This document shows, in pieces, positions 1-64,000 of a stretch of DNA of 64,000 bases; position 1 is the first letter of the stretch; each line of letters starts with the position of its first letter. The notes under the pieces were generated by a model. It did not search any database and was not told the origin of the DNA. It saw nothing but the letters and a program-made list of their open reading frames with translations. The stretch covers positions 43,152,001 through 43,216,000 of the forward strand of contig OX597824.1 of assembly GCA_951406725.2 (NCBI GenBank), given 5' to 3'. This DNA comes from Octopus vulgaris. Its lineage: Eukaryota. The position numbers and the translations under genes were made by a program.

Positions 1-58
1 TGTAGACATGTGTGTGTGTGTGTGAGTGTGTGTGTGTGTGTACACACATATATAAAAC

Positions 59-101
<43 letters not shown>

Positions 102-292
102 TTAGAGATAGATACATATAGCTATATATATATATTTATATGCATATGCATATATTTTATATAGTCAATTCGAGTGAGTTATAAACTCATAAGGGATTAT
201 GTAATCCAAGAAATTCTATTGGTTAATCCCTATCATACAATACGAAAGTCGCTTGTATATGTTAGGGATTATTGTAATTATATATATTATTA

Positions 293-604
293 ATATTGAA
301 GGAAAGAAAATTGAGAGAATTGGATGTGTGGAAAGTTTATTTGTATGTTAAAAAATGTTGAAAAATTTCATTTACAAAAAAAGTACAATACAAATAGATT
401 GATTATAAGTTGTAAAGCTCAAAACGATTTTAAGATTTAACATTTTAAATTCTTATTTAGATTCTTTTTTAAACTTCTTTTTGAGCTTTACAACTTATAA
501 TCCATTTATTTGTATTGTAATGTTTTTAATAGAAATTTTTCAACATATTTTAACATGCAAATTTTAATACATCCAATCGTCTCCATTTTCTTTCCTTCAA
601 TATA
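293..604. repeat. Long imperfect AT-rich inverted repeat (MITE/fold-back-like), arms about 135 bp
   Basis: Nested reverse-complement blocks: ttgaaggaaagaaaat/attttctttccttcaa, attggatgt/acatccaat, tgttgaaaaatttc/gaaatttttcaaca, tacaatacaaata/tatttgtattgta, gattataagttgtaaagctcaaaa/ttttgagctttacaacttataatc. Confidence 0.85.
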
Positions 605-634
605 TGTATGTATGTACGTACGTATGTATGTATG

Positions 635-668
<34 letters not shown>

Positions 669-890
669 TGTATGTATGTATGTATGTATGTATGTATGCA
701 AGTATGTATGTATGTGTGTGTATGTATGTATGTATGTATGTATGAATGTATGTACGTATGTATGTAAGTACGTACGTATGTATGTATGTATGTATGTATG
801 TATGTGTGTGTGTGTATGTATGTATGTGTGTGTATGTATGTATGTATGTATGTATGTATGTATGTATGTATGTATGTATATATGTATGTA
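601..890. repeat. (TATG)n microsatellite with TG interruptions
   Basis: Directly visible; source of the spurious YVCM/HTYI ORFs. Confidence 0.95.
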
Positions 891-1106
891 CTCATATATA
901 CAGAAACACACATGCATGGCGTATAAATATAACTACTAAACATACATTCAGGGTAAGCGTATGATGTCCGTATGTGTAAGTGTGTAAGTTCTTATATACA
1001 TCGAAATTTCACTATAGTGTACGTGTATATGAATTTAAATATTTCTCTTTATGTGTTTCACTGTCTCTCTCTCTCTGTCCCTTTCTGTCTGCCTTCTGCA
1101 CACACA

Positions 1107-1190
<84 letters not shown>

Positions 1191-1310
1191 CATACATGCA
1201 CGTGCACACTGCCAAATAGATTTCCATCACTAAAAGACATGTCAACCCATTTGTGGAGTATTTTTTGAATGCATAATAGTAGTTGGGTCCCTGCTTCAGA
1301 ATTTGGAGAA

Positions 1311-1363
<53 letters not shown>

Positions 1364-1412
1364 TATGTGTATATATATATATTTATATATATGTATATTG
1401 TATATATGTATA

Positions 1413-1492
<80 letters not shown>

Positions 1493-2124
1493 TAAATAGC
1501 TAGCTAGATAGATAGATACATTCATACATATATCATATTACATTCTCTTGTAATATATTATAATATATTATATTATGTTATGTTATATTATATTATATCA
1601 CATCTTATCATACTATATCAGTTTGGGTATATCCATGTATTCTTATATTACCTATACAGATCTGAGAATACTTCGTCTGTGGGTTCGGGTATGTATATGC
1701 GGGTGCGTACATGCGTGTGTGTATGTCTGTCTGTCTGTCTGTGTCTGTGTGTGTATCTTTATGTGTGTGAGCGTGCCGACTTTTATGTATGTATATTATT
1801 ACTGCAGTTACGTTTTTGCATTGGGGAAATCTCTTTCCGTCTCGTGTTTTCATTTGTCTTCTTTCTCTCATTCATTTCACAAATGCACACACGCACACGC
1901 ACACACATACGCACACACATACGCACACACACGCACACACACACACACAAACACATGCACATACACACACGCACACACACACACACACACGCACGCACAT
2001 ATACTGACACACTAGGAGGTTGGGAGGGAAGGAAGAAAGATAGAAAGAAAGGATGTAGTCATTCGATTAAGAGAAATATATTTATAGGTAGACAGACAGG
2101 AAGATAGACAAACAGATAGTAAGA

Positions 2125-2136
2125 TAAATAGGTAGG

Positions 2137-2189
<53 letters not shown>

Positions 2190-2210
2190 GGATGGATGGA
2201 TGGATGGATG

Positions 2211-2276
<66 letters not shown>

Positions 2277-2363
2277 AAGACAGATAGATAGATAGATAAT
2301 GAGAAAGAGAACGCGTGTGTATGTCTGTATGTGTCTGTATGTGTGTATGTGTATCTGTGTGTA

Positions 2364-2445
<82 letters not shown>
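2125..2445. repeat. Compound (GATA)n/(GATG)n and (GT)n microsatellites
   Basis: Directly visible. Confidence 0.95.
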
Positions 2446-2447
<2 letters not shown>

Positions 2448-2952
2448 GCGTGTGAACGAGAAAGTGAAAGAGGGTGGGAATGGAGAAATTACCAAGAAAT
2501 AGAAAGAGGGTGATAGGAGGAAAAAGCAAAAGATGAACTGGTTTGTTGTAATGGCAACAGTAGATGGAGTTTTCAGGTGGAGGTGACCGTTTTCGTTATT
2601 GTCCGTCGGTGCCACAAGCAGTCTCCATATATACAGACTGCTTTCATTTATTCACAAGGTGAGCCATTAACGTGCAGTCTAGAAGCATGTCTGCTAAATG
2701 GCTGCCATCTTTCCACGACAATAGAAAAATAAGATAAATAAAATACAATGAAATCATGTATGTATGTATGTATATATGTGTGTGTATACACATACATAAA
2801 TATATATGCATATATGTGTAGATATACATATATACATATATATATATATAAGTGCGCGTGTGTATATATATATATATAAATACATATACTTATATATACA
2901 TATACAAACAAGTATACATGTTTGTATGTATGTGTGTATGTATGCATGCATG

Positions 2953-2993
<41 letters not shown>

Positions 2994-3129
2994 ATATGTA
3001 TGTATATGTATGTATGTATAAAAGATGACATAACGAGACTTGATTCAAGTCTCACACAATTAAAAGCGTGATGTCAGCTCTGACGTTAGTTCCGCACTGC
3101 GTCGCATAACAGGTTGTAGCCATTTTGCG

Positions 3130-3607
3130 TCCAAGCTTTTTACTATTGACTAAAGTCGTGTGCTCTTTGATTTCCTCCTTTCCTTCCTATATTCCTCTTC
3201 TTCTTTTTTCCTATTCCTATTTGGCTTACTATATCTTAATTCATTCATTCATTCTTACTTTCTCTTTCATTCTTTCTCTTGTCTTTCACCCCCACTTATA
3301 TTTATTCTCCTTCTCCTCTCTCATTCCCACTTACTTTTACTCTTTCAATCTATTTAATTTCTTTCTCTATGTATCTCTTTTTCTATCCTATTCTTTCTAT
3401 TTTTTCTCTTTCTTTCTTGCTTAAATTATTCTTATTATCATTCTGGCATTTTCTCCTCAATCTCAAGCTAAAATTCGTTCTCTTTTTTATTCTTTCATTG
3501 CTCCTTCATTCGTCCATTTCCATTCATTCTAGTACCTTCTTTACGGCCTTTTCTTCTTTCATTCAATTCATCTTATCTCCCTTTATTCATCTTTATCTCT
3601 TTTCTCT

Positions 3608-3653
<46 letters not shown>

Positions 3654-4360
3654 TCTCTTTCTCTCTCTCTTTATTTTTGTCATTCTACCTTTCTGCCTTT
3701 CACCCAGACCTATCATTTTCCTTATCTCTTTATCGTCCTTTCTTTTTCACTTTCTACTCCACTCCTTTCTCTTCTTTTCTCTTTCCTTCTCCCATTTTAT
3801 CCCCCCAATCTTCCTCTGTCTCATTTCTACCCTTTTCTTTTTAACTTTCCCCTCACTCTTTCACTTTTCTTTCTCCATCTCTCTACTTCCTCTCTTTTTC
3901 TTCTTTCATTCTATTTAATAGTCTGCTTTCCTCTGCCTCAGACTTTTGTCACTTCCTTTCCTTCTATATTTCCCTCTCCCTCTCTCACATCTTACTTTCT
4001 TCCCTTGCACATTTGTCTCTTTTCCCACTATCGTTATTTCCCTACATGCTATTTATCTCTGCTTCAGACGTCTCTCTTCCACAAACTCTCTGTCTGTCTG
4101 CATCTCTGTCTATCTCTCTGTCTGTCTGTCTCTCTCTCTCTCCCTCTCTCTCTCCCTTTCTCTCCCCCTCTCTCTCTCTCTCTCTCCATCCTGCTTTTTC
4201 TTATTTCCATTCTCTTTGTGTACCTGTTTCTTTCTTTCTTTCTTTCTTTTTTATTTATTATTTACTTCTCTCTCTCTCTCTCTCTCCATCTATCTTTCTA
4301 TCTTTCTTCCCATCCCTTAATTGCTCTGTTTCTCTTTCTATCTCTTGCTGTCATTGATTG
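3130..4360 (+). repeat. About 1.2 kb degenerate polypyrimidine tract with (CT)n cores
   Basis: Strand-asymmetric C/T-rich sequence with very few G; near-pure (CT)n around 3612-3670 and 4130-4170. Confidence 0.9.
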
Positions 4361-4400
4361 TAGATAATTGCTAAATGAAAAAGTACATTCGAGGAGGAAC

Positions 4401-4433
<33 letters not shown>

Positions 4434-5348
4434 ATATACACCACATATACACTACACATACATAGATGCACACACCATATAAATACATGCACATAAACAC
4501 CCACACTTAACCCACACATCACATTAACTCTCACATACGTACTTGCACACACACACACACGCACACATGCTCATACACATGCATATACACATATATACAA
4601 ACTAACCTCTATTTAAAATATATTCGATTATAATTTCATTCTGCAAGAACACGACAAAAAATATTTCGGTTTTCCAATATTACATCTATTCAGATTTCCA
4701 ATGAATATTTTCATATAAGATTATCTTTCGCGTGTAACATCTCATCTAGAAATAAATTTATTTATTACAATTTTCAAACTTGAACTGATTTGTGTTTCGC
4801 TACACGAAAACACTGCAACAAACATATTCTCGCCGGCTGATAAGCTATCTTATGCGAACAAACTAGTAGATCCTCGCACATGCGCGCGTGATTGCACATA
4901 AAAAAGCTGTCAGTAAGAGTGTAGCAGCATGCGCACTTGAACAGTTGAGAAAACCGGATATCCGCTATCATTTAAGGCAATATATTTGTCAGACGGTGCC
5001 AGTAAGGGTGGGGGGATAAATAAAAAGTATTTAATGAAGCGGTCAAAGCTTAGAAGACAACCAACTTGTGAGTAGACACAGAAATGTAAAACTATTTTCA
5101 TTTCATCTTTTGGTCGGATGGGGCACGGATGGAAGTGCCCATGATCCTTTACGGAACCCCCGAGACCGGGGTGGGGTTGCTGAAGGAAGTGTTCATGGAT
5201 CTTTATGAAGCCCCCGAGACAGGTGGGTGGAGGCGGAAAGCAAGAAAATATCCCCAAACCGGAGATTTGAATACAGAGGATTAGCGCATAGCAGAAAAAA
5301 AATGCTGCGAGGATGACCCACGGGATGTGTAATATTTGTGTGCATGAA

Positions 5349-5581
5349 GGCGGCGAGCTGGCAGAAACGTTAGCATGCCGGGCGAAATGCTTAGCAGTAT
5401 TTCGTCTGGCGTTACGTTCTAAGTTCAATTTCCGCCGAGGTCGACTTTGCCTTTCATCCCTTCGGGGTCGATAAATTAAGTACCAGTTACGCATTGGGGT
5501 CGATGTAATCGATTTAATCCCTTTGTCTGTCCTTGTTTGTCTCCTCTACGTTTAGCCCCCTGTGGGCAATAAAGAAATAAG
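5349..5581 (+). mobile_element. tRNA-derived SINE, family 1 (ggcggcgagctggcagaaacg head), tail type A
   Basis: A-box-like tggcagaaacg and B-box-like gttcaa(a)tt; homologous to copies at 17244, 17524, 30750 and 61129; tail ...gtctgtccttgtttgtc...aaagaaata. Confidence 0.9.
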
Positions 5582-5583
5582 TA

Positions 5584-5749
5584 GCGTTAGCACACCGGGC
5601 GAAATACTTAGCGGTATTTCGTCTGTCTTTAAGTTCTGAGTTCAAATTCCACCGAGGTCGATTTTGCTTTTCATCCTTTCGGGGTCGAAAAAAAAAACAG
5701 GCCCCCTTCCCGAAAATGTCGGGCCTTGTGCATAGAGTAGAAAAGAAAA
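5584..5749 (+). mobile_element. 5'-truncated SINE family 1 copy, tail type B
   Basis: Shares the body cgttagcac..gggcgaaat...ggggtcga; tail ggcccccttccc...gggccttgtgcatagagtagaaaag matches the copies at 47400 and 49831. Confidence 0.85.
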
Positions 5750-6363
5750 TTTGCGTGCATGAACGATGGAGGTCAAAATAGCAGAGCGAAAAGTTTAACA
5801 AAGTGAATGGACCTTGTGGAAAAGAAAACTGGGGAAGTCATGGGCTGAAGTAATAAAAACATATCTCAATTACTGCATGTCACGAAGTAGGTGATAGACT
5901 GCTGTGTCGATTGTTGATACGCTCTGCAAGAAGAAACTAGTCAGCCCAATACATTTTGTTGAGTGTGAGTTTTCCTCAAAGCCACACTCAAAAGAGTATA
6001 TTAGGGGCAATATGTTGTGACACAAGCACAATAGCAGATTGCTATGTCCTTGACGAAACTAATAGAGTCTTTGAACCCTCATCCCCATTCGTTTAGAGAG
6101 TGCTCTTAGTAGGATTATCGTGGCACCAACACAATGGGGTTACGTTTTATTGCTTCACAACTTCACAACTTTACAAAGTGCAGCGCCTTGCGCAAGTGTC
6201 TTCTACAATGGCCTAATGGCTTATGATTGAATTTTATTAACGAAAATTGAGTGCAAGCCCAAACTAAAACTGGAAATTAGTCATGTTTTTTAATAAAATA
6301 TGTATAAAAGAAACCTGTCTCCCATTTATATGAATACGTATATATATATATATATATATATGC

Positions 6364-6394
<31 letters not shown>

Positions 6395-6516
6395 CGTGCG
6401 TGCGTGTTTGTGTGCGTGTGTGTATGTATGTATATACATGCATGCATACATGTATGTATACGTGTATGTATATATATATGTATGTATATATATGTATATA
6501 CACGCATACATCCATG

Positions 6517-6564
<48 letters not shown>

Positions 6565-6777
6565 TATATACATACATCGGATGAATTACAATGGGATTGC
6601 TCACATTAAGTAATCCTAGATACTTCTTACAACTCAATGCGGTCAGCCATAACCCGGATTGTAGTTGCGAGCTTGTACCTGCCTGGATAATATATCCCTA
6701 TCTATTCATCATATGTGTGTGCGTGTGTGTGTGTCTATTTACTTCTGTCATGTGTGTGTGTATACACCCACACACAC

Positions 6778-7874
6778 ATGACAGAAGTAAATAGACACCC
6801 CTATAATCGTTACAATTTATTTAAATCTGAAATTATACATTCAAATTATGTATTAATTGTTATAATGTTAATACTTAATATTTAGTAGACATGCCCTTTA
6901 TATTTTTCAACGCAGTAATCTCAAAAGATCTGGCTTTGAAGATGATTTCTTGTTCTTTTTTGGAAGCTTTTTAATGTCATTCTCATCCAACAAATCTTGG
7001 GTCATTTTAGCCGTGTAACAAGGAGCCCCATCTTCCATAAATAAATAACTTACTTTAATCATTTCACTACTGGAGAAAATTGGAAGGAGTCCTTTCTGCC
7101 ATGTGGACATATATTTATATGAGTTTATGCTTTCCTCACACTTTATCAGCTCTGATCAACCATTGCCCCAAATTGCTCCTCAGACCATCACAGAATAGCT
7201 GCCGTGTTCCATTGTTGGCTTTTCACCTCAAATTCTTGATCACAGAGTCTCCAGACCTATACTCGACCACTGTCAGGAAATAAGGCAAATCTGCACTCAT
7301 CAGAGAATTTTGGGACAGTGTCCCAAAATGTTAGTGGTCTCACCACCATCTCATTGGCCCAATCTTTTCTCCGCTTGAAGTTGCCTGGTCCAAGAAGTGG
7401 CTTTCTTCCTGCTGCGCTGCCATAATAACCAAGTTTGTGAAGATACCTAACAGTTGTTCTGGGTCTAACTTCAACTTGTTCTGCTATGTCAGAGGCCTTG
7501 CAATGAGGATTATCCTCCACAATTCTCTTAACAAAGAGAAGGGTCCTGTCATAGGGCCCTGGTTGATGTGGGCGAGGTGATGTGGACTCCTTCCTCTCTC
7601 TGGTGAATTGCACAATCACTCTATTAACTATAGAAAGTGGAATCCCAAGGTTTTCTGCAATTTTATGCTGACTATGTCCACCTTCAGAGTGACCCAAAAT
7701 ATGGCCTCTTTGAAATTCAGACAGCTCCAAGGCTTCTTTTGTACATGGCATGATTGAACAGTCACATATAGAACCTGTAACATAAAAATGGCAAGTAATA
7801 CAAAATTATAAACCTTTACAAATTATAATAAACATAAAATGATGTTTTATGGGCTGTCTATTTACCACTGTCAT
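6778..7874 (-). mobile_element. Defective Tc1-family DNA transposon with TIRs
   Basis: TIR pair atgacagaagtaaatagacaccc (6778-6800) vs reverse complement of 7852-7874 (20/23 match) encloses a broken transposase. Confidence 0.85.
6907..7751 (-). pseudogene. Tc1-like DDE transposase pseudogene
   Basis: Paired-like HTH start ([11 protein letters not shown]...[15 protein letters not shown]), RKPLL, first catalytic D in FSDECRF, second D in FMEDGAP, decayed SPDL motif (SKPDL); frameshifts and stops after 7257. Confidence 0.9.
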
Positions 7875-7920
7875 TTCTGTGTGTGCGTGCGTGTGCATGT
7901 ATACACACACACACACACAT

Positions 7921-7952
<32 letters not shown>

Positions 7953-7954
<2 letters not shown>

Positions 7955-8250
7955 GATGGACTCTCCCTTCGAAAGTGATGTCTGGATGTTCAGCTTTTGC
8001 TAAATGACCTATAAAAATGATTTCTTCATAGTGATCAAATTTATGTACCATACATCAGCTCACTCTCTCCATCAAATCGACATTGCCTGAACAAGTGCAC
8101 AAGTGTACCACCCGTCAGGTGTCAAAGTGATCGCAGAACAACGCGAGATGAAGTGTTTTGCTCAAGAACGTAGCGCACTGCCCGGTCCAGGAATTGAAAC
8201 CACGATCTCGCGGTCGTGAGTGTAACACCTAAGCTACTAGGCTGTGCGCC
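7953..8250 (-). mobile_element. tRNA-derived SINE, family 3 (ggcgcacagcctagt head)
   Basis: Minus strand reads ggcgcacagcctagtagcttag...ggtttcaattcc (A/B boxes) then ttcttgagcaaaacactt (CORE-like); related heads at 16321 and 39374. Confidence 0.7.
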
Positions 8251-8871
8251 CTCAATGTCTCTGTGTGTGTGTGTGTGTGCGCGTGTGTTTCATAAAGATT
8301 ATCAGTAGCAGAGGCACGAATTCTGTATAAAGTGATATGTACATTGATGCATCATAAGATGTGTCGCATAATGAAGGAACTCACGATTTTGGAGTAGGAG
8401 GCTTTTATCAGAGAACTAAATGATATGCAAAATATAAAGAAAAAACATCGCATTTATCTTCATTATATAATGAAGATTATTGTTTTTTGTTTAGACCGTT
8501 GCTCTTCCTATGACGAGAAGCTGCAAAGCTACGCAGATTCCGTATTCTTTTTCTTTTTTTTTTTTTTTTTTTTGTCATATAGTGTTTCGAGAACAACATT
8601 ATCAGCGGTATCTTTTGCCTAATAAGTTAATAGAATGAGATTTGAAATAATCTGGCTGCAATTTCTAGTAGATCGTGTACCCGTTGCAGCGACGCCTACC
8701 AGAATTGGTATGCTGACCATTGTTGCATCCGCATCAAGTAGTTTTGAAATACAAGTTTTGCTTCTCGATAAAGTCAGTCCCAAATATTAATCCTTCTTCG
8801 CTGACTTGCCCCTGCACAACTTCGCGACAGAAGTAACAACAGATTCAACAACAAATAAGTTGATTAAGCTT

Positions 8872-9145
<274 letters not shown>

Positions 9146-10448
9146 GAGATACACATTCAGTCATTTTGTTTCTTTTTCTCTCAAACACAGTAGAGGATTG
9201 ATTGAAACGTGTCCAACATGGTGGTTGAAATATAAACACTGAAAGTCAATATGGCTTTTTATATGTTGAAAATGTCAGCATATCACAGAACAAAATGTTA
9301 AGTTATCTTCTGCGAATTGATCACGTGAACGACAAAATTAATTTTTCTCGGGGGAGAAGGGGAGCAGCTGACCGTTGTAGAAGAGGTGGAGAGGGGGCTA
9401 AAATGGAGAAGGTGAGAGGTGAGAAGGGTGCAGAACTTCAGACTTGTGATGTTAACTTGCATTTTTATTCTTATTTGGTCTATTGCATTTATTGATTTTT
9501 TTAATTAGTTCATTGGTGATATATATACATACATATGTGTGTATGTATGTATATATACTATATATATTTACACACGCAAAACACACATTAGAAATTTGTT
9601 AATTATATCTATATAACAACAATATCTATGTGAAGAAAGTAGAATAGAATAGAATAGAATAGAAGGAACCCAAATATATAGCAAACATTTAAGTGTATTA
9701 GGTGTATACTGTGTGTGTGTGTGCGTGTGTGTGTGACATGTACGCATGGGTGCAGAGTGTCTGTATGATAAGTATGTATGTATGTATGTATGTATGTATG
9801 TATGTATGTATGTATGTATGTATGTATGTATGTATGTATGTATGTACGTACACAACTGTAAGCGTCGATGTTTATTTGTCTCGAAACAACATCAGCGTTT
9901 CCTTACGAATCGTTTCCAAACTTTGCACTCAAATCTAAACCGCTCCAGAATAATGTACGAGGAAAATATCCAGTAACCAAGGTCTCTCTGAGGTAAATCA
10001 GATAGGATTTAATTAAGAAGATGCTGAAAGCTTGGTAGTTGCAATGGAGTAGTAGTTGAGTAGGTTTGTTAGAGTGGTGTGCACCAACGTTATTTTTCTC
10101 TCCTTTTGAGTATCTCTAAATTTTTAAGCTCTTCCTCTCTGTTATCCTCTAAGTTTTCCTCTGTGCCTCACATCACACTCACAAAAACCCTCCATACACA
10201 CACACATACACACGCTCACTCACTCCTTCTCTCTCACGCACACACACACACTCTCACTCCCTCGCTCAACTTCCTTTGACGACGATGTATTAACAGTGTT
10301 TATTGGAATAATGCAGGAAGTAATATTGCTCAGATAAAAAATATTAGGACCCAGTTTCAAATACCATAGAAAATAACAACTAAATTTATTGCTTAATTGC
10401 TTCACATTGTTTGTTTATATTATTAACATCAATATTTTTGATGATTTA

Positions 10449-10543
10449 GGCAGTGAGCTGGAAGAATTGTCAGCAAGCCGGACAAAACGCTTAGCAGCAT
10501 TTCGTGTGTCTTTACGTTCTGAGTATAAATTCCTCCGAGGTCG
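10449..10543 (+). mobile_element. Degenerate SINE family 1 head fragment
   Basis: ggcagtgagctggaagaa...tttacgttctgagtataaattcctccgaggtcg aligns to 5349-5450. Confidence 0.7.
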
Positions 10544-13092
10544 TTTGTAATCGTAAAATGTCTGCTCATTTTGTCTTGTTTGAGCCCGGGCGCATTCCTG
10601 ACGAACGATACATATTTTGCAAGTAACGAAATCGTATTGGCGCAATATAAAAACTTAATGGTTTACACTTCCGTATGGCTGTTTTATTTTTTTTACAATT
10701 CAAGTTAATTATTGCACATTGTTGCATACATCCTTCACCATTATGTTGATAAACATACACACATGTATACATATATTTGTGTGAGAGTGTTCTTGTAAAT
10801 GAATTTGTATTTGCTTATCTTAACATGTTTTGCTTTATGACAGATATGAGTATTGAAGCAAACCCAAAGCACGGATCTTTATATTTCTGCTGAAAATGAT
10901 AAATGTACTTGATTTACTTTTAGCCATCAAGTCAATATCCGGCTGCGCCAGGGTGTTTATGTATGTGCATCATGTATATATATTTGTATGTGTAAAGTAA
11001 CAGTTTTAGAGGAAAAACATTGGTTTCATATCTAGCGTGAATTAGGCATATCTTCAACTTCTCTAAACGATAGCTGTTCTCTGCAAAGAATGATATTTAA
11101 AAACACAAGAACGCCGGTGATAGGTGAAAAAATATTCCTCTTAAAAATTATGGCCGGGCGAGTTGTCTTCCTTCGCTTGATTGCTAGGTTTTCCAATTTT
11201 GATGTAAAAATTTCCGAAAATGTTGACAACTCCCCACGGCTTCCGTCCTGGAGTTCCGGCTGCCTCCTGGCTCATGTGAGTTCATAAGGATTAAATATCT
11301 TTCTGCTATACACAATTTACATAGCCTTGTTTCATTGCGATAGGATCCACAGAGACACACACACAAAGTACAGAATAAGATAAGAAAATACGTAATTTTA
11401 TAACTCGGCAACTGTTTCAGGAACCCCGGAGTTATGTAATAAATTGCAGAAGAAATGTGCAAAACGTCATGGGTATGTAACCAGTAACAAGTTATATGAA
11501 AATATTACTATAATTCTGGCTTTCCTCATCAAGAGAAAATTGGCAAATTTTGTTTGGTGACTATTGGTGTCTCTGTGGAGTTTGTACTAGCATACTCAAT
11601 CTTTATATTTGATAAGTTTTACATATGATATTATGTTTTTGGGCTTTACAATCCAAACTCTCTGATATCTTTTGCATAGATTTGTGTTCCACTAGAAAGC
11701 TACACCGAAATCAACGTTTGCTTCACAGATTACTTGAAGACTTCAAAGAAACCCGTTTTTCACAGGCCTTAAAATCTATATTCTATGAATTAATTTGCTC
11801 GTAATTTGTCCTTGTCTATCGGATTAAAATGCAGCTGCTGGCAGTATGTATGCAAATTTGATTCGCATAAACAGACGCGCGCATGCGCACATATGTCCAT
11901 ACACATGCACACACATATGTGGATTAATAAAATATATATTCATTAACTTCTCCTTTTGACTGAATGTTCGACGGGTTTTTTTTTTTTTTTTGCTCTTTTG
12001 TTTTGTTTTGTGCACCAAAAATATACAAACAATAATAGTAACAACAGCGGGGAAAATTATCCGCTTTTCAGATATTTATTTTCCGGCATTTCTTGGCTAC
12101 AACTTTTTGCTAGGGTAGCTTTGAGATTCTTAATGATTATTTTGTCGCAGAACCGTTTTAAGATTTTAGAATGAAGATTAATTCATATAAAAAAAATTTG
12201 CTGCTATTTTGAAAATTATGAAAACTAATATTGTTATTAAATAAAATTTTATTAAATTTTATTAAAACATACCTTGTATTGTTGATACAGGATTTTTTCA
12301 ATAAACTTGTGCTTTCTTCGCAGCTTTGAGATTCACCAAAGCAATTGAATAATACTGTTTCTTCTATTTTTTTTTTCAGAGCTGATTGCAACATTCATTT
12401 GAAAACTACAAAATAAACACGTAACTCCCACATTTGGGGAGTAATCTACATTTAAATTGTTGCATGATGTCATCCAGAAGCATTGCACTGATGACATGTA
12501 AACAGGTTAGAAAAACCAGATCAAAGAAGGATAGCAAAATATATATTTTGTTTTTAAATCCGAAAGCAACTAAAATATTCTGGTGCGGTAGAAGTAGAAT
12601 GTAAAATTTCCCCGCTAACTATACTTCAGTGAAAATTTTGAAGTTGGTTCAAATAATTTTGAAAGAGAAATAATTTAATATTTGTGTTAATTAGCTAATT
12701 TCGTGTTATTAAACTCCATTGCATACGCTTTCAAATTTGCTAAGGTTTCACTGATGCAATGCTTCCTGAGTGACCCTAGATATGCATTGATTTATTTATT
12801 ATTTTGTGATACAAAATATTCACAACTGCTCAGTGCAGCCTTATGTTAGAAGAGTATAGAGACTGATATACTTTTGCCTATCTGTTGACTAACACATATC
12901 ATCTTCCCGACCAAAATTTCGCTGAATCAAACATTCCCTCGACTGTACTTAATCTTTTGATATGTGCAATAGACCGAAGCCTTAACCGGTGCAGAATTTG
13001 CGTTTCCTCTACGCACAGATAAATATACACATACGCTTATGTATATATATATATGTATACACACACCCACACACCTCTCTCTCTCGAGATAT

Positions 13093-13271
13093 ATATATTC
13101 TCTAGCCTTCATCAGGTGTCTTGGGGAAATTTCGAACCTGGCTTCTCATTCCTAAGATATTTTTCTATGTTGTTGTTGTTGTTGTTGTTATTATTATTAT
13201 TATTCAGGTCACTGTCTGGAATCGAGCTCGGAATCTTGGTGTTAGTAGCCCACGCTCTTAACTACTACACC
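13093..13271 (-). mobile_element. tRNA-Arg-like SINE, family 4, 3'-truncated within the hammerhead-like tail
   Basis: Reverse complement of 13283-13511; carries intact CTGATGA (plus 13109-13115) but lacks the downstream CAGCC-GAAA. Confidence 0.85.
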
Positions 13272-13282
13272 CACGGACATAT

Positions 13283-13345
13283 GGCGTAGTGGTTAAGAGC
13301 GCGGGCTACTAACCCCAAGATTCCGAGTTCGATTCTAGGCAGTGA

Positions 13346-13426
<81 letters not shown>

Positions 13427-13575
13427 CAACAACAACAACGAAAAACACCTTAGGAATGAGAATCCAGGTTCGAAATTTCCCAATGACATCTCATGATGGC
13501 TGGAGGGTATATCAGCCGAAACGTTGTGTTAACAACAAACAAGATGAGGACAAATATCCGTCAATTGTAAAGAAT
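13283..13575 (+). mobile_element. tRNA-Arg-like SINE, family 4: tRNA head + (AAT/AAC)n linker + Penelope-type tail
   Basis: A box tggcgtagtgg, anticodon-like arm gggCTACTAAccc, aagattcc and B box gttcgattc resemble tRNA-Arg(ACG); acceptor stem absent; about 90 bp (AAT)n(AAC)n linker; unique tail. Confidence 0.85.
13485..13530 (+). ncRNA. Minimal type I hammerhead ribozyme motif, this copy with core mutation G5C (CUCAUGA)
   Basis: Stem I gacat/gtgtt; core ctcatga 13490-13496; stem II ggctg/cagcc; GAAA 13518-13521; palindromic AACGTT stem III; GUU site. Sibling copies at 13109-13115 and 15074-15080 supply canonical CTGATGA. Confidence 0.7.
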
Positions 13576-13727
13576 GCAAATAATAAATTCAAAGTAATTA
13601 TTCTTCTTGCATTACACCCAAGACATACACCATAAATAGTGTATAGAAAAGTACCAGGAAGAAACTTAGTTATTGTATACTAGAACAAGAACCTGACGTT
13701 CTCCCGACTCTGTTTTGCCAATATGTC

Positions 13728-13992
13728 ACCAAAGAATAAAACAGCTGGATAAGAAAAATATTGACCTCGAAACTTTCTGCATTAAAAAAAAAAACAGCTC
13801 CCCACAATGTGTTTGCAGTACCAGTACACATGCCAACAATTGGGCTACTTAATTGGACGGTTGATGAGATCCGAGCCATTGATGTGAAAACCGGGAAGAT
13901 ACTATCCAACACAGAAAATTTTTTACATAAACAGTGAGGCTAACCGTCTCTACTTAAAACGAAAACAAGGAGGCAGTGACTTAACATCGATC
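13728..13992 (+). pseudogene. R4/Dong-clade LINE RT C-terminal fragment
   Basis: Translation AVPVHMPTIGLLNWTVDEIRAIDVKTGKIL...NRLYLKRKQGG matches the R4/Dong pattern WT..EI..ID.KTRK.L and RLYL.RK.GGRGL. Confidence 0.8.
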
Positions 13993-14004
13993 CATAGGAA
14001 GGCT

Positions 14005-14390
14005 AAAATCTCAAAGAGAATAAGGGCAGGCTGGAAACCATTTAACTCAATGAAGGATGTATTCCAAACAAAGCTAGCCGATACTATATGTACCAGATTC
14101 TTCAATAACACCGGCATACGAGCGCTCTTATACGAAAGTGAGGCGTGGACTAAGATAGAAATATCATTAAGAGAGAAAAGAGCGAATCGCAGAGAATCGA
14201 ATGCAGGAGTTCCGCTACGCTGGATACATCACAAGGATCACAGACAACAGGTGGACCCGAACAGTTGTGGAGTGGTATCCAAGAGATCGAAAAGGGCACT
14301 TGGCCTCAGAAACGATGGAAAGGCGATTTGGTTAAGATGGAAAAGAATGGTGCGATCAAGATAGAGTTGGCAGCGAATTGTAACCAGTGG
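14005..14390 (+). pseudogene. RTE-clade LINE 3' ORF fragment
   Basis: ISKRIRAGWKPFNSMKDVF...ALLYESEAW, then frameshifted YAGYITRITDNRWTRTVVEWYPRDRK...QKRW, typical of the RTE C-terminus. Confidence 0.8.
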
Positions 14391-14490
14391 TATATAACAG
14401 TATCTCATGACATGGTCGATACAGTGATAAACATAAACACATCTATATTCGTATATATATATATTTTTTTTCATACACACACAAATATAT

Positions 14491-14767
14491 ATTCTATTAT
14501 TTTGCTTGTCTCAGTCATTACACTGCGGCTACACTGGAGAGTTTTAGTTGAACTAATCGACTCCAAGGCTGATTTCCTAAGTACTTATTTTATCGATCTC
14601 TTTTGTTGAACCAATAAGTTACGGGGATGTAAACACCGGAGATGTCAAGCAGTGAAGGGGTCACGGATACAAACACAAAAACACACGCATATACCTACCT
14701 ACATATATATGTGTACATTTTTATATATATACACACATATACATATGTATGTATATATATATATATA

Positions 14768-14813
<46 letters not shown>

Positions 14814-14987
14814 CATACACACAAACACAACGGATATCTTTCAGTTTCCGTCTACCAAATCCATTCATAAGGTTTTGGTGGGCCCGAGGCTATAGCAGAA
14901 GATACTTGCCCAAGGTGCCGCATAGTGGAACTGAACCTGGAACCATGTGGTTGGTAAGCAAGCATCTTACCACGCAGCCACGCCTAT
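14491..14987 (-). mobile_element. CORE-like tRNA SINE, family 2, with internal TA/TG microsatellite
   Basis: Head ggcgtggctgcgtggtaag...ggttcagttcc, ggcaccttgggcaagt box, internal microsatellite, 3' half homologous to 56069-56250. Confidence 0.85.
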
Positions 14988-15034
14988 GTACACAGACACA
15001 CACAGACACACATATATATATATATATGTATACA

Positions 15035-15084
15035 AACACACACCTCTATCTCTCTCGATATATTCTCTAGCCTTCATCAGGTGT

Positions 15085-15087
<3 letters not shown>
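15035..15087 (-). mobile_element. Fragment of family 4 tail containing CTGATGA
   Basis: tattctctagccttcatcaggtgtctt is identical to 13096-13122 and shares its truncation flank. Confidence 0.75.
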
Positions 15088-15146
<59 letters not shown>

Positions 15147-15245
15147 TGTATGTATGCATGTATGTATGTATGTATGTAAATATATATACATAAGCACACA
15201 CGCATGCATGCACACACACACGCACATACATAAATGCATACATAC

Positions 15246-15305
<60 letters not shown>

Positions 15306-15789
15306 CATATATATGACAGATACATGACGAGGGAGAGAGAATAGAGAAATTGACAGAGCAAATATTAAATACTAGCTCGCTATTATCTATAACAGAGAAT
15401 CTAATGTATTTCATATATTTGTGCTATATTTGTTTTACAGATCGAAAATATTTTTGACGCTTTTGTCTCATGATATATAAATACAAATGCTTGTATTCTG
15501 CTGTGGATAATTTTTGTGCCACATTCTTGTAATGTAACAATAAATCAATGTTTAATAAGAGGATCTGTTTGAAATAACGTATTTCATGCATTCATGATGG
15601 CTGATTTTATTTCATTATTCATCTGCGTAAATCTTAATCATACAATGTGGAACCTATTGAGAGCTGGAATAAACAAAATGCATATTAAAAAGTGTGTCTC
15701 TACACGGTAGATGAATCTGCGGTAGCCAAGCCTTCCTTAAACCACTACCCCTCCATCATCTTATTTAACAAAGAATACATGATTTTATC

Positions 15790-16000
15790 TCTTACTTTTT
15801 ATTTGTTGCATTCACAAGATTGCGGCCATGTTGGAAAACTACCTTCAATTGTTTTGTCGAAGAAATCGATCATAGTACTTTTTTTTTTAAAGTCTGGTAT
15901 TTATTCTGCCTTTTTTTTTTTACCAAACCCCTAAGTTACATCACAAAAACAAACGAACACCGGTTGTCACGCGGAGATGGAGGAACAAAAGTAATGCAAG
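15790..16000 (-). mobile_element. Degenerate family 2 SINE 3' half
   Basis: tttatttgtt...tgcggccatgttgga...ctaagttac...accggttgtca aligns to 56075-56245. Confidence 0.55.
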
Positions 16001-16011
16001 CACAGACACAC

Positions 16012-16052
<41 letters not shown>

Positions 16053-16320
16053 TGCACGCATACACACATACACACACATAAACATAACTTTCTGAAAATT
16101 GATGTTTTTAATAAAATGTTCTACAAATACCCTTCAGATAATGTAGATTACGGTTATATCGATGTTTGTTGCGAAAACACACACATACATACATACATAC
16201 ATACATACATACATACATACATACATACGTACATACATACATACATACATACATACATACATACATACATACATACATACATGCGTATGTTTGTTTGTGT
16301 ATGTGTGTGTGTGTGTGTGA

Positions 16321-16480
16321 GGGCGCGTAAGTTCAATTCCCAGCGACACGTTGTCTCCTTGAGCAAGACATTTTATTTCACGTTGCTCCAGTCAACGCAG
16401 GTGGCAAAAATGAATAGTGCCTGTGTTTGAAAGGGCCAGCCTTGTCACATTCTGTGTCACGCTGAATCTCCCTGAGAACT
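16321..16480 (+). mobile_element. tRNA/CORE-like SINE (family 3-related), partial
   Basis: gttcaattcc B box followed by ccttgagcaagacattttatttcacgttgctc, matching the 8150-8200 block. Confidence 0.65.
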
Positions 16481-16611
16481 CCGAGAGAGGAGAGTATGAA
16501 AGTCTAGTTCGACGAACTAGCCAACCTACTCATTGAATTAAAATGCTAAATACCAGAATATTTCACAAACGTGTGTTACCCTTCACATAATTCTTCGGTA
16601 CAATTAGTGTG

Positions 16612-16790
16612 ACACGTTCTGTGACCAAGCGGGCCCTTTCAATTACAAGAACAGCTCATCGTTTGGATTTCGACATAGTTGTCCACGTGAGGTTATGATT
16701 GAGACACTTGTCCAAGATGCCTCGCAGTGGCACGAAGGCGAGACCTGCTGATCGTTAACATAATTTCTTACACCACTCATTAGCGCTTGT
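16612..16790 (-). mobile_element. Old degenerate CORE-like SINE
   Basis: Minus strand gcatcttggacaagtgtctc resembles the family 2 CORE box; ggccctttcaattaca mirrors the 16430 block. Confidence 0.4.
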
Positions 16791-17192
16791 TGATGTCTAT
16801 GAATGTACAACACACACATACATATACACATAACGGACTAAATTCAACACTTAAAAGAAAGTTGGATTCTGGTGTAAAACATATCTCAACCACTCTTTCT
16901 CTCACACACACCCCGTTTCTCTCTCTCTCTCTCTCAGTATCTATCCCTCATTCTTCTGTCTATTGATTTCTCACTATTAATCGATTATTTACAAAAGTTC
17001 AAATGAAATGATATAAATAAAACAAATAAACAAACAAACAGCTTCTGTTTTCAGCTACAGTAACAAACTCCTATATCAACATTAATCTCTGCCAGTTGCA
17101 TCATCTCTGACGTCATCATCATCATAGACATAGACATACGTATACACATACATAGACATGCGCATACACACAAACAGACAGACACACACACG

Positions 17193-17243
<51 letters not shown>

Positions 17244-17469
17244 GGCGGCGAGTTGGCAGAAACGTTATCACGCCGGTTGAAATGCGTAGCCGTATTTCGT
17301 CTGCCGTTACGTTCTGAGTTCAAATTCTGCCGAGGTCGACTTTGCCTTTCATCCTTTCGGGGTCAATAAATTAAGTACTAGTTACGCTCTGGGGTCGATA
17401 TAATCGACTTAATCCATTTGTCTGTCCTTGTTTGTCCCCTCTATGTTTAGCCCCTTGTGGGTAGTAAAG

Positions 17470-17473
<4 letters not shown>
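17244..17473 (+). mobile_element. SINE family 1 (tail A), tandem copy 1
   Basis: Full-length, bounded by (TA)n. Confidence 0.92.
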
Positions 17474-18092
<619 letters not shown>

Positions 18093-18318
18093 ATGCAAAA
18101 GAATACATGTATGTGTGTGTGAGTGAATGATAAAGGCAATTTTTACAAGCATAAAGACTCTTAACGTTAATTGTAAAAAGATTGGAAAAGTAAAAGTAAA
18201 CTCAGAATGAGATGCTTTGATAATTTCATTGACAGTGGGTTCGGAGTTTCGCAGGGCGTTGGTTTTGTTCAACCGTTTGCACACGTCATCGTCCCCGAAT
18301 CTATAAAATCACTGTCAA

Positions 18319-18375
<57 letters not shown>

Positions 18376-18621
18376 TGAAAGCGGTGGGTGCCTGAGAGCC
18401 AGAGCTGTGAGGGGAGCCAGGTATTGTGGATAAAATTGGATAGACAGCAACACTGCAGATTTTTTGTCAGATGGACCGTATCAATTTGATAATAATGTCC
18501 AGACTGTTCATTAACGCCTACACTGGTCCTGAGAATTTACGTTACATGTGTCTGGAATATTCGGCCACTTCGCAATGCTAATTCAAGGAGAATGTCTTTC
18601 AGACGATCGAGAATTCATAAC

Positions 18622-18656
<35 letters not shown>

Positions 18657-18851
18657 TGTATGTATGTATGTATGTATGTATGTATGTGTATGAATGTATA
18701 TATATATATATATCAATGTGCGTGGACATAATTGTATATGTCTGAGCGTGTGTGTTTATGTGTGAGGGCATATATATATATTTATTTATATTTATATATG
18801 TACATATATATATATATATAAATTTATATTTACATATAGATGTACATATAT

Positions 18852-18916
<65 letters not shown>

Positions 18917-19816
18917 CACACATACACACATATATATACATTCACATATACATGTTTATGGAAATATGTATAGATATTAGTAAAGATATTTATGTACATA
19001 TGTGTGCTCAACCCCACCACCTACACACGTGCGCGCACACACACGCAGAGGCACATTCACACAAACATATACAAACGGAAATTCATAGTTAGGCCGGGTA
19101 GGAGGATGACGTCAACGGTCGTACTTTATTATAGAAAGTAAAAATCTGTGTGAATGGGATCTGAACTTATATGACGTGACGTGACGTATCGTGTTGTGAC
19201 GTGACGAGGCATGACGTGACGTATGGTTCCGTGTTAGAAGCATAGACATGTAATAGTGTCAACGAAAGAAGAGATACGTAGGAGTAACGGGTGAACGGAC
19301 GACGACCAACTATGAATGAACTGATAATAATTGAAGAAAATACTGGAAAAATAAATGGATATAACTATTAATAAACGTATAGAAGTCAACGATATCGCGA
19401 TAGGACACAATATACGAACGACTGAGTGACGGACAGACTGTCTGAATGAATGAACGTGAATGATAGAACAAATGAATAAACAAGCGAGTGAATATTTTGA
19501 AGCGTGTATGTATTGTTACATTCGCAGCCGATATTTCTCACTGTGTTTGTACGTCTATGTTTGTGTGTGAGTGTGTGTGTGTGTGTATGTGTTCGTCTGT
19601 GTACATGTGTATGTGTGTGTGTGTGTATGTGTGTATAGTGTTACAGCGGGAACATGATGGTTTGTAGAAAATGGCACGAAGCTGTATCGACCTTTTCTTT
19701 CCCTTGAGCAACACTGGTCGCGTCGAAAGAAGGGACTTACAAATATGAGAAACTTTTAGCAATCCACAACAAAGTTCGACGTGCAGGTCCAAACTACCAG
19801 TAAATGACAAAGGCCA

Positions 19817-19817
<1 letters not shown>

Positions 19818-19847
<30 letters not shown>

Positions 19848-20014
19848 CATACATACATACATACATACATACATACATACATACATACATACGTACATAC
19901 ATACATACATACATACACACATACACTTGTATGTATTTGTGTGTATGTATGTATGTATGTATGTATGTATATATGTATGTATGTATCTATCTATCTATCT
20001 GTCTATGTATGTAA

Positions 20015-20106
<92 letters not shown>

Positions 20107-20136
20107 TTATCTATCTACCTACCTACTTACCTTCCA

Positions 20137-20202
<66 letters not shown>

Positions 20203-20232
20203 TTATCTATCTACCTACCTACTTACCTTCCA

Positions 20233-20302
<70 letters not shown>

Positions 20303-20318
20303 ATATCTATCTATCTAT

Positions 20319-20355
<37 letters not shown>
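19818..20355. repeat. (CATA)n/(TATG)n/(TATC)n/(TA)n compound microsatellite with an internal higher-order duplication
   Basis: The variant block tttatctatctacctacctacttaccttccaatc occurs twice, near 20105 and 20201. Confidence 0.9.
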
Positions 20356-20358
<3 letters not shown>

Positions 20359-20701
20359 CAGAATCATTAAAGCGCGTAATAAATTACTTTGCGGTAATTG
20401 GTGTCGTTTGTATACGTTCTGAACTCAAATTTTCATCTTTTTTGCCTTTTTGCCTTTCATCTTTTCGATGTCGATAAATAACAAACCTGTAACAAACCAA
20501 GGGCAGATCATTTTACTTCTTTTTTTTTTGTCTCTCTATTACTCCTCTTTTTTGTTTGTCTATTTGAGGAAGAAATCAACAGTAAGTAGTCGCACCGGGC
20601 GAGAGATTGGCCCCTCCAGGTCACAATATGCTCAATACACGGCGTGTGTTACGACGCCACTCCTACAACTTCATCGGGAGTTGAGAGCCCAGCCATAGCA
20701 T

Positions 20702-20711
20702 GGTATGTATG

Positions 20712-20745
<34 letters not shown>

Positions 20746-20885
20746 TGTATGTATGTATGTATGTATGTATGTATGTATGTATGTATGTATGTATGTATGT
20801 ATGTATGTATGTATGAATGTATGTATGTATGTATGTATGTATGTATGTATGTATGTATGTATGTATGTATGTATGTATGTATGCA
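20702..20885. repeat. (TATG)n microsatellite
   Basis: Directly visible. Confidence 0.95.
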
Positions 20886-22719
20886 TGCATGCAGACACGC
20901 GTGAAGGGATTGTAGCTTTAAAAGCATTTAAAATATGTAAGATGTTTTTTTTTCTCTCTCTATCTCTATCTCTCTTCCAGTCTTTTCTCCACTGCCAGAA
21001 GAAGAAAAAAATAATAGATCGTTTTTAATTCAATTTAGCTTAATTAACTTAAAAGACCGAGTTATATCATACTGACGAATCCAGAAAGAGAATGAATTAG
21101 TGTTCTCCATGACAATAAGAGATTTGAAAGACCTCATCTCATGGAAATAAACAAAAATAAAAGATTTATATGGAAACATATGCATGCTCTTCCGTATTTA
21201 ATAATAATTCCGCAACATAAGGAAAATAAACCATGAAGCAATTATCTCCCCTTCAGTAGCACTCTCTTCCCCCAAGAAGCAGTTCCTAGTAATACCATCA
21301 CGTGAATATAGTTTTGCTTTTTGGAAATTAGGTCAAGTTGATGTATAAATGAATAGTTATTGCCTTGCAGTTGTTATATTCTGTGTATGTGTGTTTATAT
21401 GTCTGTGTGCATGTTTGTTTGTAAGAGTTATGTGTGTGTGAGTGTGTGTATATATGTGTGTGTGAATGTGTGTGTGTGTGTGCGTGTCTGTTTATGTGTA
21501 CACATGTGAGCGTGTTGATGTTTCGGAATGCATCGGCTTGAAACATAATTGGAAACAGTGGCTCATTGATCTGCTAGATAATAATACAGATACACTTGTA
21601 TGCATTGTAGGCAGGGGTACAGACAGCTGATATGCAGACACACTCACACACTCTCATGTATACGTACATATAAACATACATATGTGCGACTATATAATCG
21701 TTGTTGGGAGTGCGCATATATGTATATGCATTATATTAAAAACATGACTATGTTTGATCATATATATATTTTTTTCTTCAAAATTTTAAAGAGTTTCGGT
21801 ATTTCTTTATTTGTGCTGTAATAAAAATGATTAAATTCGTGTGTTCAATATAACTCACACAGTGATGTGAAACTCCAGTCTCCGGATAAATATTCAGTTC
21901 AATAAATTACACATACGCACAAACACGCACACCCACAGATGCAAACGCACAACATACAGTTATAGAAATAGATTTTTAATCAGGCTTGCATTTTTGGCTT
22001 TTGAAGATAGTTAACTCAAGTGCAGGCGCTTTCATTCAAACAACATTGATAAATATCGATAAATTCTGAGCAGTGCTTTGTATTTTGTGAATATATCACT
22101 TTTTGTGCGCGAGACATTCATTCTGAAATTAAAAGCAGCAAGATATAGCGAATAAAGCTTACCCGCCTTACTTTTAACTTTAGTCAGCTTTTACATTGAC
22201 TCAAGTGAAAATATAACAAACAAAGGCCTAATACTTACTGTTGGGACACGCATTTTAAAAATGGCTTTATCAGGGAAGAATGATGACCTTTCCAGGATAC
22301 AGAAACTGGTGGGAGAAAAATGAAGCAGAAGCCACGCCTCGTAGAATACTTGCATCAGGAAGCAGCACATCAATATATCAAAGTATCCTCAGACTGGAGT
22401 AATAAGTACCAACGTCTGTAACAGACTGAACTCTGCTAAAGACACGCCGCTAAAGATTTCAACTAACAGAGATCATCCATTTGAACAACATATCCAACAG
22501 GTTTCCATGCATTTTTCATCTACCCATTTTTATTGACAATGCTTTAATCTATCCAAGATGATGCTAAGACACATGCCTAGAGTGTTACACATTCTGGTCA
22601 AATTCAGAACCATGTCATTGCAACGCAGGGCTCTTAACCACGTGGCCATGTTTTTAGCTGGGACTATCATACAGCCTCCGTATAGCACAAAATATTAAAA
22701 CTATCTGTTTATGCAGGTT

Positions 22720-23350
22720 AAGCATATTTACCCATTAACCCCAAAGTACCATGTATTTTTCTCTTAAAAAGGGATCTGGTGTTTTTCCTTTTAATTACGC
22801 ATAACGTATTGACTTCAGTCATGTTCTCATATAGCTTTCACAATCTGCTTACGAGCCGTATTTTAGTGGGTAGGGATCAAGCTATCGATGAAGACAACAA
22901 AGATTTATCTTGTTGTCCTTGGTAATGATGTCAAGGAAAATTTGTCTTGATTTCATTATCTATTTCAACAGACATATCGAAGAACGTAGTAGCTCTAATA
23001 TTATCAGAAAGCTATATTTTTTGTTTTCTTTTTTAGTATATGATTATAACACATATTTCATGTTATGAGTTGGATGTATTGGCACATTGCCCAATGGATA
23101 TAACTACCAACTCGGTCATGCCTGTGAACATACATAATCTGCTTTTTTTTCTTCTTGGACTAGGCAGCCAAAAATTATATGTTCTTTTGTTCCTTGATGT
23201 TCGCTGTTCAATATGCAATTAACATTAGTCTCTTGTTATTTGCTTTTATAGTTTTTAGCAGCCAAACATTGATCCTGTGCAATAATAATCGAGGCTTCTG
23301 TTTCTGCCTTTAGTTGGCTTTCGCAATATAGTTGCATATGTTTCAGCTAG
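22720..23350 (-). pseudogene. R4/Dong-clade LINE C-terminal fragment (CCHC region + restriction-like endonuclease)
   Basis: Minus translation LKAETEASIIIAQDQCL...KEHIIFGC...HRHDRVGSYIHWAMC and DMSVEIDNEIKTNF.DII, matching ETE..I.AAQDQ, HI..GC, RHD.V..IHW and the PD motif. Missed by the ORF track. Confidence 0.8.
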
Positions 23351-25330
23351 TCATGATGTGCACTGGTCATGAATGGACGCCATTTTGATGAGAAAGATTA
23401 TATATTATTAGAATTACTTCATTAAATTCCTTGTTTCTAAGTGATTTTCCAAACGTTTTTATGTCATTTAGATCATATGTTCCCTTATTCTGCTTATAAA
23501 TTCCAATCAAATTATATCAAAATATTTCCATTTATATATGTCTTGTGTTTCAGTATACGGTATTAAAAGGTTACTGACAAAGGGCTCCCTCGCCTCTTTA
23601 AAGAAATATGCAGAATATATAAGGAGGAAAATTTCAATTTCAACGTGTCGATCATTGATACTTAATAAAGAGAAGAAAACATGGAAGCTTCTAGAATGAC
23701 CACCGTTTAAGGTTAAATAATTAAATGAAACGCACAGTTTTGTTGTTGATGTTGTTATTGAAGTTAATTTTAATCCTCAGATCAACATTGGTGGAGTAGA
23801 GTTATGGTCAGATGCACTCCAACCGGCATTTCAGGGTCATGTAGGACTACACTATCTAGCATGGCTTTTACATATTTAAAAGGACAGTGTAATTTGAAGC
23901 GGATCTAGATGCTATGTCTTGTAAGTCGAGCGACCACACAGTGGCTTTCCCGACGGCTAGGACATTTTGCTTTTCTCAACTAAGGAACAAATTCAGTTGT
24001 ATTGTGCACATCTGTTTTACATAACACAGCTGCTTTTGGTCGAATCGAGAAGTTTTTCAATCTATTTAATTTTTCATTTACTTTTTGTTCATCAAGAATT
24101 TAAATAAATGTTAATTTAAGAAACGTTAATTAAAGATCGAAGTCGTAAATGATCATAAAGATGTTGAGTATGAGAATGATTCTTAAGAGATCAAAAGAAA
24201 GCTGGAACACGTAGTTTTCTTTTGTGGGAGCGGTCTACCATCGAGGAATGAAAAAGGAATAGACAAAAAAAATTGCTTTTATTGTTTAGCTTTAGATCAA
24301 TCTTGAGCGGAAAGATTTTTGATCAAAAATCATTCAAGCCGGGACCATTTTGTATTGGGGATGCAATTTTGAAGGAGATTTGGCAACAACGTCGCGATTC
24401 CTCTCATTCACTCTTCAGACAATCCATTTTAATTATTTTCGCTTAGCTCCAGATCAACCTTCACTGAGCCAATCTATACTTAAAATCATTCAATCCAAAG
24501 GCATTCATACCTTGTTAGGGATTTTTTTCTTGTGCTACATAATCGAATATGTCACTGTTTAAGACCGCACTGTTTGATTTAATGGTTTGGCTGATTCTGC
24601 TTATAGTGACCACGTAGATCCTCACTCAGTAACCTTTACACAAAGATGTTAAAGAATTTGGTTAAGACAGGTGCCAAATCATATTCTCATTGTTTTATGA
24701 AGATTGCTAGGTTTTTGTCAATTTCCATCTCTTGGTGTTTTCTTCCTGAAAATTATGTCGTGTTTGACAAGTGTTTATAAGATGTGGTAGTGGGATTGTG
24801 ATGAAGGAAGTCCAAGAGGACATAATTTTCTTTATTGTATAAAAGCAGTAAATGTAATGCTGCAAGAAATTTTCACATGAGTGCCTTCTGCACGAAAAAG
24901 ATACAATACAGTTAGCTGCGAGCTAACATAGCTCAGAGCCAAACTTAATTTTTAATCAGTTGAAATTAATACCGCAATGAAAATAAAAAGATCTTTATGG
25001 TTAATTTATAATTGGAGTCGAAATGGCAATTTTAAAATTTAAATTGCAATGAGAAAAACAACCTGATATTTGTTATGTACAGTGGTAACCCCAGATGTAT
25101 TTCATCAGATGTAATTCATCAGCCAAGTATAATCAAATACACATCTACCAAACCTTAGATCGATTTGTGATATTAAAGTGGGTTTTTTTCAGCCATATGA
25201 ATTATGCTCCGAAATCGTAGGAACACCGTCTAGATATATAGTTTGTTCGTGTCATTTGCATTTTTTAACTGAATCTGGTGGACCACTTCTCCATATCTAA
25301 CCATGAGGGATTTTTTCCATACAGAGAGCG

Positions 25331-25504
25331 AGGGGGGGGGAGTGTCGACTCCAGAAGCTGAGTGTTTTGTTTTTTTTATCAACTCCAAAAGGCTGAAACG
25401 TGAATTTAACCTCGGTGTCTATTGACCTCAGACTACAGAGGGCCCGAATGAATACTACTAGGCATCATTGTATCCCTTGCTCCAACGACTTTGCCAACTC
25501 ACCA
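25331..25504 (-). mobile_element. Highly degenerate SINE family 1 copy
   Basis: ttatcaactccaaaaggctgaaa...aacctcgg...gactttgccaactcacc aligns to the reverse complement of family 1. Confidence 0.5.
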
Positions 25505-26149
25505 CACATCAAAATATGTTGAACGTCAGATGTGAAACCTCTCTTTCATACATTTATTAATGGCTGACTGAACGAAAGGAGCGTATATTTGATGGTACGA
25601 GAAGAATAGCATAGAAATGGCGGCGAGCCAAAGATTAAAGTAAACTGAGTAACGAATAATTGCAGCAGGTGCGTGCTATTTCCAAATAGAGAAAGGCGTA
25701 TGTGTGGTAAAGTGTGGGGATCCTACAATTACACCAGTGTCTGTATAAAACTTGGGTATCGCGGACTCAACTGATCGACATGAGTGATATATGAGAGAAG
25801 CTATCAGGCTGGTTGTACTTTAACCACAAGTCATGACCTATGATGAGAAGTGATCAAGCTAGTAGCACACTGGTCCATCGTTATAATTGGAAATCCCTGT
25901 AATTTTGGTCTTTCTTTGACAGTAAAGTATTTACCGGTAGAAAAATTCGATTATCAAAAAAATATTCCTGAGTTGTTCTTGTTTGTGAAGCGTATTCCAT
26001 TAATTTCAATGTTGGTGTTTGTCTTTATTGGCGAGTTTTATCATTATAATATTAGTAAATATAGTGTGTGTAGAGCTTAGAAAGTGATGCGTAAATCTAG
26101 CAACACAAGATATGTATTCCAACGACAGTACTAAATATGGGTAGTAACA

Positions 26150-26440
26150 AGCTTCTGTAATATGAATGGCCAGCTATATAGGGTAATAGCCCTACCAATG
26201 GATGTGTTTGGCAGGGAAACACGGAAAATAACGGTAAAGGTGGTCAAGAATATAGACACATCCCACTAATGATATCTACTAACAATATCTACTAGCGATG
26301 TCTACAGAAGATCCTCAAAGTTAACGTCTAAGACAGAATTACAGATGAGAAAATCCTTCTGCGAAATGTGTCAGTTACGGTAAAGCATTAGGGCACTATA
26401 ACGATTTTGCCTAACAGGATGGATCATAGAACTATTTCCA
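26150..26440 (+). pseudogene. Degenerate RTE-like LINE 3' fragment
   Basis: RCLQKILKVNV*DRITDEKILLR resembles the RTE motif RCLR.IL.I.W.DRITNE.VL.R. Confidence 0.5.
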
Positions 26441-26529
26441 GTGGTTTGTGAGATAGCTCTTTCGTTACCACGCATCTGTGTATGTTTAAGAGTATTATAT
26501 GCATACACCACACACACCCACACACATTT

Positions 26530-26712
26530 TTTTATTTGGTTTGCAAGATTCTTTATGTGAATTTGTGTGTTGAAGCATATTTTATTGTGTCTAGAGATAG
26601 TCGTTCTGTTTTAATGCTTCATTAATCAACACACTCACCGGTTCGATTTCCACTCATTTCCTCTTTTTTTTCTAAACTTTTTGTTGCTTCTGGTAACCTC
26701 CTCAATAGTCGT
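26530..26712 (-). mobile_element. Dispersed repeat, possibly a Penelope-like terminal fragment
   Basis: Resembles a recalled octopus repeat (cactcaccggttcgatttccactcatttcctc); no second copy in this window. Confidence 0.3.
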
Positions 26713-26911
26713 TAGCTGCCCGTTATCGGAGCTGCGTTCTTTTTGTTTGTTTGTGCGCACGTGTGTGCGTCAGTGTGCATGTGTATACACACATATATAT
26801 ATATATGTATATATGAATGTATGTATGTATGTATGTATGTAGGTATGTATGTATGAATGTATGTATGTATGTATGTATGTATGTATGTATGTATGCGCGT
26901 GTCTGTGTGTA

Positions 26912-26950
<39 letters not shown>

Positions 26951-27153
26951 GTGCGTCTGTTATGTAGGGATGTGCGTCTCCATATGTGTCTTTGTGAGTG
27001 TGTGTGTGTGCGTGAAGTGTGCATGTATGCATTAGGTCATGTGATTCAGTCTTTTGTGTATGTATGTGTGTGTGTGCATGCTTATTTGTCCGAATTACCT
27101 ATGTACCTATCCATCTACCTATCTATCTGTTTACTTATATATCTATTTACCAA

Positions 27154-27213
<60 letters not shown>

Positions 27214-27591
27214 GATAATATCGATATTTAAGTATCAATATTATCAAGTGGCCAGCATGGAAAAAATACCGTACAAAGGTAATAATTTTTAACAATATAC
27301 GTACATATGTATTTATGTATGGACGTTCGTATATGTAAGTATATCGTTTGTTCTGCATATATATATCTGTATTTATGTACCCTTGATATATTCAATTGAT
27401 GACGGTAAAGCTTATTTAAAGCAAAACCAGAAATCCAGGATCTTGAATTATTCAATAAGTTTTGCTTGTATATTTTGTCCCTCTGTCTTATCTCATGGTA
27501 CGATATGAGCTCTTAACGTGGTTTTTATAGTCAGAATTTCGACTGCTATTTCGGCATGTTGGTGTCTCTTAGACACCCTCATTTTTAATTG

Positions 27592-27644
<53 letters not shown>

Positions 27645-27799
27645 AATATATTATGTAGACGTGTGTATATATATATATATGCACGTCTATATAGCAGCCT
27701 ACTAACAAACCTACCTGTGTATGTATAAACTGTGGGCATTGAGGTAACACTACTTTCTTTGTATATCTCCTATTTAATACTAGGGATGTTTCAATTATG

Positions 27800-28105
27800 A
27801 GGTGCATAGAAGATGATTATAAGGCAAGAACATGACATGCATTGGTGAGACATTTAGAAGCATTACGGAGAGACTAAATGACAATTTGAGACAATATGAC
27901 AATAAAAAAACAGTCCTCCATACTCTACAACATGCCAAAGACCAACATAAAGGCACACTGGATCGACTTGACATCCGCATTTTAGCTAAGCACCCGAATG
28001 ACCCGTCACTCAGACAAATACAGGAGTACGTCGTCATAAATGAAACTACCTCAGTATTAAATAGATGTACGTAGAAGGTAGTGATACCCCAATACCCACA
28101 GTATG
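27800..28105 (+). pseudogene. Penelope-like element GIY-YIG endonuclease fragment
   Basis: TCIGETFRSITERLNDNLRQY...HTLQH...IRILAK...RQIQEYVVINE...LNR matches the PLE YIGET.R.L..R..EH and E...I...P.LN motifs. Confidence 0.8.
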
Positions 28106-28444
28106 GAGACACAAATCCATACATATCAGATGCACGTACAATCACGCACACGCTTTTAAACTTTATTCCCATTCATCTAGCACATTATATTTTTTCACCC
28201 TTAATTTTTAAAAAATAACTTGCGAGCTTAACCCTTACATCATATACTTACGTCCGCGGTAATCACATTCGGTTAAAATGGGTTATGGATGAATTTTGTT
28301 CCTTTTTTTTCCTTGACAAGATGATTGCATTGTTTTACATCATTTTTATCCCTGCCAGAATAATCTCAATGCTTTTTTCGAAACATATGCGGGAAGTATA
28401 AATTATTTGAATAACATCTGTTTGAATAGCATCTCCATTTCTTA

Positions 28445-28520
<76 letters not shown>

Positions 28521-28716
28521 ATGGGTAAAATTAATTAATTAACTAGTAATCATTAATTTCACCAAGTAGAATTCGGCACTGTTTTTGTCTGGGAGTCTCT
28601 TCTTATAGTTGAAGAAATAGCTAAGGTTCTTTGGCTGCTATTTCTAAACTTCGGTATGTGGTAAAGCAAATCTTTGCTGAACCCTAATTATAATTATACT
28701 CGTAATTATAAAATAT

Positions 28717-28854
<138 letters not shown>

Positions 28855-30749
28855 TGTATGTATGCACATACGCACGCAGACATATATGAATGTGTACAAA
28901 CATTCATATATAATGACAACGAGTTATAAACAATTCTCTCTAAGGTGAAATAACATAGTAAGTGTAATGTATATCTGCTAGTCGTTAACTGGTATTTACA
29001 CATTTGATTCCCAATTTGTTTAACTTTTCCTCTTTAAGTCTAATTTTCACTTGTATTTATTCGTGAAACAGTATTCTCTCGCTCAGTAAATAAATTTAGA
29101 ATAATTCCAAGCATTAGAATTTATGAAAAAATCGGGTATTTTGTTGACTCAACTTAGTCTCTTTAATAACTTCCTTTAAACAAACTCAAAGGTAGTTCAG
29201 CCTTTACGTGATCATTTAATAAGCAAGAAATAGCAGGGATCATCATGGTTAACTCTAAGGCCTATATCATACCAAACAGCCACAACAGCAAATTCACCTC
29301 CGACATTTCTTTTTCAATTTATTTTTAAAATATTCATTTTACAAATTCTTGAACGGAAAGAGTCATGAAAATAATCCTGCGTCAACATAATTGTAGTCTA
29401 CATCATCAAAATATGAAAGTTATGAGAAAACAAAGTCGCAGCGTGTGAATTATCAGAAACACCCCCCTCCTTTCTCCCGAAAAACGTTTTCGCAGCAAAC
29501 ACCGATATAACCGTAATCTACATTATCTAAAAGGTATTTGCAGAAAATTTCATTAAAAATATCAATTTTCAGAAAGTTATGTGAAATTTAAGTTGGGGGA
29601 AATACTTTAGTTAAATAAAATGAGACAAGTTTATATTTTTTACAATTGACGTTTACAATTCTGCTTATTCAGTTTTGTGTTTCATCAAAACTTAACAAAT
29701 AGGAAATGATACAAGAATCAACATAGTTTGACTGACGCTGTATGAAACTTATAATTTGGAGAAATGTTTTTACTGATAAGTCTGTATAAAGTACAGTTTC
29801 AAATACTTATGTAAGATTTATTTTCTCAGAAGTATAAAAAAACATGTTTAAAAAACTCTATCTGGTAATGGAGGATTGCTATATTGCAGAGAACAAAAGT
29901 TAGTTTTGTGAAGCGGAAATCTTCAAAAATAAAAGAATCTTGCAAATTAAATTTTTATTAAAAAAAAAAAAAGTCTAAGATTGGAATTTATAAGAATTAT
30001 CTAGACAGTGTAGACTTTAATAATTGTGTTGTTTTTTTTAAGTAAAAGTAACATAATCGGATGTAATAAATAAGTAAATTTCTTTACAATGTGTAATGAG
30101 GCCCCAATCTAGATACTGCAAACTTTACTACGAGATGCACTGATATTTATACCTGCATTAAAAAAAAATGTAACTTAATATAAAATATAGTGTGTGACTC
30201 AAAACAATTACATGCACAAAGCAAAGGCACATATGAATACGTAAGAGCAAAATGGTTAGTAATATAGTTCCCGAATACGAAACGTAGAGTAAAACATTTT
30301 ATTGAAGTCGAAAATTTGCACAAACTGTAACTTAGAGTTTCACGTAGGTGATCGCCAGACAGTCGCAAGACAACAGTACCATCGATTATAAAAGTTTATA
30401 AACGGTGTAATCATAATTATTTAGAAAATCGTTAAACAAAGTTTTAAAACTGATTCGACAGCGTGTTATTACTCACAATAACAAAAATCAGCTGGATGAA
30501 ATCTATTGACGATGACGAGAAAAGCGAGTCGAAATACAATTAAAAAGTGACTAACATAAATCGCTGATATACGTTGAAATGCACAATTAATAGCACTTTT
30601 GAAAATCATGCATTTATGAAAATTTTTTCGTAAAAGTTAAAGACTACAATTACAAATTAACAATTAAGACAAACGACAAGTGAGCATCAGGAAAAACAAG
30701 TAAATAATAACCGCAAAAATGAATGAATTGAAAAACAAAGCGTTAAATA

Positions 30750-30981
30750 TTTGTTTCTTTATTACCTACAAGGGGCTAAACATAGAGGGGACAAACAAGG
30801 ACAGGCAAAGGGAGTAATCGATTACATCGACTCCAGTGCATAACTGGTACTTAATTTATCGACCCCGAAAGGATGAAAGACCAAGTCGACCTCGGCGGAA
30901 TTTGAACTCAGAACGTAACGGCAGACTAAATACGGCTACGCATTTCGCCCGGCGTGCTAACGGTTCTGCCAGCTCGCCGCC
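30750..30981 (-). mobile_element. Full-length SINE family 1 (tail A)
   Basis: Reverse complement of 5349-5581 and 17244-17473. Confidence 0.92.
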
Positions 30982-31640
30982 TTTCAAAGCGATAAATAAG
31001 CTTACTATAAAGAAGGGTGAATTACAGGCTAGGAAGAAAGGGGAACTCATAGTATATGATAAGAAAGAAGAAAAGGAAATTCAAAAGAAGAGTAGATTAG
31101 AATTAAGTTAAAAGATACTAATAGCAGCAATTTATAATTTTATCAAATATGGATAGACAAGCACAGTTCTCAGGGGAGATGGAAGCGATTAGAAAGCATT
31201 TGAAAAATAGTTAGACGGTAAGAGACCTCAAGGTATTGTTAATGGAAAGTAGGATGGAGACCAAAAATTAGACTCGGATACACATAAAAAAAGGCCTATC
31301 AAAATAAATCAGAAAAATTCAATTTGGAAATATGTAAGGGCATATAGAAATAAACATGTAGATGAATCGTTTAAAAATCACCTCTATCCACTACGTCTGT
31401 CCTCACAAAAAAACAAAAACAGAAAGAATGGTAGGTTTTCAGAATATTACCGAAATACATGTTACATTTGTGTGGGTATCTTATAGATAATACATTACGT
31501 TGGTTTATTAAATTATTCTTATATCAGTTCAACCAGGGAGGTGGTATTCTGCTTATGGTGGTTTTTAAAAGAATAGACATAGTTATAAATTATACGTTTA
31601 AAGACACCACAGCATCTTTAAACGTATAATGTAAGGCTGC

Positions 31641-31820
<180 letters not shown>

Positions 31821-32459
31821 TCTCTATCCCTCAGTTATCCCATCGCTACTCTTCTCTCTTTTCAGCATTTCACATTCTGTTAATCAATATTAACTGCTAC
31901 AATGTTTTGTATACTGAACTTTTTCCTTGCACTCATACACACACACACACAGAGCCACTCCCACTCCTACACACAATTCTTCCTTTAAAAACCTCGTAGG
32001 AAACCTTAAAAATATATCTTTCATCTTCTTTGAAACTAGTGTCGATTTTAAGTGTCTCGACCTGCCTCGAGTATTCCCTAAATATCTCACAAATCATCCA
32101 TTTCATGAAAGAAGGACTTATTGGATAATATCAAGAATATTATAACAATCACTGAAAAATAACATGGGGTGATTAGCGCTAGACCTTTCGATCATGGTTA
32201 TATGCTTTAACAGGTCTGACACGGATGCATTAAAGAAGAGCAACAACGTAATGATAAATATTTAATTATTCCCACTCAGTAGAGCAATAAATGCAGCCTG
32301 ATGATCGACTACTTGTGATTAGAGATATCCATCAAGAATTGATCGATTGCTTGTGATTAGAGGTATTCATCAAGAATTGATAAGATTATCGACTTGAAGA
32401 GACTAATGAATGGAAAATGCGACTTTGAAAAAAAATTCAGCGGTGTTTGCGGATTAAGT

Positions 32460-32965
32460 GACCAATCACTACCGAATAATTATCAGGAATAGAATCTGTG
32501 TCGCAGACTCCACCTCACTAGAAGCTAATAAACGCGATTTGATCAGCCTACGTTTTCGAAGTTGCCCAGGGCTCCACCTCCAAGAGTACTTTTCAAGAGT
32601 ATCAACAATAGAAGATCCATTTCCGCAGGTAACCGGAAATTCATATAATGTTTGCTCCAGCATATTTTACACCGGTTGTTTGCTTCTACAATCGGAAACC
32701 CTACTGATATGTTGGAATTTCATTGTCGCAGGTGCACCTAATACCCCAATTGGCAAAACGAATGATTCGCTGTTTATTTGTAGTTTCAAAAATACGAGCC
32801 CTGATTTGCTCTGGACTAATGAAATAGGGCTGTGCTGGATGACTAGCCTCACTTTCCCGTCTGCCTGGAACAGTGGCAAGACAGGCCGAGATAACTGCTG
32901 ACATACCAAGAATATAGTGAGATAACCAAAATGGTCTACACCATACTCCGAGGTATGAGACACAC
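32460..32965 (-). pseudogene. Decayed Ty3/Gypsy-type reverse transcriptase fragment
   Basis: DGKVRLVI (cf. KDG.LRLCVD), FVLPIGVLGAPAT..FQ (cf. F.V.PFG...APATFQ) and a downstream L.K..L..SR...SEV segment; spacing shortened by deletions. Confidence 0.5.
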
Positions 32966-34766
32966 ACCAACCTTAGCGATATCCTCTTCCAGTGGTTGGT
33001 TTGTTTTTCGCACACTTAACAAGAAACCTCATCTTCATATGCGTCGGGTGAGAATCCTTTAAAGATTTTCACCAAAAATTTAAAACATGTCGACAACACA
33101 TAGTCTTGTTTAGCCGGCCTGCCAATACCAGTGTGCTGAAGATGGTGCACCACCGTATGCAGACAGTTCGTAGAGTAAAAGGTGAGAGTTAGTTGACACG
33201 CCAGGGCCAGTGGCAGACGAGCTGTCCTGAAAAGAAATGTATAGGACACCTACCAAAGGTATTATCCGTCACTAACATCCCTTTCTTTCAAGTACATAAC
33301 CAACTCCCTCATATCTACACATATATAAAAAATACCAAAAGTTCAATCGTTAAGGAATACGTTGTCCTTCACCAGAAACTAATGTCCTTTGTTCGGAAAG
33401 TGTTGATTTTTGGTTGCAAGTAGTGTTGTCATGCTGCTTTGCAAGTGATACTGCCATTTTGGTTAGCGACTATACAACCTCATCTCTCTCCTTCATACTA
33501 CTACAAAGGAAAGCCAAGAGTTTGAAACGATATATTCGTTTCACAGCAATTAAACACGCAGAAATATTCTACGAAGTCTTTTATAAATTAATCGTTACCG
33601 ATGAAAACCATCAACAGTTTCCTCGGATTGCCGGATTTTACCGTGCATTATGTAATATATATATAATATATATCTGATTGCAGATAATGATTCAAGCTGA
33701 TTGGAGTAATAGAACTCAACTAGCAATCGATATCACCGCAGTTCTACGTACATCGGATTAACTTGACCTAAGCTACTTCTTGCTACTAAGTAGCTCTCTG
33801 CTATGTCCACTCCAGCTATTCTACTTAGAATTCTGCTTAAGAGGGGATTTTTAGGGACTTAACGTTTATCACAATAGAAGGGGAATTTATAAATAAAGGA
33901 TTGAGTGGCGAAGGTATTTAAACCAGGGAGAAGAATACAGTAATCGAATTTATTCATTCGAATGCAACACCTCTTTCTCTCTTTATACACAGACGAACAA
34001 CCACACCCACACTCTTAAATAGAAAGTTTACTCATCAAATGTCAGTCTATCAATCATGTCACCATGGCATTGTGACAGACGTCTCGTTTTAGATCAAGTT
34101 AAATTTCAAATATCGCATTATATGTGTGTGGATGCGGGCATTGTAGGCATCTATCTAAATATCTTTCTATCTATGTCTATCTGTCTGTCTATCTGCGCGT
34201 TTGTTTCTCTATCCGTCTGTGTGCCTGTCTGTTTTCCTGTCTGTCCCTCTGTCCATCTACCTATATATATATATATATGTCTACATACATACATGCATTC
34301 ATACATGAATACATACATACATGCATACATATATACATGCATACATTCATACATATAGATATATTAATGCTTGTTTTTATACCAAGTTCTATTTTAAAAC
34401 AATTTAATTATAAACTGAAGGATTTCTCAAGACCTTTTAGCTGACTACATATATTTATTAACTTTTACAAGGAAAGGTTGATAGTAACTTCAAAGTTTCA
34501 ACATACACGCTTTTGTCAGACTCTGACACGAATCTACCTTTTTAACCTTTGGCCACATTGCGCCAATATAAGAATACTCTTTAAGATAAATTTCCTTTGT
34601 TTAAATCTTAGACTGGCTTCCTTCATTATTTCTTATACATTAACTCTAAAAATAAATGAAAAATAAATGTTATCAACTATTAAGCAATGTATACATCTTT
34701 TGGTGTCATCCTCAATACATAAATGTATATCAGTATATATAAGCACACTAATACACACACACATGC

Positions 34767-34805
<39 letters not shown>

Positions 34806-35661
34806 TTCTTTGGAAAAGTGGCTCCCGAAGCAAACAAAATTATAAATGATAGCGTGTACATATAGGATAAAAAGAAACCCCTTTTGGATAGATAAAGTTG
34901 GAGGCTACCCGTAAGGGTCGACCATACATTACTTATAAACACGATACGCGTCCTATCACTGGACAAAACCAATCCATCGCATTACTGAATCTAAATTTTT
35001 TAATTTATTCCTACCAGTAAGAATTGAACGTTGTTGACGTCATAATGATATTTATAAATTTCGAAGGAACGTAAAATAACTTTTTTGTGTCTATTTCTAC
35101 TTGGGTTTGTAGATTTTATTCAACCTCGAAATTAAAGGTATTTTAATAAACACTGACAATATAAACATGCATATATATGTAAATTAGCATATATGTATGT
35201 ATACATATACGTGTGCATATATTGTATATTCATATATACATATCTTATACATAAATGAAAATTAATGTCTAATTGTCTGTCTGTTTGTTACCATCTTGTT
35301 ACCTACACCAGTGAACCACTCTTGATGAAACTTTGCATACATGCTAAACTAACATCCAGTCAAATCATAGGCTAATTGGATTTCAATAGAATCTATAATG
35401 GGCCTCCTGAGGTGGGGGCGCTTTCCTGGTATTACTGGTCAACTCATTTATTTTCTCAATTGGGTTATTATTTGATAAAATGAGAAGGGTGCAAGAGTGT
35501 TAGTGTAAGGTGAAATGTGGTGGAATAGTGAGTATGCCTGATATCAGGGAAGGGAAGAACAAAGTTGTGTAAGCGACAAATATGGAGTGGAAGTGGGATG
35601 ATTACGTTAATCCAGCTGTCATTCAAGGATATATACGCGACGCTACTTACGTAGGCACAGG

Positions 35662-35695
<34 letters not shown>

Positions 35696-36339
35696 CACAT
35701 ACACATAAGTCACTTTTAAAACACCGAAGAAGGGAAAGAAAGGTGGATGTGAGAAATACACAGCTTTAAAGAGCGAGGGGGTAAGTTGACAACAATTGTT
35801 CACAGGTGACCCGTCCATCGCAAAGAAACACTCACACACAGACACACATACATATATGCATACACACACACACACACACACATATATACATACATATGTC
35901 TACTACACACCATTTAAAACTTTGATTATCTGTGTGTGTGTGTGTGTGTGTGCGTGTGCGCGTGCGTATGTGTGACGTCTGTTTCTCTACTTTTGTAGGG
36001 TCTTCTTTGTTGTTGTCACATCTTGTGAAAATTTAAAATTACGTCAAAATCTTCAAATTAGGTGTATTGAAATGATTTTCCAAGGTAAATCCGATTTTAT
36101 TTATTTCAGAAAAATTGCAGAAAAATGTTACAGAGGTTTTAAGTTTAACCAATTTAACCTAATCAGAAGATATGATTTAGAAGCTGTCATTTTCTGTATG
36201 ATAGCTGTCTATCACAAAATAAAAGAAAAATGATTACGAGAAGGAATTTTTATAAAGTCATGTGAAACGATCAAACAGGAATGTGAATAATTTAAAAAGG
36301 AAACAGTTCCTCAACGAAGTTTATTTGTAAAAACTTTCA

Positions 36340-36466
36340 CAAATCTGCCCTGATCAAGAGACCTATCTGTCGAGGAAGGCATGATCTGACATGGAATAAG
36401 CAAAAATTCACATAAGACATTCTATTGTAAAAATGTCCCGGCAACGACGGGCTATTCAGCTAGTTT

Positions 36467-36532
<66 letters not shown>

Positions 36533-37285
36533 TGTACACACACACAGACACACTACACACACACATATATATATATATATATATGGGGGTAATGTTGTTT
36601 GTGTATAGTTACACGGATATAAGTGTAAAATTCAAGCTTGTACTGCGGTTTGTTCAAGATAGTTCATTTCTCGTTGGGAAGAAAGAAAACCCTCAGGAAG
36701 AAAGCGCGGTTTGATTGTGCAATCACTGTCTAATTCACAAGTTTTAACATTACCAGATTTTGTACATTTCCGACAAACAATCGTATTGAATACTTTAAGA
36801 AATTCATTTTCATTCAGTCGCAAAATAATATCCATGAATACATGAATATATACGTGAACCCACAGTATGGTAGAAGCCATATCCACTGATAATAAAAAAC
36901 TGATGGAATGTCCCAGTAAAGATCTCAGCAAAATGTAAGCACAACAGACCTGATATAATGATTTGGGAGAGAGAAGAAAAACTGTGTACCGTTGTAGAAA
37001 TTAGCTGCCCAGCGGACGTTAACAAAACTGAAGATCAATGAAAAAGAGAATGCTTAACGCTGAACTATTGAGAAATCTGCAGTTACTCTATCCAGATTAC
37101 AAGTTCAGGTTTATAGCTGTAATTATTGGGGCCCTGGGATATGTAACACACTGCCTAAATACCAATCTTGAGAAATTGGGCTTCTCGAAATTAGAAAGGA
37201 AAGCTAATTCGAGGACTACAGATCTAATCCATCACTGGAACGGTAAAAATCTGTAAAGCTTTCCAGAAGTTTATCATTTAAATAT
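36340..37285 (+). pseudogene. Restriction-like-endonuclease LINE (R4/NeSL-type) 3' fragment interrupted by microsatellite
   Basis: RHD motif near 36375; from about 36940 HNRPDIMIWEREEKLCTVVEISCPAD...LLYPDYKFRFIAVIIGALG (PD..E-type nuclease plus IIGALG). Confidence 0.8.
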
Positions 37286-37409
37286 ATATGAGCATGTCTA
37301 CATATACATGAGAATACATATAAATGAGAATAATATATGCATGAGAATGCATATATAAAACAAAACATATAGATCTGCACATATGCGTACATTCATTCAT
37401 ACATACATG

Positions 37410-37950
37410 GTGGCTGCCCCCTCGTTATCGAGTATGGCCATTGCACGAAGCTTAATCAATGTTGTTATCGTGCAATGCCTGTGCAAGAAGATTTTTTTAA
37501 AGTGAGGAAAGGCTGTGCACCGAGTCAATCCCACTCACTAAGCAACAGCAGCCATAATCCGAAAAGAAGAACAAGTCAACATCATCGGTAACCACTGAGC
37601 CGCAGGTTTTATTTCGGAGTTATCCCAGTTACCTGAGTTACCTTCTCCTAGAAGGATGCCCTAACAAAGGCTAGGAGTCATTCACTCCCAATGGTTTAAC
37701 CGCGCGATCGGATATTCAGTCCGATTATTTCTATGTTCCCGCGCATGATACAGCCTTAAGACATTTATTGTATGGCCGTTGACTCTCAAGAATTCCTCCG
37801 CCCTTTGACGGGTTTTATTTTTCATCCCTCAGGGTGACCAATAAACACCCTCCTCGCCAAGCAAGCTTGGTGGGGTTGCCGGTTTAGTCGCCGACGACCC
37901 GACCATGCAACAGGTTGTACTGGATTACATGTTACCAGTAGCACTCGAAA
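37410..37950 (-). mobile_element. Structured non-coding repeat, probably an RTE-type 5' leader
   Basis: GC-rich relative to flanks; ggcgactaaaccggcaaccc and ctaggagaaggtaactc resemble recalled RTE leader motifs; many hairpins. Confidence 0.4.
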
Positions 37951-38288
37951 GTGACCTGACATACATACATACATACATACATACATACATACATACATAC
38001 ATACATACATACATACATTCAAGTGTGCATGTATGTGTGTTTTTGTGTCGATAACACCTAGTATAAGGTGCTTTTTTCTGTTCACCAAAGTGAATGGAGC
38101 TTTGGCTCGGAGGAACTGAATGTCATCAGACGAAATCCAACGATCATCGGGTGTTTCGACAATGCACCGTAACATCCTCCCGTTGGTTGATCAGCAGAAG
38201 TAGCCAAAGCATTATATATACACATAAATAAATATATATATATATACACACACACACATATATATTATATATATATATATATAATAAC

Positions 38289-38326
<38 letters not shown>

Positions 38327-38774
38327 TCATTTGTGTATATACATCGATATATACATAGCCCGTATACACATGTGCACATAGCTGTATACATGCATACGAC
38401 ACACACACACACACTCATACAAACTTACATACACATTTATATGCCATCACTCACGCTTATGTAGAAATATTTTTTCCATCCATTGATTATTTCAGAAAAC
38501 GTTATCTAATATTCCTATTTAATCTTTTTTTTTTAAGTTAGCATGGTATATTGCCTTTATTTCCAAATATTCGAACGACAACGAAGTGACTCTCTCATTG
38601 GTGAGTTGCAGCAATTGTTAGCTGTACAAAACGAACTTGAAAAAACGCTAGCGTATCATAATGGATCAAAGGTTATCTGGATGGATTCAGTGACTTTACA
38701 CAGTACGGATCGCCTCAAGAATTTTTAAATGTTAAATGTTAAATTTGTTGGTAGTTTTCTCGTCGTTGTCGTCG

Positions 38775-38897
38775 TCTTCTTCTTCTTCTTCTTCTTCTTC
38801 TTCTTCTTCTTCTTCTTCTTCTTCTTCTTCTTCTTCTTCTTCTTCTTCTTCTTCTTCTTCTTCTTCTTCTTCTTCTTCTTCTTCTTCTTCTTCTTCT
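38775..38897. repeat. Pure (TTC)n, about 41 units
   Basis: Directly visible. Confidence 0.95.
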
Positions 38898-39235
38898 ACC
38901 AACCAGGACCCACGCCATTAGCCACAAAGAATATTCTCTAATTCGAGCCTACTCTAAGCTACTAAGAATGCGTGTAGCAACTTGAAGATCCACCCAAGAC
39001 ACGCAATAGACTGGCGGTTGCACGGGTGCGAAAGCTACGATGTTATCCTCATTCCGTAAACGGTGGCTTTTAACGGATGGAGAGCTGAACCATCCTGGGA
39101 TACAGAGGATTCGCAATCTAGACTAGGGTCTGAAAGTTTACCACACCATAGTGGGTTATACCATGGTACCTCTGGTTTGTGGCAAAGTAGGAAGAAAGAG
39201 TGAGAGAAAGTTGTGGTGAAAGAATACAGCAGGGT

Positions 39236-39374
39236 TCACCCCCCCCCCCACCGCTGTAGTCCCGTGGAGCTTAGTGTGTTTTTGCTAAATAAAGACTCAC
39301 AATGCCCGGTCTGCGAATCGAAACCGCGTTCTTACGACCGCGAGTCCGCCGCCTCAACCACTGGCCATTGCGCC
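39236..39374 (-). mobile_element. tRNA-derived SINE head (family 3-related)
   Basis: Minus ggcgcaatggccagtggttgagg...ggtttcgattcgcagaccggg with A and B boxes. Confidence 0.65.
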
Positions 39375-39774
39375 TCCACCGTCGTTGTCGTTGTTGTTAT
39401 TGCTGCTAAATCTCAAGTGGTTTATAAAGAAAGTAGTCCTATGAAAACATAAAACGTTGTAACAATGACCACCGTCTGCTGTTTACTTTGAGACTTCATT
39501 TGTCTTGTAATTGCTGAGATGTCATTTTTAAGTACGATTTATAAGAAATTTATATGTTATTTCAAGTAGGCAGTGCAAACCACATTTTGACTAGTGTTGT
39601 TTCAATACAGTTAGTGTTAAATATATATCGTGGGGATAATGTTATCTCAGATGTCATTGATTCTGACGTACAAGCTTCTGTTGTGCGGAAATATATTGTT
39701 TCCAATTTTTTGTCTCGCGGTCTCGGAATTTGCAAGTTAAACACGTGAAAGCGTTAATGTTATATAATTATAAA

Positions 39775-39816
<42 letters not shown>

Positions 39817-39961
39817 GGCGTAGTAGCCGCCAGAATGCTAGAAGAAGATCATATATATAGATTCAGAACACAGAAAACTTTGGCGGGAGACAGAAAAATA
39901 AAACAGATTAAATGATACCTCGGTTTCGTCTTAACAAAGAATTCTTGCATATTCAAGTGTC

Positions 39962-40007
<46 letters not shown>

Positions 40008-40242
40008 TTTATTCCCGATGTAATCAGTAAGATACGTGTCTCTTGACACAAATTATCATTATGAAGAATCGCTAATTATGCAAGTATTTTAGACCGAACC
40101 ATATTTAAGTCTGTTATTTATTTAATTTTATAATTGGTTCTGTGTTCTAATTCTCTCAGAATTTCCTTGTATGTGTGATGTGTGTGTGTGTGTATTAAAA
40201 TTAATATTAATTTATCTCCCTCAATTTTTAAATTTTTATATA

Positions 40243-40296
<54 letters not shown>

Positions 40297-40318
40297 CATA
40301 TATACATATATATATATA

Positions 40319-40360
<42 letters not shown>

Positions 40361-40377
40361 ACTTATATACCTATATA

Positions 40378-40887
40378 TGTTGGGCCCTCCCATAAATAAT
40401 GCGGTATTTTTAATTGCATGAACTAAGAGTTGGAATGGGATGGGATAAACTACTTGCATCAACTTGCTATAAAAGCAGGCAGTAATTTTACCTTGTCATA
40501 TTCTTAGTGCAAGTCTTGAAGAGTGCAGTTCGATTTTAACAGTTACTTTTTCAAAGTTCTAATGGACGTGACAAAGGAGCATATTCGGTATACTTTGCTT
40601 TATGAGTTCAATAAAGGCAACAACGCAACGGTAAGTGCGAGGAATATTGAAGCAGCATATGGGAATCGGACGATAAACGTAAACCAGTGTCAACGGTGGT
40701 TCCAGAAATTACAGCCTAAAGGGTGAGCCTCGTCCTGGAAGATCTGTAGAGCTCGACGAGAACGTCTTGTAAACCCTGATGGAACAAAATCCATCGTAAT
40801 TGTTGAGGAGCTAGCTAGCTTGGATTTGGTCATTCAACCATTCATTGACACGTACGTATCATCGGAAAAGTCAGCAAATTGGATCAA
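40378..40887 (+). mobile_element. Mariner element 5' part, truncated just before the WVPHEL motif
   Basis: MDVTKEHIRYTLLYEFNKGNNATVSARNIEAAYG...CQRWFQK, EPRPGR, HSTIH, GKVSKLDQ; putative left end near tgttgggccctcccataaataatgc. Confidence 0.85.
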
Positions 40888-42120
40888 TCTTTCTGAGTCT
40901 TTCTTGCGTAACCTGCGACGTGAAGTTGTCACCGCCTAAAAGAATCATGGAAAACATGGAGAAAAAACCATCACCTACAAGGTACACTCTTTGGAGAACA
41001 AGGCGGTTGAACTGGTGGAAGAGGCAAAAATAGAAAAGGCATTGAGGGAACAATCGAGCCAAATTATGTATATAACAAGAGGAAGCAAATACGGAACGGT
41101 GGTTGTCCAGTTTAGGACAGTGGAAGAGGCGAGGAGGCTGGTGAGTGTAGCTGGACGGAGGAAGTAGTGCTTCTGCCCACGTATTTTGCAAGAAAGACTT
41201 CCAAGGTGAGGGTGGAAGGAATCATACCCGATATAGAAGTGACTTGGGCTACGGCAGCCGTTCTTGTTGGAAGTGAGGAGGAGGTGGCTATCCTCCAAGC
41301 CACGGAAACGGAGGAAGGAGGATAGAGAAAAAAAAACTGGAGCTCATTATACAGGCAGATGAGAGTTTGATGGAGACAGTGACGTTGGGAGAGATTCTGT
41401 TGAGAGTGTGGGTGGAGGGCAGCGTACCACGATGTTTTAAATGTGGCCAAAAGGGCCACATTAGAGCGCACTGCCCTCTGCAGGGGAAAATAACAGACGA
41501 AGCGGTTGCGGGGACGGAGGAGAAAAGGGAAGAAAAAACAGACAGACGGAAGGAACAAGGAGGACGACTGGATAGTGACAGAGAGTAAAAGGAAGAAGAG
41601 GAAGAAAAGGAAGAACAGCGTGTATGATGTGGTACCCCAGACCAACTCCATCCCACCCAAGACTATTCAGACCCGCCCTCCCCATACAGACACCAAACCC
41701 ACCCACCCCCTATCCCCACAGGAAAGAAATAAGAAAGAACAGACACCATAAAATTTACAAGACCCCCTCCCCCGATTAAAAAGGTTATGTCTACATGGAA
41801 GCGAGAGTGTTGTCACTCAGCGATGGGGAAAGCGGAAAAAGAAGGACTGGACTAGAGGCTAAAGGGGACTTAGGACTCAGATTTGGTGAGTGGTGTTACT
41901 CAGTGTGGGGTGAGTAACATACTTTTCATATTCTCATTTTCAAGATATTCATGTTATCATAACTTTAATATTTTGATTTCATTTTTCCATGTCCATTTTC
42001 ATGTGTCATTCATAGTATCATATTTTATTTTTATATATTTTTAATTACTATATGTCCCCACATGTTTTGTAGTGTACCCTTTTGTTATACCTTTATGGCA
42101 AAATTTTGAAATAAAATAGC
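40888..42120 (+). mobile_element. ORF1-only LINE-derived retroelement (half-LINE-like): frameshifted gag-like ORF, CCHC knuckle, T-rich 3' UTR, AATAAA
   Basis: ATG at 40947; KIEKALRE...RGSKYGTVVVQFRTVEEA; CFKCGQKGHIRAHC at 41433-41474; basic KRKKRKKRK; last stop 41915-41917; AATAAA 42110-42115; no endonuclease or RT seen. Confidence 0.75.
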
Positions 42121-42128
42121 TTTCTTAT

Positions 42129-42253
42129 CAACCACATGGTTCCGTGTTCAGTCCCACTGCGTTGCACCTAGGGCAAGTGTCTTCTACAATAGCTTCGAGC
42201 CGACCAAAGCCTTGTGAGTGGATTTGGTAGATGGAAACTGAACGAAGCCCATC

Positions 42254-42290
<37 letters not shown>

Positions 42291-42551
42291 CAAGTGTGTG
42301 TGGGTGTGCATGTGTGTGCGTTTGTTTGTGTGTGCATGTATATGTTTGTGTGCCTGTGTTTGTAACCCACCCAGCATCGTTTGACAACCGATGCTGGTGT
42401 GTTTATGTCCCCGAAACTTAACGGTTCGGTGAAAGAAACCGATAGAATAAGTACTAGGCTTACAAACAGCAAGTCCTGAGGTTGATTTGCGCGACTAAAT
42501 GCGGTGCTCTAGCATGGCTGCAATCAAATGATTTAAACAAATAAAAGAATA
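42129..42551 (+). mobile_element. SINE family 2 (CORE-like), slightly 5'-truncated
   Basis: Homologous to the reverse complement of 56069-56594. Confidence 0.88.
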
Positions 42552-42830
42552 TATATAGTTGAAATTTACAGAAAAACAAAAGACGAGGACAGGTGTATAA
42601 ACAACAAGGCTGTGTATTAGTTTGACACTCGGGAAAGTGAGAAAGTCTTTTAAGTCTCGAGGCTACGCTCTTCAACAAAAAAGGAACACCACGAAATAAA
42701 CAAAGAGAGAATAAGGAAAAACACAGAGTAAGAAAAAATAGAATAAGAAAAACAGAAAGTTCAAATAAGTTCAAAAAGAGTCAAACGTCGTGGTGTATTG
42801 GAGCGATTTTTCATCCACGGAGGAGACCAC
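42552..42830 (-). mobile_element. Probable Penelope-like terminal repeat fragment with a decayed hammerhead
   Basis: Minus 42647-42684 reads TTGTTGA a gagc gtag cctc GAGA ctt aaaag, a hammerhead-shaped relic with several core substitutions. Confidence 0.4.
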
Positions 42831-42971
42831 TGAAATTCATAAGTATATCCAGTAGTAATGTATATATATGTGTATGTATGTATGTATGTATGTATGTATG
42901 TATGTATGTATGTATGTATGTATGTATGTATGTATGTATATATATATACATATATACATACTTATACATAC

Positions 42972-43072
<101 letters not shown>

Positions 43073-43345
43073 ACAATACGTTACATGATATCAAGTAGTA
43101 ATGCAGTACGACCGTTGCAACACATTATACTATATAATATCCTATATTACAGGGTAAGTTATAAAGGATACGACGTCCGAAGTTAATTTCCACCACCAAA
43201 TCTTCAAGTATGATAAATATAATATTATTACTTCCGAAAATACTTAAATGAGCGGGTGATGTTACGCACGCATGATACCCTTAGGTCTAATGTATTATTA
43301 ATAAGGTTGTTCATGTCTCTATACTTGTTGTTGTTGTTGTTGTTG

Positions 43346-43412
<67 letters not shown>

Positions 43413-43418
<6 letters not shown>

Positions 43419-43584
43419 AATTAGAAAAAACACCTTTTATCAATTCAATAATGAAAAATTAAATTATACCATTTACAAAAAATTACATATAGAAAGATTA
43501 AATATAAGATAAAACATATAAATGGTACAATTTAATTTTTCATTATTGAATTGATAACAAGTGGGTTTTTTTCTAATTTATATA
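43413..43584. repeat. AT-rich hairpin (MITE-like), arms about 63 bp, 43-nt spacer
   Basis: 43438-43475 vs 43519-43556 match at 37/38; outer tatataaattagaaaaaa/ttttttctaatttatata. Confidence 0.85.
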
Positions 43585-43669
43585 TATATATATATATCAT
43601 ATTTTGTAAAATTTGATTTAGTATTTCTAAATTGAATTTTTCCCTGTAAGTTTGGAATAATATTCTCGC

Positions 43670-43715
<46 letters not shown>

Positions 43716-43798
43716 ATGTATAACGGCATGTATGTACATATATATGTATATATGTATACATATATATGTATATATGTATATATGTATATATGTATATA

Positions 43799-43883
<85 letters not shown>

Positions 43884-44358
43884 TTAAATATATCTGTGTG
43901 TGCGTGTGCGCATACAAACATACATACATTTATAGAAATATATATCTAGATGATCAATTCGATCGTTATTGCATCCTGAGCCGCTATGATTTAGCTTGTT
44001 TTGGGACATGGCCGAATATATCGATAACTTATTTAGTGCAAATGTTGGTGCAAATTAAATCTACTATGTTACTTTCAGATGACAGAAGAGAGCTTCTAAA
44101 TAAAAAGAAGTAAGTACATTTTTGTTAGACATTAGCATATTTTAGTATATTTTGTACACCATCCAAAAACACTTCCGAATCTCCTCAGAATATTGACCAA
44201 TAAGCACGAGTTCAGCAGTAACGGCACACTTAATTTGACAGTTGTTGAGGTACTATTTATATGACATTAATAAACCAGTTTTCGCGATCGGCCAACCAAT
44301 CTCTTTCTTTCTCTCTTTGTCTTTCACTATCTATCTCTCTGCACATATGTATGTATGC

Positions 44359-44471
<113 letters not shown>

Positions 44472-44539
44472 CATACATATATTTGTGTATGTACATATAC
44501 ATATGTATATACATATATATACGCATACATTTATATTCA

Positions 44540-44581
<42 letters not shown>

Positions 44582-44717
44582 AGAGAGAGAGAGAGAGACT
44601 GAAGAACATCTAATGAAACATAAAAGACTGAAACAAGATGCAACATCACCTACAGGATTCTAACAAGATAAGATTACTCGCCCCAGTGGCTCGTGAACCG
44701 GTAATTCGACCAACAAG

Positions 44718-44810
<93 letters not shown>

Positions 44811-46105
44811 CATAAATATTTATATAACATGATATGTAATATATAGAAGACGATGGAAAAGACTGCAACATCTCCATTGATGACTATCAGTTTCAACTTT
44901 TTATAGTGTAGTCCAAGATGCACGGAGGACTACAGAGGAAGAATCGGTCAATTTTGGAGTACTTTTGATTTCATATCCGTTCATTGAGTGCTACTTTAGA
45001 TCTACACAATGACAAGTACGACCAGAAGTAGCAAACTGACATATTTTTGTCTCTTTTAACGTTAGTCTAGAAGATTTTGTCTCTCTGAACCAGCAAGTTT
45101 CCCACCATTTCCGCTCAGTCCAACTCTCTTAACTAATTTTTTTATTGATATACTTATCTGTTATATGCTTAAATCCCATACTAATATGCTTTGTTACCAA
45201 AAGTGATACTCTTTGGTACTTCTCTCCGATTTACGTTTTCCATAAATTCATAAACTTTCGAGTAGAATATTAACTGCATCGAGTTATAACGTCGGCCTGC
45301 ATAAGCAATAAATGTCATCATTCTTACTGCAAAAATTAATTGCATTTATATATGACAACTTTTAAATAGTTCTGTTGAATTCCATCGTGTATCATATATC
45401 GTGCAAATGTGTCAAGAAACGCTGATTCCACCGTCAAAACTTATATAGATCTAATGATGAAAAGTTTCAAACTGTTATGAAACCAACATAGATATATACC
45501 TATGGTTGTTCAGTCAGAAGATCAAATGCAAATTTAATCTAGTATTTCATTAAAATCCAGAGATTTGCATTATCATGTGAAACAAAAATTTCGAGCCGTT
45601 AAGAATCAGCAATCGACAAAATAGATATTTTTTCAGTTTTGCATAACTGGAAGAAAACACAAAGTAACCACCCCCACCACCACAAAAAAAAAGTGCCCTT
45701 CTTTGCACGATTAAAATAACCTGTCATAAATCAGAATTAGCTTTTCATGTATCTGGCACAAATCGCAGTTCATTTTTAGAAATATAAAGCGGAATGAGTA
45801 AAAATACGGTAACCTCACAGCTCTCACCTTTCCCAGCAGTAACACAGAAGCCGCTTAAAAGTTAATATACTATTCGTACAACGCTGAACTTTTATAATTA
45901 TTTGAAGTACATACATCTATTATTAATGTTGTTGCTGTTTGTCATTTGGACAAAAGACAGTAATTCTGAGGGGAGGGGTATTTCGATAAAATAATGTATT
46001 GGACGGGTAGATAATTTTAACGACTACGAAAGGGTGAAAAGCAAAGTTGACCATGACGGGATTTGGTTCAAGAGCTTAAAGACCCAGAAGACGCTAATAA
46101 AAATG

Positions 46106-46253
<148 letters not shown>

Positions 46254-46263
46254 TAATAATAAT

Positions 46264-46793
46264 AAGCCCTGATGCAGTACCAGACATTGGCTCTCATGGC
46301 TTCTGATCTTAATTGATTGGAAGTGTTATCATGTACATTGTTTTGTCTTGGCCTACAACAAATATTCTGCTCAATACCACAGATTTGCTTGTCAGTTGTT
46401 TGACCTTAACCAGTTGAGCATGCCCCTTAGTGGCTGACGATATGTGCATCTCTGATCATGAGCAGAAGTAGTGGGGGAGCATCATAACCGTGTGTTGAAA
46501 GGAATTCTTAGAGGCTTGGATAATTCAACTTTGGAAACATAGATGGTTCGTTCAACATCCTTAAACAATCCTTATTCAGGGACCTTTTGTGTGGGATGGG
46601 CTACTCGACCAGAGGAAAATTCTAACTGGGCCCCACCTGCAAGGTCATGCGCTGTTTATCTTGATATGAGATCACCATGCCGCGCACATATGGTTGTGAT
46701 GCATGTGCCTGGTGTACCCTTATCAGACGGGTAGTCATGATGGGTATTCTGCTCAATACTACAGACTTGCTTGTCAGTTGCTTGACCATAACC
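46264..46793 (+). mobile_element. Non-coding dispersed repeat adjoining (AAT)n
   Basis: 46490-46745 is homologous to 51440-51690; internal direct repeat 46363-46411 / 46745-46793. Confidence 0.75.
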
Positions 46794-47358
46794 AAGTGAG
46801 CAGTTTGGAAAATACTAGTTTAGCATACAGAGACAACCACAGAAATATAATAATACTGACATCATTCTCCGTGACAAGCATGACAATAGTGTAATAGGTA
46901 GAGAGTCAATCTTAGCCAATCTTAGTCAACTTTAGCCGTGGTGGCTACATAAAAGCAAAGAACTAAAGTATACAGCAATATTGAATGTTTATAATGATGT
47001 ATAGGAGTGAGCAGAAAACGTTAAGGAACTATATCAACTTAGCAGTTTGAATAAAAACCATCATGGCAGTTGAGGAATATTTACATAAAATCATTTGTAA
47101 ATGGTGCAACAGGATCTATAAACAATCCTTTCAGTAAAGAGACTGAAGAAATTATCTGTAAGAATTAGACATAAGCACGAATCAGGAAGCAACAATATTT
47201 GGATTTGTAGATATTTGTTAGAAAATTCTCACACAGCATGTTAATCTTCAACAGTTTTATGATTGTTTTCCAATATGTGCCTAATTATATTTGATGTAAG
47301 AAACGAAAATATTGATGTACCTCTCATAACATGACTAATAAACATAATAATAATAATA

Positions 47359-47399
<41 letters not shown>

Positions 47400-47401
<2 letters not shown>

Positions 47402-47609
47402 TCTTTTCTACTCTAGGCACTAGGCCCAAAATTTTGTGGGGAGGGGGTCAGACGATCGATTAGTACGCAACTGGTACTTAATTTATCTTCCCCGAAAGGA
47501 TGAAAGGCAAAGTTGACCTTGGCGGAATTTGAACTCAGAACGTAAAGACGGACGAAATAATGCTGAGCATTTTTGCCCGGTATGCAAACAATTCTGCCAG
47601 CTCGCCACC
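47400..47609 (-). mobile_element. SINE family 1 (tail B) with (AAT)n tail
   Basis: Reverse complement of the family 1 head and body; tail runs into (ATT)n at 47360-47399. Confidence 0.88.
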
Positions 47610-47616
47610 TTCATAC

Positions 47617-47647
<31 letters not shown>

Positions 47648-47654
47648 GTAACAG

Positions 47655-47862
47655 TTCAAAATTCTGGCACAAGACCAGCAAGATGGCCATGGATGCAAGT
47701 CGATTATACTGACCCCAGTGTTCACACTGGTACCTATTTTATTGACTCTGAGACGATGAAAGGCAAAGTTGCCCTCGGTGGAATTTGAACCCAGAACGTA
47801 AAGCAGGCTGAAATGCCGCTAAACATTTTGTCCGGCGTGCTAACGACTCTGCCAGCTTGCCG
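47655..47862 (-). mobile_element. SINE family 1 (tail C)
   Basis: Family 1 body with the ...gtgccagaattttgaa tail variant also seen at 55370-55396. Confidence 0.8.
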
Positions 47863-47914
47863 AATAATTCTTTCTAATTTTGGCACGAAGCCTATAATTT
47901 TAAGGGGAGTAAGT

Positions 47915-48600
47915 ATCTCTTATGATAAAAGGCAGATTTTCTCTGCCTGCGACTATGTTTCTTTTTAATACAATTGTACAATATAGAATTTCTTCAATTG
48001 AAATTTACCTATGATTTTTCGAAGTAGATTCGATTGGGTCATGGCATATAAATTTTTTTCAATTTGACCCCCAATTAAGCAAAAATTCGAGAAAACTAAA
48101 TATTTTACGATTTGCCTCTCTCATTTCAAATGCTTCACTCCTTCTATTACCATACTCTCTCCTACTTTCTCTTTGCAAGTGTTCCTTAAACCACTACTCA
48201 AAAAAAATACAGAGGAAACAGAAACAAATAAATACATAACGATTTACTCCTCACACAATTTCTTCAATTGGAATTTACCTATGATTTTTCGAAGTACATT
48301 CCATTGGGTCATGGCATATAAATGTCTTTCAATGTGACCCCCAATTAAGCAAAAATTCGAGAAAACTCAATATTTTACGATTTCCCTCTCTCATTTCAAA
48401 TTCTTAACTCCTTCTATTACCACAATTTCTCCTACTTTCTCTTTGCAAGTGTACCTTAAACCACTACTCAACAAAAATACAGACAGGAAACAGAGACAAA
48501 ACTTAATACATAACGATTTACTCCTCACACACACACATATACAAATACATATATGACAGTGACAAACACAAACGTTTCAAACAACTACATACAAACACTC
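47915..48600 (-). mobile_element. Helentron/DINE-like non-autonomous element with a 270-bp internal tandem duplication
   Basis: Terminal hairpin ggcaga-5 nt-tctgcc (47931-47947) followed on the minus strand by ttttatcataagagat; direct repeats 47987-48256 and 48257-48531. Confidence 0.5.
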
Positions 48601-49059
48601 AAACACACACACACACACACACACACGTGTGTGTTTGTTATTAGTAAAAAAGGCGCCAAACACATTTCACTTTCTCATTCAAACACATTTGCACACACAC
48701 ACCAACAATTGACTGACATATGGTGAGTAGATGCTAGCCGCTCACATTATGAGTTACACTATTACACCAATTGTACTGGGACTGTTGTCTACTTCCCGTT
48801 AGTTTTTAGTGTCGAGGAAACAAAACTTTCTCGAGAAATAACAAAAAGAAACACTCCTAGATTTCACAAAGGCCTTTAAGAAACGATAGTAACTAAGTTC
48901 AGTTGAAGAAAAGAGACGGATTTACTGAAATCAGACGGTCGAATTGCCATGATAACTCAACAGAAAAGGTAAATTGGTTTTTAATTTACTTTCTGTCGCT
49001 AAGTTTTCGTAGTATTAATTTGCGAGCGTACTTCAGTTGTCAATTGTTGAAAGAAAGAA

Positions 49060-49155
<96 letters not shown>

Positions 49156-49304
49156 TGTGTGTGTGTGTAGGAAGTGAAGGATAAAAATATGGCAAGAAGT
49201 GGACAGATGTACATATATACATACATCCATCCATCCATCCATCCATACATACATACATACATGTGCGTGTGTGTGTATGTATGTGTATTAATGTGTGTGT
49301 GTTA

Positions 49305-49689
49305 TCTCTCTATATAAAGCTGAAGTTGTCTGTGTGCGCCAGGTTTGGTAGCCTTCAACTAACACTATCTCCTCCGAGACCCTGCGGCGCAAGTTGACCA
49401 AAATTGAGAGTATGATAGAAGGGTTGCTCTTCCTTCCGTAGAAGATAAAATTGAAATCGGACCATGTTAACACCAAAAATTATTTACATCAAAAAGGTGC
49501 TTTTTTCTATGAAAACCCCTATTTTTTACGATTTTTTCACTGCTGTGTCGCCACTTTTCGGTGTATTTCAACCAGAAAATGTTCACTGGAAGAGAATAAC
49601 AAGCTACATAATGCAAATTTTTTACTTTTCAAAAATTCCAATTCCAGCGGGTCGAAACAAACCCAAGCAACGCCGTGCGATACTGCTAG
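49305..49689 (+). mobile_element. Non-autonomous Helitron-like element (385 bp)
   Basis: A|TC start (49304/49305), CTAG|T end (49686-49690), decayed subterminal ccc..gcaacgccg hairpin, no TSD. Confidence 0.65.
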
Positions 49690-49723
49690 TGAAACGATAA
49701 AAGATAAGGCTGACCATGGCGTC

Positions 49724-49963
49724 ATTTGGTCTTAGAGCCTAGGATCAGAAGAAATACCGCTACACAATACGTTCGGCGTGTAAATGATTCTGCCCAGCTC
49801 ACCGCCTTAATAATAACAATAATAATAATAATCCTCTCTACTAAACACACAGGTCTGAAATTTTGGGGGAGGGAACTGGTCGATTACATCGACCCCAATG
49901 TTTCATTGGTACTTAATTTACCAACCCTAAAGGATGAAAGGCAAAGTCGACCTGGGCGAAATT

Positions 49964-49967
<4 letters not shown>
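49724..49967 (-). mobile_element. Two stacked SINE family 1 fragments (head 49724-49806; tail-B body 49831-49967)
   Basis: Both align to the reverse complement of family 1, separated by a short (AAT)n. Confidence 0.75.
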
Positions 49968-50038
<71 letters not shown>

Positions 50039-50118
50039 GTAATAATAATAGTGATAATAATAATAACAACAGCAACAACAACAACAACAACAACAACAAT
50101 AATAATAATAATAATAAT

Positions 50119-50643
50119 ACTATTAAAACAGCAAACTTAGCACCTGAGCAACTCTGGACCCCCATTACAATTGAAGAGGTCACCCAGGCACTGCAAAGAC
50201 TAAGCAACTGGAAGGCACCTGGGCATGACAAGATCCCCAACTTCTGGTTGAAATATCTGACAGGAATGCACAAAAAGCTGGCTGAAAACTTTAACGCCAT
50301 ACTGGCAGAGCCAGAGACAATGCCTGAATGGCTCACGAAAGGGAAAACCACCTTAATTCACAAATCCAATGAAACAGCAAAACCACAAAACTACAGACCT
50401 ATAACCTGTCTCCCTACAATGTACAAAACCCTTACTGCAGTAATATCGCAAAGATTGAACAAGCACCTGGACGAAAACAACCTGTTCCCAGAATAGCAGA
50501 AAGGATGCTGCAAGGGCTCATATGGCTGTAAAGATCAACTAATGATCAATAAAGCCATAACTGAAGACAACCGCAGAAAGAAGTAAGGCATCAGTATGGC
50601 CTGGATTGACTACCGAAAGGTGTTTGATAGCATTCCCCACACG
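50119..50643 (+). pseudogene. R4/Dong-clade LINE reverse transcriptase N-terminal fragment
   Basis: NWKAPGHDKIPNFWLK, GKTTLIHK, NYRPITCLPTMYK, *QKGCCKGSYGCKDQL, AWIDYRKVFDSIPH; two stops; preceded by (AAT)n(AAC)n. Confidence 0.92.
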
Positions 50644-50986
50644 TTGGGAAGAGCACGATTTCCCCGATGCGCCGCGTGGTCACCAAGTACTGTATCGCCT
50701 GCACCTCGGTCTTAAAAAGGACCTCTACTCCACCGTACTAACTCGGTCTCGCAATGTGATGGATATCTTGCCATATGTCTTTCAAGGCTTTTTCCATCTG
50801 GCCGCGTTTAGTATTTTCGAATTTCCTTCTCTTTGTGTTCACGCACCTATAGACAGTTGTCCATTTGGCTGTTGCTTCGAGCACGTCGCGTGGAGGCATC
50901 AATTCTGCCCCCCTTCCATTCATTTTTATATATTTTGCTGCCTTGTTTAGTTTTTCTATTTTGTTATCCAGTGAGATGTTACCCAA
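50644..50986 (-). pseudogene. Second, diverged LINE ORF1-like fragment, paralogous to the ORF at 40947
   Basis: MEKALKDIWQDIHHIARPS*YGGVEVLFKTEVQAIQYLVTTRRIGEIVLFPT aligns to IEKALREQSSQIMYITRGSKYGTVVVQFRTVEEARRLVSV..TEEVVLLPT. Confidence 0.7.
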
Positions 50987-51130
50987 TTCGTGATATTTGT
51001 AACAGTTCCTTTCCCACCTCTAACACCATTTTAGTTAGGTTCTTCGCCGCAGTTGCTTTCAGTATTGTTTCGCGTGCTACTACGATTTCTATTCAATGAG
51101 GAAGACTTTATTGCTCCCTTCCTCTACCTC

Positions 51131-51332
51131 CTTCTTCTTCTTCTTCTTCTTCTTCTTCTTCTTCTTCTTCTTCTTCTTCTTCTTCTTCTTCTTCTTCTTC
51201 TTCTTCTTCTTCTTCTTCTTCTTCTTCTTCTTCTTCTTCTTCTTCTTCTTCTTCTTCATCTCTTCTTCTTCTTCTTCTTCTTCTTCTTCTTCTTCTTCTT
51301 CTTCTTCTTCTTCTTCTTCTTCTTCTTCTTCT
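51131..51332. repeat. (TTC)n, about 66 units with one interruption
   Basis: Directly visible. Confidence 0.95.
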
Positions 51333-51439
51333 ATACTTCTTGCTGTCTACTGCCAAACATGGTGGGGAGGACGGGGAATCCTCGAGCAAATTGCCGTACC
51401 ACCTTCCTTTCTCACATGTATGGCTTTTCGTCGCCATAT

Positions 51440-51755
51440 ATTGAGAGGAATTCTTTGGGGTTTGAATAATTGACCTTTAGAAACATACGTTTCGTTCATC
51501 ATCCTTAAGCAAACTTTATTCAGAGACCTTTTGAGCGAGACTGGCTACTCGACCTGAAGAAAATTCTAACCTGAATCCACCTGCAAGGTCATGCATTGTT
51601 TATTTTGATATCAGATCACCACGTCGCGCACGTATGGTTGGGATACATGTATCTGGTGTACCCTAATCTGTCGTATAGTCTTGATGGGTGTATTAGGCTA
51701 TGTTTATTTGTAGCTCAGTGTCACTTTGATGCATGCGCTGCTTTCTCATTCAATA
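51440..51755 (+). mobile_element. Second copy of the (AAT)n-associated non-coding repeat
   Basis: ttgagaggaattctttgggg...ccacctgcaaggtcatgc aligns to 46495-46745; ends ...cattcaataat. Confidence 0.75.
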
Positions 51756-51775
51756 ATGATAATAATAATAAGCAA

Positions 51776-51823
<48 letters not shown>

Positions 51824-51827
<4 letters not shown>

Positions 51828-52070
51828 CAAGACCTTCCTAAAACTGAGCAAATATGAAAATCTTGAAATAGAATTTGGCAAAATGTGGAACCTCACGACT
51901 AAAACAATACCTGTTGTCATAGGTGCCCTAAGAATGATAGCAAAAGGAGCTGACTCCTACCTAGCTCAGATACCAGGAAACCCGAAAATGGCAGAAATTC
52001 AAGAGATAGTGCTCATGGGCACTGCCCATATCCTATGTAAAATACTGTCTATGGAATCCCAAATTTTAAA
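51824..52070 (+). pseudogene. R4/Dong-clade LINE extreme C-terminus
   Basis: KLSKYENLEIEFGKMWNLTTKTIPVVIGALRMI...EIQEIVLMGTAHILCKILS (KY..LEIE, IPVVIGALG and GTAHIL motifs). Confidence 0.9.
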
Positions 52071-52221
52071 ACAAATGTTATCAACACTCTCGCCAAGACT
52101 TTCCTTTACCCTAGTTGCATACCTTCAAAGCTCGCGTAATAAAAGATGACACCCTTGTGGTTATGCAACCGAGGTTTGACTTCAATTACTCCAGTACCCT
52201 TTATTGTGTTACTTAGTAAAC

Positions 52222-53243
52222 ATGGCCGCTCCTCTAGCAGAGTGCACCAAGGCGGAGTAGAGATTAGTGATCTGATTTCTCTTAAGGTGCCTTAGGGGCT
52301 GAAATTCATTGCAAGTGCGTATGAGTGGATCGAGAAATTTAAAACTGAACGCAAAAGCGTGAAACATGAAGAGAAAGCTGGAACCGACCAACCTTCACTG
52401 CAGACGTGAAGATGCTATAAACTCGAGAATTGGCTCTGGCGAACACATGCGTGATCATCCAAGAAATGAGATCTATGCAAATTAGTTATGGTTCCGAATA
52501 CGAAACCATCCACATGTTTAGTTTCCGTTATGCCCTTCAGAGATGGGTGCCAAGCGAGCTTACTGAAGCGCATAAGGGCAATGGTGTGGAGATATGTCAA
52601 CGCTTTCTCAAGCGATGAATGTGAAGCTTTTCTGAAGAGAACGGTGAGAAGATATCAAACTTGGGTCCGTCTCTTTGAGCCACAATCAGCATGGATGGAA
52701 ACTCCAGAGAAAAAGAAATCCAAGACTTACCCTTCCGCAGAGAAAAATAATGTTAACCAGTTTGGGGGACCCAATACTTGAACATTATCTGGAAGAGGGG
52801 TCTATAGTCACCATTGTACGCTACAGTGAAATGTTGACCAACAAACTGAAGCTAGTAATTCGCACCAAATGCCGAGGTCTATTATCAAAGCAAATATTAT
52901 TATTGCACGACAGAGCACCTCCACATACGGCTGCCCACAGAGTTGAAACCATTGAAAAATTTGATTTCGAGTTGATGGAACATCCTGCATACATTCCAGA
53001 TCTCGCCCCTTCTGGCTATAAGTTTTTTCGAGAGCTGAAACATTCTTTAAGAGGTTGTCGACTTGTCGGCTTACTACGAATGAAGAAGCGCAGGAAGTGG
53101 AATAAGCAAGTTTGTGGTCCGCTGGAAAAACTGCTTCTAAAGCAAAGAGACCATATAAAAAATGGTGTAATTATTCAACGCTGCTTTTACTGTAATACAT
53201 TATCAAAACGTGACTGCGTATAAGTTCTTGACTTACATACGTG
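52222..53243 (+). mobile_element. Decayed mariner element with transposase pseudogene
   Basis: MAAPLAECTK start, YEWIEKFK, WVPSELT (WVPHEL), LLHDRAPPH, HPAYIPDLAPSGYKFF (YSPDLAP); many frameshifts. Confidence 0.9.
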
Positions 53244-53442
53244 CATATATATAAATATATATATATAGGTGTGTGCGTGCGTGTGTGTTTGTGTTTGTGT
53301 GTGTGTGTGAGAGAGAGAGAGAGATACATAGATATATACATATATGAACACATATATATGCATATATATATATATATGTGTGTATGTTTGTATGTCTGTA
53401 TTTATATATATATATATATATACATACACACATATATATATG

Positions 53443-53506
<64 letters not shown>

Positions 53507-53934
53507 TATACATGTACAGAATCAAATATGGAGAGAGGAGTGCATCACGCCAAAAAGAAATCATAAATAAAAAAAAAACAAATTAATGGATTATACGAGC
53601 GAATAGCCATGACGAAGATCGATCATTTTGATTTTCAAGGTTAATACAATAATCCTTTTGGTATTCACATTGAATCAAGATTGAATCTGATTTGTAAAAT
53701 CTGTGTGCTTGAGCATATATGTGCAAGTATTTCTGAAGCTTAGCAATTTTTAACGTTCTATCATTTCCCCACTTTCTTTGGGCCGGCATACATATATACA
53801 TACAAACATACATACATACATACATACATACATACATACATACATACATACATACATACATACATACATACACACATACATACATACTTACATTACATGC
53901 GTTCGTGCGTGCACATCATACACACAGACAGACG

Positions 53935-53968
<34 letters not shown>

Positions 53969-54035
53969 CTATGTGTAGAGTTTATATATATATATATATA
54001 ATATATATTATGTATATGGTTTATATATATGTATG

Positions 54036-54132
<97 letters not shown>

Positions 54133-55119
54133 GCATACATACATACGTAATTTACATGCTATATATAGAAATAGCTTCCGTTGTATCTATCTGATTCGGA
54201 GATTATTGTTTCATTTCCAAAGTATATATATATATATGTTCTTTATTTTTCAATAATTGAGAGAAGTAGTAATTTAAATTCTTTAGTTATGTTTGTGGTT
54301 CGTTTTTTTTTTTTCATATATTTAGTGAATTATTCTCTGGATTAAATGACAGACTAGATGTTCAGCTAAAAGCCACCGAAGAAGGAGATTTCTATAGAAA
54401 TAAAAAATAAAATATTAAATGAACTTCAAAATGGAAAAAGTTCTATAAGAATCCGCACAATACAGTAGTGTATCAACTATAAAAATCTATATTTTCACAT
54501 ATGAATATGAGTTAAACATTTTCTGTCATCTGTCATTATTGAAAAAATTATTAGGTAAAATTACGTATTGGTTTGTCCTGCTGAAGAGCTCAGGACGACG
54601 ATAAAATTATATTATTAACGACTACCCGAAAATTTAATAAAAGAATTATATGGAAATAATGTTTGCGCTTTTCTCTCTTTGCACTCCTTGATAAAGATTT
54701 GTCAACATAATGCAAAAAACCAAAAAAAATTAAAAGCGATTATCTCCCCTTAAGTAGTCCACAAGTCCTCCCTATAAATAGCAGTTTTCAACAAACCAAC
54801 TACATGTATAGATTTGTTTAAAATTTAAAGTTGTCTATAATTTCACAAAGTTAAGTTGATCGAAATTATGAGGGCATATAGACAGTGCAGATTATTATGT
54901 ATCTGGTTATTAATGCCAAAAGCTGGCTGAAAGAAATGGGCACATTTCGGCTATTTTAGACTTCCCCAGTGAAGTAAATTCTACTTGGTTGACCAAAACT
55001 AACAATATTCAATACAGATAAAAGTAGGAAAAAATATAAAGTGACACTCATGTGGATAACTTCTAAGAAATCTATGTCTTAGCAGTGCCTTCTTGTAACA
55101 CTGCCGGTTCTAGGTAAAC

Positions 55120-55161
<42 letters not shown>

Positions 55162-55200
55162 CTACCATTGTTGTTGTTGTTAATATTATATTGTTGAGTT

Positions 55201-55396
55201 GTTAGCAGACCGGAAAAATGTTTAGCGGCTTTTCATTCGTCTTTGCGTTTTCTGTTCAAATTCCGCTGAGATTGACTTTACTTTTCGTCCTCTCAGAGTC
55301 GATAAAATAAGTACCAGTTGAACATGGGGTTTGTGTAATGGACTTATTCTCCCTCCCGAAATTGCTGGCCTGGTGCCAAAATTTGAGATCAATATT
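55201..55396 (+). mobile_element. Degenerate SINE family 1 (tail C)
   Basis: gttcaaattccgctgagattgactt...gtcgataaaataagtaccagtt...ggcctggtgccaaaatttga. Confidence 0.75.
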
Positions 55397-55945
55397 ATTT
55401 TAAGTCAGCAACGATATACGTTCAAAAACTTAGCTCTGTGTTTTACATCCGATTCCAGATCAAATGTATTTTCATCCTTCTGGGCAGAATTTGTGGTTAG
55501 TTTTGGGGGATTTAGTAGGTTCTTCAAGAATTTTACGAAAATACATTGTAGAATTTTTAGATCGGAAAGCCACGGGAGTGAGATTAGAAGTTGGAGAAGT
55601 TGTCTTAATGTGCCTTCCTTGTGCCAACAAAGTGACATCACCACAACCATCAGCACCTCCAACATCACCAATACAACCACCAGCGCTGCCACCACCACTA
55701 ATGCCGACCGAACCAACAACAACAAGGAAAATGAGAACAAGAACAAATGAGAATGATATTTTTGAACTGGCGAATGAAGGAACAATGCAAAATATCAATA
55801 TGAAACATTTAGAGGAGTTATAGTTTTATAATGAAAGCTTCAGGAGTTAGCAAAGCAATGCATCCAAAATTAGACTTGAAGATCTTTACAGTAGATTCTG
55901 CAATGCAAGAAAGAATCATCCCATGTAGCACTTCGTATTGCTATA

Positions 55946-56060
55946 TAGTAATCCCTCCACTATCGCGGGTGTTACGCTCCAAAACCCCCGCGGTATGTGA
56001 AAATCCGCGAAGTAGAAACAGTAGTATACTGTATATTTTTAAAATTATTTTTGTAATTTA
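55946..56060 (+). mobile_element. pogo/Tigger-like DNA transposon end, interrupted by the adjacent SINE
   Basis: TA|tagtaatccctccactatcgcgggtgttacg...aaaatccgcgaagt resembles recalled Tigger-type termini. Confidence 0.55.
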
Positions 56061-56068
56061 CTCTCTAC

Positions 56069-56289
56069 TCTTTACTCTTTTACTTGTTTCAGTCATTTGA
56101 CTGCGGCCATGCCGGAGCACCGCCTTTAATCGATTAACTCGACCCCGGGACTTATTCTTTTGTAAGCCCAGTACTTATTCTACCGGTCTCTTTTGCCGAA
56201 GCGCTAAGTGACGGGGACATAAACACACCAGCATCGGTTGTCAAGCAATGCTAGGGGGACAAACACAGACACACAAACATACACGCACG

Positions 56290-56352
<63 letters not shown>

Positions 56353-56378
56353 CTATATATCTCTCTCTCTCTCTCTCT

Positions 56379-56429
<51 letters not shown>

Positions 56430-56594
56430 TACGACAGGCTTCTTTCAGTTTCCGTCTACCAAATCCACTCACAAGGCTTTGGTCCGCCCGAGGCTATAGT
56501 AGAAGACACTTGCTCAAGGTGCCACGCAGTGGGACTGAACCCGGAACCATGTGGCTGGTAAGCAAGCTACTTACCACACAGCCACTCCTGCGCC
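56069..56594 (-). mobile_element. Full-length SINE family 2 (CORE-like, internal microsatellite)
   Basis: ggcgcaggagtggctgtgtggtaag...ggttcagtccc head, ggcaccttgagcaagtg box, internal TA/GA/TG repeats, 3' end ...gaaacaagtaaaagagtaaa. Confidence 0.92.
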
Positions 56595-57042
56595 CATTTG
56601 TATATATTTATTTTATTATAAATGCAAAACAACACCATGGAGGTATCGACGTAAGCTAGGTGAACCGCGATATTGCGAGGGATTACTGTGTATAGATATA
56701 TGCATAAATTCAGCTAATCATAGATTAATGTACATACACGTATTTATGTATGTATGTTGTGTGTGCGTGTGTGTATGTGTGTGTATGTGTGCATGCGCGT
56801 GTGTTGCTTGTTGCGTGTGTACTGCTTGTTGCATGTACCTGTATGAATGTATGTATGTATGTGTGCCTGATTATTTTCCTGTGCTATTTCTTTTCCATTG
56901 CATTATATTATATTATGCTATAGCACGGAATTTGATACAATTGGATATCAAATCCAGGTTTATTAAACAAGTTGCTTTGCACCACGTTGTCTTCAGAAAT
57001 AGTTATTTCTATTTTATGTATGCGTGTGTGTTACACTCTCAC

Positions 57043-57067
57043 ACGTGCACACGCACACACACAAATA

Positions 57068-57103
<36 letters not shown>

Positions 57104-57275
57104 TGTGTGTATATATATTCTTTTATTTGTTTCAGTCATTTTACTGCGGCCGTGCTGGAGCAACGCCTTTAAAATTGTAATCGATGAGGATGGGATATAT
57201 ATAGTTTGCTCAGGCATTGCGTAAAATAATTCAGCCACTCAACCATGAGTCCACTGCACCTTATAGCAAAAACAG

Positions 57276-57369
<94 letters not shown>

Positions 57370-57489
57370 TAAGGATTGAACACGAAAAGTGGACAGTCAA
57401 CATGCTAGATATAGACGTCAAATCGCCATTCACACAAGATTATGTTCTCAGATCAACTACACAAACGTGCACACGCACACACACAAATA

Positions 57490-57525
<36 letters not shown>

Positions 57526-57840
57526 TGTATGTATGTATGTGTGTATATATATTCTTTTATTTGTTTCAGTCATTTTACTGCGGCCGTGCTGGAGCAACGC
57601 CTTTAAAATTGTAATCGATGAGGATGGGATATATATAGTTTGCTCAGGCATTGCGTAAAATAATTCAGCCACTCAACCATGAGTCCACTGCACCTTATAG
57701 CAAAAACAGCTGATATATATATATATATATATATATACCAATTAAGGACTGAACACGAAAAGTGGACAGTCAACATGCTAGATATAGACGTCAAATCGCC
57801 ATTCACCACAAAAGATTATGTTCTCAGATCAAACTCAACA
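57043..57840 (+). repeat. Direct tandem duplication, period about 422 bp
   Basis: 57043-57464 is repeated from 57465; each copy holds a family 2 tail fragment, a unique spacer, (TA)n and the start of the palindrome arm. Confidence 0.9.
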
Positions 57841-58490
57841 CAAAACCATAGCAATAAACAAGAGAAAATATACGAAATAAAATAATTACCCATGTACTAA
57901 CTTAGTTTCAGCTGTTATTTTCCGCAAGGAAAACTGCAGCCATCATCAGCATGGTCCGTTATAAATGTAATTTGCTGGACTAGATGCAAACTCGATACCG
58001 AAATATCGCGTGCATGGAGTTCAGCCTATTACATTTGAATATATCTTTCAAATGCCTTTACTTTGGCGCGTTGAAACCCGAGAAAACTAGCCTGCAGCTA
58101 ATTAACTGCTGCAATTATTAGCTGCAGGCTAGTTTTCTCGGGTTTCAACGCGCCAAAGTAAAGGCATTTGAAAGATATATTCAAATGTAATAGGCTGAAC
58201 TCCATGCACGCGATATTTCGGTATCGAGTTTGCATCTAGTCCAGCAAATTACATTTATAACGGACCATGCTGATGATGGCTGCAGTTTTCCTTGCGGAAA
58301 ATAACAGCTGAAACTAAGTTAGTACATGGGTAATTATTTTATTTCGTATATTTTTCTCTTGTTTATTGCTATGGTTTTGTGTTGAGTTTGATCTGAGAAC
58401 ATAATCTTTTGTGGTGAATGGCGATTTGACGTCTATATCTAGCATGTTGACTGTCCACTTTTCGTGTTCAGTCCTTAATTGGTATATATA
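57730..58490. repeat. Near-perfect palindrome, arms 57730-58102 and 58117-58490, 14-bp spacer
   Basis: Arms read as reverse complements apart from one homopolymer indel (A4 vs T5); spacer taactgctgcaatt. Confidence 0.95.
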
Positions 58491-59074
58491 AATATTTTAA
58501 TCTTCGGATTCTTTTTTAATATGCTAGACCACTGGACTTAATTGATAAATATCAATTTCTACCCTTAATTAATTTTATATAAATAAATATGTTCTCTAAC
58601 CGATAAATTAACTGCTGCTAATTATTAGCTGCAGGCTAGTTTTCTCGGGTTTCAACGTGCCAAAGTAAAGGCATTTGAAAGATATATTCAAATGTAATAG
58701 GCTGAACTCCATGCACGCGATATTTCGGTATCGAGTTTGCATCTAGTCCAGCAAATTACATTTATAACGGACCATGCTGATGATGGCTGCAGTTTTCCTT
58801 GCGGAAAATAACAGCTGAAACTAAGTTAGTACATGGGTAATTATTTTATTTCGTATATTTTTCTCTTGTTTATTGCTATGGTTTTGTGTTGAGTTTGATC
58901 TGAGAACATAATCTTTTGTGGTGAATGGCGATTTGACGTCTATATCTAGCATGTTGACTGTCCACTTTTCGTGTTCAGTCCTTAATTGGTATATATAAAT
59001 ATTTTAATCTTCGGATTCTTTTTTAATATGCTAGACCACTGGTCTTAATTGATAAATATCAATTTCTACCCTTA

Positions 59075-59087
<13 letters not shown>
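58101..59087 (+). repeat. Direct tandem duplication, period about 507 bp, containing the right palindrome arm
   Basis: attagctgcagg at 58117 and 58624; copies differ at cgcg/cgtg, ggact/ggtct and gcaatt/gctaatt. Confidence 0.92.
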
Positions 59088-59160
<73 letters not shown>

Positions 59161-59582
59161 TGTATGTATGTATGTATGTATGTATGTATGTATAAAGAAA
59201 GGAACGCGCACGTGCTAATGTAGTGAATATTTAAGAAATAGATGTTAAAATGTTATTTCAAACTGAAGAGCCCAGAGTATGTTGGTCATACAGAGGGTGA
59301 AAACAATTTGTATTGAAATACACATTACTAACTGATGTATTCAACGCAAAGATAAGCCTATTTCTAATATGTTCTTTGCAATGCTCGTGTATATCATTAT
59401 GGTGAGTTTATGGTGATTTTGGAGCCTTGGAGCCTTGCCTCTGATTTTGGCAAGTGGTATTATATGCCTTACTGATTCTAAATTTGCCTTATCTTGTGTC
59501 TGTAACGGTATGAACTTGCTGGCCACCTTATTATTACCTTATTAATACCATTAATAACGGCATCAATACATCTGCTTTCAAA

Positions 59583-59646
<64 letters not shown>

Positions 59647-61128
59647 CCATTAATTTAAATTAATTTTTGGCGAATCTAGGATTGAATGGCAGTGAATCAA
59701 TGGTTAATTCAATGTAACTGTCGAAAATATGGAACGAAAGTTGGTTATTTTAGTGGGTATACGGTGGGGAAAATTACCAAAAATCAAAGAAACCTACGCC
59801 CAAAGGTATCCACTCGTGAAAACTTCTTGCTTTTAGCGATTGTCCAGTGTTTTTGTTTTGGTTTTTTTTTTATGTAGATTTTGCTGCTATTTCTTAATCT
59901 ATCGGTCGCTAATTTATAATAGTATAAAATGGACGCCAGCATATTAGATGTAGCAAGCGAAGTACTTTACTATTAAGTTTCAATGCAGCAGGCGACATCG
60001 GGTATTTCCCGACAACGACGGCGACTACCACCACCACCACCACCACCGCCACATACACTTCGCCAGTCATTCATTCTTGATAGAAAGGTTAGGTGATGGA
60101 GCTGGTAGAAACTAAAGTACTCGCCTCATCTCCGCTGGCTTAATATTATTGATTCAACAATAATTAGTGACATTGTGTAGTTCATGAATTTGACGTGTAT
60201 GATCTTGTTGATGTTTACTTCCGTCGTTCGTTGGCTAAAGTTAAGAAAGTGGTGGACAGAGAAGGAGAGAGAGAGAGAGAGTGGGGAGAGCAAGAAGGAG
60301 AGAAAGAAAAAAGGTAGTGCTTCTAAGAGAGAGAGAGAGAGAGAGGAAAGGGAGAGCGTGCCCGGGTTAGTATTTATCTATGACCTAAGTGTGTGTGTGT
60401 GAGTGTATGTGTTTGTGTGTGTATATGTTTTTCTGTGTGTGTATGTGTAACCAAATGGATGTATGTGTATGTGTGCGTGAGAATGAGTATGTGCATGTAT
60501 AATTATTATAGGATCAATAGTATTATAATGCGTCTAGGCATAATTAACATTATAGATATGTGTGTGTGAGTGTGTGTGGGTGTGGGTGTGTGCGTGTCGG
60601 TGTTTGGGTAGGTGTGTCAGTCTGTATGTGTGTGTGTGTGTGCGCGCACACGCACACACTTATACTCATATATTGTTCTTTATTGTATACGTTAATGTAC
60701 ACTATACCCTTATATATATATATATATATATGTATATACATATATGTTTATAGCTACTCTCCCATGTATGTGTATATATGAATGGACATATATATATATT
60801 GTAGAATATGTATTAACATATTATAATAACGTATACACATCTGTTTCCAACATGCGTGTATGTGTGTATGTGTTTGTGTGTGTGTGTGTAGAGAGAGAGA
60901 AAGACAGAGAGACGGCTTGCCACTATGTATTGAATACATAAATGTGTTTGCAGTTTGCTTCAAGCTTTCTGAATCCACAATCAACCTTTATAGACCTACA
61001 TAGACTTACTTTCTGGATAAAATGAAATTGGCCCGTGTCACTCTCACTTTCACGGGGAGACAATGCCAGTACGATTGCAGTACGCATCACCGCGGAAATT
61101 TAAATTTTGAATTACTCCTCTTCAGTCA

Positions 61129-61359
61129 GGAGTTTAACTGGCAGAAACGTTAGCACGCCGGGCGAAATGCGTAGCCGTATTTCGTCTGCCATTACGTTCT
61201 GGGTTCAAATTCCGCCGAGGTCGACTTTGCCTTTCGTCCTTTCGGGCTCAATAAATAAAGTACCAGTTTCGGAATGGGGTCGATGTAATTGACTTAATCC
61301 CTTTGTCTGTCCTTGTTTGTCCCCTCTATGTTTAGCCCCTTGTTGGTAGTAAAGAAATA
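61129..61359 (+). mobile_element. SINE family 1 (tail A)
   Basis: Homologous to 17244-17473. Confidence 0.9.
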
Positions 61360-61631
61360 TATATTTATATGATACTGGCACTTGTTGCTCCCTATTTATT
61401 GCTTTTTATCCTTTTTTTTTTAAATTTTAAGTTGTGTTGCGACATTAATATTATTTATTTGCATCATTAATCGTTCATCACTGTATAGAAGACATTATAA
61501 AAGTAAGACTACCTGATTTAATCCGAAGTATAGCAACGTAAACCTAGAAGAGATGTCACTAAGCATTCTGTCCGACGATCTAGAGATTCTGACAGCACCC
61601 CCACTTGTGAGGTGATAGAATAATAACACAC

Positions 61632-61683
<52 letters not shown>

Positions 61684-62005
61684 ACACTAGCATTCACAGA
61701 GTCACACACGCATGCGCACGCACACCCTTATTTGTAATAATAATATAGTTAGTCAGAAGAAACAAAGGGGTTGTTCCTTAATTTATTTATATACAGGCAC
61801 AGAAAGTCTTAAAATTTTCGAAGGAAATAAAATTAATTGGCAGGAAGTGAAGCGAAAAAGAAATATTAATCTCATTATAGCTACATACATACATACATAT
61901 ACGCACACACACACACGCACATACACACCCACACGCGCGAGCACACACATACATACATACATACATACATACATACATACGCGCGCACTCACACACTCAT
62001 ATATA

Positions 62006-62151
62006 GGCACAGGCATGGTTGTATGCTAAGAAGCTAGCTTCCAATTACATGGTTCCGGGTTCAGTCTTATTCTGTCCTGTGGCACCTTGAGCAAGTGGGT
62101 CGAGCAAAGCCTTGTGAGTGGATTCGGTAGACAGAAACTGAAACTAGCCCG

Positions 62152-62215
<64 letters not shown>

Positions 62216-62446
62216 TTATGTGTGTGTGTGCATTGATGTGTGCGTATGCCTGTGTTTGTACATCCGCCATTGCTTGACAACCGATAGTGGTGTGTTTATG
62301 TTCCCGTAACTTCTCGGTTCGGCAAAAGAGAATAAGTACTAGGCTTACAACGAATAAGTCCTGGGGTCGATTTCTTCGACTAAAACTCTTTAAGGTGGTG
62401 CTCTAGCATGGCCGCAGACAAATGACAGAAACAAGTAAAAGAATAA
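62006..62446 (+). mobile_element. SINE family 2 with internal (TG)n and a small deletion in the CORE box
   Basis: Homologous to 42129-42551. Confidence 0.88.
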
Positions 62447-62824
62447 AGGAATATATATTCTGTCTAAACATTCTTATGTATGGGTATATAAATGGGAATG
62501 TATATTAGTGAACATGTGTTTATATATTGTAAGTATAACCTAATGTAATAATTTTGTGTAGAATCGATGATGCGACGACATAATAGAAATGTTCAAAGCT
62601 TCAAAATACAGTATAAAAACGCTCATCCACACACATATACGCAGACTCACAGTAAATAACACGAACATATATAGAAGATTTCATCTCTAAGTTCATTCAT
62701 ACACATACGCAAGAAGAAATAACAACACACATAACTGATCGAAAGCCAAACGGTATTTTTCGTCCAAAAAGAAGAGTAAGTTTTATGCGTCTGGCAAGAA
62801 AACGTCATTTATACAGAGGAAGGG

Positions 62825-63180
<356 letters not shown>

Positions 63181-63743
63181 ACAGCAGTACGAAAATAGTT
63201 TGATTAGTAATTTTGGCTGTTGGCCTGGTGTTGGGCGATAGGATTAATTGCAATGTTCTTCATTCTATTGTACGTAAAAAAAAAATGGCCTGTGGGTGGA
63301 AGGTTCCAGTAACGTGGGCGGTAAGTTAAAAAAAGAATTAGTAAGTGATAAATAGCAGCATAAGGAGAATTTCCTGCGTTTGAGAGTTGAAGACTGATAG
63401 ACTTTCGATAATCAACGCGCTCTGATGCCTCCCTTCCCGTTTTCATAGTCTGTTCCAGCTATATCGACTGATTATGATAATTATTTCATGCCCTGGGAAA
63501 AGATCGGAGACTCTTTTTTTTTTTTTAAAGAGGCAAAGGGTAGCGACGAGTGAATTGACTCTTGTATGATTGTGCGAATACGGAGTTCACATCGCGACGC
63601 CTAATGGCTCTGTGCTCAATCCCACCGCCTCGAGTTCATCTTGTAAATGAATTTTGCTTGTCGGAATGTGCAGGAGCACGTCTTGATCTTGTATTCATAT
63701 ATGTGCTTGTGTGTGTGTGTGTGTGTGTTTGTGCGTTTGTGTG

Positions 63744-63779
<36 letters not shown>

Positions 63780-64000
63780 TGTGTGTGTGTGTGCGTGCGT
63801 GTTTTCTAGAATTAACTTGATGCCCTGTTGTTCAAGGTCTCAGGTGAACCTATATCACGGCAAGAAATTCAAATGAGGACAGCTATATTGAACAACCTTC
63901 ACCAAAATCCAGTTGCATAAGAATGACCACTGAAAAGTTGATGACACTAGCTGTGCTCCAGTATGACCACAACCTTTGGACTGTGACAGAAAAGAATTTA

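What the first reader, a model, noticed from the sequence alone, without database searches (positions are those of the whole stretch)
13283..13575. tRNA-headed SINE whose tail carries a Penelope-type hammerhead ribozyme
Seen: the three copies give the consensus gacac-CTGATGA-a-GGCTG-gagggtatat-CAGCC-GAAA-CGTT-gtgtt. This is a type I hammerhead with a 5-bp stem I, a 5-bp stem II (one unpaired base after A9) and a stem III reduced to the palindrome AACGUU, which cannot fold in cis. Known: Penelope-like elements carry minimal hammerheads with palindromic stem III that cleave as dimers, whereas SINEs normally take their 3' tails from LINEs. Inference: this may be a Pol III SINE mobilised by Penelope machinery, or a SINE/retrozyme hybrid whose 3' end is made by self-cleavage after GUU (13525/13526). 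No single copy here is intact: the plus copy has G5C and the minus copies lack GAAA. I cannot check whether this family has already been described.
Basis: partly seen in the sequence, partly recalled or inferred. Interest (0 to 1): 0.82.

Follow-up and report, generated by a model that had tools for sequence, protein, structure and literature searches.

The report
Penelope-dependent tRNA-headed SINE with hammerhead
The window holds decayed copies of a roughly 20,000-copy short mobile element that has a tRNA-like head and a minimal hammerhead ribozyme, and that is the cut-down 3' end of a Penelope-like retrotransposon rather than of a LINE, which is an unusual partnership for a SINE.

Summary
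It occurs 848 times perfectly and 12,160 times with up to 3 mismatches, against 0 in the reversed-pattern control, so there are about 2x10^4 copies. No window copy is intact.

The unit is a tRNA-like head with A and B boxes, then (AAT)n(AAC)n, then a 140-185 nt module carrying a hammerhead with the published Penelope hallmarks: a bulged base after A9, G10.1-C11.1, a 6-bp helix II, a 5-bp helix I and an ACGU palindrome.

Two results show Penelope mobilisation.
- **Insertion signatures.** There are 5' truncations, head-to-head inverted pairs in 16 of 30 loci with target-site duplications (TSDs) around the whole pair, and a 33-nt optional tail on one arm only (16 of 16 pairs).
- **Shared 3' end.** In three loci the head follows a decayed Penelope RT/GIY-YIG reading frame. 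Related Penelope elements from two other assemblies carry the same tRNA-like piece, hammerhead and tail in their terminal repeat.

The idea that self-cleavage makes the 3' end is refuted, because copies run 53-95 nt past the predicted cut. Pol III transcription and catalysis are inferred, not shown. Rfam calls neither the hammerhead nor the tRNA. Covariation is absent within the family and weak across lineages. An intact partner element was not recovered.

The parts
13093..13168 (-). Minus arm, 3' module positions 1-76. It has helix I, CTGATGA, the bulged A and the 5' half of helix II, then is lost into microsatellite. GAAA, the cleavage site and the 3' end are missing.
   Evidence: BLAST to the family consensus at 92%; sequence read
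13169..13201 (-). Minus arm internal (AAT)n(AAC)n spacer
13202..13271 (-). Minus arm tRNA-like head. It is 5'-deleted and meets the plus arm head-to-head.
   Evidence: 91% to the head consensus; alignment
13275..13352 (+). Plus arm tRNA-like head, with A box TGGCGTAGTGG at 13282-13292 and B-box-like AGTTCGATTCT at 13326-13336
   Evidence: 97% to the head consensus. Rfam tRNA scores only 14.7 bits, E=7. ARAGORN finds none.
13350..13438 (+). Internal (AAT)n(AAC)n microsatellite spacer. Its length varies among copies from about 10 to 500 bp.
13439..13587 (+). Plus arm 3' module, short form. It ends in degenerate AATAATGTA units and has no 33-nt tail.
   Evidence: 94% to the consensus; 3'-end comparison
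13485..13530 (+). Hammerhead remnant. Helix I is 13485-13489 with 13526-13530. The core box is 13490-13496 and is mutated (CTCATGA). The bulge is at 13497. Helix II is 13498-13503 with 13512-13517. GAAA is 13518-13521, the ACGT palindrome is 13521-13524, and the predicted cut is at 13525/13526.
   Evidence: the intact consensus occurs 848 times in the genome
15057..15087 (-). Fragment (helix I, CTGATGA, GGCTAGAG) that is a local duplicate of the decayed end of the minus arm

Best explanation
The finding is a head-to-head pair of decayed copies of a SINE-like, non-autonomous retroelement. The family has about 2x10^4 copies at roughly 7% divergence. The unit is also the terminal region of a Penelope-like element (PLE) lineage.

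**Anatomy (shown).**
- A tRNA-derived head with Pol III A and B boxes.
- A variable (AAT)n(AAC)n spacer.
- A module with a PLE-type minimal type I hammerhead.
- Two alternative 3' termini 33 nt apart, ...AATAATGTA and ...GAACTGTA.

**Mechanism (inferred).**
1. RNA starts a few bases upstream of the head, probably by Pol III, and runs through the module.
2. The RT/GIY-YIG protein of the partner PLE recognises the shared 3' module in trans.
3. The protein cuts both target strands 6-23 bp apart at AT-rich sites.
4. Reverse transcription starts internally at either of the two sites. This gives the short end and the 'tailed' end.
5. Priming from both nicks gives the head-to-head inverted pairs, with frequent 5' truncation.

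**Role of the hammerhead (inferred).** It cannot form helix III in cis. Its ACGU palindrome would allow a double hammerhead between two RNAs or between adjacent tandem units. Cutting at GUU|G would remove the priming region, so the retrotransposed template must be uncleaved RNA. The ribozyme is therefore inherited from the PLE terminal repeat. There it would trim the 5' end of the PLE transcript. In the SINE it may persist as part of the RNA that the protein recognises.
For: **Consensus and copy number.** The 46-mer occurs 848 times perfectly and 12,160 times with up to 3 mismatches; controls give 0. A 34-mer from the module upstream of the hammerhead occurs 2,868 times and a 34-mer from the head 1,081 times, and the two co-localise.

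**Hammerhead hallmarks.** They match PMC4209133: a bulge between A9 and 10.1, G10.1-C11.1, a long helix II, a short helix I and a palindromic helix III.

**PLE insertion signatures** (as listed in PMC8557442, and PMC11167929).
- 16 of 30 loci are inverted pairs with the tails pointing outward.
- TSDs flank the whole pair: 9 of 16 by script against 12 of 240 mismatched controls, and more on manual reading.
- The 33-nt tail is on one arm only in 16 of 16 pairs.
- Close divergent pairs number 11 across the three genome listings, against 0 convergent within 1 kb.
- There are partial tandems (L022) and an orphan tail.

**Discrete 5' end.** About 14 of 23 heads start within -8 to +3 of the tRNA-like +1.

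**Partner element.** In L007, L015 and L005 the order is PLE reading frame, stop, about 45 nt, head, module, with three different 5' truncation points. The RT C-terminal part is 36% identical, E=5e-13, to RT+GIY-YIG frames of this genome. The stitched fragment finds 53 homologues with RVT_1.

**Related PLEs in two other assemblies.** They show the same order: stop, tRNA-like piece (A box TGGCGCAGTGG, B box GGTTCAATCCT), hammerhead, 3' end 60 nt after the cut. The homologue of the tail continues into the leader and the reading frame.

**Cross-lineage alignment.** The core is invariant apart from N7, and apart from G12, which reads A in two decayed copies at a CpG. Loop 2 varies freely. Helix II shows a U-A to C-G exchange.
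Against: - Rfam hammerhead models do not match even an intact copy at E<=10. The same search also missed bacterial-type hammerheads, so this negative is weak.
- The tRNA model gives only 14.7 bits, and ARAGORN finds no cloverleaf.
- There is no covariation inside the family. The helix II 2x2 counts are 2166/157/78/6, odds ratio 1.06, and 0 compensatory pairs occur in 31 copies.
- Cross-lineage covariation rests on 6 partly decayed sequences (35 of 500 shuffles reach the observed number of pairs changed on both sides).
- The predicted double hammerhead (-22.3 kcal/mol) is less stable than two monomers (-25.2). The monomer's lowest-energy fold pairs core bases with CGUU.
- No intact partner PLE from this genome was recovered. 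The three PLE-linked copies are decayed and older, at about 90% identity.
- The abundant 781-aa PLE family shares no sequence with the module.
- The absence of TTTT on the sense strand is not significant.
- One possible pair with tails on both arms was seen by coordinates.
Confidence: 0.72

Rival explanations
1. There is no separate SINE. All copies are ordinary 5'-truncated copies, or solo terminal repeats, of the PLE. The tRNA-like piece is just part of its 3' UTR, and the pile-up of 5' ends reflects an RT stop or a Pol II start in the terminal repeat.
For: - The head lies inside PLE copies.
- PLEs are known for heavy 5' truncation, and scattered single minimal hammerheads have been read as truncated PLEs.
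- No tRNA model calls the head.
Against: - About 14 of 23 heads begin within an 11-nt window just upstream of the tRNA-like +1, while only 3 extend into the reading frame.
- The A box is 11/11 and the B box 10/11 to the consensus.
- Both boxes are kept in a relative with 63% protein identity, while the sequence between them has diverged.
Confidence: 0.17
2. It is an animal non-LTR retrozyme. Tandem copies are transcribed, the hammerheads cut out monomers that circularise, and the circles are the transposition intermediates.
For: - Tandem arrays exist: 83-bp and 87-bp units on C7, about 96-bp partial tandems on C9 and a 33-bp array on C25.
- A 2026 preprint links retrozymes to PLEs.
Against: - Only 44 tandem junctions were found, against about 2x10^4 dispersed copies.
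- Dispersed copies have TSDs, 5' truncation and ends 53-95 nt beyond the cut.
- None of 7 truncated arms starts at the cleavage site.
Confidence: 0.05
3. It is an ordinary LINE-dependent tRNA SINE, and the hammerhead-like motif is a chance resemblance.
For: - The Rfam models do not recognise the motif.
- There is no intrafamily covariation.
Against: - There is no poly(A) or LINE-type tail.
- The insertion architecture is PLE-specific.
- The unit is physically continuous with a PLE reading frame.
- The motif is conserved in related PLEs, with variation at N7 (plus G12 loss at a CpG in two decayed copies) and in loop 2.
- Other minimal-hammerhead families are 9-fold over control in this genome.
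Confidence: 0.02
4. The hammerhead is an inactive relic in this lineage. It is kept only because the surrounding RNA is needed for protein binding.
For: - Published PLE minimal hammerheads cleave poorly. In the green anole PLE studied in vitro, cleavage needs the protein and is dispensable for insertion.
- The predicted active dimer is not the favoured fold.
Against: Across lineages the catalytic box is invariant apart from the free position N7 and G12, which reads A in two decayed copies at a CpG, while loop 2 drifts. Helix II keeps pairing through a two-sided change.
Confidence: 0.25

Closest known systems
Minimal hammerheads of Penelope-like elements (Cervera & de la Pena 2014, PMC4209133; Lunse et al. 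2017)
   Same: - Type I topology.
- An unpaired base between A9 and 10.1, with G10.1-C11.1.
- A long helix II and a short helix I.
- A palindromic, non-folding helix III, which implies dimers.
- Location in the terminal repeat region of a PLE.
- Many dispersed single copies and close pairs on opposite strands.
   Different: Here the dispersed copies are not anonymous 'truncated PLEs'. They are a defined unit with a tRNA-type head and a discrete 5' end.
Sm-alpha / Sj-alpha SINE-like elements of Schistosoma (Ferbeyre 1998; Laha 2000; see PMC2770079, PMC6765202)
   Same: - A tRNA-derived, Pol III-type head plus a hammerhead in one short, high-copy element.
- Occasional tandem arrays.
   Different: - The schistosome ribozyme is a canonical hammerhead that the Rfam motif detects. 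This one is the minimal PLE type and is not detected.
- In the papers read here, no PLE partner or PLE insertion architecture is reported for Sm-alpha.
LINE-tailed tRNA SINEs (shared 3' tail model of Ohshima/Okada and Kajikawa & Okada)
   Same: A Pol III head is fused to the 3' recognition region of an autonomous retroelement, which supplies the RT in trans.
   Different: - The partner is a PLE (RT plus GIY-YIG), not a LINE.
- The head itself is also present in the partner's 3' region.
- Ends are set by internal RT initiation at two sites.
- Insertions are often double and inverted.
Animal non-LTR retrozymes (Cervera & de la Pena 2020, PMC7229834; Li, Clavereau & Pollet 2026 preprint)
   Same: Hammerhead-bearing non-autonomous elements proposed to use PLE machinery. 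A few tandem arrays occur here.
   Different: Retrozymes are defined by tandem organisation and circular RNAs. This family is overwhelmingly dispersed, has TSDs and has a tRNA-type head.

Membership tests
Hammerhead ribozyme, type I | Catalytic core C3-U4-G5-A6-N7-G8-A9 ... G12-A13-A14, with a non-G residue at the cleavage site (H17) | tested here: met
   The family consensus has CUGAUGA...GAAA and U17. 848 perfect copies exist. No window copy meets it: the plus copy has G5C and the minus copies lack GAAA.
Hammerhead ribozyme, type I | Helices I and II flank the core in type I order | tested here: met
   The lowest-energy fold forms the 5-bp helix I and the 6-bp helix II. 96% of cells are paired in 31 copies.
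Hammerhead ribozyme, type I | Match to curated covariance models (the Rfam hammerhead families) | tested here: not met
   No hit at E<=10 on an intact copy, in the window or on a related PLE. The same search also missed bacterial-type hammerheads.
Hammerhead ribozyme, type I | Self-cleavage | not testable with these tools
   Only folding was possible. The double-hammerhead topology is feasible at -22.3 kcal/mol.
PLE minimal hammerhead (PMC4209133) | Unpaired nucleotide between A9 and 10.1, and a G10.1-C11.1 pair | tested here: met
   The bulge is A (T in about 11% of copies) and G-C closes helix II. The same holds in relatives.
PLE minimal hammerhead (PMC4209133) | Helix III absent or minimal, with a palindromic 15.x-16.x segment | tested here: met
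   The ACGU palindrome (AACGUU including the flanks) is conserved as CGTT or TGTT in relatives.
PLE minimal hammerhead (PMC4209133) | Lies in the terminal repeat of a PLE | tested here: met
   It lies downstream of PLE reading frames in L005, L007 and L015. In L075 it is present both at the 3' end and, as a partial repeat, upstream of the leader and reading frame.
PLE minimal hammerhead (PMC4209133) | Covariation and compensatory changes in the helices | tested here: inconclusive
   None within the family. Three two-sided changes occur in a 6-sequence cross-lineage alignment, reached by 35 of 500 shuffles. Other families in the genome have different complementary helix II sequences.
SINE (tRNA-derived) | Internal Pol III promoter (A and B boxes) in a tRNA-related head | tested here: met
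   TGGCGTAGTGG is 11/11 and AGTTCGATTCC is 10/11, with 33 nt between them.
SINE (tRNA-derived) | Head recognisable as a tRNA by a model | tested here: inconclusive
   Rfam tRNA scores 14.7 bits against a 29-bit cut-off. ARAGORN finds none.
SINE (tRNA-derived) | Short unit with a defined 5' end and TSDs | tested here: met
   About 14 of 23 heads start at GCCCACG|GGCAT. TSDs are 6-23 bp.
SINE (tRNA-derived) | 3' tail derived from, and mobilised by, a LINE | tested here: not met
   The 3' part is shared with a PLE. There is no poly(A) or LINE-like end.
SINE (tRNA-derived) | Transcription by Pol III | not testable with these tools
   Sequence only. There is no TTTT in the unit, but that is not significant.
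PLE-mobilised (non-autonomous PLE) element | Inverted 5'-truncated copy abutting the 5' end, and partial tandems | tested here: met
   16 of 30 loci are inverted pairs, plus tiny inverted arms in L004 and L019. Tandems occur in L022 and on C9.
PLE-mobilised (non-autonomous PLE) element | Optional 30-40 bp tail at one end only | tested here: met
   A 33-nt tail on exactly one arm in 16 of 16 pairs. It is homologous to the leader sequence that follows the 3' terminus in L075. One possible exception was seen.
PLE-mobilised (non-autonomous PLE) element | An intact autonomous partner with the same 3' region in the same genome | tested here: inconclusive
   Only decayed PLE-linked copies were found.
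Animal non-LTR retrozyme | Tandem arrays of monomers, each with a hammerhead, as the main organisation | tested here: not met
   44 tandem junctions against 12,160 near-intact dispersed motifs.

The most novel reading that the evidence does not exclude
A Penelope-like lineage carries a conserved tRNA-type Pol III promoter module inside its terminal repeat, next to the hammerhead. This lets the repeat be transcribed on its own and amplified as a true SINE. If so, it is the first tRNA-headed SINE whose partner is a PLE rather than a LINE, and it would explain at least part of the 'massive and widespread' scattering of minimal hammerheads in animal genomes. A further, more speculative layer: because one integration event usually lays down two inverted arms, each insertion creates a ready-made long hairpin, a possible double-stranded RNA source.
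Probability: 0.45. Interest if true: 0.78.

Novelty: new variant of a known kind. Interest (0 to 1): 0.66.

Why it matters
- **Definition of a SINE.** SINEs are defined by their dependence on LINEs. A tRNA-headed unit that shares its whole length with the end of a Penelope-like element, and that carries Penelope insertion scars, extends the SINE idea to a third class of retroelement.
- **Scattered hammerheads.** It gives a concrete explanation for why minimal hammerheads are scattered in thousands of single copies and opposite-strand pairs.
- **A record of Penelope integration.** About 2x10^4 short, easily aligned insertions form a natural record of how Penelope integration works. They show two reverse-transcription start sites 33 nt apart, priming from both target strands, and a tail that is almost always on one arm only. 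So far these features are known from one in vitro system.
- **Annotation.** Such units will be filed as 'tRNA SINE' or 'unknown', and their inverted pairs can disturb assemblies.
- **Priority.** I could not check Repbase, Dfam, SINEBase or the 1994 description of octopus SINEs, so the family itself may already be catalogued without its ribozyme or its partner being noticed.

Tried and rejected
- **Abundant 781-aa PLE family as partner.** Its 38 loci share no similarity with the module and have no hammerhead. It is not the partner.
- **Two different RNA templates for the two arms of a pair.** The arms disagree at module position 26. This was an artefact of how the loci were chosen: genome-wide the site is C:T = 93:7, and my query carried T.
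- **Covariation from genome-wide counts at helix II pair C16-G31.** The odds ratio is 1.06.
- **The hammerhead module as an independent element homing to (AAT)n tails of other repeats.**
  - The module's start is never seen without the microsatellite.
  - TSDs enclose head plus module.
  - Head and module counts co-localise.
  - The about 330-600 bp 'element B' between head and module in L004, L007 and L019 is a separate nested insertion with its own (TAA)n tail.
- **Absence of a Pol III terminator as evidence.** It is not significant; 56% of shuffles also lack TTTT.
- **5' ends of truncated arms at the ribozyme cut.** 0 of 7.
- **The orphan tail at L068.** Its upstream sequence is not repeated, so it is not another family sharing the tail.
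- **Metagenome scan for cross-species copies.** It returned only bacterial or phage-type hammerheads.
- **Literature.**
  - Searches for a PLE-dependent tRNA SINE, and for the sequence itself, found nothing.
  - Four papers, including the 1994 octopus SINE paper and the Schistosoma original, are not held.
Full report
**1. What is in the window**

The plus copy runs from about 13275 to 13587.
- It starts with a tRNA-like head. The A box TGGCGTAGTGG is at 13282-13292 and a B-box-like AGTTCGATTCT is at 13326-13336.
- A long (AAT)n(AAC)n run follows at 13350-13438.
- A 3' module starts at 13439.
- Inside the module, 13485-13530 reads GACAT-CTCATGA-T-GGCTGG-AGGGTATAT-CAGCC-GAAA-CGTT-GTGTT.

A second copy lies head-to-head with it on the minus strand, at 13093-13271. 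It has GACAC-CTGATGA-A-GGCTAGAG and then dissolves into microsatellite.

The third 'copy', at 15057-15087(-), shares that same decayed flank. It is a local duplicate of the second, 13027-13122 against 15000-15087, 82% identical.

The 'three copies' are really two copies plus a duplicate.

**2. Is the mosaic consensus real?**

Yes.
- A search of the window's own genome (2.8 Gb in 227 contigs; organism not given) with the 3' module found at least 1,886 first-look candidates.
- The 46-nt motif GACACCTGATGAAGGCTGGAGGGTATATCAGCCGAAACGTTGTGTT occurs 848 times without a mismatch and 12,160 times with up to three. The reversed-pattern controls give 0.
- A Poisson reading of these two numbers gives about 3.15 changes per 46 nt (about 7% divergence) and roughly 2x10^4 copies.

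CTGATGA and GAAA therefore do sit in the same molecule in the consensus.

**3. The ribozyme motif**

The consensus has the type I order:
- helix I of 5 bp (GACAC with GUGUU);
- the CUGAUGA box;
- one unpaired A;
- helix II of 6 bp (GGCUGG with U-CAGCC, closed by G10.1-C11.1) with an 8-9 nt loop;
- GAA;
- the segment A-CG-U followed by U17 and the cut.

Cervera and de la Pena list exactly these traits as the features that emerged for Penelope hammerheads. They are the extra base between 9 and 10.1, G10.1-C11.1, a long helix II, a short helix I, and a palindromic 15.x-16.x that implies action as dimers (PMC4209133).

Folding results:
- The monomer forms helices I and II, with z = -1.9 against shuffles.
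- A symmetric double hammerhead is topologically possible. At -22.3 kcal/mol it is not favoured over two monomers at -25.2.
- This fits the weak, protein-assisted activity reported for such motifs.

Rfam's covariance models do not detect the motif, even in an intact copy at E<=10. The same search also failed on bacterial-type hammerheads picked up in a metagenome scan. I therefore give this negative little weight.

**4. The unit is one element, not two**
- The start of the module (ATCGAAAAATACC...) is always preceded by the microsatellite.
- When a copy is long enough, the same head lies upstream of that microsatellite.
- Perfect 34-mers of the head (1,081) and of the module (2,868) co-localise in the genome listings.
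- TSDs enclose head plus module.
- Of 23 heads, about 14 begin within an 11-nt window (GCCCACG|GGCATATGG), about 6 are truncated inside the head, and 3 continue upstream.

That pile-up, together with an 11/11 A box and a 10/11 B box, argues for a separate transcription start at the head.

The head is not recognised as a tRNA. ARAGORN finds nothing and the Rfam tRNA model gives 14.7 bits against a 29-bit cut-off. 'tRNA-derived' therefore rests on the promoter boxes.

**5. How the copies were inserted**

PLE insertions are known for four features (PMC8557442):
- 5' truncation;
- partial tandems;
- an inverted 5'-truncated copy abutting the 5' end;
- a 30-40 bp 'tail' at one end only.

In vitro, a PLE protein cuts and extends both target strands and starts reverse transcription at two internal sites that bracket the tail (PMC11167929).

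All of this is seen here:
- Sixteen of the 30 loci are head-to-head pairs with the 3' ends pointing outward.
- Two further 'single' copies, in L004 and L019, carry a 15-22 nt inverted arm.
- TSDs of 6-23 bp flank the whole pair. Examples are GTCAACTG, TCAACTATG, AAATATTCT, TCATTAGGAATTG and a 23-mer in L010.
- A script finds TSDs in 9 of 16 pairs, against 12 of 240 mismatched-locus controls.
- Copies end either at ...GTAAATAATGTA, sometimes with an extra AATAATGTA, or 33 nt further at ...CATAATTCCTCATCTCTTAAATATAGAACTGTA.
- In all 16 pairs one arm is long and the other short.
- In the genome listings, close divergent pairs number 11 and convergent pairs within 1 kb number 0.
- One locus seen only by coordinates may have tails on both arms.
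- A 31-nt orphan tail sits alone at L068:9125-9154.

**6. The partner element**

The genome is full of PLEs. At least 5,955 first-look GIY-YIG hits were found. Many belong to a family with an open 781-aa RT+GIY-YIG frame and 456-bp terminal repeats. That family shares nothing with the module and has no hammerhead.

The partner appeared from the three heads that extend upstream.
- In L007, L015 and L005, the head is preceded through an identical junction by about 45 nt of spacer.
- Upstream of that lies the 3' end of a decayed reading frame: ...LAFLDVLI...VYRKPT..., then VYSIPCRCGRLYKGET, then ...HVWKNGDHLPQWDEVKIIDREHHWKIRKLKEAAHML..., then a stop.
- The three copies have three different 5' truncation points.
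- The RT C-terminal part is 36% identical (E about 5e-13) to the corresponding part of the RT+GIY-YIG frames of this genome.
- The endonuclease part aligns colinearly but weakly (E = 0.002). Pfam does not call it.
- Read through its frameshifts, the fragment finds 53 homologues with RVT_1. One is named a GIY-YIG endonuclease by its source.

**7. The same architecture in other assemblies**

DNA around six of those homologues, from two other public assemblies, shows the same order after the stop codon:
- a conserved TTAGGTTTATAAG...AAAATTCAC motif;
- a tRNA-like piece (in L075, A box TGGCGCAGTGG and B box GGTTCAATCCT, with a diverged spacer between them);
- GGAAT(G/C)AGAAC ... GGTTCGAA(A/G)TTCC;
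- a hammerhead, CTGA(T/A)GA-A-GGCCGG-9 nt-CGGCC-GAAA-CGTT-GTG...;
- ...AAAGATGAGGACAATAGTCCG....

L075 is nearly full length.
- Its 3' end lies 60 nt after the predicted cut.
- A partial copy of that end lies upstream.
- There the sequence continues past the 3' terminus into ...CAAGCCTCATCTCAAAAATTCCG..., which is the homologue of the SINE's 33-nt tail, and on into the leader and reading frame.
- An inverted arm abuts it.

L074 is a head-to-head pair of two reading-frame-bearing copies.

The tRNA-like piece is an old component of this PLE lineage's terminal region.

**8. Covariation**

*Within the family there is none.*
- Among 31 copies, 96.4% of cells pair and no pair changes on both sides. 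This equals the shuffles.
- Genome-wide counts for helix II pair C16-G31 are CG 2166, CA 157, TG 78 and TA 6, odds ratio 1.06.
- This is what neutral decay of dead copies predicts, so the test says little.

*Across the six PLE lineage sequences the picture is weakly supportive.*
- The catalytic box varies at N7. Elsewhere in the core only G12 departs, reading A in two decayed copies at a CpG.
- Loop 2 drifts freely.
- Helix II keeps pairing through a U-A to C-G exchange.
- Three pairs change on both sides, which 35 of 500 shuffles reach. The covariation score is 0.121 against 0.067, reached by 11 of 500 shuffles.

*The genome holds other minimal-hammerhead families.*
- A pattern that excludes this family matches 542 times, against 59 for the control.
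- Among the first 100 matches, 47 have a helix II of at least 4 bp built from different complementary sequences.
- 79 of those 100 have A as the bulged base.

**9. What the ribozyme does not do**

If self-cleavage at GUU|G made the 3' end before reverse transcription, copies would end there.
- They continue for 53 or about 95 conserved nucleotides.
- The priming sites lie in that stretch, so the template must be uncleaved RNA.
- This agrees with the in vitro finding that catalytic mutants of a PLE hammerhead do not affect insertion.
- None of 7 truncated arms starts at the cut.

Tandem arrays that would put two hammerheads in one transcript do exist:
- 83-bp and 87-bp units on C7;
- a 33-bp array on C25;
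- about 96-bp partial tandems on C9.

They amount to only 44 junctions.

**10. Verdict**

The element is best described as a Penelope-dependent, tRNA-headed SINE-like unit, equal to the terminal region of its PLE partner.

What is shown:
- the anatomy;
- the copy number;
- the insertion architecture;
- the physical and evolutionary link to PLE reading frames.

What is inferred:
- Pol III transcription;
- trans-mobilisation by the PLE protein;
- any catalytic activity.

The closest precedents are these:
- the Penelope minimal hammerheads themselves;
- the recent proposal that animal retrozymes are non-autonomous PLE derivatives.

In the literature I could search, I found no description of a tRNA-headed SINE partnered with a PLE. 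I could not consult repeat databases or the 1994 octopus SINE paper. I rate it a new variant of a known kind.

Noticed in passing
L061-L068 (e.g. L061:1930-7300); G000 C16:20.83 Mb and many other places: A very abundant and apparently recently active Penelope-like family. It has a 781-aa RT+GIY-YIG frame that is open in many copies, an overlapping upstream frame of 359-479 aa with no Pfam match, and 456-bp terminal repeats that are 99.3% identical within one copy. It also has repeated TGATGACGTC (CRE-like) motifs and ends in (AT)n. No hammerhead was found in it.
   Followed up: partly
G000 C7:9,523,852-9,524,860; C7:11,043,067-11,044,471; C25:33,647,286-33,647,893: Satellite-like tandem arrays built from pieces of the module. 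On C7 the units are 83 bp and 87 bp, each holding one hammerhead with 37 nt upstream and 16 nt downstream of the cut. On C25 there is a 33-bp array of core plus helix II only.
   Followed up: partly
L007:897-1470, L019, L004: A separate retroposon of about 330-600 bp ('element B'). It ends ...CTCTCTCAC(TAA)n and has variable 5' truncation. It sits inside the SINE's internal (AAT)n spacer, always in the same orientation, as if it homes to matching microsatellites.
   Followed up: partly
window about 14855-14990 (-): Another tRNA-headed SINE with a CCTTGGGCAAGT motif typical of CORE-SINEs. Similar copies flank several fetched loci (L004, L005, L015).
   Followed up: no
G000, genome-wide: Several other minimal-hammerhead families, for example CTGATGA-A-GGAC-TAAC-GTCC-GAAA, GGGG-CAAAA-CCCC and GGGATAT-...-ATATCCC. 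They are 9-fold over the reversed-pattern control, and nearly all have a bulged base after A9. Their host elements were not identified.
   Followed up: partly
L068:9125-9154: An orphan 31-nt copy of the SINE 'tail' alone, in unique sequence. It looks like an insertion that aborted right after priming at the distal start site.
   Followed up: yes
L069-L073 (metagenome contigs): Bacterial or phage-type hammerheads with the same helix II start (CTGATGA-N-GGCTGG...CCAGCC-GAAAC), upstream of small reading frames. Rfam in E-value mode did not call the one tested.
   Followed up: no
window 12990-13090 and 15000-15330: Dense compound microsatellites, (TA)n, (GA)n, (TG)n and (CATA)n, surround and have eroded the outer end of the minus arm. 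This matches the reported microsatellite association of PLE insertions, but it was not tested statistically.
   Followed up: no
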